NCBI GenBank assembly: GCA_963702845.1
Contig: OY969763.1
Location: forward strand, 992,001 to 1,056,000
DNA length: 64,000 nt
Source: an uncultured Verrucomicrobiae bacterium
GTDB lineage: Bacteria > Verrucomicrobiota > Verrucomicrobiia > Limisphaerales > Palsa-1400
Direction: 5' to 3'
The notes beneath the pieces were generated by a model. It searched no databases, was not told the DNA's origin, and was given only the letters and a program-made list of their open reading frames with translations. The number at the start of each line of letters is the position of its first letter. The first letter of the stretch is position 1. The translations under genes were made by a program, and so were the position numbers. Shown here piece by piece: positions 1-64,000 of the stretch.

Positions 1-132
1 GAAGATTTTTCTGTCGAACCGTTTCAGCGTTTGGTCGTAAACGCGGTGTTTTGGTCGCTGGGCAAAACGCCTCCTGAAAAATGGCCGGGCAAACTCGATA
101 TCAACCTCTCTTACGAAAAGTCAAAAAAATGA
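1..132 (+). CDS. 3' end of a probable ThuA-like domain protein (partial)
   Basis: Frame 1 reads EDFSVEPFQRLVVNAVFWSLGK...EKSKK*, resembling the ThuA C-terminal DF..F.RL..NA..W motif. Its stop overlaps the next ATG (ATGA). Confidence 0.5.
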   Translation, partial: EDFSVEPFQRLVVNAVFWSLGKTPPEKWPGKLDINLSYEKSKK

Positions 133-3100
133 AATCTGTCCGTCGTCTGTTCGCCCTGTTGCTTCTGCCACTATCAGTTTTCGCCCACGAGAAGTTTGAA
201 CTCAAAGACAACGACATCGTTGCCTTTGTCGGCGGCACGTTCATGGAACGCGAGCAGGAGTATGGGGGCATCGAGCTCATGCTTACGCGTCATGCCATGG
301 ATAAAAACGTGACGTTCCGAAATCTCGGCTGGAGCGGCGATGTTGTCAGCAGCCACCTGAAAGGTTCCAGCGCACCTGAGCCGCGACAGAAATATGTGCC
401 CGACCTGTTCAGCTACGTGGGGAAAATCAAACCTACAGTAGTATTCGTCAGCTACGGCATGATGGAATCATTCGATGGGTCAAAGGGACTTGCGCAGTTT
501 ATCAAAGATTACAATACGGTGCTCGACAGATTGTCTGCTACTACGTCGCGAATCTATATAGTTTCGCCGATTCGCCACGAGGCACTTGGCGGCGCATGGC
601 CGAACCCTACAACACACAACGAAAACTTGCGTTTATATGTGGAAGCTTTGAAAACGCTAGCGGCTCTACGTGGTCTACCGTTTATCGATCTTTTCGACGG
701 CATGAAAGGTTCAGCGCTGACGAGCAATGGAGTTCATCTAAATTCAAAGGGCTACGTTGCTGCAGCAAATGCGATAGAAAAGCAACTCGACCTTAGTCGC
801 GGTGTCAGGCTTTCCCATGATTCCGAAGAACAACTTCGTTCGGCGATCAAGACGAAGAACAAGCAATTCTGGTACTTCTATCGTCCGATGAATTCCGAAT
901 ACGTCTACTCCGGCGGAACGCGTTTTCAGGACAAACTTGGTCCAGTGCAACATCCCATGAACGTGGAGTTGGATCAATTTTACGCACTCGCGCAAAAAGA
1001 CGATCAAGGCATCGACCAAATGAAGCGGGACATTGCTGCAGGAAAAAAACTCGCGCTCCCGCAACTCAAGAATGATCCCGAATCGGCCGGCAAAACTCGC
1101 CCTGTGCAACGTGATCCCTCCGCGCCTGACCCGGAGGAAGAACGGGCTTCATTCAAAGTTGCCGACGGATTGAAGGTCGAATTGTTTGCCGCCGACCCGC
1201 TGATTGCGAAACCCATTCAGATGGCGTTCGATGCACGTGGCCGGTTGTGGGTCGCGACGACCACGCGCTATCCACAAATCAAGCCGGGCGAAACGCAGGA
1301 CGACAAAGTCGTTATTCTGGAAGACAAAGATGGCGACGGGAAGGCCGATACCGCCACAGTGTTTGCCGACAATCTTTTGATTCCAACGGGAATGCTTCCG
1401 TCGCGTGACGGCTGTTACACAGCCGATGACACAAAAATTTGGTTTTTAAAAGACCCGAACAAAGTTGGTCACGTCACCGATCCTGAAATTGTGTTGTCCG
1501 GTTTCGGCACGGAAGATTCGCATCACAAAGCGCACGTGTTCCGCTGGGGACCCGGCGGAAATATCTATTTCAATCAAGGTGTGTTCCTGCATTCAGTTTT
1601 CGAAACCGCCTATGGAATCCGTCATCTCGCCGGCAACTGGAATCCTGGCATTTGGGAATACGATCCAGCCGATGGCCGCCTGGAAATTTACCTGGCGAAC
1701 AGCGTGCCGCCGAATCCGTGGGGACATTATTGGAATCGTTGGGGTTTCGATTTCCACATCGATTCATCGGGGCAGGGCGGGAGCTACTTGATTTTACCAA
1801 CGGCTGGCCGCGCCTCGACGGCAGTCGATGTCAGAGGTGGTGAAGGTAAACTGGCTGGCGCGGAACTCATCAGCGGGGATCATATTCCACCGGAGTGGCA
1901 AGGGACACTCATCAGCAATCCTTTCAAAGAAAATCGCGTTCACCACTGGGCCTTTCGCGAAGAAGGCGCCGGTTACGCCCTGAAACAACTGGAACCGCTT
2001 ATCATCTCGACGAACAACTCGTTTCGTCCTGTTGAGATCCGCATGGGCCCTGATGGAGCCATTTATATTGCTGACTGGTACAACCCGCTCATCGGCCACA
2101 TGCAATATCACTTCCGCGATCCGGGTCGTGATTTCATCCACGGTCGCATTTGGCGAATCACGTTCAAAGATCGTCCGCTGGCTAAACGTCCGGAGTTTCG
2201 CACGATCGCCGAGACTCTTAATCACCTGAAAGACACCGCGGATTACAATCGCATGCAAGCGCGGCGCGTTTTGACCGAGTCGAATCCGAAAGAAGTTTTG
2301 CCGGCGCTGGCAAAGTGGGTGAACGAACTCGACCCTAACGATACCAACTACGACCACCACCGCCTCGAAGCGCTTTGGGTGTATCAAAGCTGCAAGTCGG
2401 TGCAGCCGGAGCTCCTGAAGATCCTCCTGCGCACCAAAGAACCGAATGCCCGCGCCGCCGCAACGATCGTGTTGCGTTACTGGCGCGATCAAATCAGCGA
2501 CACGTTCGATCTCCTACGCACGCAAGTTGCCGATGAGCATCCCCGCGTTCGTTTGGAATCCGTGATCGCGCTCAGCTATATCAACGACGCACGCGCCGCT
2601 GAATTGGCGACCAAAGTCCTTGATCAACCAATGGACCGTTTTCTCGACCAAGCGCTCAAGAACACCATGCAGGCGCTCAAGCCGTATTGGCAAAGCGCGC
2701 TCCAAGCCGGCCAGCTTAGTTTCGATGGCAGTGCTCAGCGTCAGCAATATATGGTGCACCAGGCGGGTGGAACTGCGGCGAAATTCCCGAAGCACGTTCA
2801 GGACGCGCAATTCCTCAAAACACTCACACAGTCCAACGGCAATATAAAACCGCTCACGCAAGCCGAAATGGCCGAACTCATTTCGCAGGTTCGAACCAAA
2901 GGAGACCCCGTGCGCGGCGAAATTATTTTTCACCGCCAAAGCCTCAGTTGCATGCAATGCCATGCTATCAACGGCGCTGGCGGCCTGGTTGGACCTGACC
3001 TGGGCGGAATTGGGACCGGATCGACTGTGGACTACCTGATCGATTCCGTCCTCTTCCCGAGCAAGATCATCAAAGACAGCTTCGAAACACAGCAAGTTAC

Positions 3101-3725
3101 TACCAAAGATGGCGAAGACGTCATCGGCATCGAAGTCCGCGAGAACAAGGACGAACTGGTCCTCAAAGACAATACGCACCCGGAAATCGTCATTCCCACG
3201 GCGACGATCGAAAAGCGCGAGCATCGTCCGTTTTCTATGATGCCATCGGGTTTGGCCAGCACCCTGACGCATGCAGAATTTATCGACCTGATCCGATTCC
3301 TTTCCGAACTGGGCAAGCCTGGTCCTTACGCGAACAATTCCGCTCCGGTCGCACGGCGCTGGCAAATAGCTGCGCCGGTCCATTCAGATGTCGTTCCGAC
3401 AACTACCTCCGGCTTAAAATGGACACCGGCCTACAGCCATGTCTCCGGCCTTTTGCCCGTGGATGAGCTCGCAAAAACTCCGGCGCTGGCCCGTTGCGAG
3501 GTGGAAGTGACGAGCCCCGGCAAAGTTCAGTTACAATTGAATTCTGTTGAAGGTCTAAAACTTTGGGTCGACAACGAAAGCAAACCGCTCAAAAGCGCGA
3601 CAATTCTGGATCTGCAAAACGGAACCCATGCCTTCACGTTTTTTGTCGATGGCCAGCGCCACGAAGGTTTGCGCGCGCAGTTCGATGAAGTTTCCGAATC
3701 ATCGGCACATTTTCATATAAAATAG
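129..3725 (+). CDS. PVC-type heme-binding CxxCH protein with N-terminal SGNH/GDSL domain, beta-propeller dehydrogenase domain, HEAT repeats and cytochrome c domain
   Basis: Signal peptide from ATG129. Motifs: NLGWSGD and NGVHLN (SGNH); ELFAADPLIAKPIQMAFDARGRLWV, GPDGAIYIADWY, GRIWRI (PVC propeller); CMQCH...VGPDL...SMMP (heme c). Confidence 0.85.
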   Translation: MKSVRRLFALLLLPLSVFAHEKFELKDNDIVAFVGGTFMEREQEYGGIELMLTRHAMDKNVTFRNLGWSGDVVSSHLKGSSAPEPRQKYVPDLFSYVGKIKPTVVFVSYGMMESFDGSKGLAQFIKDYNTVLDRLSATTSRIYIVSPIRHEALGGAWPNPTTHNENLRLYVEALKTLAALRGLPFIDLFDGMKGSALTSNGVHLNSKGYVAAANAIEKQLDLSRGVRLSHDSEEQLRSAIKTKNKQFWYFYRPMNSEYVYSGGTRFQDKLGPVQHPMNVELDQFYALAQKDDQGIDQMKRDIAAGKKLALPQLKNDPESAGKTRPVQRDPSAPDPEEERASFKVADGLKVELFAADPLIAKPIQMAFDARGRLWVATTTRYPQIKPGETQDDKVVILEDKDGDGKADTATVFADNLLIPTGMLPSRDGCYTADDTKIWFLKDPNKVGHVTDPEIVLSGFGTEDSHHKAHVFRWGPGGNIYFNQGVFLHSVFETAYGIRHLAGNWNPGIWEYDPADGRLEIYLANSVPPNPWGHYWNRWGFDFHIDSSGQGGSYLILPTAGRASTAVDVRGGEGKLAGAELISGDHIPPEWQGTLISNPFKENRVHHWAFREEGAGYALKQLEPLIISTNNSFRPVEIRMGPDGAIYIADWYNPLIGHMQYHFRDPGRDFIHGRIWRITFKDRPLAKRPEFRTIAETLNHLKDTADYNRMQARRVLTESNPKEVLPALAKWVNELDPNDTNYDHHRLEALWVYQSCKSVQPELLKILLRTKEPNARAAATIVLRYWRDQISDTFDLLRTQVADEHPRVRLESVIALSYINDARAAELATKVLDQPMDRFLDQALKNTMQALKPYWQSALQAGQLSFDGSAQRQQYMVHQAGGTAAKFPKHVQDAQFLKTLTQSNGNIKPLTQAEMAELISQVRTKGDPVRGEIIFHRQSLSCMQCHAINGAGGLVGPDLGGIGTGSTVDYLIDSVLFPSKIIKDSFETQQVTTKDGEDVIGIEVRENKDELVLKDNTHPEIVIPTATIEKREHRPFSMMPSGLASTLTHAEFIDLIRFLSELGKPGPYANNSAPVARRWQIAAPVHSDVVPTTTSGLKWTPAYSHVSGLLPVDELAKTPALARCEVEVTSPGKVQLQLNSVEGLKLWVDNESKPLKSATILDLQNGTHAFTFFVDGQRHEGLRAQFDEVSESSAHFHIK

Positions 3726-3779
3726 CGAGACTGGAGCGCGGTATTCATGCGCTTCAATGCATTAAATGACTCGTTGCCC

Positions 3780-3808
3780 TTGTCAGTGGCGCGCATGTCT
3801 CGTATTCT
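3780..3808 (+). promoter_or_regulatory. sigma70-type promoter, probably leaderless
   Basis: TTGTCA-17nt-TATTCT followed 7 nt later by ATG3816. Confidence 0.6.
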
Positions 3809-3815
3809 TTGCAAC

Positions 3816-4808
3816 ATGCTAAAATACTGTCTTTCCGCGCTCCTCTTTTTGGCGGTTGCGGCTTCAGCGGCAACGGTGCAATTGCGGGACAAAGCCAGCG
3901 TTACCGGGACGATTCTCGCCGAAAAACACGATCAGGTTATCGTCGATCTCGGCTATACCGTCCTTTCAATTCCGCGCACTCAGGTCATGAAAATTTTGTC
4001 GGAAGATGTCGCGCCGGAGAAAAGTTCTTCAAAGACTTCGAAATCTTCCCCGAAAGCGCCCGTCACAACCGAGAAAGGGTTCAAAACAATTTTCACCACC
4101 TCGGCGACCCCGCCCAGAGAACGCAGCGTTCGTGAACTCGTCACCGTGCTTGGTGAATCCGTCGTGCAAGTGCGCACGCCCGGTGGACTTGGCTCCGGCT
4201 TTTTCATTAACGAAGACGGTTATCTCATTACGAACTTCCACGTGACCGAAGGCGAGACCCAGATTTCCATCGAAGTGTATCATACAAAAAATGGCGAACT
4301 GGAACGCAAGATTTACAAACAGATCCGTATCGTTGCGCTGAACAAATTCGCCGACCTTGCGTTGCTGAAAGTCGAAGACAAGGACGCAGGTAAATTTGTG
4401 CCGGTCGCATTGGGTGATTCGGAACAACTGGCGGTGGGCGAACGCGTATTCGCAATTGGCAGTCCGCTCGGCCTGGAACGCACTGTGACCGAGGGCATCA
4501 TCAGCACCAAGACGCGTCAGTTCCAAGGCGACCTTTATCTGCAAACGACCGCGCAGATCAACCCGGGTAACAGCGGTGGCCCGCTTTTCAATATGCGCGG
4601 CGAAGTCGTCGGCGTGACGAATATGAAAATCACGTTTGGCGAGGGATTGGGCTTTGCCATCCCCATCGAGGCCGTCAAATTTTTCCTCATTCACCGCGAC
4701 TCGTTTTCCTACGACAACGACAATCCGAGCAACGCCTACCGTTACCTCGAACCGCCGAGTCGCGCCCGTAAGGCCCTGACGGACCAGGCGAGCGGCACGC
4801 ACGACTGA
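3816..4808 (+). CDS. secreted trypsin-like serine protease (HtrA/S1C-like, no PDZ domain)
   Basis: Signal peptide and triad motifs TNFHV, DLALL, GNSGGP. The protein ends shortly after the protease domain. Confidence 0.85.
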   Translation: MLKYCLSALLFLAVAASAATVQLRDKASVTGTILAEKHDQVIVDLGYTVLSIPRTQVMKILSEDVAPEKSSSKTSKSSPKAPVTTEKGFKTIFTTSATPPRERSVRELVTVLGESVVQVRTPGGLGSGFFINEDGYLITNFHVTEGETQISIEVYHTKNGELERKIYKQIRIVALNKFADLALLKVEDKDAGKFVPVALGDSEQLAVGERVFAIGSPLGLERTVTEGIISTKTRQFQGDLYLQTTAQINPGNSGGPLFNMRGEVVGVTNMKITFGEGLGFAIPIEAVKFFLIHRDSFSYDNDNPSNAYRYLEPPSRARKALTDQASGTHD

Positions 4809-4978
4809 TGCCACATCAGCTCCGATGCTGAGGCAGATAAGTCATCTGGCTTGACCTTAAAGTTCGACGTCGAAGCGGCTCGGAAGGCACGCTCCGAGGA
4901 CAATTCTGTTCGATTTCTGGACACAACTTCGGGTAAAAATACCACCTGAAAACTTTCTTAACCTTAATTGCGAAAGGT

Positions 4979-5779
4979 TTGTTCCTTCTTTCCTTTTTGG
5001 CGCGGCGTTTGCTAAATAAGCGCCCGAACGTGAAGAATTTAAGAAAGTTTTTTCGCCTCATTTCGAGCAATGAACCGGCGATCCAACCAGAAACTATCGA
5101 AATTCACTCCCATCGCATGCCTATCGTCTTCCGGCGGCATGCGCGCGCGCGCAACTACGTGTTGCGTCTTCACTGGAACAAAACGGTAGTCGTCACGATG
5201 CCGAAAAGCGGGTCCAGAAAATTCGCTGAGCAATTTGTGAACAGCCGCAAAGCGTGGCTGGAGCGGCAGTGGAAAGTGCTCGAATCGCGCAACATCCCGC
5301 CGCACGTCCTTAAACCCGGCATGGAAGTTCTTTTCCGTGGTCGTCCCGTGACGCTCGACGTGGCCAAGCAGGGCGCAGAGTGGCAGGTCAGTTATGGCAC
5401 CCAAGGGTTTTCGATTCCCGCGCCGCCGCAGAATTTACGGCCGTTCATTGAAGCGCACATGTTCGAGTTGGCGCAGCAGGAACTGGTGCAGCGCGTCGAG
5501 ACTTTGGCGCGAGAACATGGCGCGCGTGTCGCTCGTGTGGTGGTGCGCAATCAGAAAAGCCGCTGGGGTTCTTGCTCGTATAACGGAACAATTTCTTTGA
5601 ACTGGCGGTTGATCCAGTTGCCCGCTCCGGTGCGCGATTACATTATCGTCCACGAACTGATGCACCTTCGTGAGTTGAACCATTCCCAACGTTTCTGGAA
5701 CCACGTTGAACGCGCCTGCCCGAATTATCAAGGTGCGGAAGATTGGCTTAAGCAGAACTCCGGCCTGGTCGGCTTCTAA
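4979..5779 (+). CDS. YgjP/DUF45 (SprT-like) zinc-dependent hydrolase; start uncertain
   Basis: QKSRWGSCS..G.ISLNWRL, DYIIVHELMHLRELNHS..FW. Confidence 0.85.
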   Translation: MFLLSFLARRLLNKRPNVKNLRKFFRLISSNEPAIQPETIEIHSHRMPIVFRRHARARNYVLRLHWNKTVVVTMPKSGSRKFAEQFVNSRKAWLERQWKVLESRNIPPHVLKPGMEVLFRGRPVTLDVAKQGAEWQVSYGTQGFSIPAPPQNLRPFIEAHMFELAQQELVQRVETLAREHGARVARVVVRNQKSRWGSCSYNGTISLNWRLIQLPAPVRDYIIVHELMHLRELNHSQRFWNHVERACPNYQGAEDWLKQNSGLVGF

Positions 5780-6769
5780 CTACAAAACAATCCGCGGTCC
5801 CTCATCGGTCCACTCGAGTTTCGCCAAGTGGAATTGCCGCGCTTTCATGTCGGCGTCCCACGCGTGGAAGGCGACATATTCGGTTTTGTTATCCGGCCCG
5901 ATAACAATTGAAATGTGCCCCGGGCCAATAAGTTCCGGACTCGTCCTCATGACACGCGGACCGTTCTCGCTTCCAGCGCCGTCATAAGGCCCGAGCACGT
6001 TATCCGCGACCCCATAATCAACTCCGTAGGTGTCATTCTCGTAGCAACCGCCACTGTAAAAACAATAGTAGCGTCCATCATGCTTGCGAACGCACGGCCC
6101 TTCCAACGTGTGCCAGTCGAACGTGCCACCATACATTGGCATGTATCGGTTGCCTTTGAATAGTTGCCAATCGCAACGCGAACGCATCACCACACGTTCT
6201 TCACCGGCCAGCTTTGTCATGTTGATTATCCGGTCAACCACCAGTCCGGTGCCGGCGCGAAAACTGTTGTCAGTGCCCAGAAAATCGCGCGCGTAAAACA
6301 GATACCACTGCCCGTTGTCGTCACGGAACGCGTGAGAGTCGATCGCGAACGGGCATTGTTCCGGATGCTCCATCAGATATCCGACGTCATCGTAAGGGCC
6401 GCCAGGATTTTTGCTGCGCGCAGCTCGCAGCCGATGTTTCAACGCAGCACCCTCAGTATTGACCGAATAATACAAATAGAAGAACTGCCCGTCGTAGGCC
6501 GTTTCTGGTGCCCAGAACTCGCCGCCTTTCAGCGAATCGGGAACGCGCAGTGCGCCACCAATTGATTTCCAGTCCCAAAAGTTTTGTGAGCGTAAAATGG
6601 GAAAGGCCAATTCCTGCCCATTAATTTTTGCGCTCGTCATGTCCTCAGCATCGGCGTGATCGCTTGGAATCACCGGCCCAGTGCCCACCGCGTAGTATTC
6701 TCGATTGAACTTCCAGGCAAATGGATCGGCGAAATAGTTCCCGTAAACAGCTTGGCGTAATGTGAGCAT
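5780..6769 (-). CDS. glycoside hydrolase family 43 protein
   Basis: FADP, FWAPE, AIDSHAF.DD.G.WYL, LEGP, GPGH motifs. Confidence 0.85.
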   Translation of the reverse strand: MLTLRQAVYGNYFADPFAWKFNREYYAVGTGPVIPSDHADAEDMTSAKINGQELAFPILRSQNFWDWKSIGGALRVPDSLKGGEFWAPETAYDGQFFYLYYSVNTEGAALKHRLRAARSKNPGGPYDDVGYLMEHPEQCPFAIDSHAFRDDNGQWYLFYARDFLGTDNSFRAGTGLVVDRIINMTKLAGEERVVMRSRCDWQLFKGNRYMPMYGGTFDWHTLEGPCVRKHDGRYYCFYSGGCYENDTYGVDYGVADNVLGPYDGAGSENGPRVMRTSPELIGPGHISIVIGPDNKTEYVAFHAWDADMKARQFHLAKLEWTDEGPRIVL

Positions 6770-6816
6770 CCCGTTTGTAATCTACTCAGGAAGCGCCGAT
6801 TGCCAAATGCGTTCGC

Positions 6817-6845
6817 TTGACGGCGTCGGGGCAGGGGACTACGGT
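6817..6845 (+). promoter_or_regulatory. sigma70-type promoter for the TPP riboswitch-thiC transcript
   Basis: TTGACG-17nt-TACGGT immediately before the riboswitch. Confidence 0.55.
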
Positions 6846-6848
6846 TGC

Positions 6849-6949
6849 GACGTGCGGGGAGCCTTGCCTTTTGGCGCTGGCTGAGAGTCTTCTACAAGAA
6901 GAGACCCGTTGAACCTGATCCAGGTAATGCTGGCGAAGGGATGCACGTC
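6849..6949 (+). ncRNA. TPP (THI-box) riboswitch
   Basis: GGGGAGCC...GGCTGAGA...ACCCGTTGAACCTGATCCAGGTAATGCTGGCGAAGGGA, with P1 GACGTGC/GCACGTC. It lies directly upstream of thiC. Confidence 0.95.
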
Positions 6950-6980
6950 CTCGTTCACCCTTTCGCCGCCAAAGGAAACT

Positions 6981-10183
<3,203 letters not shown>

Positions 10184-10236
10184 AGTTTATTATACACCGC
10201 GCCCGCCTTCGCGCAAAATCACCGCGTGGCAACTCC

Positions 10237-11213
10237 TTAATGCATTGCAGGTTCTTCGTCAGCGCAGCAGCGTTGCACCTCGATGCTGACGTGCACGAGT
10301 TCCTCGTGTTCTGCGAGCATTCTTTGTAGGCCTCGACCGTTTTTGGCTCGTGTGCGACGACGGAAATAATGGCAGCGAATTTGTGCACGCCCAATTGCCA
10401 GATGTGGAGGTCGGCAATGCGGCTGTCGCCATCGCCTTCGATGGCTTTGTGAATTTCTTCATTGAGATCGCTGTCGTGCGGTTCTTTATCGAGCAAGAAT
10501 GATGTTTGTTTGACGAACAAGGCTGTAGGCCCATTGCGCAATGACGACCGCGCCGACAATACCCATAGTTGGATCAAGCCACATCCAGCCAAAAAATTTT
10601 CCACCGGTCAACGCAACGATGGCGAGCAGCGACGTGATTGCGTCGGCGATGACGTGCACGTAGGCGGCGCGTAAGTTGAGGTCGTGATGATGTCCATGCC
10701 CGTGACGTGATGACCATGGTCGTGGTCGTGACCGTGGTGATGTGACCAGGCCATGGCTGTGCGCATCGCTGAGCATCCAGGCGCTGACGACGTTGACGGC
10801 AAGACCGACACACGCGACGACGATGGCTTCATTAAAATGAATCTCGAGCGGGATGGAGCAGTCGATCGACCGATTCAATCACCATGAATATGCCAATGAT
10901 GACGAGCACAATCGCACTGGTGAATGCGCCAAGCACAGCGACTTTGCCGGTGCCGAAACTGAACTGCGGGATCGTTGGCATGACGGCGCGTGAAGAAATA
11001 CGCGCCTGCGGCAATCAAAAATGCAGCCACGTGCGTGCCCATGTGGCAGCCGTCAGCGAAGAGCGCCATCGAATGCAGTTTCAGGCCGCCGACGATCTCC
11101 GCGATCATCATGACGATCGTCAGCATCAGCACGCGACGAGTGCTTTTTTCAGCAAGTTCAAATTCACCAATGTAGTTGTGGTGATGCTTCCATTTGGAGA
11201 TGTCCGAATGCAT
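10237..11213 (-). CDS. dmeF: CDF family Co(II)/Ni(II) efflux transporter DmeF-like (frameshifted)
   Basis: SMALFADGCHMGTH, FSFGTGKV, His-rich loop, HDLNLRAAYVHVIADA, DLHIWQLG, HEELVHVSIEV. Confidence 0.8.
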
Positions 11214-11219
11214 GAGCGA

Positions 11220-11996
11220 TTATTTGAGAGCGAGGTGCAGAATGAATGTGAGCGCGGCGATCAATCCGATGCCTCCAAAGAAATTCATCAGAACCAGTCC
11301 TTTGTGATGTCTAACAATCTCGCCGAGAATGGCGTGTGCCGCCAGATAGATGAAACCGCCGCCAGCATTGGCCAACGCAAAGGCGACCCAGAAGCTCGAT
11401 GCGTTCACAAGAAAAATTGCTCCGATCACGCCTCCAAGGATGGTGGTGGATTCAACGGCGGTGACACGCACAAGTGCTACTCCCGGTTTCAAGCCCGCGC
11501 CGAGGAGCAACGAACCGAGCGCCAGGCCTTCGGGGATTTTATGAACACAAATCGCAAGCACGATCGAGATGCTGACAATGCGCGCCTGCTGGGCATCACC
11601 ATTGGATTGGTGTCCTGCTGCGATGGCCAGACCGTCCATCGCACAGTGGATCGCCAGCGCGACGGTCATGGCGAGCGCGATTTCGCTGAACCGATGCGTG
11701 GTTGCTTCGTCAAAGTGACTTGCCGCGCAAGCAGGGCAGACGTGGAATACGTATTTTGTGACGATGAAAAACAACGCGTAACCGGAAACCAGGGCGACAA
11801 TCAACATGCCCCAGTTCAACGCCTGAACTGTTTCCGGCAAAATGTCGAAGAGGGTGACTCCAAGCAGCGTGCCGGCCCCGAGGCTGATCAGCGCGCACAA
11901 CCGGCGATGCGACCGTCCCATAAGCGTGCCGATGAGGCCGCCCACGATGGACAGTGCAAATGCAATGAATGTTTCCGCGATTGTAATTGCCGACAT
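11220..11996 (-). CDS. ZIP family metal transporter
   Basis: Multi-TM protein with AIHCAMDG and CVHKIPEG ZIP motifs, plus an HVCPACAASH loop. Confidence 0.8.
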   Translation of the reverse strand: MSAITIAETFIAFALSIVGGLIGTLMGRSHRRLCALISLGAGTLLGVTLFDILPETVQALNWGMLIVALVSGYALFFIVTKYVFHVCPACAASHFDEATTHRFSEIALAMTVALAIHCAMDGLAIAAGHQSNGDAQQARIVSISIVLAICVHKIPEGLALGSLLLGAGLKPGVALVRVTAVESTTILGGVIGAIFLVNASSFWVAFALANAGGGFIYLAAHAILGEIVRHHKGLVLMNFFGGIGLIAALTFILHLALK

Positions 11997-11999
11997 ATT

Positions 12000-12885
12000 T
12001 TAGTGCCGCCGGTTCGCCGTCGTTTCCTTGTGTCGCAGCGGGCATCGGTTCCGTTTCGTTTTTCGGGCCGCTGCGGCGCAGTCCTGCGATTATCATAGTG
12101 ACGAGCAAACACGCGCCCAGCACACAAACAATGGCGGCCCCTGTCGGCAAGTCGAACCTGTACGACGAATAAAGACCGACGACACTGCCCAGTGTAGCAA
12201 TGCTCCAGCCAATCGCCAGCAGGATGCCGAGGCGGCGGGCGAGGAAGTTGGCGCAGACCGCGGGAATGATCAAATACGAAAATACCAACAGAACGCCGCC
12301 GATTTGAACGAAGCTGGTCACGGCCCAACCGAAGATTGCGTAGAACAGGAAGTCCCACCAATGAATTGACATGCCACTGGCGGCCGCACGATCGGGTTCG
12401 AATGAAATGGCAAAGAATTTTTTGCGGAAAATAAAATGCACAATCGCCAGCGCGACGTAGAGACCGAAGGTGCGGAGGATCTGGTTCGGTGAAACAAGGA
12501 GAACATCGCCGATGAGTGAACGGCGCAGTTCTTCATTTCCCTCGGCGTTATTGCTGAGGAGCAGGATACCGGCGGCTGCCGCGACGACGTAGACAATTCC
12601 GATGAGCGCTTCCTGCGGCACACGATGGCTTTGCGTGCGCGTGAGTGTAAAAATCGCCGCGCCGACGAGAGTGAATCCAAGCGAGAGACAATAGTTCTGC
12701 CATGATAATGGCTCGAAGTGCTGGAGAATACCCAGCGCACTGCCGAGTGCGGCTACTTGCGCGAGCGCGAGATCGACGAAAATAATTTCGCGACGGACGA
12801 TGTGCAGGCCGAGATACACCAACAGCCCCGGCAGGAGCAGGCAGGCGATGATCGGCCACTTCATTACTTCGAGGGCTTCGTTCAT
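12000..12885 (-). CDS. metal ABC transporter permease (ZnuB/MntB family); 3' end uncertain
   Basis: LGLHIVRREIIFVDLALAQVAALG, EALIGIVY, GVLLVFSYLIIPA. The ORF as sequenced runs on to 11710 over the ZIP gene, suggesting an indel near the end. Confidence 0.8.
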
Positions 12886-12919
12886 TTGAAAGTTTTCTAG
12901 TTTCAGTTTTCAGAGCCGA

Positions 12920-13816
12920 CTACTTCGTTGCGGCGAACGCTTTGGCGAGGGAGTTAACCAAGCCATCGATCCAAGTGGTGTAGCTTTCGTCGTTGGTGGG
13001 GAAAGTTGGGAAATCGACTACTGTTGCGTCGGTGTGATGGGCAACGGTTTCTGCCGTCTTCCGGTTTTGATATGGCTGTACCACGATGACCTTGACGCTA
13101 TCCTCTTTCATCCGGGTAATGACTTCGGCGAGGTGCGCGGGCGTGGGCGGGATGCCGGGTTTGGGTTCGAGGAACAGGTCCATTTTCAATCCGAACCGTT
13201 GCGCGAAGTAAGGCCACATATTGTGGTAGCTCACGACTTCTTTGCCTTTATAAGGAGCAAGAGTTTTCTCCCACCCGACGAGTTTTGCATCCAGCTCAGC
13301 ATTGAATTTCTTCAGGTTTGCGCGGAACTCATTGCATGACTTGGGATCCAGTTGGCAGAACGAATTGGCGATGTGCTCGGCGACGATTTTTCCATTAGCC
13401 GGATCGCTCATGTAATGGGGATTGCCGGAGGCGTGAACGTCGCCGCGCGAGCGGTCAAGTGTCGTTGGCACTTCGAGCAGGCTGATGCCTTCCGCGCCCA
13501 TGATGTGGCCCGGTTTGCCAGTTTCGAGTTTCGAATTGCGCGAACCTTCGACAAGAGGAGGCAGCCAGCCGAGTTCCAGTTCCGCGCCGCCTTCGATGAC
13601 TACGTCGGCACGATTTAATTTCACGATCAGACTCGGTTTGGCGTCCACGAAATGCGGATCTTCCGTAGGCTTTGCGAGAACGGTGACAGTCACAGCGTCT
13701 CCGCCGATGGCTCGTGCGATTGCGCCAAAATCGCCGGTGGCGGCAACGACGTTCAATTTCGCCTGTGAAGCGAAGGCCAGGCTGGCCAGACAGATTGTGG
13801 TAAAAAGTTTTTTCAT
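12920..13816 (-). CDS. metal ABC transporter substrate-binding protein (ZnuA/TroA family)
   Basis: Signal peptide, EDPHF, GDVHASGNPHY, SYH..PYFA.RFG, EPKPGIPPTPAHL. Confidence 0.88.
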   Translation of the reverse strand: MKKLFTTICLASLAFASQAKLNVVAATGDFGAIARAIGGDAVTVTVLAKPTEDPHFVDAKPSLIVKLNRADVVIEGGAELELGWLPPLVEGSRNSKLETGKPGHIMGAEGISLLEVPTTLDRSRGDVHASGNPHYMSDPANGKIVAEHIANSFCQLDPKSCNEFRANLKKFNAELDAKLVGWEKTLAPYKGKEVVSYHNMWPYFAQRFGLKMDLFLEPKPGIPPTPAHLAEVITRMKEDSVKVIVVQPYQNRKTAETVAHHTDATVVDFPTFPTNDESYTTWIDGLVNSLAKAFAATK

Positions 13817-13834
13817 ATTCGTTTGTTCTCCTTG

Positions 13835-15373
13835 TTAAAATTTATGCGCGCCGTGTGCCCCTAATAAGAATTCGACCTGCATCCAGACGGAATTCTGAGC
13901 TCCAATAAATTCGCCGTGATCGTAGTTGTATTGCAGCCGAATTTTTGAGAACTCGCTTGGATACCAGGTTACGACAGGTGAAACACGGTAACGTTCACCA
14001 CGGAACGGATCCAATGGATCATATGCGCTGCTGTTGCCGGTGGCGTATTCGCCGCGGCCGCCGACGACCCAATGCGGCTTCACGCCCCACAATACTTGCG
14101 AGTAGAAACCGTAATCGCGCAAATTCTGGGCGGCCAATGGGCCAACGGGCGTGACTGGGTTCGCGTTTGCGCCGAAGCGTTGGTAGAGACCTTCGGTTTG
14201 CCACGAGACAAAGGGGAAACCTTCCTGGGCGTTCGGTGATTTCCATTTCCAAAAGAGATCAACGCCATAAATTTCCGTGCTGGTGTGCTCACCAGTTTCA
14301 TTGGGGCCAAACGCGGCAGAGGCGCCGGCCACGATCACTTGCTCATCGGACAAATCAAAAGACGACGCCAAACGCGGCACGTAAACGAGGTCTTGCGGAC
14401 CCTCCAGGATGCGGTCGAAGGTTGCGCGTCCGTGAATGGTATTTATGCCCATTGAATTCGTGTCTCCAGGATTGCGGAAACTAAATGCAGTGCCGCCCTG
14501 ACCATCCAACACGTCGATGAACGCTTCGGTGTAAAACTTCGTCGGAAGCAAATACGAAAGTTGCGCGCCGATGCTGCGCAAGCCCTCGGGGCCGAACGCG
14601 CGCGTCAATATGATTGGTGCATCGACGAACGCCCAAGTGTGCGGGTGCATCGGGTTTTGTCGTCCAAATGCGGCGAAGAACTGACCCGCTTTGAGTTGCA
14701 GATTTGCCGGTAAGCTCGTGGTTTGCAGGAACGCTTCTTCCAACTCGAGCTCGGTCTCGTTGTTTTTATCCAGCTTGAAAACGATATTGCCGAAGCCTTT
14801 GAAATAAGGATCCACCGCGCCGTCCACCGCAATTTCGGCGTTGCGCAGTGAAAAGCCGCGTTTTATCGGGTCGTGGTCGCCCAGTTCCAACTGGGTGGAA
14901 GGATTAGGCGCACTAGAAAACCCGGCATCCATCAGCACGTCGAAACTGATGTTCATATAAGCCTGGCCGGCGCGCATAGTGGGGATGGGTTGGGAAGGCG
15001 TCCAACTGCTCTTTTCCATCGCGGCCGGGGCAGGGGCGTTGGTTTGCGGTCCCAATTCCGCAGCGAGCTCCTGCTCAAGTTTCTTTTTCTCTTCTGCTTT
15101 TTCTGGAGGAGTCTCCGCCGGTTTCGCGGCCGGAGTCTCTTTGGCCGTTGCTGCTACTGGCGCATTTGTTGCGGGTGATTGGTGTGCCAATTCGTCCAAT
15201 TTTTTGGTTAGCGCATCGATTTGCTGGCGCTGTTCGCGTTGAACGCGTTCGAAGTTCTCCTGCATTTGGCGCATCTGCGCCTTTAACTGCTCAATATCAT
15301 TCTGTTCTGCGTGGACCCGACAAATCGAAATACTCAATACAATCGCAAGGCCTAATAATTTATAATTCTTCAT
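13835..15373 (-). CDS. outer-membrane beta-barrel porin-like protein associated with metal ABC uptake
   Basis: Signal peptide and coiled coil, then AVDPYF, ELEEAF, FGRQN.MHPH.W.FVD, SEFSKIRLQY and a terminal GAHGAHKF. Confidence 0.75.
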   Translation of the reverse strand: MKNYKLLGLAIVLSISICRVHAEQNDIEQLKAQMRQMQENFERVQREQRQQIDALTKKLDELAHQSPATNAPVAATAKETPAAKPAETPPEKAEEKKKLEQELAAELGPQTNAPAPAAMEKSSWTPSQPIPTMRAGQAYMNISFDVLMDAGFSSAPNPSTQLELGDHDPIKRGFSLRNAEIAVDGAVDPYFKGFGNIVFKLDKNNETELELEEAFLQTTSLPANLQLKAGQFFAAFGRQNPMHPHTWAFVDAPIILTRAFGPEGLRSIGAQLSYLLPTKFYTEAFIDVLDGQGGTAFSFRNPGDTNSMGINTIHGRATFDRILEGPQDLVYVPRLASSFDLSDEQVIVAGASAAFGPNETGEHTSTEIYGVDLFWKWKSPNAQEGFPFVSWQTEGLYQRFGANANPVTPVGPLAAQNLRDYGFYSQVLWGVKPHWVVGGRGEYATGNSSAYDPLDPFRGERYRVSPVVTWYPSEFSKIRLQYNYDHGEFIGAQNSVWMQVEFLLGAHGAHKF

Positions 15374-15447
15374 AGTCTAGGGGACAAAGTTTCGCGCAAT
15401 GGGATGCGCATATGAAATCGGCACACGACAGGTGTGCCGCCAAAGGA

Positions 15448-15773
15448 CTACAGAAGAACGACGGGAGGGCCGCGGCTCGACGCCAGTGAATAATCAGCCT
15501 GGGAAACAGCAATGTGGTTGAATCGAGATGAGGATAGAAGGAAATCGTTTCGGCACATGCAGTCAACAATGGCGCGGGAGCATCGCCGCAGACCTGCTGT
15601 TTTTGCATGAGGGTGACAACGCATTCGTGCGACGCCTGATTTGCATCCTGATGGAGCAGTTGATGGAGCGACGGGCTGACGGCCATCAGCGCGGAAAACA
15701 AAACGACTGCGGAAAGCAGTGCCGACATAAACGCAGCGGCTAGGCCGTCGCGTGATGTCAGTTTTTGTTTCAT
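15448..15773 (-). CDS. small exported His/Cys leader protein, DUF2946/CruR-like, ending RGPP (one frameshift)
   Basis: TM/signal segment and LHQLLH...HEC. A one-base shift near 15500 gives ...DYSLASSRGPPVVLL* (stop at 15448-15450). Confidence 0.6.
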
Positions 15774-15844
15774 AGCTAGGTATTAAATGTCTACAGTGAA
15801 AAAGGCAAGATTGTTTTGTCGGTGAGCCATTTGTGTTGCGCTAA

Positions 15845-17104
15845 CTAGGGCGATTGTTGTGATGCCAAATAGTCGGCAATGTGCATCGGTTTGATTTTAC
15901 TGCCGGCTTTTTCGAGGCCGGCGCGGATTTGTAACAGGCAACCGGGGTTGGTCGTGACGACCACGTCGGCCCCGGTTTTGATGATGTTTTGGATTTTGCG
16001 GTTTTGCAGGCGTTCGGCCATTTCGGGTTCGGTCAAATTGTAGGTGCCAGCGCTGCCGCAGCAGACGTCGGATTCGGCGAGCTCGACGTAGTTTTTTCCG
16101 GCGACGGCTTTGATGAGGTCGCGCGGTTGTTTGGTGATGCGCTGCGGGTGGGCGAGGTGGCAGGCGTCGTGGTAAGTGACGCGCTGGGGCGATGAGGGTT
16201 GAGGGTTGAGAGTTGAGGGATTTGCGCAGAGGAACTCGGTGATGTCTTTGACGCCGGCGCTGAAATCTTTGCCGCGTTTTTCCCAATCCGTTTCGCCGTG
16301 CAGGAGTTCGCCGTATTCTTTGAGAGTCGAACCGCAGCCGGCGGCGTTGATGATGATGGCGTCGAGATTTTGGCCGCTGAAGGCGGTGATGTTGTCGCGC
16401 GCGCAGTCGCGGGCGCGGGGCAGGTTGCCACTGTGGGCAAACAGCGCGCCGCAGCAGCCTTGTTGGTCCGGGATGACCACGTCGTATCCGGCGGCGTTCA
16501 GGAGTTTGACGGTGTTCGTGTTCGTCTCCGAAAACATGACGTCCATGACGCAACCGCGAATGAAACCGACGCGACCTTTCCGTGTGCCGGTGGCAGGCGA
16601 GAATTGGGGCAACGGTTCGGCCTTGCCGTTCATTGGAATGAGTGACAACGCGTCTTTGGCGAACTTCGGTAAAATTTTGTCGAGCTTCAGCGCTTTCGCG
16701 ACGCGCGCGGGGACGATGGCTAATTCCATCCGTTCGCGGTGCGGAAAAATTTTCTCGATGACGAAACGGCGCAAAAATTGTTGGAAAGGCGAACGCGAGT
16801 AGGTGCGTTCGAGGTGGTCGCGAGTGTGTTCGAGCAAATGTCCGTACTGCACGCCGCTGGGGCAAACGGCTTCACAGGCGCGGCAGCCGAGGCAGAGATC
16901 GATGTGTTTTACGGTCGTGTCATCCAGAGGCAAGCGTCCGTCCTGCACTGCGCGCATGAGATAAATTCGGCCGCGCGGGGAATCGTTTTCGTTGCCGGTT
17001 TCCAAATAAGTCGGGCACGAGGAGAGACACAAACCACAATGAATGCAGGCCAACGACTTGTCGTAGTCGAGGAAGCGTTCTGGTGCTGTCGGGGTGGTGC
17101 TCAT
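15845..17104 (-). CDS. glcF: glycolate oxidase iron-sulfur subunit GlcF
   Basis: CIHCGLCLSSCP, SPRGRI, CLGCRACEAVCPSGV, two CCG domains, YHDACHL.H.Q. Confidence 0.88.
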   Translation of the reverse strand: MSTTPTAPERFLDYDKSLACIHCGLCLSSCPTYLETGNENDSPRGRIYLMRAVQDGRLPLDDTTVKHIDLCLGCRACEAVCPSGVQYGHLLEHTRDHLERTYSRSPFQQFLRRFVIEKIFPHRERMELAIVPARVAKALKLDKILPKFAKDALSLIPMNGKAEPLPQFSPATGTRKGRVGFIRGCVMDVMFSETNTNTVKLLNAAGYDVVIPDQQGCCGALFAHSGNLPRARDCARDNITAFSGQNLDAIIINAAGCGSTLKEYGELLHGETDWEKRGKDFSAGVKDITEFLCANPSTLNPQPSSPQRVTYHDACHLAHPQRITKQPRDLIKAVAGKNYVELAESDVCCGSAGTYNLTEPEMAERLQNRKIQNIIKTGADVVVTTNPGCLLQIRAGLEKAGSKIKPMHIADYLASQQSP

Positions 17105-18024
17105 CAAAGCTCGGGGAAAATGTGGTTTGGGTCGAATGTGTCTTTGACGCGCTGTTGCAGGTGTTTGGGAATCGGGGCGGTCGACCACGAGATTTCGTTG
17201 CCGCTGTAATAAATCACGCCATTGCCAGCCCGCGCGACGAAGGGTGCTTTGCCAATCGCGCTGATCGCCTCGGCGAGTTTGGACGGGAGAACCGAAAGCT
17301 TTTTAACGGCGGGTTGTTGTTGGAATGCTTTGTCGTAATCGAGGGTGGCGGGCTCGGTGAAGCCAAAATCGGCGGCTCGCGCGATTTGCCATTCGACTTC
17401 ATCCCGCGCGCCATCGAGACCGAGCACGACGGTCAGGCCTGCCGAATTGTGCAGATCGAGAACCGTGGGCGTGATTGGAGAATTGAGAACACCATCGATC
17501 AGCTTTTGTGCCTCAGCAACGGAACCGCAGTGCTGTTGCACGAAGTGTTCTGCTTCGGGAATCGGGCCGGAGTTTGAAAGTGACTTCGACGATGATGCCG
17601 AGTGTGCCTTGGTCGCCGATGAACAGTTTCATCAGATCGTAACCGGCAACGTTTTTGACCACTTTACCGCCGGAATGAATCAAGCGCCCGTCGGCAAGGA
17701 CGATGGCCATGCCGATGACATAATCGCGAACCGTGCCGTAACTAAAACGACGTGGCCCGCTGGCATTGCTTGCCAGGAGTTGTTGAATCGTGACTGCCCG
17801 TGTTTGGCGGATCGATCGGCAACCATTGGCCGCGCTTTCTCACCTCCGTTTGCAAATGTTGCCAAAGTTGCGCCGCCTTGAACGGTGACAGTCATGTCCT
17901 CGGGGGCGTGTTCAAGGACACGGTTCAACGCCGAGAGGTCGACCGATTCCATGCGCGACTTTGCGGCGTTCGCTTTTGCGAGCGATTGCTGCAAATCGTC
18001 AATATTGGAGGGGGTTAACCTCAT
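17104..18024 (-). CDS. glcE: FAD-binding glycolate oxidase subunit GlcE-like (frameshifted)
   Basis: EHAPEDMTVTVQGG, GGKVVKNVAGYDLMKLFIG..GTLGII, K.TFDPNHIF, found in three fragments. Confidence 0.8.
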
Positions 18025-18271
18025 AGCGTGGCCTCAGCGTAAGGAATCGGTGTGGCATGCTTCAATCAAAATGGAAGCGATGCCCGCATTACACGCGGCG
18101 GTCTGCGGTCGGAAATTTTCGTTAAAGGTGTATCTAGGTGTATTTAACCTTCCGTGGAGGTGTTTTTGGGACGGTGTTGTAAGTGGTTGAGGTGCATGGG
18201 CGGGTGAATTGAATGTCGATCGGTAAAGAAACGGTAAAGTTTTTTGAGTCGAGGTGATGTTGGCGCATGAT

Positions 18272-18296
18272 GGCTCGGCGGGAGCCTCGCCCTACC
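18272..18296 (-). repeat. GTAG-family REP palindrome
   Basis: Minus strand GGTAGGGCGAGGCTCCCGCCGAGCC. Relatives occur at 20632, 38380 and 58101. Confidence 0.65.
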
Positions 18297-18442
18297 AAGA
18301 AGGTCTTTATTTTCATATTGGTGACTAACGTAGCAAGGTCACTTGGACAAAGGCTGTCCAAGTAGAAAAATAGATTTGGGGATTATTCGAAATCGGAAAA
18401 AGTCTTTGGCGAGGGGAGGGTGTTCGTGCTTAAATCAGGCGC

Positions 18443-19840
18443 ATGATTTCCTCAGGACAGAATAAGCGCGAAAAGATTGCCGTGCCAGCAGGCGGCGGTG
18501 ACGCAAACCGCCCTTGGTATGCCGGCGTGACCGGCTATCAATGGCTCATCCTAATTATCGCGTCAGCAGGATGGATTTTCGACGTTTACGAAGGACAGAT
18601 TTTCAATATCACGCGCGGTCAGTTGTTGCACACCGTGCTAGGCCCGGCGGGCACGCCGGCAGTGATCAGTAAATGGGGGGACATCTTTCTTGGCGTGTTC
18701 CTGCTCGGGGGCACGGCGGGCGGTTTGTTGTTTGGGTCGATGGCGGATCGTTTAGGGCGCAAGCCGACGATGGTGCTGACGATTCTGATGTATTCGATTT
18801 TTTCGGGCCTGACTTTTTTTGCCACAACGCTTTGGCAAGTCGCCGCGTTGCGGTTTTTAGTGGCGATGGGAGTGGGTGGTGAATGGGCGGTGGCAGCGAG
18901 CCTGGTCGCGGAAGTTTTCCCCGCGAACGCACGAACGCACGCATCTGGAATTTTTCACGCGACCAGCGTTGTCGGAACGTGGGCTGCGACAGGAGCGGGT
19001 ATTGCCGTGGCGAGCTTGTGGTTTAGCGAAAGCATCGCACACAATTTACCTTCGGCGTTCACAAACATCGGGCATGCAGCTCCATGGCGATACGCGTATC
19101 TGGTCGGAATCATCCCGGCGCTGTTGGTTGTTGTGGTGATGGCTGCGGTGAAGGAGCCCGAAAGTTGGAAGCGAACGAAATCAGCAGCGTCGCTGGGCGG
19201 CACCAAAGGCGGGAGCATCAAAGAACTTTTGTCTGACCCAAGATGGGGCAAGCGCGCGCTGCTGGGAATGTTGCTCGCGGCGGTTGGGCTTGGGACTTTC
19301 TGGGCCGTCTGCGTCGCCGGACAGGACCTGGCGAAGTTCTTTTTGCTGCGAGATGGCGTGGCGGAAAAGGAAGCTGTTGCGACGTCGCAGAGCGCGTATG
19401 GATTTATTCAAACGATCGGCGGTGGCCTGGGCTTGCTGTCGTTTGGGCCGCTTTGTGCAAAGTTTGGACGTAAACGCAGCTTTGTGGCGATTCAGATCGC
19501 AGCATTTATAATTGTGCCGATTACCTGTTATTTGCCCCAAAACTATGGACAACTGAAAATCATATTGCCGATATTTGGGTTTCTGACTTTGGGAATGCAC
19601 GCTGGATACGCGATTTATTTCCCGGAGTTATTTCCAACGCACCTTCGAGCAACGGGCGCGGGTTTTTGTTTTAACGTGGGTCGGACGGTGGCGGCGTCGA
19701 TGTTGTTTTTCTCCGGTTGGCTGAAGCAACAAATACCGGATATCAGGCTGGCGTTAACGTTGCTTAGTTTTCTGTTTCTACTTGGCGTGGTGGTGATTCA
19801 CTATTTGCCGGAGACGAAGGATCAGCCTCTCCCAGAATAA
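18443..19840 (+). CDS. MFS transporter (sialate/organic-acid-like)
   Basis: About 12 TM segments, GSMADRLGRK motif A, RFLVAMGVGGEW, PELFPT.LRATG. Confidence 0.88.
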   Translation: MISSGQNKREKIAVPAGGGDANRPWYAGVTGYQWLILIIASAGWIFDVYEGQIFNITRGQLLHTVLGPAGTPAVISKWGDIFLGVFLLGGTAGGLLFGSMADRLGRKPTMVLTILMYSIFSGLTFFATTLWQVAALRFLVAMGVGGEWAVAASLVAEVFPANARTHASGIFHATSVVGTWAATGAGIAVASLWFSESIAHNLPSAFTNIGHAAPWRYAYLVGIIPALLVVVVMAAVKEPESWKRTKSAASLGGTKGGSIKELLSDPRWGKRALLGMLLAAVGLGTFWAVCVAGQDLAKFFLLRDGVAEKEAVATSQSAYGFIQTIGGGLGLLSFGPLCAKFGRKRSFVAIQIAAFIIVPITCYLPQNYGQLKIILPIFGFLTLGMHAGYAIYFPELFPTHLRATGAGFCFNVGRTVAASMLFFSGWLKQQIPDIRLALTLLSFLFLLGVVVIHYLPETKDQPLPE

Positions 19841-19874
19841 ATTCGAAGCACGAAATTCGAAATCCGAAAGGAAG

Positions 19875-20585
19875 TCACCAGGCGCGGGCGCGTTTGAAGA
19901 TGTTGTGGGGGCGGAAGGCTTCGGCGGCGTCGACGCTGGATTGGGCGCCACGAGCGAGGGCCTGAAGACGCATCAGTTCGCTTAAAGGAGAGAAATCGCC
20001 GTCTTTGCCGCGGGCCAATTGTGTCTTGTGGCATTGGAGCATGCGCTGTTTCAAGGGTAGGAACGGCGTGACGTCGATGTAGATGCTGGGTTCGAAACCG
20101 CTCATGTTGACTGTGTCCATGAACCACAACGCAGGTGGGGTTTGGACTGGAGCGGATTTGGTTTTTTGACCGCGCGAGGCGCAGAACCAACTGGCGGCTT
20201 CAGCTAACGCGGACGCGGCGCGGTGATCGGCATGGTAATCGTTCGGTGAGTGAGCCAGGACGAGGGTTGGTTTAAACTGCCGGAAAATTTCAACCAGCTT
20301 GCCACGTGACTCAGTTGTGTCCTCCAAGGCTCCGTCGCTGAATTCACCGAAGAAGATTTGTGCGGCGAGGAGTTTTCCGGAATCGAGCATCTCCGCACGG
20401 CGTTTGGCGGCGAGATTTTTAATCGGCGTTTGTGGCTGGCCTTTGTCGCCCTGGCACATGACACAGATTGCGACTTCGGCGCCGTCTTGTTTCGCGCGCG
20501 CGAGTGTGCCGGCGCAGAGGAGTTCGGCGTCGTCAGGATGGGCGACGATGGCGAGAACGCGGTCGGGTTTGAAACTGATGGTCAC
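19875..20585 (-). CDS. PIG-L family deacetylase
   Basis: AHPDDAE and DYHADH motifs. Confidence 0.88.
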   Translation of the reverse strand: MTISFKPDRVLAIVAHPDDAELLCAGTLARAKQDGAEVAICVMCQGDKGQPQTPIKNLAAKRRAEMLDSGKLLAAQIFFGEFSDGALEDTTESRGKLVEIFRQFKPTLVLAHSPNDYHADHRAASALAEAASWFCASRGQKTKSAPVQTPPALWFMDTVNMSGFEPSIYIDVTPFLPLKQRMLQCHKTQLARGKDGDFSPLSELMRLQALARGAQSSVDAAEAFRPHNIFKRARAW

Positions 20586-20631
20586 GGGTCAATGCTTGCC
20601 CTAATTGCCTTTTTGACAAGCGGAAACGCCA

Positions 20632-20660
20632 GCGGCGCGCGCGGAGCGCCGCGCCCTACC
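20632..20660 (-). repeat. GTAG-family REP palindrome
   Basis: Minus strand GGTAGGGCGCGGCGCTCCGCGCGCGCCGC, overlapping the stop of the 1502-aa gene. Confidence 0.6.
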
Positions 20661-23600
20661 AATTAGGGGAATTCGTCCACACTGGCGAAATGCTGTTGGT
20701 GTATTTGCGGATGATGACGGCGTTGCCGGGCTGGAAGATCAGGTTTGTGCCAACGTCGGCGGAGCCGGCGCCGACCTGACGCCATGCGCTGTTCCAATAG
20801 TAGTAATCGGCACTGGCGGATTTATTATGACCGATGGAGGCGTTGTTGAAGATTAACAACTCGTCCGTTCGGCTGCCAGGAAGCGGGCTGATGCTGAATG
20901 CGCCGCTGCTGACGAGGCCGGAATCGTCGAGTGACACCGCCACGGGACGGGCAAGGCCGATGTAGTTATCCTGCGAAACTGTGGATTGCACGCGCAGGGT
21001 GATGGCGAGCTTTGCCGTAATCACCGCACCAAGCGTCATCGCTGTGGTGTTGGTAGGCACGTTATGGCGAACAATGAAATGGATGTTTGGTTGAAGGACG
21101 TCGTCGTTGTGATTGTTCGCACCGTCGGAGACCTGTTTCCAAATGCCAGCGTTGAAGAAGTAGACTTTAGCGGCACTCAAGTTGATGCCGGAGTCAGTCG
21201 TGTTTGGAATGAGAACTTCGGTGTAACGGTTGCCCGCTAGCGGCGAAGCGATCACGCCCGCGCCATTCGGGAAGGCGGTATTGAGTGTCCAGTAGGGTTC
21301 AATGGAAATGACATCACCAACGGCAACGGACGAAAGGGTGTCGGAACCGAGGGATAATGTGAGGGCGTTCGCGGTGTTGGCGGTGACTTGATAAATGCGG
21401 CCTTCCGTGGTGCCGGAAGCGAAGCGCGCGTAGTAGGTATTGGATTGCGTGCCGGACGCGTAGACGAATTGGTTCGGAGTCCAGTTGGGCGAGCCATCGG
21501 CAGTGACGACGTTTCCGGAAACGGAGTTGACGATGATTCGCGTGCCGCCAGCGCGTGCGAACGGTAGCGAGACAAAGGTGTCAGAGTTGCCGGGCAACGA
21601 AAGCTTGATGAAGCCGACGGGATCACTGACGCGTTGTGATGAGAACAATTGATAGAAGCGCTGGATGCTTGCGGCAGGCGCGTCGGTAACGGTGAGAGTC
21701 GACGAGGACGCAACGTAACTGCCGAGCGTGTTCCAGGTGAGATCGGTGTGGTTGTCTTTATATTGCAATGTGTAACCGGTGCTGTCGTCAGATTGCCAGG
21801 TCATGGAAACGGTGCCGTCCACGTTTGAAACCATGCTGACGAACGGAATCACGTTGGAAACGATGGTGAGCGTTGCGGATGAACTGGTGACGGTCGCGGT
21901 GGTGATGTTGGAGACGATGACGCTGTAGGATGCTACGTCACTTGGACCGGCTGAACGGATGGTCAGAGCTGAGGTGCTTGAGCCACTGATGTTGCTGCTG
22001 TCGGTGAGGTTCGCCGCATTTTTCCGCCATCGATAGTTCAAAGGTGCGGTGCCGGTGGCGACAACGACAAAAAAGACGGACTGACCTTGCAGAGACGTGT
22101 CGCTTTGCGGCTGTGAAGTAATTGCCGGCGGATCATAAACTGTCAGTGTGGCTGCAGAACTGGTTGCGGTTCCAAGGACGTTGCTCGCGACGGCGGTGTA
22201 TGTGCCGGCGTTGGATTGTGACGCGTTGAAGATGGTGAGTGAATGGGTCGTCGCACCGATGATGTTGCCGCCATTCGACAGAGGCGATGAGTTCTTGAAC
22301 CACGTCCAGGAGAGGGATTCACCGGAAGCCGCGGCGCTGAAGGTGGCGGATTGAGTTGCGTTGATGGCCAGGCTTTGCGGTTGATTGGTGATCGCGGGCG
22401 CGTTTTGGATTGCCGAATAAGTCCATTTGATGGCGTCGGCTATGACGACTTTTCCGGAAACGAGGGCGTTGTTACCCAATTGAACGTAATCGTTTGTTCC
22501 GCTGGCGAATTGTTTTGCGGACGTGAGCAGGACCCAATTGCTGCCATTGGCGTTCGCGCCGTTAACCGACTGGTCGAAGGTGATGGTTTCATTGACGCCG
22601 TTATGCTGGAGTGTGTAAGGCGCGTTGGTGCTGCGGTTGCTGCCCGAGGTGAAATAGAGATAAAGATCGTAGCGACCGGCGGCAAAGATGGTAGGTCGGA
22701 ACGTTGCAGTGGCCGTCGTCGAACCGATTGAAGTGCTGGCGACGGAGTAATTGGCGGCGTAAAAGGGCGGGGTCGTTGTGCTTGAAGTCCAACCGCCGAC
22801 GAGGACGGTTCCCGGGTCAGCGTTGTCGACGATGAGGTCGGTTGCGGCATCGGAGAACACCGCGATGACACTCTTGTTGGCGTTCATGGTGACGCCAAGC
22901 GGATTGGTGGAGCCGGTCGCATCGCCCGCCCAGTTCAAGAATGTTTTGCCGGCGCTCGGTGTGGCGGTGACGGTGACGAGTGTGTTGGAGGCGTAAGTGG
23001 GCTGGCTTGGACTGACTCCAACGCTACCGCTGCCCATACCGCTAATAGAAAGAGTATAAACGACGGTGAGACTCGCATTGCCGCTGGTGACGGAACCGGC
23101 GACGTTGGTAATGACCACAGAATAACTGCCGGCATTCGTGGGTTGCACAGGGTTTAGTGACAAGGTGGACAGTGTCGCCCCTGCAACAGGCGTGCCGTTC
23201 AAACGCCATTGATAGGACAGACCGGCGCCGGTTGCGGTGACGGTGAATTGCGCGCTTTGACCGGTTGTCGCTGTCACAGATTGTGGCTGGCCGGTGATGC
23301 CGGGAGGATTGACGACGGTGAGCGTCGCGACGCTGCTCGTTGCGCTGCCGCCCGAATTGCTGACAACGACCGTATAGCTCGCGGCGTCGGCTGTTGTCGG
23401 GCTCGTGATCGTCAGATTTGCTGCTGCGGCTCCCGAAATGTTGCCGGTATTGCTGAGGTTGACCGTGTTCTTTTTCCATTGGTAACTCAGACCCGATCCA
23501 GAAGCGCCGACCGAGAATATTACGTTGGTTCCAGCGCCGACGGTTTGGCTTGAAGGCTGCGAAGTAATTGAAGGGCCGGACGGCGCAGAGTTGAGCGTAA

Positions 23601-25164
23601 GATCGTAACGCATTACATCGCCCGCGACGGCGGTGGCAATTGCGTTCGTTGCTGAAACCATGCCGGTTTTGCTGGCAACGAGTTGATGAACGGTCCCCGC
23701 GGCTGTTGCGGAAACCTGGGCGGCGATGTAGTAGCCGTTGCCATCGGTCGTCACTGTAGAACCTCCCGTGACAGTCACGGTCACATTGTCCACGTTGGTG
23801 CCAGTGATTTGATCTTTGACCTGACCCCACATAATTCCTTCTGTCGCGGTGGCGGAATTACGCCATGGCATTGTGGGAGTCGAAACGACATTGGTATAGA
23901 GATTGACGGTGATGAAATTCCACCAGGAAGTAGGTGTGGCGGTGTTATTCGGCACGCCGTACGAGTAGGTGGCTGTCCCAGTGAGGCCAATGCTGTAAGC
24001 GTATTTGAGCATGTTCAGATTGCTCTGGTCGGTGTTGAGGTATGCGCCCAGCCCGGGGAAAATGGCCCTGTTGTATTGCCAGCACGAACTACACTTGTCG
24101 GCCCAATTAGTGAATGTGCTGAGGCTATACGTTTGTGGAATCGCCGTGTCTATCCAGCCGTTTTGGAGCATGCCGGCCCAATCGATCCAGTCAGCGTAGG
24201 GCTTGGTATTGCTGAAAGTGCAATTGAGAGGCGTTGGGCTGTAGGCTTCTGCAGCAGTTGAGTGACGAAGCGGTTGGCGTGGATTGGTTTTGATCGATTG
24301 GATTTCAGCCTGGCAACGTGCCATCAGTTCGTTGCGGAAACGGCGACGATAGTTGCTCCAGGTGGCATCTGTTGTCAGCGGAGTTCCGCTTGTGCCAGTG
24401 ATTGCGCGATAACGCGCGAGGCCAGATCTGACATAGGTTAATGTGCTGTAAGCCGGGTAGCCGTAACCTTGAGAAAATCCAGTTCCGTTGATTTCGTCGT
24501 CCCAGTTGATGCCGTCGATGGGATAGTTTGTGACCAGCTCTCGAACGATACTGACAATGTAATCTTGTGCGTCTGGGGAGCCCATATCCAAGAGGTAGCT
24601 ACTGTCTAAGGGATTGCTCGCGTTGGCTTCGCTGTTTGTATACGGGACCATGAACCACTCCGGGTGTGCGGTTAACGTCGTGTTGCCCGCAGGAGGCCAT
24701 GCTGCAGAAGCCGCGGAAACACGGTACGGTCCGCCGCCGCTGCCACCGAGCCATGCGTGAACTTCGATTCCTTTTGAATGCGCGTAGGTGCAAAGAGACG
24801 CCAGCGGATCGAAACCGGCACTGACTCGGCTCGACCACGGCAGGATCGAAGATTTGTATTGCGCGCCGTGTGAGGTGGAGCCCGATGGGTGATCCATATA
24901 CGCGACTGTTTGAAAAATGATCGCGTTGTAATGTGCATTGGCCAGAGTATTGACCATGTTGGTCACGTCTGTGCCGTTTGCTATGGCGGAATTAAATACG
25001 TCGGCCCAAGCGGCGCGGAATTGCTGCTGCGCGTGGAGCGGGGTGGCAAGCGCGATTAAAAGCGCGATGACAAGCCGGGTTTGGGTGAAATTTATCAATT
25101 TTCGCCGGAGCGAATTAAATTGATAGACAGAATACGTGCGTTGGGTCCGTTGGGTTTCGGGCAC
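20656..25164 (-). CDS. large secreted GHL10/DUF187 glycosyl hydrolase-like protein with Ig repeats, B-repeat, golvesin-like module and C-terminal TIGR02597-like domain
   Basis: QFRAAWAD, FDPL...AHSKGIEVHAW, HPEW, YPIDGINWDD; four ITxQP..YQW Ig units; IVDN...VVIADAIKW; C-terminal SDPVGFIKLSLPGNSDTFVSLPF...IEPYWTLNTAFP. Confidence 0.75.
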   Translation of the reverse strand: MPETQRTQRTYSVYQFNSLRRKLINFTQTRLVIALLIALATPLHAQQQFRAAWADVFNSAIANGTDVTNMVNTLANAHYNAIIFQTVAYMDHPSGSTSHGAQYKSSILPWSSRVSAGFDPLASLCTYAHSKGIEVHAWLGGSGGGPYRVSAASAAWPPAGNTTLTAHPEWFMVPYTNSEANASNPLDSSYLLDMGSPDAQDYIVSIVRELVTNYPIDGINWDDEINGTGFSQGYGYPAYSTLTYVRSGLARYRAITGTSGTPLTTDATWSNYRRRFRNELMARCQAEIQSIKTNPRQPLRHSTAAEAYSPTPLNCTFSNTKPYADWIDWAGMLQNGWIDTAIPQTYSLSTFTNWADKCSSCWQYNRAIFPGLGAYLNTDQSNLNMLKYAYSIGLTGTATYSYGVPNNTATPTSWWNFITVNLYTNVVSTPTMPWRNSATATEGIMWGQVKDQITGTNVDNVTVTVTGGSTVTTDGNGYYIAAQVSATAAGTVHQLVASKTGMVSATNAIATAVAGDVMRYDLTLNSAPSGPSITSQPSSQTVGAGTNVIFSVGASGSGLSYQWKKNTVNLSNTGNISGAAAANLTITSPTTADAASYTVVVSNSGGSATSSVATLTVVNPPGITGQPQSVTATTGQSAQFTVTATGAGLSYQWRLNGTPVAGATLSTLSLNPVQPTNAGSYSVVITNVAGSVTSGNASLTVVYTLSISGMGSGSVGVSPSQPTYASNTLVTVTATPSAGKTFLNWAGDATGSTNPLGVTMNANKSVIAVFSDAATDLIVDNADPGTVLVGGWTSSTTTPPFYAANYSVASTSIGSTTATATFRPTIFAAGRYDLYLYFTSGSNRSTNAPYTLQHNGVNETITFDQSVNGANANGSNWVLLTSAKQFASGTNDYVQLGNNALVSGKVVIADAIKWTYSAIQNAPAITNQPQSLAINATQSATFSAAASGESLSWTWFKNSSPLSNGGNIIGATTHSLTIFNASQSNAGTYTAVASNVLGTATSSAATLTVYDPPAITSQPQSDTSLQGQSVFFVVVATGTAPLNYRWRKNAANLTDSSNISGSSTSALTIRSAGPSDVASYSVIVSNITTATVTSSSATLTIVSNVIPFVSMVSNVDGTVSMTWQSDDSTGYTLQYKDNHTDLTWNTLGSYVASSSTLTVTDAPAASIQRFYQLFSSQRVSDPVGFIKLSLPGNSDTFVSLPFARAGGTRIIVNSVSGNVVTADGSPNWTPNQFVYASGTQSNTYYARFASGTTEGRIYQVTANTANALTLSLGSDTLSSVAVGDVISIEPYWTLNTAFPNGAGVIASPLAGNRYTEVLIPNTTDSGINLSAAKVYFFNAGIWKQVSDGANNHNDDVLQPNIHFIVRHNVPTNTTAMTLGAVITAKLAITLRVQSTVSQDNYIGLARPVAVSLDDSGLVSSGAFSISPLPGSRTDELLIFNNASIGHNKSASADYYYWNSAWRQVGAGSADVGTNLIFQPGNAVIIRKYTNSISPVWTNSPNW

Positions 25165-25251
25165 GATGACAGGTAATCATATCCATAAGGCGCTGTCAAG
25201 ATGAACGAGGCTCAACTGCGATGCAGAAGTCACTGATTATGATACAGGCGG

Positions 25252-28193
25252 CTACTTAGAATCGCGTTGTAAGTAGGAGAATAGGTCCATGAGTTCTTTT
25301 GGCTGGAGCGACTCAAGGAGGCCTTCGGGCATGAGGGACAGTTGCGATTCGCGCATGGCGCGGAGATTGTCGCGCGGGATGGTGTGCTTCTGGTTGTTTC
25401 GGTCCAGGACCGTGACTGAAGCCGGGGAGGAATCGACGACGAGGCCGCTGAGGTTTTGGTCGTCTTTGGTTTCGACGTCGAAGTTGACGTATTCGGGGCG
25501 GATGTAGGCGCTTGGGTTAACGATGTTGAGCAATAGGACGTCGAGGTTTTTGCGATCGATGCCGGTGAGGTCGGGGCCGATTTTGTTGCCTTCGCCGAAG
25601 AGGGTGTGGCAGACGGCGCAGGTTTTCTGGAAGGTTTTTTTGCCTTCGGTTGGATTGCCGGTGGCATCACGGCCGGCTGCGCCGCTGGGGTGAATGACCA
25701 ATTTAAGACGGTTGATGATGTTTTGTTTTTCGGCGGGGGAGCTGGTTTGGATTTTGCCCCAGAGTTTTTCGATGCGCGGGAGAAGATCTTTGAAGGTTGC
25801 GATTTGACGAACCTGGTCGAGAGATATGTCCCTGGGTGTGAGATTCTTTGCTTCGACGGTTGCGATGAGTGTTGAGGCCCACGTGGGGCGAGAGCAAAGG
25901 GCGTTGACGATTTGCGTGCGGTTGGCTGGAGGGACATGCGGATAAAGATCGATCAACTCGGAGGCTATCTGTGGATCGGAATATCGTTCGACGGCGGAGA
26001 GGGCAGCGTTGCGGATTGAATCCGATTTGGTTTCGCGGAGCAGGGTGGTTAAGAGAGGGAGGAAGCGAGGGTTGCCGTTTTGGGCGAGTGAGTCGATCAG
26101 TGAAATGCGATCAGGTTTCGGCACTGTTTCATCGATGATTAATCGCTGCGCGGTTGTTTCGGAAGGCGCGTGCTGCATGCGGACGCCGAGCCGAATCAAA
26201 CGAACATCATTTTGGGATTTTGTGGGCAATGACGTTATCCATGCGCCGAACGAATCGGGAACGCGGGTTGATTTTGCCAGACCTGCGTCCATGCCTTTAA
26301 GGATCGGCCCGATGCGATTTGCCTGTGACCCAGCAGCGCGCAAAAGAGTCATGCAAGCGTCGAGATCGTATTCAGAGGCGTAGCGGCGGGCGACTTTTTC
26401 GAGGATTGCGTTTGTGGCGAGGCGATCGTCTGAAAACATTTTCACAACGACATCTCGATTTGAGATTGTTTTATTTTCGAGAGCCCACCAATCCAGAAGC
26501 GGAATGCAAGGGTCATTGGCATCTTCGATGCGCAGGAGCAGTTCGTGAATGATTGGCAGGGCGTCGTCGCCGGGAAGTCTCTTGGCCGAGCACGCTAACT
26601 GCGCACGAACTGGTGCGCTTTGCTCATTGTGCGCTAGCTCGACGAGCGCTTCGCGAATTGAGTTGGAGACGTTGTGTGAGTCGGCCAACAACCGAACGGT
26701 CCATTTGCGAATATTCGCGTTGCTGTGGTGTAGGAGTTTCGCCGCCGTGGCTTCGTTGAAACCGCCGCTCACGTAAAGAGCCCACAACGACTCGAGTTGA
26801 AGGTGTGCGTTGGTGGAAGAAAGAACAGTGTTTAGCAGTTGTGGGACGATGGAAGTATCGCGTCGCTCCGCCAAAATGCGGCGAGCTTCGCGGGCGAACC
26901 ATTCGTTTTTGTCATTCAGAAATTGGAGAAGTTCTGTGCTGGTTTTTGTTTCGAACGATGGAAGCGCGACGTTGGTATCTGCCTGTGCGTATTGCACGCG
27001 ATAGACGCGGCCGTTGCTGCGGTCCCAAGTATCGAGAGGATCGACATGGGTGACGCGTTTGTCGCACCAGTCGGCGATATAGACTGCGCCGTCGGGACCG
27101 ACGCTGCAGTTAACGGGTCGGAACAGGTTATCGTCTGTTTTCAATATCTCGCCGCCGAAGGTGGACTGGAACGTGGAGCCGTGCGGCTTGAGCGTGGACC
27201 AATAAACGGAAGTGTCGAGCGGGTGGCCGGAGATGTAGGCGTGATTGAACTCAGTCGGGAACGCGCCGCCGTTGTAGATGATGCCGCCGGTGGAAAGGTG
27301 ATGGCCGCGATTGCCGTGTGTGCGGGACGTGTTCGAAATAGCCGTAAGTGTATGGGTTGTGGAGCGCGCCGTGTTTGCCGAAGTTCTTTACGTAATACGC
27401 GCCTTGCAGCGCGTGGAGCATTTGTTCGCTCGCATTTGTGCCGCAGAAAATTTCGCCGTCGTCGTCGAAATCGAGGCCCCAAAGATTTCCGCCGCCTTCG
27501 GCGAATAATTCGAACTGGTGCGTGACAGGGTGATAGCGCCACACGCCTTGTTGAAATTCGATGCCGCGAACGTGCGCCGTCACGGTGCTGCCTTGCACAC
27601 CATAAAGCCAGCCGTCTGGCCCCCATGTCAGGGAGTTTGCGAACGCGTGCGCGTCTTCCATGCCGAAGCCGGTGAGCAAAATTTCAGGATCACTGTCGGG
27701 AACGTCATCGCGGTTTTTGTCGGGATAGAAGAGCAGGTAAGGGGACTGCATCACGAAGACGCCGCCGTGACCGATGGCAAAACCGGTGCAGAGATTTAAG
27801 CCAGTGATGAAATTTTTGTAGCGGCGCGCGTGACCGTTGGCGTCGAAGTCGTCGCAAATCGTGATCTTATCGGCACCCTTCGGACCGCGTGGGGGCGGTT
27901 CGGGAACGCGATCGTAAGTGGTGCGCAGATATTGATCGACCTTTGTGGGTTTCAGTCCCGCAGGGGTGGGATATTGGATGTATTGCAGCACCCAAAGGCG
28001 GCCACGGTCGTCGAAATTGAGACAGAGTGGCTGGCGGATTTCGGGTTCGTTCGCGACCAGTTGAACGACGAAGCCCGGAGGGACGGTCATTTTATCAAGC
28101 GATTGTTGAGGAGGAAGGCCGTGTGCCGTGAATGCAACAAAAACGGTGCGCAAGCCACACGCACTCCAAACGCTTCGCGAGGATTCGAGCCAT
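25252..28193 (-). CDS. PVC-type heme-binding CxxCH protein (frameshift near 27320; start uncertain)
   Basis: VQLVANEPEIRQP..FDDRGRLWV, WGPDGWLYG, GPDGAVYIADW, HEAT repeats, CAVCH..IGPDL, SLMPEGL, over two ORFs. Confidence 0.82.
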
Positions 28194-28203
28194 GGGGTGT
28201 CTT

Positions 28204-29604
28204 CTACTTCGAAATTGGAACTTCGTCTTCGATACGAGCGGTGGCCAGTTGCGCGGATGACAGTTTGGATTCGGATTCTGGTAATCGTTCGTTCAAAACG
28301 TCTTTGGCGCGTTTGAGGTCGAGTTCGTTTTCCCATCGAGCGATGACGATCGTGGCGGTGGCGTTGCCGATGAGGTTGGTCATCGAGCGAGCCTGGGCCA
28401 TGAACCAATCGACACCGAGAATCAGGACCATTCCTTCGACGGGAATGGTTTTCATCGAGGAAAGCGTCGCAGCTAAAGTGATGAACGCGCTGCCGACGAC
28501 GGTGGCTGCGCCTTTCGATGTGAGTAGGCAGACAATGAGGACGGCGAATTCCTGCGCGAAGGTCAGGTGAGTATTGGTCGCTTGTGCGATAAATAGCGCG
28601 CCCATGGTGAGGTAGACGGATGTGCCGTCGAGATTGAACGAGTAGCCGGCCGGAAGAACCAGGCCGACGAGCGGCTTGGAGCAGCCGAGGTTTTCGAGCT
28701 TGGCGAACATGCGTGGCAGGACTGATTCCGACGAAGCCGTGCCGAAGACGATGAACAGCTCGTCACGGAAATATTTCAACAGCTTGAGAACGTTGAGATT
28801 GTTGTAACGCAGCAACGCGCCGAGGCAGATGAGGATAAAGCTGAGGCACGTGAGATAAATGCAGGCCATCATCTTGCCGAGTGGCACGAGCGATTTGAGC
28901 CCGAATTTCGAAATGGTGAAACTCATCGCACCGAACACAGCGAACGGCGCGAGTTTGATAATCATGGCTATCATTCCCATGAGCGCGCGCGCGACTTGTT
29001 CGAGCGCAAGAATCACCGGCCGGTTGGATTCGCCGAGCGCGGACATCGCCATGCCGAACAACACCGAAATAAAGAGCACCGGCAAAATATCTCCGCGGGC
29101 AAAGGCGCCAACAATCGTATCGGGAATGATGTTCAGCAGCATGTCCACAAAACCGTGGTGCTCGGGAATATTTGTAAGTTTGGATTGCAGGTCGGCAATG
29201 CTGAGACTGGCCACCGCAACGTTCATCCCTTCACCGGGCTTGACGGTTTTCGCCACCAGCCAGCCGATGACGAGGGCGAGCGTGGTCATGATTTCGAAGT
29301 AAATAAACGCTTTGGCGCCGATGCGGCCGATGCGTTTGAGATTTCCCATGCCCGCCATTCCAACGACAACGGTCGTGAAGATGATCGGCGCGATCACCAT
29401 GCGGATGAGTTTGATGAAGCCGTCGCTCAGCGGTTTGAAGACGACTCCGGAAAATTCCCGGACGACCATGTTCGGCGGCCCAATGAAGGTCGACGGTTCT
29501 TTTTGGAGGACTTTTTCCGGGAGAAGGATTCCGGTTGCTATACCGATCAAGGTTCCAATAAGCACCCAGAAATAAAGATGATGATAAAAACGTTTGCGCT
29601 GCAT
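28204..29604 (-). CDS. dctA: C4-dicarboxylate:cation symporter DctA
   Basis: FIKLIRMVIAPIIF, GTASSESVLP, GYSFNLDGT, FITLAATL. Confidence 0.88.
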   Translation of the reverse strand: MQRKRFYHHLYFWVLIGTLIGIATGILLPEKVLQKEPSTFIGPPNMVVREFSGVVFKPLSDGFIKLIRMVIAPIIFTTVVVGMAGMGNLKRIGRIGAKAFIYFEIMTTLALVIGWLVAKTVKPGEGMNVAVASLSIADLQSKLTNIPEHHGFVDMLLNIIPDTIVGAFARGDILPVLFISVLFGMAMSALGESNRPVILALEQVARALMGMIAMIIKLAPFAVFGAMSFTISKFGLKSLVPLGKMMACIYLTCLSFILICLGALLRYNNLNVLKLLKYFRDELFIVFGTASSESVLPRMFAKLENLGCSKPLVGLVLPAGYSFNLDGTSVYLTMGALFIAQATNTHLTFAQEFAVLIVCLLTSKGAATVVGSAFITLAATLSSMKTIPVEGMVLILGVDWFMAQARSMTNLIGNATATIVIARWENELDLKRAKDVLNERLPESESKLSSAQLATARIEDEVPISK

Positions 29605-29703
29605 GGGTGCTATGTCGGCGATGTTCTTAGCCGTAAACGCGCGCGCAAACAAGGAAAGTATTTTCCAGAACGCTAACGTCGTCTAAATCTTGAATTCTAA
29701 AAT

Positions 29704-30705
29704 TTATCCGAGCCACTTGGGATTATGCGCAGTGCCGTCGTAGTTGGAGGTGGTTTTAAATTTTTCAAACTTGCCGGTTGCGGCGGCTTCGGCGGTGCGG
29801 GCCAGGAGTTGTTTAACGGCGCTGGCGGAAAGCGGTTTGAAGGTGCGGGCAGCCTGAAGAGCTTGTTGCAGGTTTTCCATGCTTTCCATTCCAGTGATGA
29901 CGACGGACGTGGGAAGGTTCATCGCATAGTGCAACGCTTCAATCGCTGAAACGGTGTTGGTTTTGAGCAAATTGCCAGCGGCCAATGGCTTCATTCCGAG
30001 AATGCCCATGTTCTTTTTCACCGCGACTGGCACGACCTTGTGCTCGAAACTGCGAAAGTGTGCGTCGAGAACGTTTAGTGGCATTTGCACGGTGTCGAAG
30101 GTGAACCCGTGTTGCTCGGCGATTTCAATACAGCGCAGATGAATTTGCGGATCTTTGTGGCCGGTGAAACCTATGTGACGGATTTTGCCGGCCTGTTTGG
30201 CTTCAGCTAATGCTTCCATCGCGCCGCCGGGTGCAAAAATCACATCCGGATCCTCGAAGCGAATGATCTCGTGCATTTGCAACAAATCGAGGTGGTCGGT
30301 TTGCAAACGCTGCAGGGATTCGTCGATCTGTTTGGCGGCAGCTTGTTTGTTGCGGCCGTCGATCTTCGTCATCAAGAACGCCTTTTCACGATAGCCATCG
30401 CGGAGTGCTTTGCCCATGCGCACTTCGCTGTCGCCGTCGTGATAGTCCCAACAGTTGTCCATGAAGTTGATGCCCGAATCGAGCGCGGTGCGAATGATCT
30501 TGATGCCTTCTTCTTCGCTTGGATTGCCGATGTGAAAACCGCCGAGGCCAATGCAGGAAACTTTCTCACCAGTGCGGCCAAGTGTCCGGTAGGGGACATC
30601 GCCCCGTTTTTCGGCGGCGAGTGCCGACGCGCTCGTGCTCACAGCGAGACCGGTTGCGACGGTCAGTTTGACAAAGTCACGGCGAGTGTATGCATTGGTG
30701 TCCAT
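29704..30705 (-). CDS. aldo/keto reductase with Tat-like signal
   Basis: TRRDFVK; YRTLGRTGEKVSCIGLGG; FMDNCWDY; SLQRLQTDHLDL.Q.H. Confidence 0.88.
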   Translation of the reverse strand: MDTNAYTRRDFVKLTVATGLAVSTSASALAAEKRGDVPYRTLGRTGEKVSCIGLGGFHIGNPSEEEGIKIIRTALDSGINFMDNCWDYHDGDSEVRMGKALRDGYREKAFLMTKIDGRNKQAAAKQIDESLQRLQTDHLDLLQMHEIIRFEDPDVIFAPGGAMEALAEAKQAGKIRHIGFTGHKDPQIHLRCIEIAEQHGFTFDTVQMPLNVLDAHFRSFEHKVVPVAVKKNMGILGMKPLAAGNLLKTNTVSAIEALHYAMNLPTSVVITGMESMENLQQALQAARTFKPLSASAVKQLLARTAEAAATGKFEKFKTTSNYDGTAHNPKWLG

Positions 30706-30711
30706 AAACTA

Positions 30712-30751
30712 AAACATGGCTCCGGCGAGCCCGGCGTTCAACCGGAATTTC
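30712..30751 (-). promoter_or_regulatory. leaderless-type promoter, copy 1 of a 40-bp repeat
   Basis: TTGAAC-17nt-CATGTT-7nt-ATG; 37/40 identical to 41517-41556. Confidence 0.6.
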
Positions 30752-30789
30752 GAGGGGCTCGGCTATCAATGTCGAACAACATCCTATTA

Positions 30790-31310
30790 GCGGTAACATC
30801 TTTTTGTTTTGGTGAGAAAAAGTTGGAAAAGGTGAGAAAAGATTGGAAAACCTGCAATGCAACTGAACTGACTGACCCTGACCATCGCACCGCTCAAAAT
30901 AATTTTAGGTTCGGAATGGTTCGGTTTACCTCGGTTTGGTTCGGTTTGGTTCGGGATCAATCGAATATTGTCCCCCCTTACCCCCCTCTGGACCCGTCAC
31001 GCCGTCCCAAGGCACGTAAACATTGATGGTGGCGGTTCCCCCACGAGCCTGACCAATTCAACCTCGGACGGTTCCGCAGGGGGAGTCATTAATAACAAGG
31101 ACCCTTTGATGCCAAAAATAAAATTTTAATTTTTTGGCGTTATGAGCCGTTATGAAGCGTTACAAGCCGTGATGACGCGTCATGCCAAAACGGGGCGAGC
31201 GCCACTTTGGCGCAGTTTTGTGATTTCAAAGAACATTCGCCTTCGCAGGCGTCCGGCATGCACCGCCGGCTGCTGCAAGGTTTAACATGAAGTTGCGACA
31301 TATGTCAAGC
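30790..31310 (-). other. non-coding unit A: TTGACA promoter, boxA-like element and decamer-repeat modules
   Basis: TTGACA near 31303-31308, TGTTCTTTGAAA at 31224-31235, and three blocks of 10-nt-period repeats. No credible ORF. Confidence 0.5.
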
Positions 31311-31690
31311 GTTGCAAGTTAAACCGATTTCGCGCGAAGGCTTCGAACCGCCGACTGGTAATCGGGGCTCGCTCCGCTCGGGGAGCAAAGAACGCGACGA
31401 TGGTCACTACGGACCTTAACAAGGGAGTGGCGGCTAACTTTATCGGCGGCGAATCTGGGAGCGTTCTGTTTTCTTGTTCGAGGACGGCAAAGCCTTTCTC
31501 TGATGCCGCCGTAAGATGATGTCTTCTGCTGACAACCGTTTTCGTCTGATGGTTTGAAACGCCTCGGTGGTGAACTCTGGGCCTCAGTGTTTTCCCCAAC
31601 AGACAAACCATGTTTATCGCTGCCGCACCATCCGTGCGAGCTAAGCGGTTCTTGGGAAACAAAACACAAACAATAGAAACTAAAACACCT

Positions 31691-32512
31691 ATGAAGCTAA
31701 AACACATAGCAATCTGTCTGATTGCGGCGGCCATGTCCGCATTGACAGCAAGAGCGCACATTCTGGTCACCGTTCTTTGTCCCGAAAGCGGCAAATCGGC
31801 GGCGGGCATTCACGTGTGCGCAACAAAGGCCAACAATCCTGAAAACCAACTTTGTGGCGAAACCGATGAAAACGGCTTTGTAAACTTCGTCCCGAATGCT
31901 GGGGGCATTTACCACGTCTGCGTCGATACTACCACCCTGCCGGCCGGGGCGATCCTCGCTAACCCTTGCCAGGACATTGATTTCGAAGGCGTCGACATCG
32001 CCGTCGAATTCGATCTTGGTGGCTCCTTCTGCGAATCCGCTCCGCCGCCATCGGCGTGCTGGGAGACTGGCGGGGGCACCTTCCTCAAGGTCAAAGGCCA
32101 ACCTGTGTGGACCTTTGGTGGCGTCATCTATCCCGGGTGCAGTCCTACGGCTGCGGGCGGTGGAAACTTGAACATCGTTAACCATGTCACAGGCCTTCAC
32201 TTCAAGGGCACCGACTTCGTCGTTGACGACTGCAGGGGCGTCGCGACCAAATCACCGAAGGTCACGGTTAACATCATTGACTGGCATGGCACCGGCTACG
32301 TGAGTGGCGCCGACGAATCGAAGAAGACGCCGGTTACTTTCGTCGGCACGTTTAGAGATGCTAAGGAGAGTGGCGCTAGCGCCGACGGGCTGTATATCAA
32401 AGTGCTGGATCTGAGCGGTCATGTGCTATTCCAGATCGGCGGCGGTCCTGATGACCTGCAGCTGCTCAGCACGGGCAATGTTCAGATTCACCAGAGCAGT
32501 TGCGGCAAGTAG
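31691..32512 (+). CDS. secreted Cys-containing hypothetical protein (possibly a post-COAP-1-like C-terminal domain)
   Basis: Signal peptide MKLKHIAICLIAAAMSALTARA; TGGG...TFGG...GNVQIH pattern; followed by a terminator. Confidence 0.6.
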   Translation: MKLKHIAICLIAAAMSALTARAHILVTVLCPESGKSAAGIHVCATKANNPENQLCGETDENGFVNFVPNAGGIYHVCVDTTTLPAGAILANPCQDIDFEGVDIAVEFDLGGSFCESAPPPSACWETGGGTFLKVKGQPVWTFGGVIYPGCSPTAAGGGNLNIVNHVTGLHFKGTDFVVDDCRGVATKSPKVTVNIIDWHGTGYVSGADESKKTPVTFVGTFRDAKESGASADGLYIKVLDLSGHVLFQIGGGPDDLQLLSTGNVQIHQSSCGK

Positions 32513-32538
32513 CACCTGGTGGAATAGTTTGGCCATAG

Positions 32539-32571
32539 AGCCGCGAGCGTTCCTGAACGCTCGCGGCTTTT
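32539..32571 (+). terminator. intrinsic terminator
   Basis: AGCCGCGAGCGTTC-CT-GAACGCTCGCGGCT hairpin plus a T run, 26 nt after the stop codon. Confidence 0.7.
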
Positions 32572-32799
32572 AGTTATTGTGTCATTACAGCCCAGCACAA
32601 AATAAAGGGGTGTTTCGCTTGGGGCCAGCCACCCGAATCTCCTCCACAATGCGCAACGGTTATACGGATCGGTTGGAGTTGCTGGAGGGAAGATGTCTCG
32701 CGAAGGACGCAAAGGTAGAACCGGAATTAGAACACACTATAATAGACGCCGTACTGAGGTGAACTTGACCTGCATCAATGGAATGCGGTGCAATGAAAT

Positions 32800-33317
32800 A
32801 TCGAGAATCCAAAAAATTCAAAAATGTTGCTCATTGTCGCTCATTCCTTCTCATTCCTTCTCATTGGAGAAACATGGAGAAACATTGGAGAAACAATGGA
32901 GAAACTCTTTAACGTTAATTGTTTCTCCTAAGTTTCTCCTGCCGCCTTAGCTTTTTGACCGCCTTCCCAAACAAGGCTCATAAAAATAAAAGAATTTACG
33001 CTTTAAGAACCTTGATAAACCTTTAGGAACCTTGATTCGCAAGGGTTTGTCACAGTGATGCCGAACCAACGTGGCAAGCGGTCCGCTTCGCAACCTTTAA
33101 CATCTTTTTGTTCTGGTGGTAAAAAACGGTAAAAAGCGGTAATGGCCGGAATTCCGCGGTAAGCGGCGGTTTGCCGGCGTCCAATTTGCTGCGTTTTGTC
33201 AAAGATCCGCCTTCGCCAAGGCTTCGGCGCGACAAGTCCGCGTTCAGTAAGCCCAAGAGCTCAGGGCTGCAAATTCAGCAGCAGCTTCATATTAGAAAAA
33301 GAGAGTTACTGTGTCAA
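32800..33317 (-). other. non-coding unit B: consensus sigma70 promoter, boxA-like element and decamer-repeat modules
   Basis: TTGACA-17nt-TAATAT at 33317-33289, GGATCTTTGACA at 33197-33208, and four blocks of 10-11-nt-period repeats. No credible ORF. Confidence 0.55.
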
Positions 33318-33388
33318 GCGTGGGGAGAAAAGTGAGAGTGAGAGTGAAAGTGCATAGGGGGCGGGGAGACCAAGGATTACAAACCATC

Positions 33389-33516
33389 CAATCGCGCAAA
33401 CATTCCCCAACGCAACGCTTGTTCGCCGACGCCGCCGAATCGAATTGTTTATCTACTCAGCGCAAAGGAGAAATCTACGACTTCAAAACGAACCATACTA
33501 AGGGTTGACCCTCCGA
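33389..33516. repeat. ~128-bp direct repeat, copy 1
   Basis: CAATCGCGCAAACATTCCCCAACGCAACGCTTG...CTACGACTTCAAAACGAACCATACTA.GGGTTGACCCTCCGA; roughly 90% identical to 36278-36406. Confidence 0.9.
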
Positions 33517-33531
33517 CTTTAATCGAGCCAA

Positions 33532-35703
33532 TCAGGGTAGACGAATTCGATAGAATCGGGCGGGATAGTTCGTCCATTGCTGATCGCTAAAGTAAATCTT
33601 ACCATTGGTAACGGTGCAGCTTTGCACCGTTTTCCAGGATGCGCTCGGCAAGTTTGTGGCGGCTTCCACTACGATGGCGATGTTCGTTGTTCCAGTGATG
33701 TTGAAGCCAAAGCGATTTGTCAGGACGCCGAAGTAGCCGTCGCTGGTTTGAACCTGCGGGTTCCACGGCGCTGTCGGGATTCCATCAAATGTTGCGCCCC
33801 ACCCTGTCGTTCCCGGTAAGTAATAAGCGGTGGGATGAGGGCCGAGAAAAACGGTGGTGTCATTTGTTGGCGTCGGCGCGTTTCCCCGGAAATAGATAGA
33901 TTGCAATCCGGAGACATAGAATGAATAGGTGTCGATGTTGGTCACGCTGCTCGGAATGGAGATGCTTTTCAACTTGCTGCAGGCCTCGAATGCATAGCTG
34001 CCAATGCTGGTCACGCCCTCGGGAATGGTGACGTTGGTTAATCCCCCGCACTCGTAGAATGCAGAACTCCCGATGCTGCTCACACTGCTGGGAATAGTAA
34101 TGCTAGTCAGGCTGGCGCAGCCGAGGAATGTAGCACCTCCAATACTTGTTACGCCGTTGCCGATCGTAACGCTGTATAAGGCGGAGCAGTAACTAAATGT
34201 CGAATAGCCCATGTCGGTAACGCTGTTGGGAATAGTGACGGTGCCGAGGCTGGTGCAGTTATAGAATGCGAAGCCTCCGATGTTGGTGGCAGCGTTGCCG
34301 ATGGTCAGATTGTTCAGGGAAGTGCAGGAATAAAACGCGGAGTCTCCGATTCTCGTGACGCCATTGCCGATGCTCACTGACGTTAAGCCGCTGCAGTACA
34401 TGAACGCCTGCTGTTCGATGTTCTTAACGCTGTTAGGAATAGTGACCGCAATAGGGCTGGCGCACTCCTCGAAAGCCCCGCGCGCAATATTGGTGACGCT
34501 ATTCGGAACAGTATAACTGCCAGCGCGGCCAGCCGGATATTCCAGGAGCACGGTTTGAGCTTGGTTAAACAGGACGCCATTAACACTGCTGTAGATAGGA
34601 TTGCCGGCTGCCATGGTAATGTTGGTCAGACTGCTGGACGTGAAGAACAGCGAACCGCTTCCGATGTTGGTCACACTGTTCGGAATGGTAATGGTGCGCA
34701 AGCTGGTGCAATAGGCGAAGGCCTGACTTCCAATGCTTGTCACACTGGCGGGAATTGCGATGTTAGTCAGCTTGGTGCAGTTGTAGAACGCCTCAGTTCC
34801 GATAGTGATGACGCTGTTTGGAAGAGCGACGCTGGTCAACCTACAGTTCCAGAACGCCGAGGTGCCGATGTTCGTCACGCTACTGGGAATGACCACGTTA
34901 GTTAGGCTGTTGCAATAATAGAACGTAGAGTCGCTGATACTTGTCACGGAATCGGGAATCGTGATGGCGGCCAGCGTTTGACACGAGTTGAACGCCGATT
35001 CTCCAAAGCTGGTTACGCTATTCGGAATGCTAATGTTTGTCAGATTGACGCACGAACCGAACGCATAACTTCCAATATTGGTAACACTCCCCGGAATGAC
35101 GTAGCTCCCTGCAAGGCCAGCGGGATATTGTATCAGGATGGTCTGGTCTTGATTGAACAGGGCGCCGTTAGTGCTGGAGTAATTAGGATTGCCGAAAATT
35201 ACCGTAACATTCGTCAGGCTATTGCAGGCCGCGAAGGCGCCAATTCCGACATTGGTCACGCTATTAGGAATTGTGACGCCCGATATATTACAGTACTTGA
35301 ACGCATTGCTTCCGATGCTGATCAGACTGTCGGGAATAGTCACCGTGGCCAAGTTGTAGCATTGGAAGAACGCAGCATCGCCAATGCTGGTCACGCCGTT
35401 GCCAACCGTCACGTTTGTCAGACCGTTAAAACACCGATAAAAAGCGCCATTTCCAATGGTGGTCACGCTGTTGGGGATGACTACGCTGGACACGTATGTG
35501 TTGTTTGAAAATGCAGAGTCGCCAATCGTCGTTACCGGATAGCCGTTGATCGCGCTGGGGATGATCACGTTTCCCGGCCCAGTGTAGCCAGTAATGGTGA
35601 TAGATCCGTTGTTGGTAACGAATGAGAACTGTGTCTGCCCGCGGGCGGCCAATACTCCCAATGACAGCCAAAGGGCGGCTGCTAATAAACAAGTTCCCTT
35701 CAT
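33532..35703 (-). CDS. BspA-type leucine-rich repeat (LRR_5) surface protein with FYR-type C-terminal domain
   Basis: Signal peptide; many IPNSVTxIGxxAFxxCxxLTxV repeats; ends YPARFYRIRLP. Confidence 0.9.
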   Translation of the reverse strand: MKGTCLLAAALWLSLGVLAARGQTQFSFVTNNGSITITGYTGPGNVIIPSAINGYPVTTIGDSAFSNNTYVSSVVIPNSVTTIGNGAFYRCFNGLTNVTVGNGVTSIGDAAFFQCYNLATVTIPDSLISIGSNAFKYCNISGVTIPNSVTNVGIGAFAACNSLTNVTVIFGNPNYSSTNGALFNQDQTILIQYPAGLAGSYVIPGSVTNIGSYAFGSCVNLTNISIPNSVTSFGESAFNSCQTLAAITIPDSVTSISDSTFYYCNSLTNVVIPSSVTNIGTSAFWNCRLTSVALPNSVITIGTEAFYNCTKLTNIAIPASVTSIGSQAFAYCTSLRTITIPNSVTNIGSGSLFFTSSSLTNITMAAGNPIYSSVNGVLFNQAQTVLLEYPAGRAGSYTVPNSVTNIARGAFEECASPIAVTIPNSVKNIEQQAFMYCSGLTSVSIGNGVTRIGDSAFYSCTSLNNLTIGNAATNIGGFAFYNCTSLGTVTIPNSVTDMGYSTFSYCSALYSVTIGNGVTSIGGATFLGCASLTSITIPSSVSSIGSSAFYECGGLTNVTIPEGVTSIGSYAFEACSKLKSISIPSSVTNIDTYSFYVSGLQSIYFRGNAPTPTNDTTVFLGPHPTAYYLPGTTGWGATFDGIPTAPWNPQVQTSDGYFGVLTNRFGFNITGTTNIAIVVEAATNLPSASWKTVQSCTVTNGKIYFSDQQWTNYPARFYRIRLP

Positions 35704-35882
35704 AAGCGATCGAATTGTTATTAACCCCAGTAGGCCTATCAAGCTAAATTGGGCACTCCAATTCGATGCGTGCGCGTGTTCACTTTGCTATAAGTTGCAA
35801 AGCGCACTGCTCCAATTCCTCCACCCCGAGACACGAATGGAGTGGAAGAGCAAAACTTACGTCCAGGTGTTAGTTCCAACTT

Positions 35883-36226
35883 TTGACATAACTTCAATCC
35901 GCCATTCCCGATTTTAGGTAAAAGATAGAAGACCGTCGGAGAAAGTTGACCGCCGACATTCTGTCGGGACTCGCTTCGCTCGGTGTTGAGGGCAACGCGG
36001 AATTACAAATTACAGATCACAGATTACAAAATGTTTTCGCGCTCTCGTCACCCGCAACGAGAGCGCGAAAACAAAGGATTACTTGAGGGTGCGCTTGGTT
36101 CCTATAAACAGGCCACCCCTAACGGGGTTATAAATTCGTTCAGGTATCGGGCTCAACGGTTGATACAACTTTAATCCGCCAGTCCTGATTTGAGATAAAA
36201 GATAGAAGAGCGTCGGAGGAAGTTGA
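35883..36226. repeat. pair of ~67-bp direct repeats (35883-35949, 36160-36226) enclosing a perfect 17-bp hairpin
   Basis: Both contain AATCCGCCA.TCC.GATTT.AG.TAAAAGATAGAAGA.CGTCGGAG.AAGTTGA. Stem TGTTTTCGCGCTCTCGT/ACGAGAGCGCGAAAACA at 36032-36073. Confidence 0.8.
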
Positions 36227-36277
36227 GGGTTGGTGCAGGTTGAGGGGTGAGTGTTGAGTGGAAACAACGTTTCCGTT

Positions 36278-36406
36278 CAATCGCGCAAACATTCCCCAAC
36301 GCAACGCTTGTGCTCCGATGCCGCCGAATCGAGTTGTCTATCTACTGAGCGCAAAGGAGAAACCTACGACTTCAAAACGAACCATACTATGGGTTGACCC
36401 CTCCGA
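36278..36406. repeat. ~128-bp direct repeat, copy 2
   Basis: Near-identical to 33389-33516. Confidence 0.9.
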
Positions 36407-36518
36407 TGCCATAAAAGGCAAAGGCTGAGGACAACAACGGGATAATCCTGAGTTTGATCAATACACCTGCTTTGTAAACTACCGAGCGCTGCTGGATTCT
36501 ATAGCGCGAAAATTCACG

Positions 36519-36589
36519 AAACCGTTGAAACGGTTAAGACTATGATGCGCGTCCGCAAGCCCCCGCGTTGAAACGCGGGGTTAATGAGA
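36519..36589. repeat. double-hairpin REP-like element
   Basis: AACCGTTGAAACGGTT and CCCCGCGTTGAAACGCGGGG-TTAATGAGA. Confidence 0.55.
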
Positions 36590-36603
36590 ACTAGTGGGGC
36601 GAC

Positions 36604-38328
36604 ATGTTCAGAATCTGCGCGATCATTTTGTTTGGCACCGCGATTGATTTGCTAGCCAATGGGTTTGCCGGTAGGCCGATGATGGCGGCGAGACATGACA
36701 CCATTGTTTTCAGCGAGTTGCCGCAAACACACATCGAGACTCGACGTCCCATGCTGCTCGGCGATGCGAGTGCTGCGCAACAAATGCCTCCGCCGTTGGC
36801 AAGTTTCAACGGATACATACACGACGGGCGCACGCCATCGATTCCAGATTGCATGGGCGCAGCTGGACCGAATCATTTGATGATCACGATCAACAATCTT
36901 GTCATCATTCAACGGCGCGACGGGCAGACGATTTCGAGTGTATTGGCGGATACGTTTTGGAATGGGTTGGGTATCGCGCCGTTTGATCCGCGGCTTTATT
37001 ACGATCCGTATGCGAACCGGTGGATTTTCAGTTCGGGTTCGGCCCAGGAGTCAACGAACTCAGCGTTATTGCTGGCGGTATCGGCGACGAGCGATCCGAC
37101 GGGAACGTGGTTTCGATACAAGGTGGATGCGGATCCGACCCATACTTCGTGGGCGGACTATGACAAGCTGGGTTTTAACAGTCGGTGGGTAGTGGTTCAG
37201 GCGAACATGGAGCCAATACCGGGTTCGACGAACACCACTGAAGCGAACACGTCGCACATATTTGTTTTTAATAAGACGAACGTTTATGCGGGTGGCAGTG
37301 GACTGTTCACGTATATTTCGGTGCCGGTGGATACGTTTCAGGCTTTTGATATTGTGCCGTCAGCGACGTATGACACGAATTTGCAGAGCATGTTTTTGCT
37401 GGCGCTTCGAGCAGATGCGCGCGGGCCCTATACGCAGTTTCCACCGATGATCAGGATTTATGAGTTGCACGGCGCATTTGGCTCTGAAGTTTTGACGTTC
37501 AAGACGAATGCGACTGCGCCGATAACGTGGCCGATTGGGCGCGGGATGGCATCGGGGTATCAGTTGGGCACGCCGCAGGTGATCCGGATTTTGGAGAAGT
37601 CATTGGATAACGTGATTTATCGCAACGGCACGCTTTGGACGGTGCACAATATGTTTCCGTACGATACAAGCGATCAAAGTGATATTCAGTTTTGGCAGAT
37701 CACCACGAATGGGCAGGTGCTGCAGTTTGGACGGGTGGAAGATCCCACTGGCAACAATCGTTACGGTTTTCCAAGCATTGCGGTGAACAAATCCAATGAT
37801 GTGCTCATGGCATATACGCGGTGCAGATCCAATGATTACATCAGCGCCAAATACACTTTTCATGCCGGAACGGATGCGCCGAATACGATTCGCGGCGACA
37901 CGATTTTGAAAGCGGGCGAAGCTCCGTACACCACCGGCGACACAAATGTTTTCGAGGTGTTGCACTGGGGCGATTACACGCAGACGGTTGTGGACCCTGT
38001 GAACGACATGGATTTTTGGACAATACAGGAATACGCCGCGGTAAATACAAATGACCTCGCGGGTTACGGGCTGTGGTGGGGCCGGTTTGTGCCGCCGAGT
38101 GCGTGGCCGCGGTTCTTGAGCGAGCAGCGGAGCAATAATAATTTTGTGATGACGTTCACTTCGTCGTTTAGCAACAAATATAATCTTCAAAGTTCGGCTG
38201 TTATACCGACGAATCAATGGACGGTGGTGCAGTCGAACATTGCTGGCACCGGCAGTATTATGCAGGTGACGGTGACGAATGCGTTTCCGGCGGCGCAGAA
38301 TTTTTTTGAGATGCGGTTGGTGCCGTGA
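36604..38328 (+). CDS. secreted beta-rich hypothetical protein with FYR-type C-terminal domain
   Basis: PD..GAAGPNH, FDPRLYYD..NRW, VSATSDPTGTW, WGDY....VDP..D..FW...EY; ends QNFFEMRLVP. Confidence 0.75.
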   Translation: MFRICAIILFGTAIDLLANGFAGRPMMAARHDTIVFSELPQTHIETRRPMLLGDASAAQQMPPPLASFNGYIHDGRTPSIPDCMGAAGPNHLMITINNLVIIQRRDGQTISSVLADTFWNGLGIAPFDPRLYYDPYANRWIFSSGSAQESTNSALLLAVSATSDPTGTWFRYKVDADPTHTSWADYDKLGFNSRWVVVQANMEPIPGSTNTTEANTSHIFVFNKTNVYAGGSGLFTYISVPVDTFQAFDIVPSATYDTNLQSMFLLALRADARGPYTQFPPMIRIYELHGAFGSEVLTFKTNATAPITWPIGRGMASGYQLGTPQVIRILEKSLDNVIYRNGTLWTVHNMFPYDTSDQSDIQFWQITTNGQVLQFGRVEDPTGNNRYGFPSIAVNKSNDVLMAYTRCRSNDYISAKYTFHAGTDAPNTIRGDTILKAGEAPYTTGDTNVFEVLHWGDYTQTVVDPVNDMDFWTIQEYAAVNTNDLAGYGLWWGRFVPPSAWPRFLSEQRSNNNFVMTFTSSFSNKYNLQSSAVIPTNQWTVVQSNIAGTGSIMQVTVTNAFPAAQNFFEMRLVP

Positions 38329-38335
38329 CGCAATG

Positions 38336-38405
38336 CCTCCTCTCCCCAGCCCTCTCCTCCAAGGAGGAGAGGGAGAATCGGACCACGCAGCGCGTGGTCC
38401 CTACC
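38336..38405. repeat. REP-like palindromes between convergent genes
   Basis: CCCTCTCCTCC-AA-GGAGGAGAGGG hairpin, plus minus-strand GGTAGGGACCACGCGCTGCGTGGTCC. Confidence 0.6.
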
Positions 38406-38500
38406 TCGGGGGGCTTTGTTATGCTGGCTCGGCTCGACACAAATTTTTAAACAGACGCTAATGTGTCTAGATAGTTGAAACACTTCTTGGACAAACGCCT

Positions 38501-40894
38501 TTAAGGCAATTTGATTCGATAGATACGCCGGGGAAGGTTGGGGGAATCGACGTCAGTAAAATTAGTGTTGGGAACGGTGTCGGAATGGATGTCGGTCCAG
38601 TTGGTCAGGTTGGTGGAGGCCTGGATGGTGAAGGTGCCGGAGGAAAGGCCGCCGATGTCGAAATGGTATTGGTGACTGATGTCCGTTCCAAAATTAAGGA
38701 GTCGAATGATCGGCGGGACGAAAGAAACGGTTTCATTCCAGTGTCCGAGCGCGGCTGCCGGTCTGCCGCCAGCGTAGGTGAAACTGCCCACCATATAAAC
38801 GTCATCACCGGTGATCGAAATTCCTACCACGGAAGAAGCGGTGGGTGAGAGGCGGCTGATGCCGCTGCCCAGCCCGTGCCATTGGCCGTCCCATTTGGCT
38901 AGACGATTCAAGCCGGATATGCCGCCCGCATTGGTGAATGAACCTCCGACAAACAGGGTCGATCCGTTCGCCGCAATGGTGGACACGGTTCCATTCGTGA
39001 TTCCACCGCCAACCTCGGACCATGCGCTGCCGTTCCATTTGGCGAGGCGTCGCACAGTCGTGGCGCCTGAGTTGAGGAAGCTGCCGCAGGCGTAAAGATC
39101 GCTGCCGATAAAAGTCAGCGAGTTGACGGTGTTGGCGAGGCCAGGATCGGTTCCAAGAGACCACCAATTATTACCGTCCCAATAGCCAATATTGTCCAAG
39201 TCTGCTCCATTGTGCGGCGGAAGAGGATCCTGCCATCCGATGTAGTAATTGCCGCCGACGTAAAGCTTGGCGCCGTCGCTAACGAGGGCATTGATAATAT
39301 TATTAATTCGCCAGGAGGAGATGGTTGGAACTTCCGTCCAGTCGCTGCCGTTCCAGCGCGCAATGCCGGGCATACCGCCGGTGCCGTCACCGCGAGCGGT
39401 GAAGGAGCCGCCAGCAAATATCTGGCCCTGGTGGGAGCAGAGTGCGAGGACCTGGTTGTTTAGGCCGCTGGCCATCGCATGCCAGCTTGCGCCATCCCAG
39501 TAAGCGACGTTGCGCGCGACAACACCGCCCGCATTGGTGAAAAGCCCGCCGACATAGACTGTGTTGCCGTCCTGAAGAATGGCATTGACGTCACCACCGA
39601 GCACGCCGCCGCCAACGTTGTCCCAGACTGAACCGTTCCAATGCGCGATTTTATTTGGCTTCAATCCGCCTGCGATTAGCACGCCCGAACCGCCCACATA
39701 AACATCATTGCCCGCGGCACTGACAACTTTTGATGAAAGCCAGGTGCCCTGGGATTTCGGACCGGTCAGCGCCGACCATTGAATGCCGTCCCATTTGGCG
39801 ACGCTGAGGGTGCCCGCGGTTCCGGCCTGGACGAAGTCGGAACCGGCATACAGATTGACCCCATCGGATGCGAGGCAGGAGACCTTGGTCAGGATTTCAC
39901 CAGCCGTGCCGGGAGCGAGCGCTTCCCATGCCGATCCGTTCCAACGCGCGACATGGCGCATGGCCGCGCCGCCAATACTGGTGAAATTTCCGGCGGTGTA
40001 GAGATTTGTGCCAACAACAGCCAGGCTGGTGTTGGTTCCGGAAGGTCCACCGCCCATCGAGTACCATTGCGAGCCGTCCCAGCGCGCAAGGTTAGTCGCA
40101 TTGACGCCACTGGCCGTTTTGAACAGGCCGGCCACATAAAGATTGCTGTTGAGCACTGTCACCGCACTTATCAACTGGGACGAGCCACCGTTGTAGAGGC
40201 CAGTGCCAAGGGCATTCCAGTTTACGCCGTCCCACCGCGCGATATTGTTGGCTTCAACGCCGCCCGCAAAACGGAAATTTCCTGCGACGATCAGGTCGCC
40301 GTTCCAATCCACCGTCATGGATGTGGCCGTTACACCAATACCGTTTGTATAGGTGGTCAGTCCGGTGCCCAGCGGATACCAGTTGGTGCCGTCCCAGCGT
40401 GCAATGTTGCTGGCGGTGATCCCGCCCGCCTGCGTGAACAGGCCGCCGACATAAAGATCATTACCTTTAAATCGCAGACTTTGGACGACGCCATTGACTC
40501 CGCCGCTGACGTCTGACCAGTTGGACCCATTCCATTTGGCGAGGCTGCGCACAGTTACGCCGCTGATGTTAGTAATGAAGCCGCCGCCGACATAAACGTC
40601 CGTCCCGTGCGTCGCGATCGCGAAGCCCACCGGCCCTGAACCCAGAGAAAATCCCGATCCGAATCCTGCCCAGTTCGCGCCGTCCCATTTAGCCACACCA
40701 ACACAACCGGCCTCCCCGGCACTGGTGAAAGATCCGGTAAGAAAAAGATTGGAACCGCTCGTCGTCATCGAGTTGACGAGACCGTCGGCGCCAGGGGCAC
40801 CGAAGCGGGTATCCCAATGATCATCATCGGCGGCGAAGACTGAACACGAAGACAGCAATGCGATAGCTTTTATCCAGACAAATAAATTCTTCAT
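38501..40894 (-). CDS. secreted beta-propeller repeat protein (W[DN]G..W..LG.G repeats) with FYR-type C-terminal domain
   Basis: About 13 repeats of LYVGG.FT.AGG..A.NIA.WDG..W; ends LPRRIYRIKLP. Confidence 0.82.
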   Translation of the reverse strand: MKNLFVWIKAIALLSSCSVFAADDDHWDTRFGAPGADGLVNSMTTSGSNLFLTGSFTSAGEAGCVGVAKWDGANWAGFGSGFSLGSGPVGFAIATHGTDVYVGGGFITNISGVTVRSLAKWNGSNWSDVSGGVNGVVQSLRFKGNDLYVGGLFTQAGGITASNIARWDGTNWYPLGTGLTTYTNGIGVTATSMTVDWNGDLIVAGNFRFAGGVEANNIARWDGVNWNALGTGLYNGGSSQLISAVTVLNSNLYVAGLFKTASGVNATNLARWDGSQWYSMGGGPSGTNTSLAVVGTNLYTAGNFTSIGGAAMRHVARWNGSAWEALAPGTAGEILTKVSCLASDGVNLYAGSDFVQAGTAGTLSVAKWDGIQWSALTGPKSQGTWLSSKVVSAAGNDVYVGGSGVLIAGGLKPNKIAHWNGSVWDNVGGGVLGGDVNAILQDGNTVYVGGLFTNAGGVVARNVAYWDGASWHAMASGLNNQVLALCSHQGQIFAGGSFTARGDGTGGMPGIARWNGSDWTEVPTISSWRINNIINALVSDGAKLYVGGNYYIGWQDPLPPHNGADLDNIGYWDGNNWWSLGTDPGLANTVNSLTFIGSDLYACGSFLNSGATTVRRLAKWNGSAWSEVGGGITNGTVSTIAANGSTLFVGGSFTNAGGISGLNRLAKWDGQWHGLGSGISRLSPTASSVVGISITGDDVYMVGSFTYAGGRPAAALGHWNETVSFVPPIIRLLNFGTDISHQYHFDIGGLSSGTFTIQASTNLTNWTDIHSDTVPNTNFTDVDSPNLPRRIYRIKLP

Positions 40895-40982
40895 AGCCCC
40901 AGGGTTTTGGCGAGATTAAGAGCGGCTTGTTGTAGCGGCAAGAGGATTTTGTCCGGCTTTAGAACAGCTAACTGCGCAGCGG

Positions 40983-41510
40983 TCATTCGCCTGTGCCCTC
41001 GGCCTTATCGGCTTCGAGATAGCGCTCGATATGGCGGTCGAGGTCGGACATACCGCCGGCGCAACTGGCGGCTTCGACGCGCTCGAGCATTTCCAACGTC
41101 CAGGTTTCTTCTTCGACCTGTTCGCTGATGTACCACTGCATCAGCATCTGGGTCGGATAGTCTTTGGCGTGGATGGCGGCTTCGTAGACGGCGTTGATGC
41201 CGGCGGTGTTTTTCTCCTCCATGGCCTGCACGTGGCGAGCGACTTCAACAAGGGATTTGAAGGTGCTCTTCGGCGCGGCAAGAGGACTGAGTTCGGGCAA
41301 AGTGCCGCGGTCGATGATGAAATCGATGATTTTCTGGGCGTGAATATGTTCTTCGCCGACCTGTTTGGCGAACCAACGGGTGAATCCGGCAAGGTTTTGG
41401 TTGTCACACCAGTTAGCCAGCGCGCGGTAACTGTAGGCAGCGCCGAGTTCCTGGTTGATCTGGCGATTCAATTCAGAAAGGACCGATGGCGCGATTTTGG
41501 AGTTGGACAT
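40983..41510 (-). CDS. ftnA: non-heme ferritin
   Basis: LNRQINQEL...Y, EEHIHA.K, ME..T..IN, LMQWYISEQVEEE ferroxidase motifs. Confidence 0.85.
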   Translation of the reverse strand: MSNSKIAPSVLSELNRQINQELGAAYSYRALANWCDNQNLAGFTRWFAKQVGEEHIHAQKIIDFIIDRGTLPELSPLAAPKSTFKSLVEVARHVQAMEEKNTAGINAVYEAAIHAKDYPTQMLMQWYISEQVEEETWTLEMLERVEAASCAGGMSDLDRHIERYLEADKAEGTGE

Positions 41511-41516
41511 GTGTTG

Positions 41517-41556
41517 AAACATGGCTCCTGCGAGCCCGCCGTTCAACCGGAGTTTC
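41517..41556 (-). promoter_or_regulatory. leaderless-type promoter, copy 2 of the 40-bp repeat
   Basis: TTGAAC-17nt-CATGTT-7nt-ATG41510. Confidence 0.6.
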
Positions 41557-41692
41557 CATCAGCTTGGAGTAAGCTGCCAGCGGAGTTTCGATAGGTAATC
41601 GGGCTTGAATCATCGACGATCCGATTGCGAAACACTTAACCGAAGTCGGAACACGGACCATCGGCAATTATGTTGCCAAAACCTACCTTTCG

Positions 41693-43078
41693 TCAGAAAT
41701 CGTCGTTTGAATTGGCTTTTCCTCGACGTGATTTTTCGGGGGCGTTCGTCTTGGGAAAGGACTTTGCTAAATCTGTCTTCACATTTTTAAACTCTATCCT
41801 GCTGGCGAGGTTGGTCCACTCGTAGGGATCGTTTGAGTGATCATAAAGTTCTTCACCGCCATCGGCGTAGCGGATGTAGCGCCATTGTTCATTGCGAGCG
41901 GTGTGGTTTTGGTAACCAAAGGTGCAGAGGGTCGGTGTTTTCCATTCGGCTTTCGGATCCGCTAAAAGGGGTTTGATGCTGATGCCTTCAACGTGTTTGG
42001 GCACGGGTATGCCACTCAGTTCGCAGAGCGTCGGGTAAATGCTCATGAAATCGACTGGCCGTTCACAAATTGTTCCTGGTTTGGTCAGGCCGGGCACAGA
42101 CCAAATCAACGGCGCGCGCACCGCTTCTTCCCACAAGGCAAATTTTCGCCAATGACTTTTCTCGCCGAGGTGCCAGCCGTGATCGCCCCAGAAAACAATG
42201 ATGGTGTTATCGCGATACGCGCTTTTCTCGAAGGCGTCCAGCAATCGCCCAACGTTCATGTCCATGTAGGCGATAGTCGCCAGATACGATTGGACGGCCG
42301 CTTTCCAGCGACCGCTTTTGACGATGGCTTTGTGATCGCCGTTAGGTTTGGCCATGCGCACACCGGCGGGTGGAACATCGTTTAGATCGTCCGCCAGATA
42401 GGGCGGCAGTTGAATGCTCTCCAGCGGGAACATGTCATAATATTTACGCGGGACTGCCCAGGGCAGATGCGGTTTGTGCATACCGCAGGCGAGGAAGAAA
42501 GGGCGGTCATGTTTTTTGCCAAGCTGTTCAATGCAGTAATCGGTGATCTGCCAGTCTGCGAGATCCTGATCTTTTAGATCGTGCTTCACGGGGATGAGGA
42601 AGCCTTCATTTTTCGCGACCCCTCGTCCGTGCTCGTCGGCATCCGAGCCTTGCATTTTCATATAATCATCCCACTCGCCGGGATAGTAGGTGTTGCCGTG
42701 ATAAATTTTTCCAGCGCCTGCGGCGTAATAGCCGGCTTGTCGAAAAGCCTGAGATAGCCCACGTCCTTCCGGAATAAACTTTTTCCAGTTCTCGCCGTTC
42801 TGATAACAACCGGTCGTGCTCGGTCTGAGGCCACTGAGCAAAGCTGCCCTTGAGGGATTGCACAAAGGTGCGGCGCAATCGGCGCGCATGAACGAAGTTC
42901 CCATCTTTGAAAGACGATCGATGTTCGGTGTTTTCGTCTGGGGATTGCGCCCGGTATAGCCGACCCAATGATTAAGGTCGTCTACAGCGATAAAAAGCAC
43001 GTTGGGTCGTTGTTCGGTTTTGGCCAGGGCTGTCGTTAACACCGTTGCCAAAATGAACAAAGATAAAAGGTGTCGCAT
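41693..43078 (-). CDS. formylglycine-dependent sulfatase (iduronate/choline sulfatase-like)
   Basis: PNVLFIAVDDL, CNPSRAALLSG, GKIYH, KPHLP, GDHGWHLGEK..W.K. Confidence 0.9.
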   Translation of the reverse strand: MRHLLSLFILATVLTTALAKTEQRPNVLFIAVDDLNHWVGYTGRNPQTKTPNIDRLSKMGTSFMRADCAAPLCNPSRAALLSGLRPSTTGCYQNGENWKKFIPEGRGLSQAFRQAGYYAAGAGKIYHGNTYYPGEWDDYMKMQGSDADEHGRGVAKNEGFLIPVKHDLKDQDLADWQITDYCIEQLGKKHDRPFFLACGMHKPHLPWAVPRKYYDMFPLESIQLPPYLADDLNDVPPAGVRMAKPNGDHKAIVKSGRWKAAVQSYLATIAYMDMNVGRLLDAFEKSAYRDNTIIVFWGDHGWHLGEKSHWRKFALWEEAVRAPLIWSVPGLTKPGTICERPVDFMSIYPTLCELSGIPVPKHVEGISIKPLLADPKAEWKTPTLCTFGYQNHTARNEQWRYIRYADGGEELYDHSNDPYEWTNLASRIEFKNVKTDLAKSFPKTNAPEKSRRGKANSNDDF

Positions 43079-43230
43079 AATATTTGTGCGTCTGCGGAAC
43101 ACGAAGAGATTGGCAAATGTGCGCGAATTGGAAATGGAAAAGTTGAATACTTCAAATTTCAGAGAAGTGTCAAACTCCGGGATCCGAGGCGTTAACTCGG
43201 GGACGAGTGTTCAACCCCGATTTTGGCTTC

Positions 43231-45054
43231 CTAGGGGAACAGTATACGCAGGAACTGTTGTGTGCCGGATGGGTTGTTCGTGAATGAGAGCACGCCGTAA
43301 CTGTCGGTAAAGTTCGTCGCAATCGGCGTCCATTGGATTGGTGAGGTCAGATCAGTGGCGGATTGGATGATGTATGTGAGCCCGGGCATGGTGTTTCCGG
43401 TGATCGCGGACTGGGAAGCGTCGAAGCCGACAGATGGCGGAGTCGCGACTGAAAGCGTTGCAGGGTTGCTGTTGGTGAAACCTGAGGTGTTGGTCACGGT
43501 CACGGAATAACTTCCCGATTCGTTCGCGCTTATCGATGTTAGGCTCAGACTGCTGGTGCCGGTGCCGGAATAGGCGCCAGTGTCAGACAACGGTGAATTG
43601 TTTTTGTTCCACTGGTAACTTAACGGATTGCTGCCGGACGCGGTGACAGAAAAACTGGCATTCTGGCCGACCAGTACCGATTTCGCAACGGGCTGTGCAG
43701 TAACCGTTGGGGGCGAACTGATCGTAACAATCGCTGGCGCGCTGGTGGTGCTGCCCCAGTAGTTTGTCACAACGACGGTATACGTTCCGGAGTCTGATAC
43801 GGTTGCGCCGCCGATTGTGTAGCTGGTGTTTATGTTCGTGCCGGTGATGTTTTGTGAGAACACAAGGCTGCCGTTCTTATACCAGTTATAACCCTGATTC
43901 AAAGAGGCACCGAAAGGATTCTGTTGAACTGACGCGGAGACATTGAGAGTGACGTTGTTGCCGCTGTTCGTCGTTACTCCGGTTGGAGAAGACGTGATCC
44001 CTGGCGGAACGCCGAATGCCCAATACGAGTCGTATTCCTGTTGATTCACGATGACGTTTCCACCGGGGAGCACACTGTTGAACACAACCGAATAAATACC
44101 GCTGTGCGCCGCATAGATTTGGTTGGGGACAAGAGTCAGGTTGCTTCCGCTTTGGCTGAAACTGGTGATGTCGGCGTAATTATATTGCCACTTATAGGTA
44201 TTCGTCGCGGTGGAGAAGTTGGTGATGTAGCTTGTCAACATGAGCGCATTGCTCACGGTGAAATAGTTGGTGTAATGAAACGCCAGTTGATTGCTACCTG
44301 CGGTTCGGCAAACCGTCATGTACGCAGCGGCCGTTGAAGTGCCTTGTGAGTTCGACGCAACCACGCTGTAAACACCCGCGTTTGTCGGATCAACAGATGC
44401 CCGCGCCAAACTTGATCCTGTGCCGATCTGAGTAGAAGGGCTCGGTAAGCCTTGATACCAGATGTAAGTCGGCGTGGGGTTGCCGTAGGCACCGGCGCTG
44501 AACAGGACCTCAGCTCCTTGCTGCGCGGTCACACTCTGCGGCGGTGAAGTGAAGCTTGGCGAAGCCAGCGCCGCGTTGGTTGGCGCAATGATGATCGAGG
44601 CGCTCCGACTATCAGTCAAACCGCTACAGATACCGTCCCAAATTTTGAGAGTGAACGGAAACGTCCCGTTGTTTGTTGGCGTGCCGGAAACCGTTGCTTT
44701 GTTCAGGCCGGCGTAGGAAATTTTTAGCCCTTGTAGGAAGCTGAGCTGGCCGCTCATGCAAACGTTGGACAACATCATCGAACTGACCGAGCCGGCATGG
44801 CTGCCTGAATAGGTAATGGTGCCGATGTAGGAAACCCCGTTCGTCGCGGTGACCGGTGAAATGGCGATGCTCGAGGCGCTGGATACGGCGTCGAAGCCGA
44901 AGAGGCCGATGGCACCGGCACCGATGCGCAGCACAACACCCCATGCGCATGGCGCGATTTCACGCGCTTGCATCAGCACGGTTCGAAGCAATGGCGCGAC
45001 CTGTAAAATGCACGCCAGGAACAGTGGCAGAATTTTAGACACAGTCTTTTTCAT
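43231..45054 (-). CDS. Ig-domain surface protein with FYR-type C-terminal domain
   Basis: Hydrophobic N-terminus, He_PIG-like SGTPTNNGTF, several Ig units (YQW.K, SG.Y.V.V.N); ends QQFLRILFP. Confidence 0.75.
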   Translation of the reverse strand: MKKTVSKILPLFLACILQVAPLLRTVLMQAREIAPCAWGVVLRIGAGAIGLFGFDAVSSASSIAISPVTATNGVSYIGTITYSGSHAGSVSSMMLSNVCMSGQLSFLQGLKISYAGLNKATVSGTPTNNGTFPFTLKIWDGICSGLTDSRSASIIIAPTNAALASPSFTSPPQSVTAQQGAEVLFSAGAYGNPTPTYIWYQGLPSPSTQIGTGSSLARASVDPTNAGVYSVVASNSQGTSTAAAYMTVCRTAGSNQLAFHYTNYFTVSNALMLTSYITNFSTATNTYKWQYNYADITSFSQSGSNLTLVPNQIYAAHSGIYSVVFNSVLPGGNVIVNQQEYDSYWAFGVPPGITSSPTGVTTNSGNNVTLNVSASVQQNPFGASLNQGYNWYKNGSLVFSQNITGTNINTSYTIGGATVSDSGTYTVVVTNYWGSTTSAPAIVTISSPPTVTAQPVAKSVLVGQNASFSVTASGSNPLSYQWNKNNSPLSDTGAYSGTGTSSLSLTSISANESGSYSVTVTNTSGFTNSNPATLSVATPPSVGFDASQSAITGNTMPGLTYIIQSATDLTSPIQWTPIATNFTDSYGVLSFTNNPSGTQQFLRILFP

Positions 45055-45067
45055 AAAAATTTTTAAG

Positions 45068-45286
45068 TTAGTTGCAGCCGCATCCACCGCCGCCCACACT
45101 GCGTCCGCCCGAGGCCATTTCGCGTGAGAAGAAAATGTGTTCTTCCTGCGCGGTGCTGATTGGATCGCGATCTGCGCGCATGGTGTAGTCTGCGAGCGTG
45201 CCGCGTTGCCATGGTTTCACATTCTGGCAACCGGTCAGCGCGAACATCCCACAGGCGAAGGCGAAACAAATAAGAACGGTTTTCAT
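45068..45286 (-). CDS. DUF4266 small lipoprotein
   Basis: Lipobox LTGC, VKPWQRG.LA, RE.ASGG...GGGGCGCN. Confidence 0.85.
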   Translation of the reverse strand: MKTVLICFAFACGMFALTGCQNVKPWQRGTLADYTMRADRDPISTAQEEHIFFSREMASGGRSVGGGGCGCN

Positions 45287-45291
45287 AAAAG

Positions 45292-45792
45292 TTACTTCTT
45301 CAAAAGCGTTTCGATTTCATGCGTATATTCCTGCTTCGTTTTCGCGCCGTAATAGCCGGTGTGCGCGAAACGGACCTTGCCGGTTGTGTCGATCAGGAAT
45401 GAACTTGGCATGGCGGACACTTCAGTTTTTTCCACGAGCTTTTTGCCGTCAGGACCAGCTTCGCGAACGGTATTGAATGAAACCGGATGTTGTTGCAGGA
45501 AATCGTCCATGTCCGCCTTTTTTTCGTCTTCGCTCACGGCAATGATCACAAAACCTTGCGGGCCGTATTTCTTTTGCAGCTCGTCGAGCGTTGGGAAAGA
45601 TTGTTTACACGGTCCGCACCAGGACGCCCAGAAATCGACCAGGACAACCTTCCCCTTCGTGTCCGGCACAGCGCCGTCGAACTTGTAATCGCTCAGTGTT
45701 GGAAAGGAGTCGCCAGTCTTTACTTCTGCCTGCACAACCGACACGAAGCAGCACGCCGCGAGAGCGATCAACGAAAACTTATAAAGTCGCAT
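45292..45792 (-). CDS. TlpA-family thioredoxin-like disulfide reductase
   Basis: Signal peptide, [28 protein letters not shown]. Confidence 0.9.
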
Positions 45793-46801
45793 AATGATGA
45801 AATCCTTTCGATTGGGTTCGTCCGGTTTCTGTGGTCACTGCACCTTCGACGTTGGCACACATGTGCATCATCTCGACCCCTTCGCGTGCGCCAAGGATGA
45901 ACGCCGATGTGGAAATAATCCCGGCGACTGTACAACTCGGTGCGATCACTGAAACCGCCAAAACTTTATTGTTCACCGGCCAGCCGGTGCGCGGATCGAT
46001 GATATGGCCAAATCGGCGGCCATCGATAGAAAAGTGTCGTAGATAATCGCCGGAGGTTGCGACCGCGTGATTGTTTACGGCAACGCCAGTCCAGCAGTGG
46101 CCGGGGCGTTTGGGATCATCCAATCCGATGTGCCACGCCGGTTTGTCCGCGGGTTGGCCATGGACGCGCACGTCGTGGCCGAAATCGACGAGGACGTTCG
46201 CGATGCCGCGCTCCAAACACAGAGTGACGACTCGATCGACGGCGTATTCTTTTCCGATGCCGCCGAGGTCGAGGCACATGCCCTTGCGCGGCAGAAAAAT
46301 GCCGCCTTTGCGCCGCTGAATTTTGCGCCAACCGACGATCTCGCGAGTTGCGGCAATCGTGTCCTTGGTCGGGATTACCGGCGGATTAGCTTTCCAGTTC
46401 CACAGCCGAATGAGGGGCAGGGACGTTGGATCGAACACGCCCTTGGTGAAAAAAATCATCTCCTGACACAGATTAAATATCGCGTCAGCTTCGGCATCGA
46501 CTTCTACCCAATGTTCGCCCGCAACGGCATTGATTTGGCTAATCAAACTGTCGGGAATGAAACGAGAATACTTCGCTTCGAACGCGGAGACCCAATCGAG
46601 AATTTCGTCCTGCAACTGCCGTGCCAGCGCAGGATTTGTCGCGCGAAAGTTCACGCGACACGTCGTGCTCATCGCGGTAAACGTAAGCTGATGAAATGAT
46701 TCGCCCGCCGCATTGTGGCCAATCACCGATGCAGTGCGTTGCGCTGAGCGCCAAATGCGCTCGTGCACCATCTGCAATGAATCTGGAGCGTTCAAAACCA
46801 T
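45779..46801 (-). CDS. apbE: FAD:protein FMN transferase ApbE
   Basis: [43 protein letters not shown]. Confidence 0.92.
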
Positions 46802-48186
46802 CCGCGCAGTCCGATTGTAAAAACGTTGGCTGCCGGGTACGCGCTTTGCGAAGTCACGGCGTCCAGACCGCGCATCACATAGCGCATGTATCCAGCATCC
46901 AACGATAAGTGTTTTTGAATTTGATATGTTGCTCGCAGGCTGAGTGAAAATGTATTCAGTTCTGTGAGCCGATAGTCTGACGAATACGCCGCTGGCAAGT
47001 TGTTGAAATCCGGGACGAGCACGTAATAAAAACTGGCGACGGTTTGATAGTAGTACCGAAACATTGGCGACAATACGACGCGCTTGCCCACCTTTTGATT
47101 CCAGCGAAGATCAATGGTGTGCGCGTTGATCTGCCACGAATCGTGGAAGAACCGGTAACTCATTTCCAAGCCGCCATTGAGGGGATCGACGAACCGGTTG
47201 TAGCCCAGGTAAATGATTCCAAGTGTGCGATGGCGTGGACGTTTTTCGGGTAGCAGCGCGGCGTCGCTTGGGTTGTCCTGGAAAAAATTAGTCGCCGTCA
47301 TCACGCCGCGATAAGGATCGGACAAATATCCTGTCTCCGTTCCGAACGTCAGGTTCGCCGTCACGTATGATTTGGGCGTGAGCAGTTGGGTGACGCCGAC
47401 GAGAAGATCGTGGGTGCTTTTGTGTTCCCACACTAAATTCGCATCGCGGACAATGTCGAAATTGCCGGACCAACCAAAATTCAACGTCGAGTTCTTGTTA
47501 TTGAAGTTGAACGCGTCAGTGAACGCAATTCCGCGCGAAACGTAGTCACTTTCTGCGCTGAACGCGATGCCCGGCGTGAACTCGTGTTGCTGGAACGTAA
47601 TCGGGAACCCTAACGCAAAGGCAGCGCGGAAGTCGTGCATCTGCGTTAGCGGCACGGTGTTGTTTCTGAAATTCGGATTATTTGTGAGGCTTTGAAAACT
47701 GGAGGCTGCGCTATTCGTCGCATCGCGGCGCGCATCTGCCTGTGCTTGTGGCAAAATGCTGTTGGTCATGTCCTGGAGCGATTCCAATCCAGTCACGACG
47801 AAATTCTGATAATTGAAATTGCTCGCGCTCAGGAAGTGACTCGTGAACGCCTGTTGATAGGCGGTGTTGAATAAATCGTTTTGAGTCGGGAACGGCCATT
47901 GTGACTGGGGCGGTGCTCCGGTCGGTGTTGCGCCGGAAATGGAATCAAAAACAAGCTGACCAGCGGCGCGCACCTGTGGTCCTAACGCGACATCTAAATT
48001 AAATGTGTCGGTTTCAACTTTGATGCGGTCGTCGTCCTCTTTGTACCATTCGTGGCGATAACCGGTCGTGTCCTCCTGCGCCTGCGCCCGGATTATTCGC
48101 AGCATGAACAACAGCAGCGCCAGTCTCAGTGCGAGCCGGCGATTGCGGGGACAAAATTCGTGTGCGTCAGAGCAAGGGCGTTTCAA
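46792..48186 (-). CDS. DUF3570 outer-membrane beta-barrel protein with flavinylation-type motif; start uncertain
   Basis: YKEDDDRIKV, DSISGATPTG, SAESDY.S, GYLSDPY, EKRP..R, SSDYRL, terminal aromatic F. A TTG start overlaps the upstream TGA. Confidence 0.8.
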   Translation of the reverse strand: MKRPCSDAHEFCPRNRRLALRLALLLFMLRIIRAQAQEDTTGYRHEWYKEDDDRIKVETDTFNLDVALGPQVRAAGQLVFDSISGATPTGAPPQSQWPFPTQNDLFNTAYQQAFTSHFLSASNFNYQNFVVTGLESLQDMTNSILPQAQADARRDATNSAASSFQSLTNNPNFRNNTVPLTQMHDFRAAFALGFPITFQQHEFTPGIAFSAESDYVSRGIAFTDAFNFNNKNSTLNFGWSGNFDIVRDANLVWEHKSTHDLLVGVTQLLTPKSYVTANLTFGTETGYLSDPYRGVMTATNFFQDNPSDAALLPEKRPRHRTLGIIYLGYNRFVDPLNGGLEMSYRFFHDSWQINAHTIDLRWNQKVGKRVVLSPMFRYYYQTVASFYYVLVPDFNNLPAAYSSDYRLTELNTFSLSLRATYQIQKHLSLDAGYMRYVMRGLDAVTSQSAYPAANVFTIGLRGWF

Positions 48187-50717
48187 GGGCAAAGGATCCG
48201 GTAGAATTGGTTGGTCCCACCCGCTATCCCATTGGTGAACTGCACGAGGCCATTCGCGTCGGCCATGTTGGTGGCCACTGTGACCCACGGAATTGGCGGC
48301 GCGAGCGAATCTGCACTTTGCAACAAATACGGATCACCCGCAACGCCGCTTGCGCGCAGGAGAAGTGTATCGGCAGAAACTTGTGACGAGATTTGCGGGG
48401 GCGGCAAAACCGTCAACGTCGCTGGGGCACTGGTCGCGGTTCCGTATTGATTGGATACGATGATGCTATAACTGCCGGCTTGATCGACGGTGACGTTTGC
48501 CAGTGCCAGATTGGAAGTGGTTGTACCGGACAAGGCGGTGCCGCCGTTGAGATACCATTGATAGGTCAACGTCGGCGTTCCGGTGGCGATTGCGTTAAAG
48601 CTGACGTTTTTGCCAGCGAGAACAGTTTGATTGCCGCTTTGTTGAACAATCACAGGGGCGTTGGGCATCGCAAGAATTCCAGCGGCGCTGATTGCGACGT
48701 TGGTGCTGTAAAAAGTCTGGGTGAGTGATGGGTCTACCGTGATCCATTCAACGGCTGTTGGAGATGCGTAAGGCCAAATCACACTCGGACCTAAAATGTA
48801 GTAAACGATGACGGCTGGATCAGTCGGGTTTGCCGGCCATGTGTAGCGGCTTTTTCCCGGAACATCCGCCAGCGGCTGTTCAGACATTTGACCTTCCACA
48901 TTCCATGCCGCCACTGGCAGGCACGCGTTGGTCGAAGACCAGGCGAACATGTTTACCGCAGAATCATTGGTGGTAATCATATTGTATCCACCGAAAAAAT
49001 TCTCCAAAGCCGACGAAACAAAAAACGAGTTGGCGGGGATTTTCGTGCTGCTGTTTGTCGTGCCAGCCAGCGATGTGTTGCCCGTATAGGAGTAGGTGAC
49101 AGGATAGTTGGTCGGCAGGTACGGAATGGACGCGCGGTTGAACGTCGCGGCAAAGTCGCCGGTTGAGTTCGTTGTTTTCCCGGCGACTACTGCACCGTTG
49201 AGATTGACGGTAATCGTTTCGTTTAGCGCGGGATAGATAGGGCCCGGGGCACTCAACTTTCCGGACAACGTGACTGTCTGGACGCCTGTGCCCACAGCAG
49301 TTGTTTGGCTGACCGACAAGTTGGTGAATGCCGGCGCGGGTTTGACGACAAGATTGAGTTGCCCGCCAGCGATCACCAGCGAGGCAGCGTTGTTGGTTGC
49401 AATGCCTGTGCCGAGAACTGAAACCGTCGGATTCGGTGTCCCGTTGATGCTGGCGCTGGACACTTGGATGAGACGGTATGTGCCCGCCCCTAGCGGTGTG
49501 GCGGCGGCATTGGTTACGGTGATGGCATTGTTATTAAGCGTTAATGAGCCTTGCGTGATGTAGAGCGGCGGATGAGTTGTGTCGCCCGTAAATGTCACAG
49601 GAGTGAAATTCAAAACGACAGGTCGCGTTCCGAAACTTACTACGCCCGCCGTGGGTCCGCCTTTGATCATCGCGGCGGCCGTCGTTCCGGTTCCGGTTCC
49701 AGCGACAAATAAAGTTGTGCTGCTGCCGAGCGTCCAAAGGTTGTTGGCTGACACATCGAGCACCGATCCATTTGCGCCGGGGATAATTCTGATCCGCGAG
49801 GAACTGCCGATGGAGCCCGTTACGCCGATCGTCAACGAACCGTTGCTGATCGTCGTGACGCCAGTGTAAGTATTCGCGCCAGTCAACTTAAGCGCCGCGG
49901 TGCCAAATTTGTTCAAGCCACCTGTTCCCGACATGATCCCTGAGATCGTCACCGCATTTGCATTGATGCCAATGCCGGGTATGGCTGCGCCCAACGTCCA
50001 ATTCCCCGCCAGCGTCAGTCCGCCGGTGTTGCCCGTGAAATTGATGTTCGTTCCGACGACTGCCGTGAACGGATTGGTAATCGTGATCGGATTACTGCCT
50101 TCAGCAACCAGAGTGTAATTCTGGCTGCTGGCAAACATCTGGATCGGTCCGGTGCCGAATGCCGAATCGTTGTTGAAGTAAACAGTTCCGGTAAAACTTA
50201 TAACCGTGCCCCCGGAATTGTATCCGAGCTTCGTGCCACCCGAATACGTGTTCGTGCCGTGCAAGTAGGTTGATTTGGAACCTTCCAGCACAATGTTTCC
50301 CGTGCCGATCATCGGAACGCCAACCGTCGTCGTGCCGCCGTTGGAACCGGAAGTGTGCAGCGCTGAATCGGTTGCCATGTTGAGCGCACCAGCGCCAGCG
50401 ATGGTGACGAAACATCCCGGGGGCGTCAGCGAGCCATTAAAAATACCTGCGCAGTTGATAGTTGTGTCCAATTGGACGGTAAAAGTGCCGGTTCCGGAAG
50501 ACCCTGCGCAAAAACAAGCAGCGACGTTGTCCTGCCACGCAAAAGGACTCGCGGTCAATGCGGAGGTTGTCGCCCATTCCGCAGTAGTTGTGTCCCATGT
50601 TCCAGCAGGTGTTGCGCTGGCACTGGCGCCTGTTGGATCCCAATAATAGACTGTCGCCCGCGCGGTGACATTGAGAAGGAGAACGCAGGCGGAGGTAATT
50701 ACTAGAATTGGGCGCAT
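48183..50717 (-). CDS. surface protein with autotransporter-associated beta-strand repeats, Ig domain and FYR-type C-terminal domain
   Basis: GTNTYSGGT and LTGANTYTGVTTI.NG.L repeats, Ig unit (YQWY.NG); ends NQFYRILCP. No autotransporter barrel. Confidence 0.8.
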   Translation of the reverse strand: MRPILVITSACVLLLNVTARATVYYWDPTGASASATPAGTWDTTTAEWATTSALTASPFAWQDNVAACFCAGSSGTGTFTVQLDTTINCAGIFNGSLTPPGCFVTIAGAGALNMATDSALHTSGSNGGTTTVGVPMIGTGNIVLEGSKSTYLHGTNTYSGGTKLGYNSGGTVISFTGTVYFNNDSAFGTGPIQMFASSQNYTLVAEGSNPITITNPFTAVVGTNINFTGNTGGLTLAGNWTLGAAIPGIGINANAVTISGIMSGTGGLNKFGTAALKLTGANTYTGVTTISNGSLTIGVTGSIGSSSRIRIIPGANGSVLDVSANNLWTLGSSTTLFVAGTGTGTTAAAMIKGGPTAGVVSFGTRPVVLNFTPVTFTGDTTHPPLYITQGSLTLNNNAITVTNAAATPLGAGTYRLIQVSSASINGTPNPTVSVLGTGIATNNAASLVIAGGQLNLVVKPAPAFTNLSVSQTTAVGTGVQTVTLSGKLSAPGPIYPALNETITVNLNGAVVAGKTTNSTGDFAATFNRASIPYLPTNYPVTYSYTGNTSLAGTTNSSTKIPANSFFVSSALENFFGGYNMITTNDSAVNMFAWSSTNACLPVAAWNVEGQMSEQPLADVPGKSRYTWPANPTDPAVIVYYILGPSVIWPYASPTAVEWITVDPSLTQTFYSTNVAISAAGILAMPNAPVIVQQSGNQTVLAGKNVSFNAIATGTPTLTYQWYLNGGTALSGTTTSNLALANVTVDQAGSYSIIVSNQYGTATSAPATLTVLPPPQISSQVSADTLLLRASGVAGDPYLLQSADSLAPPIPWVTVATNMADANGLVQFTNGIAGGTNQFYRILCP

Positions 50718-50795
50718 ATGGTTGACCGCTTATGATACGCAACCGAAATAACGAAAATGCACCGTGTAATATTAAAAAACTTTTATGTTCGTTCC

Positions 50796-51854
50796 CTAGC
50801 CTTGCGTAATCGGATGTTTATGCGTTGCGCACGGGAAACGAACGCGGGCTGCGTAATGTCCGTTGCGGGCACCGGAGCGGAATTCAATGTCTGGCTGATG
50901 GCTGAGCAACGCATTGACCACGCGCAGACCGAGGAACAAAGTTTTTTCGGCGCGCACCGGAGGGTTTGGGACGCGGTTAAAAACAATCAGGCCACCGCGG
51001 CGCTCTTTGCGAAGCACCCGGACGACTATATCGCCTTGCCCATGTTTTAGCGCGTTAGTCAGCAGATTGTGCAGGACTTGTTTGAAATAGATTGCGTCGG
51101 AATTCACCAGGCATTCGCTTTTGGCGCGCAAACGGACAGAACGGCCGGATTCCGCCGCTAGCAATTCAAAATCTTTCGATACGTCCGCGACCATCGCGGA
51201 CAAGTCAAAAACTTGCGGATGCCATACCAGTCGGCCTTGTTCCGCCTTCGCAATGAGCAGGGATTGATCGACAACATGCGTCAGGCGATGAAGTTCTTCC
51301 TGCAAATCTTCCGAGAGATCGGGTTCGATTTTGGTATCAGCTTGCTCGAGCTTCAGCCGCATGATGGCCAGCGGCGTTCGCAACTCATGCGCGACCTTTG
51401 CGGCGTATTCGCTCATTTCAGAAAACGAACTGTTCAGACGCGCCAGGAGGTCATTGATGTGTTCGAGCAGAGCTCGAAATTCTTTATCGCCTTCGGTGAG
51501 GACGATTTTCTGACCGAGTGTTTTCGAGCTGATTCCCTGGAGCTGTTGGTTGACGCGTTGGATCGGGCGCAACGATTTCCGCGCGATATAATATCCCAAC
51601 ACCAATGTCAGCGCGATAAGCGGCAAGGAATAGCCTATCCATCCTTCGACCAGTTCGCCCATGATATCGCGCACTTCTCCCTCTGAAAAGCTGCCGTGCA
51701 ATTTCCAGTCGGGATGATCCGGATAATCGCGCTGCCAATGTTTCTGGCGCAGCTCGACTTCCATCTGGTGATACGTGAACGTCGCGAAAACAAACGTGAT
51801 CACGAGAATGCTCAATCCGAACCATAACGCCAACCGTACCCGCAATGAATTCAC
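50796..51854 (-). CDS. membrane sensor histidine kinase (HAMP-HisKA) with degenerate ATP-binding domain
   Basis: Two TMs, HAMP, AHELRTPL and N-box NLLTNALKH. The G1/F/G2 boxes are not recognisable. Confidence 0.8.
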   Translation of the reverse strand: MNSLRVRLALWFGLSILVITFVFATFTYHQMEVELRQKHWQRDYPDHPDWKLHGSFSEGEVRDIMGELVEGWIGYSLPLIALTLVLGYYIARKSLRPIQRVNQQLQGISSKTLGQKIVLTEGDKEFRALLEHINDLLARLNSSFSEMSEYAAKVAHELRTPLAIMRLKLEQADTKIEPDLSEDLQEELHRLTHVVDQSLLIAKAEQGRLVWHPQVFDLSAMVADVSKDFELLAAESGRSVRLRAKSECLVNSDAIYFKQVLHNLLTNALKHGQGDIVVRVLRKERRGGLIVFNRVPNPPVRAEKTLFLGLRVVNALLSHQPDIEFRSGARNGHYAARVRFPCATHKHPITQG

Positions 51855-52528
51855 GACTCTTCCTCCCGCATGGCGAAGCCGCGTCCCCGCAGCGTGTGAA
51901 GCAATGGCTTCGACCCCGGCCGATCAATCTTCCGGCGAAGATGATTGATGTAGACGTTGACGACGTTCGTTTCGGAATCGAAGTGTTGGTCCCAAACGTG
52001 TTCGACAATGGCTGTCTTGCTTACTGGATTGGGCGTCGACGACATCAAAAATTCCAGCAACGTGTATTCGCGTTTGGTTAAATCGATTTCGCGTCCGGCG
52101 CGGCGCGCGGTATGGGCGACTAGGTCCAGTTCCAAATCGCCAACGCGCAAAACGTTGAACGATTGGGGACGTTGCCGACGAAGGAGTGCGCGCAATCGTG
52201 CGAGAAGTTCCGCAAGCGAGAAAGGTTTGACCAGATAATCATCGCCGCCGGCATCCAGACCGCGCACGCGATCTTCGACTTCGCCGCGCGCAGTTAGAAA
52301 AATCACCGGGGTTAAAATCTGCTCGCGTCGCAACTGGCGGACGACGGTGAAACCGTCCTTGCCCGGCATCATGACATCGAGAGCCATGACGTCGTATGGA
52401 TGATTCTTCGCCAGCCAAATCGCTTCGTCGCCGTCCATGGCAAGATCTACCGCGTAGCCTTCGGCAGCCAGCCCCTGGCGTAAATGCTGGGCGACCTTGG
52501 GTTCGTCTTCAGCGAGAAGAATTCGCAT
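51851..52528 (-). CDS. OmpR/CusR-family response regulator
   Basis: ILLAEDE, LDVMMP..DG, FLTAR, DDYLVKPF, TNVVNVYI..LRRKID, HTLRG.G. Confidence 0.92.
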   Translation of the reverse strand: MRILLAEDEPKVAQHLRQGLAAEGYAVDLAMDGDEAIWLAKNHPYDVMALDVMMPGKDGFTVVRQLRREQILTPVIFLTARGEVEDRVRGLDAGGDDYLVKPFSLAELLARLRALLRRQRPQSFNVLRVGDLELDLVAHTARRAGREIDLTKREYTLLEFLMSSTPNPVSKTAIVEHVWDQHFDSETNVVNVYINHLRRKIDRPGSKPLLHTLRGRGFAMREEES

Positions 52529-52651
52529 AGTAAACGCGCGAACACATTAGATGCTCGCGATGAGGCATGTTATTCGGCTGGCCCGGCGTTCGCCAGATGT
52601 AAGTTGAACCCAATCATTGACACTAATGAACCGGGCGGCACAAGCTTCGTT

Positions 52652-54049
52652 ATGCGATTTCTGACCCTTGCTCTGCTTATTGCGGGTGTTTTTCCAACTT
52701 TCGCTGCGGACACATTCTTGCCTGAAAAAGAAAAGGCCCGTGCCAGGGATATCTTTCGCGAACTTATTGAAATCCGCAGCACACATGATGTGGGCACAGC
52801 CAAAATCGCCAACGCCATCGCCACGCGCCTGAAAGCCGCCGGCTTTTCCGGTGACGACGTGCAAATCCTTGCGCCAAAACCCGGCAAGGAAAACGTCGTC
52901 GTCCGATTTCGCGGCACCGGTTCGGCAAAACCAATTCTCTTCATCGGCCACATCGACGTCGTCGAAGCCAAACGCGAGGATTGGACTTCTGATCCATTCA
53001 AGCTTACTGAGCGCGAGGGCTATTTTTACGGACGCGGCGCCACTGATATGAAAAATGAAGTGGCGGATATGGTGGAGAACTTGATTCGTTTGAAAGAAGA
53101 GAACTTCCAACCGTCCCGCGATTTCATTTTCGCTTTCACTGCCGACGAAGAGGGCGGGGGCACCGACAATGGCGTGGAATGGCTGATGAAAGATCATCGG
53201 TCGCTCATCGATGCGCCATTTTGCATCAACCCGGACGGCGGCGGTGGTGAGATTAAAGCCGGCAAATACATCGCCCTCAGCGTGCAAACCGCTGAAAAAG
53301 TCTATTTAAGCTTTCGCCTCGAAGCCAAAGACAAGGGCGGCCACAGTTCCGTTCCAACACAGGACAACCCCATCTTTCACCTCGCCCAGGCCCTCGCACG
53401 CTTGTCGAATTTTAAATTCCCGATTCACGTGAACGAGACGGTGCGCAAAGCATTTGCTGTTCTGGCAGAAACAGAAAAGGACCCGGACGTTGCAGCCGAC
53501 CTCAAAGCTATTAGTGCCGACCCGGGAAATTGGGCCGCCACAGACCGCCTTGCCACGAGACCGGTCTACAACGCGCTCATGCGCACCACCGCCACCGTCA
53601 CCATGATCAGCGGCGGCCACGCTGAAAACGCGTTGCCCCAGGTCGCCAGCGCCGTCGTCAACTGCCGCATCCTCCCCGAAGATTCTGCCGACGCAGTCGA
53701 AGCCACTCTCAAACATATTATCGCCGACGAAAAAATTTCCCTGTCGCAAATCGAACCGCCTAAACCGAGTCCCGCGTCTCCGGTCGATCCATACATTTTT
53801 GACATGGTAGAAAAAACCGGTCGCGACATGTGGCCCGGCGTCGTGGCGATGCCCGCAATGCAAACCGGGGCAACCGACGGCCTCTTTCTGCGCGCCGCCG
53901 GAGTCCCCGTCTACGGCCTCTCCGGCATGTTCACCGATTTCGAAGATCCGCGTGCGCACGGCAAAGATGAACGCATCGGCGTGAACGACTACTACAACGG
54001 CGTTGAATTTATGTATCGCTTGCTGAAAGCCCTGGGGCAGCCGAAATGA
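52652..54049 (+). CDS. secreted M20/M25/M40 family metallo-hydrolase
   Basis: Signal peptide, GHIDVV, YGRGA.DMK, ADEE, GGHSS.P, GATDG, AHG.DERI. Confidence 0.9.
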   Translation: MRFLTLALLIAGVFPTFAADTFLPEKEKARARDIFRELIEIRSTHDVGTAKIANAIATRLKAAGFSGDDVQILAPKPGKENVVVRFRGTGSAKPILFIGHIDVVEAKREDWTSDPFKLTEREGYFYGRGATDMKNEVADMVENLIRLKEENFQPSRDFIFAFTADEEGGGTDNGVEWLMKDHRSLIDAPFCINPDGGGGEIKAGKYIALSVQTAEKVYLSFRLEAKDKGGHSSVPTQDNPIFHLAQALARLSNFKFPIHVNETVRKAFAVLAETEKDPDVAADLKAISADPGNWAATDRLATRPVYNALMRTTATVTMISGGHAENALPQVASAVVNCRILPEDSADAVEATLKHIIADEKISLSQIEPPKPSPASPVDPYIFDMVEKTGRDMWPGVVAMPAMQTGATDGLFLRAAGVPVYGLSGMFTDFEDPRAHGKDERIGVNDYYNGVEFMYRLLKALGQPK

Positions 54050-54077
54050 CTGTCGTTATTCGTAGCGGCCGAGGGAA

Positions 54078-54297
54078 CTCGCGGCAGCATTCGCATATAC
54101 CGGCGCAAAGTTCATCCGAAAGGGTGGCGTCAGTCAGGCGAACGCAGCGGAGTATCTCTCCACTGGCGGCGACAGCTGCAATTGGCGGCACTTGGGTTGC
54201 TGATCTCAAATTGATCTCGGAAAAGAAATGGCCGCGCATCACCGGACTGACAAAAGAAGTGATGAAACTCGCAGCCGCGGTGAAGCCGCAGGAATAA
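54078..54297 (+). pseudogene. 3' remnant of KDPG/KHG aldolase (Eda-like)
   Basis: LAAAFAYTGAKFIRKGGVSQANAAEYL then, after a shift, AAIGGTWVADLKLISEKKWPRITGLTKE. This resembles the Eda C-terminus (F.PTGG...N..YL...AVGGSW...W..IT). No 5' part is present. Confidence 0.6.
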
Positions 54298-54387
54298 ACA
54301 TGTCAAAAGTTCGGGGCTGCACCCTTTTCTTTGGCTGGCTTGAGCCATTTCGTAAAGCGTCTGAAGCTGAAAGAATTCTTAGTCGAG

Positions 54388-56295
54388 TTAGCGTTTGTGA
54401 ACTGGTTTGCCAAACGCATCGATCATCGTAACCGTCGTAAACACAACGTGCCTCTTCCCGCCCGACTCCGGCGATGCAAACATCGAGGTCGCTCCGTCTT
54501 CGATAGTATTATTCGCCTTTGCCGTCGCGTTCGCGAAATCATGCGGATTGCCTTTAAGCCAAAACAAAGCGCTCAGATTGATCGAACGCCCATTGCGTTG
54601 AACCGTCGCAGCGTAATACACAGAGACACCAGCGCGTGCCTCGCCATTCCCTGGTCCGTTTGCTACGCTCACACATGCTGCTCGTCCACTTAGTATCGTT
54701 ACTTTTGGCGTGCTTACGACATCCGCACCGCTGATTTTGGACAATGTATCCAGCAACTTCTGAAATCGATTTGGCTCCAATGTTTCTACCCGGCTCAGAT
54801 CCAGTCCATTGCTTTTGAACACGGCTTCGAGGGCGGGATCGATTTCAACTATTTTTGAGGTTAGCGATAACTGCGGCCCTTCGCCACCAGCATTGAGAAA
54901 CTCCACGGCCGTTTCAATATTCTCCAAATCCGTCAACGTGGCCCGCACCAAAAGCAGCCCGGTGCGATCATTGTAAAACAGCGTCTTCGAGTTGTTTAGG
55001 AAATCGACACCCAACTCGGTAAACCATTCTTTCAGTCCGCGATTTAACGCGATGTTGCTGGAAACATCTTTGCCGAGAACCTTCAGGTTGCGGACGAAAG
55101 CATCTGGTTCGACATGAAATTGTTTCGAGTATAAGGCGATGACCTCGGGCTGGTGATTTCGTTGGCGAGGCGGTTGCAACGTCTTTGATGCGGATTGCGT
55201 GAGATCGGCAAAGGCGGTTCGCCAGATTATGCCCAGTGGCGCAGGCGAGCTGTCACTTGAAACGGCATTTCGCTGCGTCCAGCCGGCGGCTAAAATTGCT
55301 ACCGATACGAAACAAACCGCCGCAGCCATTTGGAAAATCCGCTGACGCAGTGTTGAACGAGCCACACCGCGCAAATTCAACAACCGTTCGATGCGATGGC
55401 GGAGATTGGATCGCCGTTCCGTTGCATTCATTCCGACTCCGGCTGGGGCAAAGCGGGTTGATAAATCGCGCGCCAGTTTGACCAGGCATCCGGCCAATGT
55501 CTCCGCGCCCCTGTCGATAGCGGCTACAGATTCATCAGCCGCCAATTCGCTGGCATCGTGCAGAGCGCGTCGCGCCAACCAAATGAGTGGGTTCCACCAA
55601 AGTAAAATAGTGACGCAATCCGCCAACGCATGCCAGGCTGCGTCGCCGGCAGCAATATGCGCCAGCTCGTGCGTAAGAATTGCCTCCCGCTCTACCGGTT
55701 CAAACCTCTGGATGAAATGTTGGGGAACAACAATGACCGGCCGAAAAATTCCGAACGTGAACGGTGCCGCCACATGGGTGCCTTCGATCAACTTAGGGCA
55801 ACTCATCCCAAGCCGCGTCGCAATTCGCCCCGTCTCTTCAACTAACAGTGACTGCACTATTGCTTTTCGTCTGCGCCGAAACGCTGCCATCCAACAATGC
55901 GCCAACACAACACGCGCTCCGATGACCATGCATCCAAGCAGCCAGATCATCCCCGGCCATAATGCAGCATTCCGGTTCTCTGTTTCCGCAAAGGTTATTT
56001 TGGTTGAGCGCGCCGTCGTTTTCAGTTCCACGTTTTTTCCAAGAGCTGCGCTTTCACCCGCTTTCGCATCAACCGGATGCGACAACAGCAATGCAGCAGC
56101 TCTGTTGCCGATTCCGCCCAGGTTCGAAACGGTTAATGCCAGCACGCACACAACCGCTGTTCGCCAAATAAACCTGCGGATTGAGCCCGACCGCACCAGC
56201 GGCGTCAATGCAATCGCAAGCACGACAGTTGCTGCCGTTTGCCAAAGCAATGTCGCTGCAAGTTCGGACCAAAACGTCACATCTGGAATGCTCAT
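54388..56295 (-). CDS. BlaR1/MecR1 (M56) metallopeptidase sensor fused to secretin-like domains
   Basis: APFTFGIFRP.I..P, HELAH, WWNPL.W, ELAAD. The C-terminus has FYNDRTGLLLVRAT..DLE.IE, PQ..L.SKIVEI and STPKVT.LSGR.A. Confidence 0.82.
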   Translation of the reverse strand: MSIPDVTFWSELAATLLWQTAATVVLAIALTPLVRSGSIRRFIWRTAVVCVLALTVSNLGGIGNRAAALLLSHPVDAKAGESAALGKNVELKTTARSTKITFAETENRNAALWPGMIWLLGCMVIGARVVLAHCWMAAFRRRRKAIVQSLLVEETGRIATRLGMSCPKLIEGTHVAAPFTFGIFRPVIVVPQHFIQRFEPVEREAILTHELAHIAAGDAAWHALADCVTILLWWNPLIWLARRALHDASELAADESVAAIDRGAETLAGCLVKLARDLSTRFAPAGVGMNATERRSNLRHRIERLLNLRGVARSTLRQRIFQMAAAVCFVSVAILAAGWTQRNAVSSDSSPAPLGIIWRTAFADLTQSASKTLQPPRQRNHQPEVIALYSKQFHVEPDAFVRNLKVLGKDVSSNIALNRGLKEWFTELGVDFLNNSKTLFYNDRTGLLLVRATLTDLENIETAVEFLNAGGEGPQLSLTSKIVEIDPALEAVFKSNGLDLSRVETLEPNRFQKLLDTLSKISGADVVSTPKVTILSGRAACVSVANGPGNGEARAGVSVYYAATVQRNGRSINLSALFWLKGNPHDFANATAKANNTIEDGATSMFASPESGGKRHVVFTTVTMIDAFGKPVHKR

Positions 56296-56297
56296 GT

Positions 56298-56684
56298 TTA
56301 TCGACTCTCTTTCTTTTTCCGTTCCGCAATAATCTTTTCCAACTCATCCAATTCGCACCGGCTGATCTCCCGTGTCTGAAGCAAATGAGTTACCATATCG
56401 GCCAGCCGCCCTTCGAACACGCGTTCGAGCAGGTGACTCGTCATATTTCGTGCTACGACCTCTTCCTTGACGAGCGGCGAGTAGACGAACTTTCGATCCT
56501 CCATCCGATGCCGGACGAGTTTGCGCGCCTCCATTTTTTTGAGCATGGTCGCGATGGTTGTGTAGGCGTATTTGCTTTCTCCCCCGAGCCCGGCATGAAC
56601 TTCGCGTACCGATGCGTCAGGGTGCTCCCACAACAATTGCAGAATCTTCAATTGCAGATCTCCGATTCGTCGAGGCCGTACCAT
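56298..56684 (-). CDS. BlaI/MecI/CopY family repressor
   Basis: LQLKILQLLW, SVREV, AYTTIATML..ME.RKLV, F.G....MV..LL, ELDEL. Confidence 0.9.
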   Translation of the reverse strand: MVRPRRIGDLQLKILQLLWEHPDASVREVHAGLGGESKYAYTTIATMLKKMEARKLVRHRMEDRKFVYSPLVKEEVVARNMTSHLLERVFEGRLADMVTHLLQTREISRCELDELEKIIAERKKKESR

Positions 56685-56699
56685 GTGCGACCATGGTAA

Positions 56700-56718
56700 T
56701 ACTACTACGGTAGTAGTA
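56700..56718. promoter_or_regulatory. probable BlaI-family operator
   Basis: Perfect palindrome TACTACTAC-G-GTAGTAGTA, 15 nt upstream of the repressor start. Confidence 0.75.
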
Positions 56719-56809
56719 AAGAGCAATTTGGTCACTCGTTGAACCGGTAAAACATGCGCCCAGCGGCAGGCGGAAGGCGGGGCAATGGTTGGGCGGCGGC
56801 TGGACGTTG

Positions 56810-57916
56810 CTATTGCGAACGGAGTTTGATGCGGACGATTGCGCCCGTGAGCCACAGGCGCATGGGCGGGCCCCAGGTGCCGGTACCGCGGGAAACGATC
56901 GCGGTCAGGCCGCTGACTTCGTAGCGGCCGGAGAGCAGTGGGTAACGCAGGCGCACCAAATAGTTGAAAGGCCAGATCTGGCCGTTGTGGGTGTGGCCAG
57001 AGAGCATAAGGCCAACTCCAGCAGCGGCGGCTTTTTCGGCGTCCAACGGGGAATGGGACAGGAGAATTGTCGCTCCAGAAGGACGATTGGCGAGGGCGCG
57101 GGTTATGGGGTGATCAGCATCAGCGATTGGGGCGCGTGAGGTGAGGTCATCGACCCCGGCAATGATTAAGCCGGGCGCGGCTTGTCGGTTGGAATCTTGT
57201 AACACGGAAAAGCCGGCGTTTTCAAATAAGGCGATCGATCTGGCGAGTCCGGCGTAGAATTCATGATTTCCTGTGACGGCCCAAACGCCGAGTGGGGCTC
57301 TCAATTGCTGGAGAGATTCTCGCAGCGGTTCAACGCGTCCGACATTCCCGTCCACCAAATCGCCAGTGATGACGACGATGTCGGGGGTTAGTGCGTTCAC
57401 TCGTGCGATTTGCTTTTGCAGCCAGCGTTTTCCGAGGATGTTTCCTAGATGCAGATCGGAAAGTTGCACGAGGACGGTTCCGTCGAGGTCACGTGGCAGG
57501 CCGGGAAGTGAGACCTCGTAGTCGGTGAGGGTTGGAGGACGGAAGCCGTGGAGTAGTGCAATAAGACATAACAAAAAGGCGAAGCCCACGGCGCTGGTGC
57601 GGATGCTTATCGTTGCTGTTGTGAAGACGTTGCCGCCGAGTGTCACAAGGTCAGCGGCCACCAGACAGCAGAGCAGGAGAAATGCGATGCCAACCCAGGT
57701 GGCGGCGAGGAATTCGAATGGCCAGATATATTGCTGAGCTCCTTTTGCGTCCAGAACTCGCGCGGCGACGTAGCTTAACCACAGGCATGCCGCGATGATG
57801 CCGAGGGTGAGTGGGGAAACGTGGTTTGCGATCCATGGCAGACTTGATAGTCGCCAAAAGATGTAGGCGTGCAGGGTGCCCCAGATTGTTAGGGCGATGG
57901 CGAGGAATGTAGCCAT
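56810..57916 (-). CDS. membrane metallophosphoesterase (YkuE/YaeI-like)
   Basis: N-terminal TMs; SDLH, GDLVD, GNHE, SHSP, SGHTHNGQ. Confidence 0.9.
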   Translation of the reverse strand: MATFLAIALTIWGTLHAYIFWRLSSLPWIANHVSPLTLGIIAACLWLSYVAARVLDAKGAQQYIWPFEFLAATWVGIAFLLLCCLVAADLVTLGGNVFTTATISIRTSAVGFAFLLCLIALLHGFRPPTLTDYEVSLPGLPRDLDGTVLVQLSDLHLGNILGKRWLQKQIARVNALTPDIVVITGDLVDGNVGRVEPLRESLQQLRAPLGVWAVTGNHEFYAGLARSIALFENAGFSVLQDSNRQAAPGLIIAGVDDLTSRAPIADADHPITRALANRPSGATILLSHSPLDAEKAAAAGVGLMLSGHTHNGQIWPFNYLVRLRYPLLSGRYEVSGLTAIVSRGTGTWGPPMRLWLTGAIVRIKLRSQ

Positions 57917-58100
57917 TCGCTAATATATACTCGCGCGAGAGGCGGGCTGCCAATGGCGAAGGCGTTTCGAAAAGAAAAGTTTTACCACAGGGGCACGGAG
58001 GCACGGAGGGGGAAATCTGAATCGGACGGATGGGAGGGATGACGGAAAGGCGAACGTTGAACGTCGAACGCTGAGGAAATCGCAATAGAAAATACGGGAA

Positions 58101-58128
58101 CGGCGCGCGCGGAGCGACTCGCCCTACC
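58101..58128 (-). repeat. GTAG-family REP palindrome
   Basis: Minus strand GGTAGGGCGAGTCGCTCCGCGCGCGCCG, just downstream of a stop codon. Confidence 0.6.
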
Positions 58129-58129
58129 G

Positions 58130-58549
58130 TTATTCGTAGGTTTTTTGCAGCATCTGCACGCGGGGATAGACCGGGGAGGTTGGGCCGGTGCGGGTTTTGA
58201 CTTTGGCGAAGACGCGGCGGGCTTCGGTGGGATCATCTTTAGCGACGAGGACGACGTAATCCAGTTCGATCGATGCCAGGCGCGGATCGGAAATGGTTTT
58301 GCCGTAGGTCAGCAAGAAATCGTGAAGTCCGCCAGCGCCGCGGTTGCGGGAGGCTGCCAGCATCGGTTCCAACTTCGGCGACATTCCAGGCAATGAGGTA
58401 TCTGCGACTTCGGGCGCGGTTGCAGATGCACGCGAGGAATTGGAATCAGGTTGTGCGAATTTGCCCCAATATTCCCAAAGCTGGTACACACCCATGCCGA
58501 GGCCAATGATGACGACGACGCCGAGTAGGAATTTTATGGTTCCGTTCAT
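58130..58549 (-). CDS. hypothetical protein with N-terminal membrane anchor
   Basis: MNGTIKFLLGVVVIIGLGMGVYQLW; ATGA overlap with the murA stop. Confidence 0.65.
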   Translation of the reverse strand: MNGTIKFLLGVVVIIGLGMGVYQLWEYWGKFAQPDSNSSRASATAPEVADTSLPGMSPKLEPMLAASRNRGAGGLHDFLLTYGKTISDPRLASIELDYVVLVAKDDPTEARRVFAKVKTRTGPTSPVYPRVQMLQKTYE

Positions 58550-59808
58550 GATTCTTCTACGCGTTCGACGCGAGCACCCAGTTTGCGCAGCTTGGCGTCG
58601 ATTTGTTCGTAACCACGGTCGATATGATAAACGCGGTTTACTTGCGTCATGCCTTTTGCCGCAAGACCGGCAATGACGAGCGCAGCGGAAGCGCGCAAAT
58701 CGCTGGCCATGATCGGTGCGCCGCTCAATGGTTTGCCACCTTTGACGATCGCGCTCGGGCCTTCGATGGCGATGTCTGCCCCGAGACGGGCGAGTTCGCT
58801 GACGTGCATGAAACGTGATTCGAATACGCGCTCGGTGATGATGCTGATGCCGGGAGTCACAATCATGAGCGCCATCATTTGCGCCTGAACGTCGGTGGGA
58901 AAACCAGAGTAGGGCAGGGTGGTGATGTCGACAGGTTTGAGCCGGCCGTTGCGGCAAATTTTCAGCGAACCGTTGCTGCGTTCGATCTTCACGCCGGCCT
59001 CGACCAACTTGTCGATGACAGCGTGTAAGTGATCGACGCGCGCGCGTTTTATGGTCACTTCGCCGTTTGTGGCGGCGGCAGCAATGGCGAATGTCGCCGC
59101 TTCGATGCGGTCGGGAATGACTTCGTGTTCCGCACCGTGGAGTTTTTTAACACCAGTGATCGTGATTGTCGGACTGCCGATGCCTTGAATCTTCGCACCC
59201 ATCGACACAAGAAAATTTGCGAGGTCGGTGACTTCGGGTTCGCAGGCGGCGCTTTCAATGATCGTGACGCCGTCGGCTAACGTCGCCGCCATCATCACGT
59301 TTGCGGTGCCAAGAACGGTCGGGCCTGAACGTCCGCCCATGAATACAGAGTTGCCCTTTAATTTGCGTGCTGTCGCGACGATGTATCCGCTGTCGATTTT
59401 GACATTCGTGCCTAAGGCGCGAACGCCTTTGAGGTGCAAATCGATTGGGCGCGCGCCAATGACGCAACCGCCGGGCAAAGACACTTGCGCTTTCCCGAGG
59501 CGGCCGAGGAGCGGGCCCAAAATACAGATCGAGCCGCGCATTTTGCGGATGAGATCGTAATCGCCGACGCCCTTGATTTTCTTCGCGCGAACGCGGAAGC
59601 AATTGTCTTGGAGGGAAACCTCGGCGCCGAGCGACTCGAGAATTTTTCCCATGAAACGGACGTCGCTCAGGTTTGGCACGTTGCGAATGACACACGGTTC
59701 GTCCGTGAGCAGCGTGGCCGCCATGATTGGAAGCGTGGCGTTTTTTGCGCCACCGATCGTCACTTCGCCGTGTAACGGCACACCACCTTTAATCAGAAAA
59801 CTATCCAT
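58546..59808 (-). CDS. murA: UDP-N-acetylglucosamine 1-carboxyvinyltransferase
   Basis: GAKNA, SLPGGCVIGARPIDLH, GFPTDVQAQ, SDLRASA, HIDRGYE. Confidence 0.97.
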   Translation of the reverse strand: MDSFLIKGGVPLHGEVTIGGAKNATLPIMAATLLTDEPCVIRNVPNLSDVRFMGKILESLGAEVSLQDNCFRVRAKKIKGVGDYDLIRKMRGSICILGPLLGRLGKAQVSLPGGCVIGARPIDLHLKGVRALGTNVKIDSGYIVATARKLKGNSVFMGGRSGPTVLGTANVMMAATLADGVTIIESAACEPEVTDLANFLVSMGAKIQGIGSPTITITGVKKLHGAEHEVIPDRIEAATFAIAAAATNGEVTIKRARVDHLHAVIDKLVEAGVKIERSNGSLKICRNGRLKPVDITTLPYSGFPTDVQAQMMALMIVTPGISIITERVFESRFMHVSELARLGADIAIEGPSAIVKGGKPLSGAPIMASDLRASAALVIAGLAAKGMTQVNRVYHIDRGYEQIDAKLRKLGARVERVEES

Positions 59809-59850
59809 TTGGTATCGAACGTGGCGCGTTGTTTCTTTCCCCGGTCGTTG

Positions 59851-60708
59851 TCAGGAAAGAGGAGGACGCGCGCTCAATATTCTTGGGCGCTGACTGTAAT
59901 CACATTCTACGGATTCGACAACGAACTTTTGCTCTTCAAACGTTTTTTTGACTGCATCGGCCTGTCCGTCGCCGAATTCGAGGAGAATTTTGCCTTCCGG
60001 TTTCAACCAGTTTTTCGCTTCAGAAGCCAGTAATCGATAGAAATTCAGACCATCAGCGCCGCCGTCGAGCGCGCTACGCGGCTCGTGCTCGCGAACTTCG
60101 GGGTCGAGTGTTTCGATTTCCGCGGAAGGTATATAGGGCGGGTTGGAAATGATGAGATCGAAACGCACAGGAGAGGCTTTCAAAGCTTCGAAACCATTGC
60201 CTTGGTGAAATTGAACCTTAACATTCTGTTTCGCCGCATTCTCTTGCGCGATTTTTAATGCCTCTTTCGAAGCATCCAAGGCGTGAACCTCCGCGGTTGG
60301 AATTTTCGACGCGAGCGCTATAGCCAAACATCCGCTGCCGGTGCCGAAGTCCAGGGCGGTTGGTGGCTGACCATTGATTGTTGATAGGAACTGCCAGCCG
60401 CGTTCGGCGAGCATTTCAGTCTCAGGTCGTGGGATCAGGACTGCTGTCGTGACGTTGAGTTCCCAACCACAGAATTGCACATTGCCTATTATATATTGCA
60501 GCGGTTCACGGGTGCCGCGGCGTTGCACCATTTCGCGCAACGTGCTGACCTCCGCTTCGGTCAAAACGCGCTCGAAGTTTAGATAAATTTGCATGCGCTG
60601 CATCTTGAGCACGTGCGCAATTAATAGCTCCACCTGTAAACGCGGCGAAGAAACGTCCTTTTTTGTGAGGAAATCGGTGCTGCGTTGTATGACTTCCAGG
60701 ATGGTCAC
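59851..60708 (-). CDS. prmC: peptide chain release factor N5-glutamine methyltransferase
   Basis: EPLQYI.G, LIPRPETE, LDFGTGSGC, SNPPY. A GTG start at 60708 is preceded by TATCGT-7nt. Confidence 0.93.
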   Translation of the reverse strand: MTILEVIQRSTDFLTKKDVSSPRLQVELLIAHVLKMQRMQIYLNFERVLTEAEVSTLREMVQRRGTREPLQYIIGNVQFCGWELNVTTAVLIPRPETEMLAERGWQFLSTINGQPPTALDFGTGSGCLAIALASKIPTAEVHALDASKEALKIAQENAAKQNVKVQFHQGNGFEALKASPVRFDLIISNPPYIPSAEIETLDPEVREHEPRSALDGGADGLNFYRLLASEAKNWLKPEGKILLEFGDGQADAVKKTFEEQKFVVESVECDYSQRPRILSARPPLS

Positions 60709-60814
60709 CGCGCAGACGATAGGTGGAAGGGCGCGCGCGGCGCAACAGGCAAAATGGTTTTTAAACGGTGGATTAAAATTGTCATGCGACGGATTTTTCA
60801 GCACCATCTGTGCG

Positions 60815-61210
60815 ATGTCCAAACCGACGATGGGGCGCGGGCTCGGTTCGCTGATGACCGAACGTACGCCACAGGGCGACAACCAAAATCCGAACGGCAA
60901 AACTGAAATTGCCGCAGGCGTGCGCACGCTCATCCAGGGAGCTACTCCCAAACCTGCGCCTGCTCCTTCGCCAATTCGGACGCCGATGCCGAAGACATCT
61001 GCTCCTCAGATCAGTAATCAAAAAGGTCCGGCCATTCCGCGTTGGTATTTTCTTGCTGCTGATGCACTGCTGATTGGTTTGGCTCTATTCATTGCTTTCA
61101 CGAGTCCAAAACCGATGCCGACGTCGCGTATGATTGCCGCCATTGTGGTGGTTGTTTTCGCCGCTGGTTGCGGACTTTGTGCGTTGCTCGCAGGTACGGA
61201 CAAGGACTGA
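60815..61210 (+). CDS. small membrane protein with ParB-like N-terminal peptide
   Basis: MSKPTMGRGLGSLM, a Pro-rich linker and two C-terminal TM helices. Promoter TTGTCA-17-CACCAT-7-ATG supports the start. Confidence 0.65.
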   Translation: MSKPTMGRGLGSLMTERTPQGDNQNPNGKTEIAAGVRTLIQGATPKPAPAPSPIRTPMPKTSAPQISNQKGPAIPRWYFLAADALLIGLALFIAFTSPKPMPTSRMIAAIVVVVFAAGCGLCALLAGTDKD

Positions 61211-61277
61211 TCCAGATTTGTTTGGGCTCCGGAACATCGTTTTTCGGCGGCAAATTTTCACGCGCGATTCTTCACAC

Positions 61278-61327
61278 TGCGCAATTCGTGCGCAGCTGCA
61301 TCATCTCACATGCGCAACTGTTGCGCG
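61278..61327 (+). promoter_or_regulatory. tandem enhancer-binding-protein sites
   Basis: TGCGCA-N5-TGCGCA and TGCGCA-N5-TGCGCG, offset by 33 bp, upstream of a sigma54 promoter. Confidence 0.6.
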
Positions 61328-61366
61328 GAATTTCCGTAATTATGTGCAAATCAGGCCGTTTCGCCC

Positions 61367-61382
61367 TTGGCACATTAAATGC
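61367..61382 (+). promoter_or_regulatory. sigma54 (-24/-12) promoter
   Basis: TTGGCACATTAAATGC, with exact GG-N10-GC spacing. Confidence 0.7.
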
Positions 61383-61466
61383 CTACGGTAGTTCGCCGAT
61401 GCGGACGCCTCGAATCGTCGGGGCAGGTCACGACGGCTGAGACACGCAACTTATTTGGAGATTAAT

Positions 61467-62021
61467 ATGAAATTGAAACAGATGTTAGCAATTGCCGCAA
61501 TCGGCGCACTAATGCTCGCCGGAAGCGCTACAATTATGGCGCAAGGCCGTGGCAACTTTGACCCTGCACAAATGCGCGAACGCATCATGACGCGGATGCG
61601 CGAGCAGATGGACGTCAAGGATGACGCCGAATGGAAAGTGATCGAACCGCGCATTGGTAAAGTTTTGGATGCACGACTCGAGCTATCCAAGGGCGAGCCG
61701 AGCGGCATGGGAATGATGTTTGGCGGTCGCAGCCGTCGTAGCAGCAGCAGCAGCACGGATAGCGCTACGACTCCAGCCCCGACTGATCAAGGTTCTTCCC
61801 GCTCGCGCGGTGGAATGTTCGGTCAATCACCTGAATTGGAAGCATTGCAGAAAGCGATAGATGACAAGGCTGGTAAGGACGAAATCCAAGCCAAATTGTC
61901 CGCGCTCCGCAAATCCAATAAAGAAAAACAAAAGGCCGTTGATAAGGCCCAATCAGATTTGAAGGAGATCCTCGACGCGCGCCAGGAAGCAGTCGCGGTC
62001 GTGAACGGTTTGGTGAGATAG
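61467..62021 (+). CDS. secreted helical protein, Spy/CpxP-like
   Basis: SD GGAG, signal peptide, Gly/Met/Arg-rich helices, LKEILDARQEA (LTxxQ-like). Confidence 0.55.
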   Translation: MKLKQMLAIAAIGALMLAGSATIMAQGRGNFDPAQMRERIMTRMREQMDVKDDAEWKVIEPRIGKVLDARLELSKGEPSGMGMMFGGRSRRSSSSSTDSATTPAPTDQGSSRSRGGMFGQSPELEALQKAIDDKAGKDEIQAKLSALRKSNKEKQKAVDKAQSDLKEILDARQEAVAVVNGLVR

Positions 62022-62092
62022 TTTTGCATCCCGTAGTCAGTGGTCAGTTGTTTAAAACTTCTGAACCACTGACTACGAAAACTGATCAGCTC

Positions 62093-63817
62093 ATGACGCA
62101 GCCCCAAATACAGGACAGCAAGCAGTTGCTCGACGCGATGGTTAAGCGCAAGCAACTCTCTGCGCTCGATTCCGGCGCGTGGGAAAAATACGCGCGCTCC
62201 GGCCCCCGGCCGCTCGAATCTAACGAAGAAAACGTCTTGCGTTGGTTGGCTAAAGAGTACGATTTATCTTTCACCACGCTGGATGACGTCGAGCCGGATA
62301 AAGAACTGCTTTCATTATTTCCCGCGCGCGTTTTATTGAAGGAAGAACTTCTCCCGCTCGCACGCGTGAATGGCACCGTTGAAGTGGCGACGAGTCGTTT
62401 ATTTGCCACGCAAGGGCTCGACGCTTTGCGTAGTTTGACTGGTCTGAAGATTCGTCCAGTCCTCGCGCCCAGTGAAGCAATTTTGCGCGAGATGAAAAAG
62501 CGCCTGGGCGTCGGCGCTGACACGATTGATACGTTGGGCGACGAAGCCGGCCTGCAAGTTGTGGACGAATCGGGCGAGGACGATGGGAACCTCGACGGTG
62601 GCGAAGACGATGCTTCGATTATCCGTTTTGTTAACCAGGTTCTTCAAGACGCGATCGAATTGCGCGCGTCGGATATTCATTTGGAACCGTTCCAAGACGA
62701 ACTGCGCATTCGCTATCGTATCGACGGCGTGCTCCAGGAAGTTCCCGTTCCATCGCAAATCAAACGCTTTCAACCTGCCATTGTTTCGCGTGTAAAAATT
62801 CTGAGTCATTTGAACATCGCGGAAAAACGCTTGCCGCAAGACGGACGTATCAAGATCCGCGTGCAGGACAACGAGGTCGATATTCGTGTGTCGATCATTC
62901 CGATGCTTCACGGTGAAGCGGTCGTTATGCGTTTGCTGCGCCAGAACGCCACGTTGCGCGGCATGGAAGAACTCGGACTTGATCCGCGCGAACTAAAATC
63001 TTTCCGCCGCGTCCTCGAACTCCCGCACGGGATCATCCTCGTTACAGGTCCGACCGGTAGCGGCAAAACATCGACGCTTTACACCGCGCTCAATGAAATC
63101 AATGACGCGGAGCGCAAGATCATTACCATCGAAGACCCGATTGAATATCAACTCAGGGGCATCAATCAGATTCAGGTTTCTGAAAAGGCAGGGCTGACTT
63201 TCGCTCGTGGATTGAGGTCCATTTTGCGTCATGATCCTGATGTCGTTCTGATCGGTGAAATTCGCGACCAGGAAACCGCGCAGATTGCGGTGCAGGCTTC
63301 GCTGACGGGTCACTTGGTTTTTTCGACGCTGCACACAAACGATGCTCCCGGCGCTTTGACGCGCCTTGTGGATATGGGCGTTGAACCTTATCTGGTGGCA
63401 TCGTCGTTGGAAGCGGTGCTCGCGCAACGTCTCGTTCGCGTCCTTTGTCCGCACTGCAAGCAGGAAGACACATCGCCTGCAGCGCTGGCTCTGAAGACTC
63501 AAATCGGAATTCCGTTCAATACGCCAATTTATGCTGCCGTCGGATGTCGGGAATGCCGGCAGACCGGTTATCATGGACGCCGAGCTATTTTCGAGTGGAT
63601 GGATAGCAGCCCCGAAGTCCGGAAGCTCATTCTAAAAAACGCTTCGTCGGATCAATTGCGCGAAGCTGCGCAACGTGATGGCATGCGCTCGTTGGCCGAA
63701 GACGGCTGGCGTTTGGTGCGCGCGGGCATAACGACGGCGGAAGAAGTTTTGCGTGTGACCAAAGATCAATCGGTTGGCGATGGGATCGAAAAATCGGCCG
63801 CAGCGCCAGTTGCCTAA
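62093..63817 (+). CDS. gspE: type II secretion / type IV pilus ATPase GspE/PilB
   Basis: ASDIHLEP, EKRLPQDG, GPTGSGKT, TIEDPIEY, ILRHDPDV..IGEIRD, TGHLVFSTLHTN, CPHC/CREC. Confidence 0.93.
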   Translation: MTQPQIQDSKQLLDAMVKRKQLSALDSGAWEKYARSGPRPLESNEENVLRWLAKEYDLSFTTLDDVEPDKELLSLFPARVLLKEELLPLARVNGTVEVATSRLFATQGLDALRSLTGLKIRPVLAPSEAILREMKKRLGVGADTIDTLGDEAGLQVVDESGEDDGNLDGGEDDASIIRFVNQVLQDAIELRASDIHLEPFQDELRIRYRIDGVLQEVPVPSQIKRFQPAIVSRVKILSHLNIAEKRLPQDGRIKIRVQDNEVDIRVSIIPMLHGEAVVMRLLRQNATLRGMEELGLDPRELKSFRRVLELPHGIILVTGPTGSGKTSTLYTALNEINDAERKIITIEDPIEYQLRGINQIQVSEKAGLTFARGLRSILRHDPDVVLIGEIRDQETAQIAVQASLTGHLVFSTLHTNDAPGALTRLVDMGVEPYLVASSLEAVLAQRLVRVLCPHCKQEDTSPAALALKTQIGIPFNTPIYAAVGCRECRQTGYHGRRAIFEWMDSSPEVRKLILKNASSDQLREAAQRDGMRSLAEDGWRLVRAGITTAEEVLRVTKDQSVGDGIEKSAAAPVA

Positions 63818-63820
63818 GCC

Positions 63821-64000
63821 ATGCCAACGTTCCAATACAGAGCGTTGCAAAACGACGGCAAGATCGCTACCGGCGAACTCGAAGCGGGCGGTCGCCAGGA
63901 AGCTTTTCGCCAAATGGAAGGACGTGGTCTGCGCCCGATCAGCCTTTCCGAGCGGCAGGGCAAGGCGAAAGCAAGTGGAAAACCGGCGACTGCCAAAATG
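63821..64000 (+). CDS. gspF: type II secretion system F family protein (5' partial)
   Basis: MPTFQYRAL..DG....GELEA....EA..Q....GL.P immediately after gspE. Confidence 0.75.
   Translation, partial: MPTFQYRALQNDGKIATGELEAGGRQEAFRQMEGRGLRPISLSERQGKAKASGKPATAKM

Follow-up and report, generated by a model that had tools for sequence, protein, structure and literature searches.

Why should a boxA element stand in a bacterial genome ahead of sequence that is neither rRNA nor CRISPR? The accepted clients of boxA and the Nus factors are rRNA, a small number of mRNAs and certain CRISPR arrays, which makes a handful of targets per genome by one published account (PMC5725501). In the window, by which we mean the whole 64,000-nt stretch analysed from an uncultured Verrucomicrobiae bacterium, two regions of the minus strand (units A and B) each carry a promoter followed by a boxA-like element. 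A sequence-only reading described them as two paralogous units and proposed a family of antiterminated long non-coding RNAs. The motifs it reported for both units were each found at their minus-strand places (Table 1), and we found no rRNA, tRNA, CRISPR or Rfam family downstream of the units.

Units A and B and their family

Both units start with CGCTTGACA (33320-33312 in unit B, 31311-31303 in unit A), which by itself is not special, having 20 copies in the genome. The TTGACA-17-TAATAT promoter of unit B was one of only two promoter-like matches in 30400-33700, and its position predicts a transcription start near 33283. Each leader has two hairpins. In unit B the second of them (33222-33209) is the 3′ part of a REP-like element with many copies throughout the order, and it lies immediately ahead of boxA. 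The promoter region of unit A is common to four paralogues with 88-92% identity. The units also have GCGAAGGCG (repeat family D2) in common, as well as a 21-mer (repeat family D1) at 30794-30814 and 33098-33118. Only three copies of this 21-mer exist in the 6.03-Mb genome (five of its 15-nt core), and one type of cassette ends in it. The stretches after boxA had been called ORF-free. No ORF in them passed our codon-usage gene caller, but they are not plain sequence, being composed of tandem-repeat cassettes with a period of 10 or 11. The terminal cassette of unit B has about 11 more copies in the genome, plus copies in the congener G002.

Table 1. Features of units A and B and the adjoining genes (positions within the window)
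Feature	Position	Strand	Details
Aldo/keto reductase gene	29704..30705	minus	co-directional, 88 nt downstream of unit A
Unit A last cassette	30794..30850	minus	(TTTTCCAAYTTTTTCTCACC)2, then end motif AAAACAAAAAGATGTTA
Unit A cassette	30891..30954	minus	period-10 (CCGAACCAAA) repeats, then CCTAAAATTATTTTGAG
Dispersed ~55-nt motif (ccttgggacggcgtgacgggtccagagggg)	30971..31013	minus	~10 genome paralogues
Unit A cassette 1	31113..31184	minus	period-10 (TAACGSYTCA) repeats, then palindrome CCAAAAAATTAAAATTTTATTTTTGG
Unit A boxA-like element	31224..31235	minus	TGTTCTTTGAAA
Unit A leader hairpins	31238..31270	minus	CCGGC/GCCGG 31269-31253; CGCCU-GCGA-AGGCG 31251-31238
Unit A promoter region	31280..31347	minus	conserved upstream stretch, TTGACA 31308-31303, weak -10-like TTAAAC 31285-31280
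274-aa gene, no Pfam family	31688..32570	plus	convergent with unit B; terminator-like hairpin 32537-32570
Unit B terminal cassette	32810..32940	minus	long GGAGAAAC/GTTTCTCC hairpin, (GAGAAGGAAT)2, (GAGCRACAAT)2, tail CATTTTTGAATTTTTT
Unit B cassette 2	32977..33036	minus	20-nt unit (ATCAAGGTTCYTAAAGSTTT) x2, then A/T run
Unit B cassette 1	33098..33142	minus	period-10 (TACCGYTTTT) repeats, then end motif CACCAGAACAAAAAGATGTTA
Unit B boxA-like element	33197..33208	minus	GGATCTTTGACA
Unit B leader, embedded REP-like element copy	33206..33245	minus	GCGGACTTGTCGCGCC..GCGAAGGCGG
Unit B first leader hairpin	33266..33282	minus	GCUGC...GCAGC
Unit B promoter	33289..33317	minus	TTGACA 33317-33312, 17-nt spacer, TAATAT 33294-33289
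BspA-type leucine-rich-repeat protein gene	33532..35742	minus	ends upstream of unit B

The two units turned out not to be a simple pair of paralogues. Judged from their sequences, they are mosaic members, from different subfamilies, of a family that numbers about 50 such self-contained, non-coding units genome-wide. The boxA-like motif GTTCTTTGACA occurs 17 times in the genome, compared with about 2.2 expected by chance, and 13 of the 17 occurrences are intergenic by our own crude, codon-usage-based gene caller, from which all gene and intergenic labels in this study derive. Promoters with a boxA-like motif in the next 180 nt were found 31 times (30 intergenic), the consensus promoter lying 55-156 nt upstream of the motif, and never in a reversed-genome control. 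The strict form of this pattern occurred 17 times, again with none in the control. Promoters are near consensus in all subfamilies. Five paralogues have the first-hairpin type of unit B (genome positions 1774706, 5414770, 399260, 3619818 and 474715), as does G002 locus L053. The locus-specific word and its complement co-vary between types I and II.

A covariance model of the head recovered 31 copies here, five and one in two genomes of the same genus, and nothing beyond one weak match in 58 other relatives. On these searches the family is restricted to one genus. Units A and B scored weakly against the model (18.6 and 12.7 bits) and are absent from its genome-wide matches; they are peripheral members of this lineage-specific family. 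The proposal of a family of long non-coding RNAs was right as to the family, but many members are short: the simple units are complete from promoter to T-run with a predicted transcript of about 190 nt.

The layout of the units matches no catalogued RNA family. With Rfam 15 at the gathering threshold, the sole match in the whole window was a TPP riboswitch at 6845-6960, so that neither unit matches a known family. At E-value thresholds, the region and 10 family loci gave only sub-threshold microRNA- or leader-like noise. A phage origin was rejected: a blastn search of 50,697 phage records gave no match, and viral contigs contained no exact match to the head pattern.

Leader structure, boxA and word cassettes

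Upstream of boxA the heads carry two hairpins, in which five of 11 pairs show compensatory changes. Across 16 aligned heads, 90.9% of the cells were paired compared with 83.1% in shuffles (none of 500 shuffles reached the value). The covariation score was 0.344 compared with 0.210 in shuffles (0/500) and at most 0.127 in slid controls, although this covariation comes from paralogues in one genome and represents few independent events. The hairpins remain paired across all subfamilies. At one position the commonest pair is U-G, which fits only the presumed RNA strand. Unit B as a whole folded better than shuffles (z = -2.94, 0/100), and unit A did not (z = +0.71). In the cassette tails there is no canonical GC hairpin ahead of the T-run; the T-runs are preceded by a long imperfect hairpin plus 10-12 further bases, without a GC clamp.

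The genome has a single rRNA operon, with the boxA elements TGCTCATTGAAAA in its leader and TGTTCTTTAACAA and AGTTCTTTGACAA in its spacer. The boxA variants of the family (GTTCTTTGAAA, GATCTTTGACA, GCTCTTTGACA and GTTCATTGAAA) match these elements. Compared with the consensus GYTCTTTAANA, as given in PMC5725501, the main difference is G for A at the eighth base, which one rRNA copy shows likewise. For the 12-mers of units A and B this is the single position of disagreement with the consensus. The family boxA contains TTGACA or TTGAAA. NusB-domain and Rho genes are present in the genome. The words of subfamily 2 may be similar to what follows boxA in the rRNA operon, and are perhaps boxC-like. 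Within composite units boxA recurs ahead of second cassettes, so that it may belong to the individual cassettes and not be a leader signal. An ATG is present across boxA in some subfamilies only and by eye its frame is not kept; a small conserved ORF at this place was rejected.

We hold it moderately probable that the units are stand-alone non-coding RNA genes transcribed by a Nus-modified polymerase. Each would start at a near-consensus sigma-70-type promoter. The leader would copy the logic of an rRNA-operon leader, with one or two boxB-like hairpins and then a single-stranded boxA, and downstream would follow the exchangeable cassettes, from one to several per unit, each with 2-6 tandem words of 10/11 nt and an A-run/U-run closure. 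On the nascent RNA, boxA would recruit NusB-NusE(S10), and thereby the Nus complex, to RNA polymerase. Rho would then fail to stop the untranslated transcript, which could run through the weak U-run stops that separate the cassettes, and fold. It would yield an abundant, modular RNA presenting its locus-specific word in many copies, and the likeliest role of such an RNA would be that of a multivalent platform for binding, or of a decoy. A co-directional gene downstream might, in addition, have the unit as its long leader, and unit A may double in this way as leader of the aldo/keto reductase gene. The arrays as C-rich, G-poor Rho-loading sites were ruled out. On the presumed RNA strand C exceeds G in only 21 of 48 units (mean skew -0.006, p = 0.47), and in the absence of such a skew a simple Rho-site reading fails.

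The cassettes follow a regular grammar. Each has 2-6 tandem words of 10 or 11 nt and is closed by an A-run/T-run, and cassettes are shuffled among units. To our knowledge, this strict combination of tandem 10/11-nt words with an A/T-rich closure is undescribed. The array periods are 10, 11, 20 and 21, and period 10, with 181 arrays (153 intergenic), is more frequent in the genome than any other tandem-repeat period. Among 231 intergenic phased arrays, 66 share their intergenic region with a boxA-like motif, and 63 of these 66 are downstream of the motif whereas three are not. In the 63, the word array is on the promoter side of the following flank, and the flank after the array is A/T-richer than the flank before (62% compared with 51%). 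The remaining 165 are in intergenic regions without a boxA-like motif, although the regular expression under-detects some. A second array family has a similar layout but no head, and adjoins a 124-aa gene in two places. These last two observations mean that the arrays may be a DNA-level feature of the lineage.

It is therefore conceivable that the arrays act as DNA, as helically phased iteron- or centromere-like docking sites or as curvature elements, and that the head is only one of their contexts. Besides the headless arrays and the prevalence of period 10, such a role would suit the A-run/T-run junctions after the arrays and the several words that fit the palindrome GTWGCWAC, a word-like GTAGCWAC being found in the spacer of some promoters. 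However, the strict polarity of the arrays relative to promoter and boxA (63 compared with three) and the one-strand-only G-U pairs retained in the head hairpins speak against this. The words also vary by locus, so that dozens of cognate proteins would be required. There is no DNA-binding gene among the neighbours of units A and B, and 14 words searched genome-wide occurred outside the family loci at about chance frequency and without clustering. We consider action as DNA unlikely. Trans targets of the words were rejected because of the same chance frequency and lack of clusters. A link between the promoter-spacer word and the cassette words was also tried, but by eye they matched in only two of about five loci and the link is not general. 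A search for PPR_2 or PUF proteins as readers of the words gave no match; since the control genomes equally had none, that null says little.

Neighbouring genes and turnover of the units

Most units are 130-690 nt from the next gene, in either orientation. In 19 of 33 cases the unit precedes a co-directional gene, and in about 14 of 33, unit B included, it faces the 3′ end of the next gene. The units are thus not simply mRNA leaders. They could still be imagined as long 5′ leaders or regulatory switches of downstream genes through a suhB-type action of boxA. Unit A ends shortly ahead of the start codon of the reductase gene (88 nt), a unit of the same head type is kept upstream of the same DEAD-box helicase gene in two species, and boxA-dependent control of mRNAs is known (PMC5725501). 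Yet the downstream genes are functionally unrelated, and the orthologue of the reductase gene in the congener G001 does without the unit, which is missing from its 180-nt upstream region. The boxA sites of mRNAs described in PMC5725501 are within 50 nt of start codons and number 0-7 per genome, with few regulatory targets per species. With these points and the 14 units in opposed orientation, leaders as the general function of the family seem very unlikely. Leaders of tRNA or tmRNA genes were rejected: of the 49 such genes, not one has any of the 51 heads in the 1.5 kb preceding it. Co-orientation with replication was seen in 22 of 51 heads. The genes themselves show no strand bias (50.8%), and so this measure is uninformative as a proxy for expression.

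The units turn over in some places and are conserved in others. Where G002 (locus L049) has a unit of about 310 nt, G000 has 12 nt. Paralogous units are 87-92% identical and are shuffled at cassette boundaries. On a metagenome contig, the orthologous unit is 81-100% identical across its length, beside a flanking gene of about 90% identity, and the adjoining spacer has an indel of about 85 nt. A motif, CCTTCGCG(M)GA, flanks some units. It was rejected as a mobile-element boundary because it is a general intergenic motif of the genome (579 genome copies, 87 intergenic).

Such turnover could also be expected of selfish or neutral mosaic repeat DNA of the BOX, BIME or MITE kind, spread by recombination, in which the promoter and the rRNA-leader boxA would be incidental and without function. 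The confinement to one genus, the presence or absence of units among congeners, the boundary-shuffled paralogues and the many other repeat families in which the genome is rich are all consistent with this. Against it, neither terminal inverted repeats nor a target-site duplication was found at the one filled-versus-empty site compared (G002 L049 and G000 27971-27988), and near-consensus promoters and paired hairpins are retained in all subfamilies. The metagenome unit is conserved although its adjoining spacer is not, and the recurrence before the helicase gene also speaks for retention. Functionless repeats are in our view an improbable explanation.

If the units are indeed Nus-dependent RNA genes, a bolder proposal, to which we give little credence at present, is that they yield abundant word-repeat RNAs serving as multivalent decoys, giving tunable and fast-evolving global control. 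About 50 mimics of an rRNA leader, with promoter, boxB-like hairpins and boxA, would then face a single rRNA operon, and one subfamily would add boxC-like GU-rich words. What they titrate might be the machinery for rRNA antitermination and folding (NusB/S10/NusA), or some other factor that binds nucleic acids, and they might self-associate through palindromic words.

One rRNA operon thus coexists with dozens of stand-alone promoter-boxA units of rRNA style that have nothing recognisable downstream. Should they be transcribed, then either an entire non-coding RNA family has enlisted processive antitermination, or its RNAs rival rRNA in drawing on the Nus factors. Start-site predictions, point mutants of boxA and word swaps are all defined for the family, which makes it directly testable.

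Comparison with known systems

Pneumococcal BOX elements (boxA-boxBn-boxC modules), E. coli BIMEs and Neisseria Correia elements are species-specific intergenic modular repeats that are sometimes transcribed and folded; the name boxA in BOX elements is a coincidence. Our units are likewise multi-copy, intergenic and mosaic, with exchangeable modules. They differ in that each has a predicted near-consensus promoter of its own and a putative Nus-type boxA, and inverted repeats and target duplication were lacking at the one site compared. In parC, the iteron-type centromere of plasmid R1, ParR binds ten repeats of 11 bp. The arrays described here resemble it in having direct repeats in tandem, spaced by about one helical turn and beside a promoter, but they are chromosomal, number more than 200 and use dozens of different words, and no gene for a cognate protein adjoins units A and B.

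The sponge RNAs CsrB and RsmZ (for CsrA) and CrcZ (for Hfq/Crc) carry many copies of a short motif. In the units, the motif varies by locus and the repeats follow one another in strict tandem every 10-11 nt, and, unlike for the sponge RNAs, we know of no cognate protein. Compared with intrinsically terminated sRNA genes, the units have a predicted promoter of their own, but their T-runs are present without a GC-clamp hairpin.

Work by Stringer et al. in 2020 reportedly found boxA in the leaders of CRISPR arrays, ahead of a long untranslated repeat-containing transcript. The units are alike in placing boxA before an untranslated repeat-containing transcript (here a predicted one), where it would presumably defeat Rho. 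However, they have identical tandem words of 10-11 nt and no spacers, and many members are only about 190 nt long. Direct repeats of about 24-48 nt with unique spacers, as in CRISPR arrays, which usually have cas genes beside them, were not found in the units, and Rfam reports no CRISPR direct-repeat family.

Regulation by boxA outside rRNA was described by Baniulyte et al. 2017 (PMC5725501) for mRNAs such as suhB; non-coding RNAs were, according to these authors, outside the scope of their boxA search. Our units share the placement of boxA outside rRNA, but they number 17-31 per genome, and most are separated from the next gene by 130-690 nt.

The leader of the rRNA operon (boxB, boxA and boxC, with NusB/NusE/NusA/NusG/SuhB) shares with the units a strong promoter, one or more proximal hairpins and a matching boxA. 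As in a Nus-type leader, a boxB-like hairpin adjoins boxA, and the RNA downstream, predicted from sequence for the units, is untranslated. The units have cassettes of 10/11-nt words in place of the rRNA and tRNA genes, and they are present in about 50 copies compared with one rRNA operon.

Units A and B within a dispersed family

The sequence-only reading described two paralogous promoter-boxA units on the minus strand. All the motifs that it listed were located there, including the unit B promoter and a 21-mer shared by both units. The family proved to be real, but the units are not a pair. Pieces of them are repeated mosaically at dozens of loci of the genome that carries them (G000; 6.03 Mb, 54% G+C, one contig, C1, of which the window is 992001-1056000), and about 51 heads (promoter, hairpins and boxA-like motif) were obtained by pooling the regular-expression, model and pattern lists. 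A copy at 4506999 matched the head of unit A together with its first cassette at 92% identity, and the head alone was 89-90% identical to 2853698 and 2516195; positions 114-524 of unit B were 87% identical to 1774686. The GGAGAAAC cassette had about 11 more copies, and the shared 21-mer had three copies in all in the genome (five for its 15-nt core). Read side by side, the loci have one architecture, in which a near-consensus promoter (typically TTGACA-C-GCCGTWGCTTCAC-NN-TATAAT) is followed by one or two hairpins, a boxA-like motif and at least one cassette of tandem 10/11-nt words closed by an A/T-rich stretch.

Features of units A and B and other elements (window positions, except for the second array family, which is given on G000:C1)
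Feature	Position	Strand	Remark
Unit B promoter	33317-33289	minus	TTGACA-17-TAATAT
Unit B hairpin	33282-33266	minus	
40-nt REP-like element copy inside unit B	33245-33206	minus	
Unit B hairpin	33222-33209	minus	from 3' part of the 40-nt element
Unit B boxA-like motif	33208-33197	minus	GGATCTTTGACA
Unit A TTGACA	31308-31303	minus	weak -10 only (TTAAAC)
Unit A hairpins	31269-31253, 31251-31238	minus	
Unit A boxA-like motif	31235-31224	minus	TGTTCTTTGAAA
Shared 21-mer	30794-30814 (unit A), 33098-33118 (unit B)	minus	
Period 10-11 tandem repeats	30811-30850, 30908-30954, 31137-31184, 32825-32905, 33008-33036, 33118-33142		
Dispersed motif of about 55 nt	30971-31013	minus	ccttgggacggSgtgacgggtccagaggggg
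TPP riboswitch (RF00059)	6845-6960	plus	65.6 bits
Second array family	813163-813980, 1557263-1557678, 3124508-3125968, 4504910-4505699		phased 10/11-bp

The genome-wide search for promoter-boxA units that the sequence-only reading had suggested gave 31 matches with a motif within 180 nt of the promoter, 30 of them intergenic by our crude ORF and codon-usage caller (4604 genes, 84.6% coding), on which the labels intergenic, co-directional and convergent all rest. The same expression found nothing in the reversed genome, despite 116 boxA-like strings there. A looser promoter definition gave 33 heads. The covariance model R1, built from an alignment of 16 heads (A1), also found 31 copies. Across 60 relatives it found five copies in G002 and one in G001, which are assemblies of the same genus (67% and 73% complete), and a single weak match to coding-like sequence in G039 (E = 0.007); the remaining 57 had none. 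The strict pattern TTGACA-N16-18-TANNNT-N40-70-KYTCWTTGAMA occurred 17 times in G000 and never in its control. Among the 31 genomes of the taxonomic family, G002 had five matches, G001 and another relative, G007, one each, and the other 27 none; 300 other genomes of the order had 0-2 each, with any match in only seven. The family is real and confined to one genus.

Units A and B scored 18.6 and 12.7 bits with R1. They were its two best regional matches, correctly placed, yet under the genome-wide cut; they are peripheral members. A match to a known RNA had been considered for the region; Rfam gave none, either there or for 10 other family loci. We found no phage relative, and no published description of such units in open-access texts. 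The riboswitch was the window's only Rfam match at gathering score.

Unit B contains a second TTGACA, which was rejected as a second promoter because no -10 element follows it. The REP-like element in its leader (35-40 nt, GCGGACTTGTCGCGCC..GCGAAGGCGG) also lies at loci L005, L006, L008-L010 and L012. Across the order, many genomes, from the same taxonomic family and from others, have several copies of it each, sometimes in tandem. The motif of about 55 nt has about 10 paralogues (84-91% identity), including 3388570-3388613, 4505053-4505104 and 5585322-5585392, and adjoins a GGGACGGGTCA/TGACCCGTCCC hairpin at some loci.

Cassettes, head hairpins and the RNA reading

What had been described as some 400-450 nt of ORF-free sequence is made of short tandem repeats of period 10-11. 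In G000 the commonest tandem-repeat period is 10 (TRF; 181 arrays, 153 intergenic). After merging, 231 intergenic arrays had a period of 9-11 or 20-22. A boxA-like motif lay in the same intergenic region for 66 and was missing for 165, although the expression under-detects variants such as GGTCTTTGACA at 399260. In 63 of these 66 cases the array was downstream of the motif (3 otherwise), and the stretch following it, usually with a T-run (e.g. CCAAAAAATTAAAATTTTATTTTTGG, AAAAAGTTTTTTCC, AAACAAAAAGATGTTA, ACATTCCGATGATATTTTTT), was 62% A/T, compared with 51% in the preceding stretch. Since arrays precede such an A/T-richer closing stretch, the shared 21-mer is the motif that closes one type of cassette.

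The simplest units, with a predicted transcript of about 190 nt, run from the head through boxA and a long imperfect hairpin to a T-run. In the hairpin a locus-specific 8-nt word is repeated three to five times at 10-11 nt, and the 5' arm carries its complement. Between type I (word GTAGAAAC) and type II (GTTGCAGG/GTTGCAAC) every word copy and its complement differ jointly, and G002 has a GTGCCAC version. In composite units the boxA-like CCTTTGACAAAAG is repeated ahead of second cassettes. Elsewhere in G000 the words do not cluster, and a search for PPR or PUF readers of them found none. Separately, CCTTCGCG has 579 genome copies (about 210 expected), often in short period-9 runs at intergenic edges, and tandem repeats of period 7 are frequent between genes as well (71 intergenic arrays).

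Across the alignment of 16 heads, the two hairpins that lie between promoter and boxA stay paired: pairing was seen in 90.9% of cells against 83.1% in shuffles (reached by 0/500), both sides changed in 5 of 11 pairs, and the covariation score was 0.344 against 0.210 (0/500 shuffles; slid controls ≤0.127), although these heads hold few independent events because they are paralogues of one genome. At one position the pair seen most often is U-G, for which the opposite strand would give an A-C mismatch. Unit B also folded better than its shuffles (z = -2.94).

We lean slightly towards stand-alone non-coding RNA genes, which a Nus-modified polymerase would transcribe, whose products would display the tandem words, and some of which would double as leaders. 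Several observations weaken this reading, the negative searches for a phage relative, for a PPR or PUF reader and for clustered words among them. Unit A folded no better than shuffles (z = +0.71), canonical terminator hairpins were absent from cassette tails, and 48 units showed no C-over-G skew on what would be the RNA strand. Moreover, a second array family (words TGCATCATTTC, GGTCACGTTT, CGGTAAAGAAA, AAACGTACAG and GGAGGTAATC) has a similar layout without a boxA head and follows a 124-aa gene in two places. That the arrays are phased binding arrays acting at the DNA level seems unlikely to us.

Neighbouring genes and turnover among relatives

A co-directional gene lay 5-690 nt downstream of 19 of the 33 heads. 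The other 14 run towards the next gene from its 3' side, so the units are not simply leaders; that they are purely leaders of downstream genes we consider very unlikely. Unit A lies ahead of an aldo/keto reductase gene that runs in the same direction. Unit B points at the 3' end of an opposite-strand 274-aa gene without Pfam family, with the end of a leucine-rich-repeat protein gene upstream. None of the 49 tRNA/tmRNA genes has a head in the 1.5 kb ahead of it. Genes in general showed no strand bias relative to GC-skew replichores (50.8% co-oriented; skew minimum about 4.75 Mb, maximum about 2.21 Mb).

The reductase orthologue in G001 has a 180-nt upstream region without unit A, and homology to G000 restarts about 40 nt ahead of the start codon. 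G002 has a unit, about 310 nt long with its promoter, at a site that corresponds to 12 nt in G000, with no inverted or duplicated ends visible at that one site. Both of these genomes also have a unit ahead of a DEAD-box helicase gene, with heads alike in type and different cassettes. Such presence/absence and cassette differences between congeners show fast turnover between species and cassette shuffling. Contigs of one metagenome supplied three more simple units of type II. One of them, the orthologue of the unit at 1825270 in G000, is 81-100% identical to it, including an unchanged 41-nt stretch; the neighbouring spacer differs by an indel of about 85 nt, and identity in the flanking gene is about 90%. 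Retained units are thus conserved to roughly the same degree as coding sequence. That the family consists of functionless mosaic repeats is improbable in our view.

The boxA-like motif and the rRNA leader

G000 has a single 16S gene, whose leader carries TGCTCATTGAAAA; the 16S-23S spacer carries TGTTCTTTAACAA, plus AGTTCTTTGACAA directly ahead of the 23S gene. The family variants GTTCTTTGAAA, GATCTTTGACA, GCTCTTTGACA and GTTCATTGAAA fall within this boxA set, and are one base off the gamma-proteobacterial consensus GYTCTTTAANA published in PMC5725501. Chance frequency of the 12-mers, another possibility raised earlier, does not fit the 17 copies of GTTCTTTGACA (about 2.2 expected; 13 intergenic). 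That paper counts, for each genome, 0-7 putative boxA sites in the vicinity of start codons and expects few boxA targets per species, leaving non-coding RNAs out of consideration. NusB-domain ORFs are present in G000. Two ORFs with a Rho RNA-binding domain (Rho_RNA_bind; G000:C1 4238664-4238885 and 2028759-2028971; 538 and 393 aa) may represent two Rho paralogues.

The earlier proposal of a boxA-bearing non-coding family is supported in part, by the family itself, its rRNA-like boxA and the covariation of its heads, while we infer the transcription, Nus dependence and function of the units. In the rRNA leader (3835828-3836030, upstream of 16S) the stretch directly after boxA (TTGAATTGTGCGAATAGTGAG) resembles the words AATGTGCGGG AATGTGGGGC AATGTGCGAC of subfamily-2 cassettes (e.g. 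2666988, 3772548), which may be a boxC-like relationship. Judged by sequence, position and covariation, the family head is an rRNA-leader-like cassette of promoter, hairpin and boxA.
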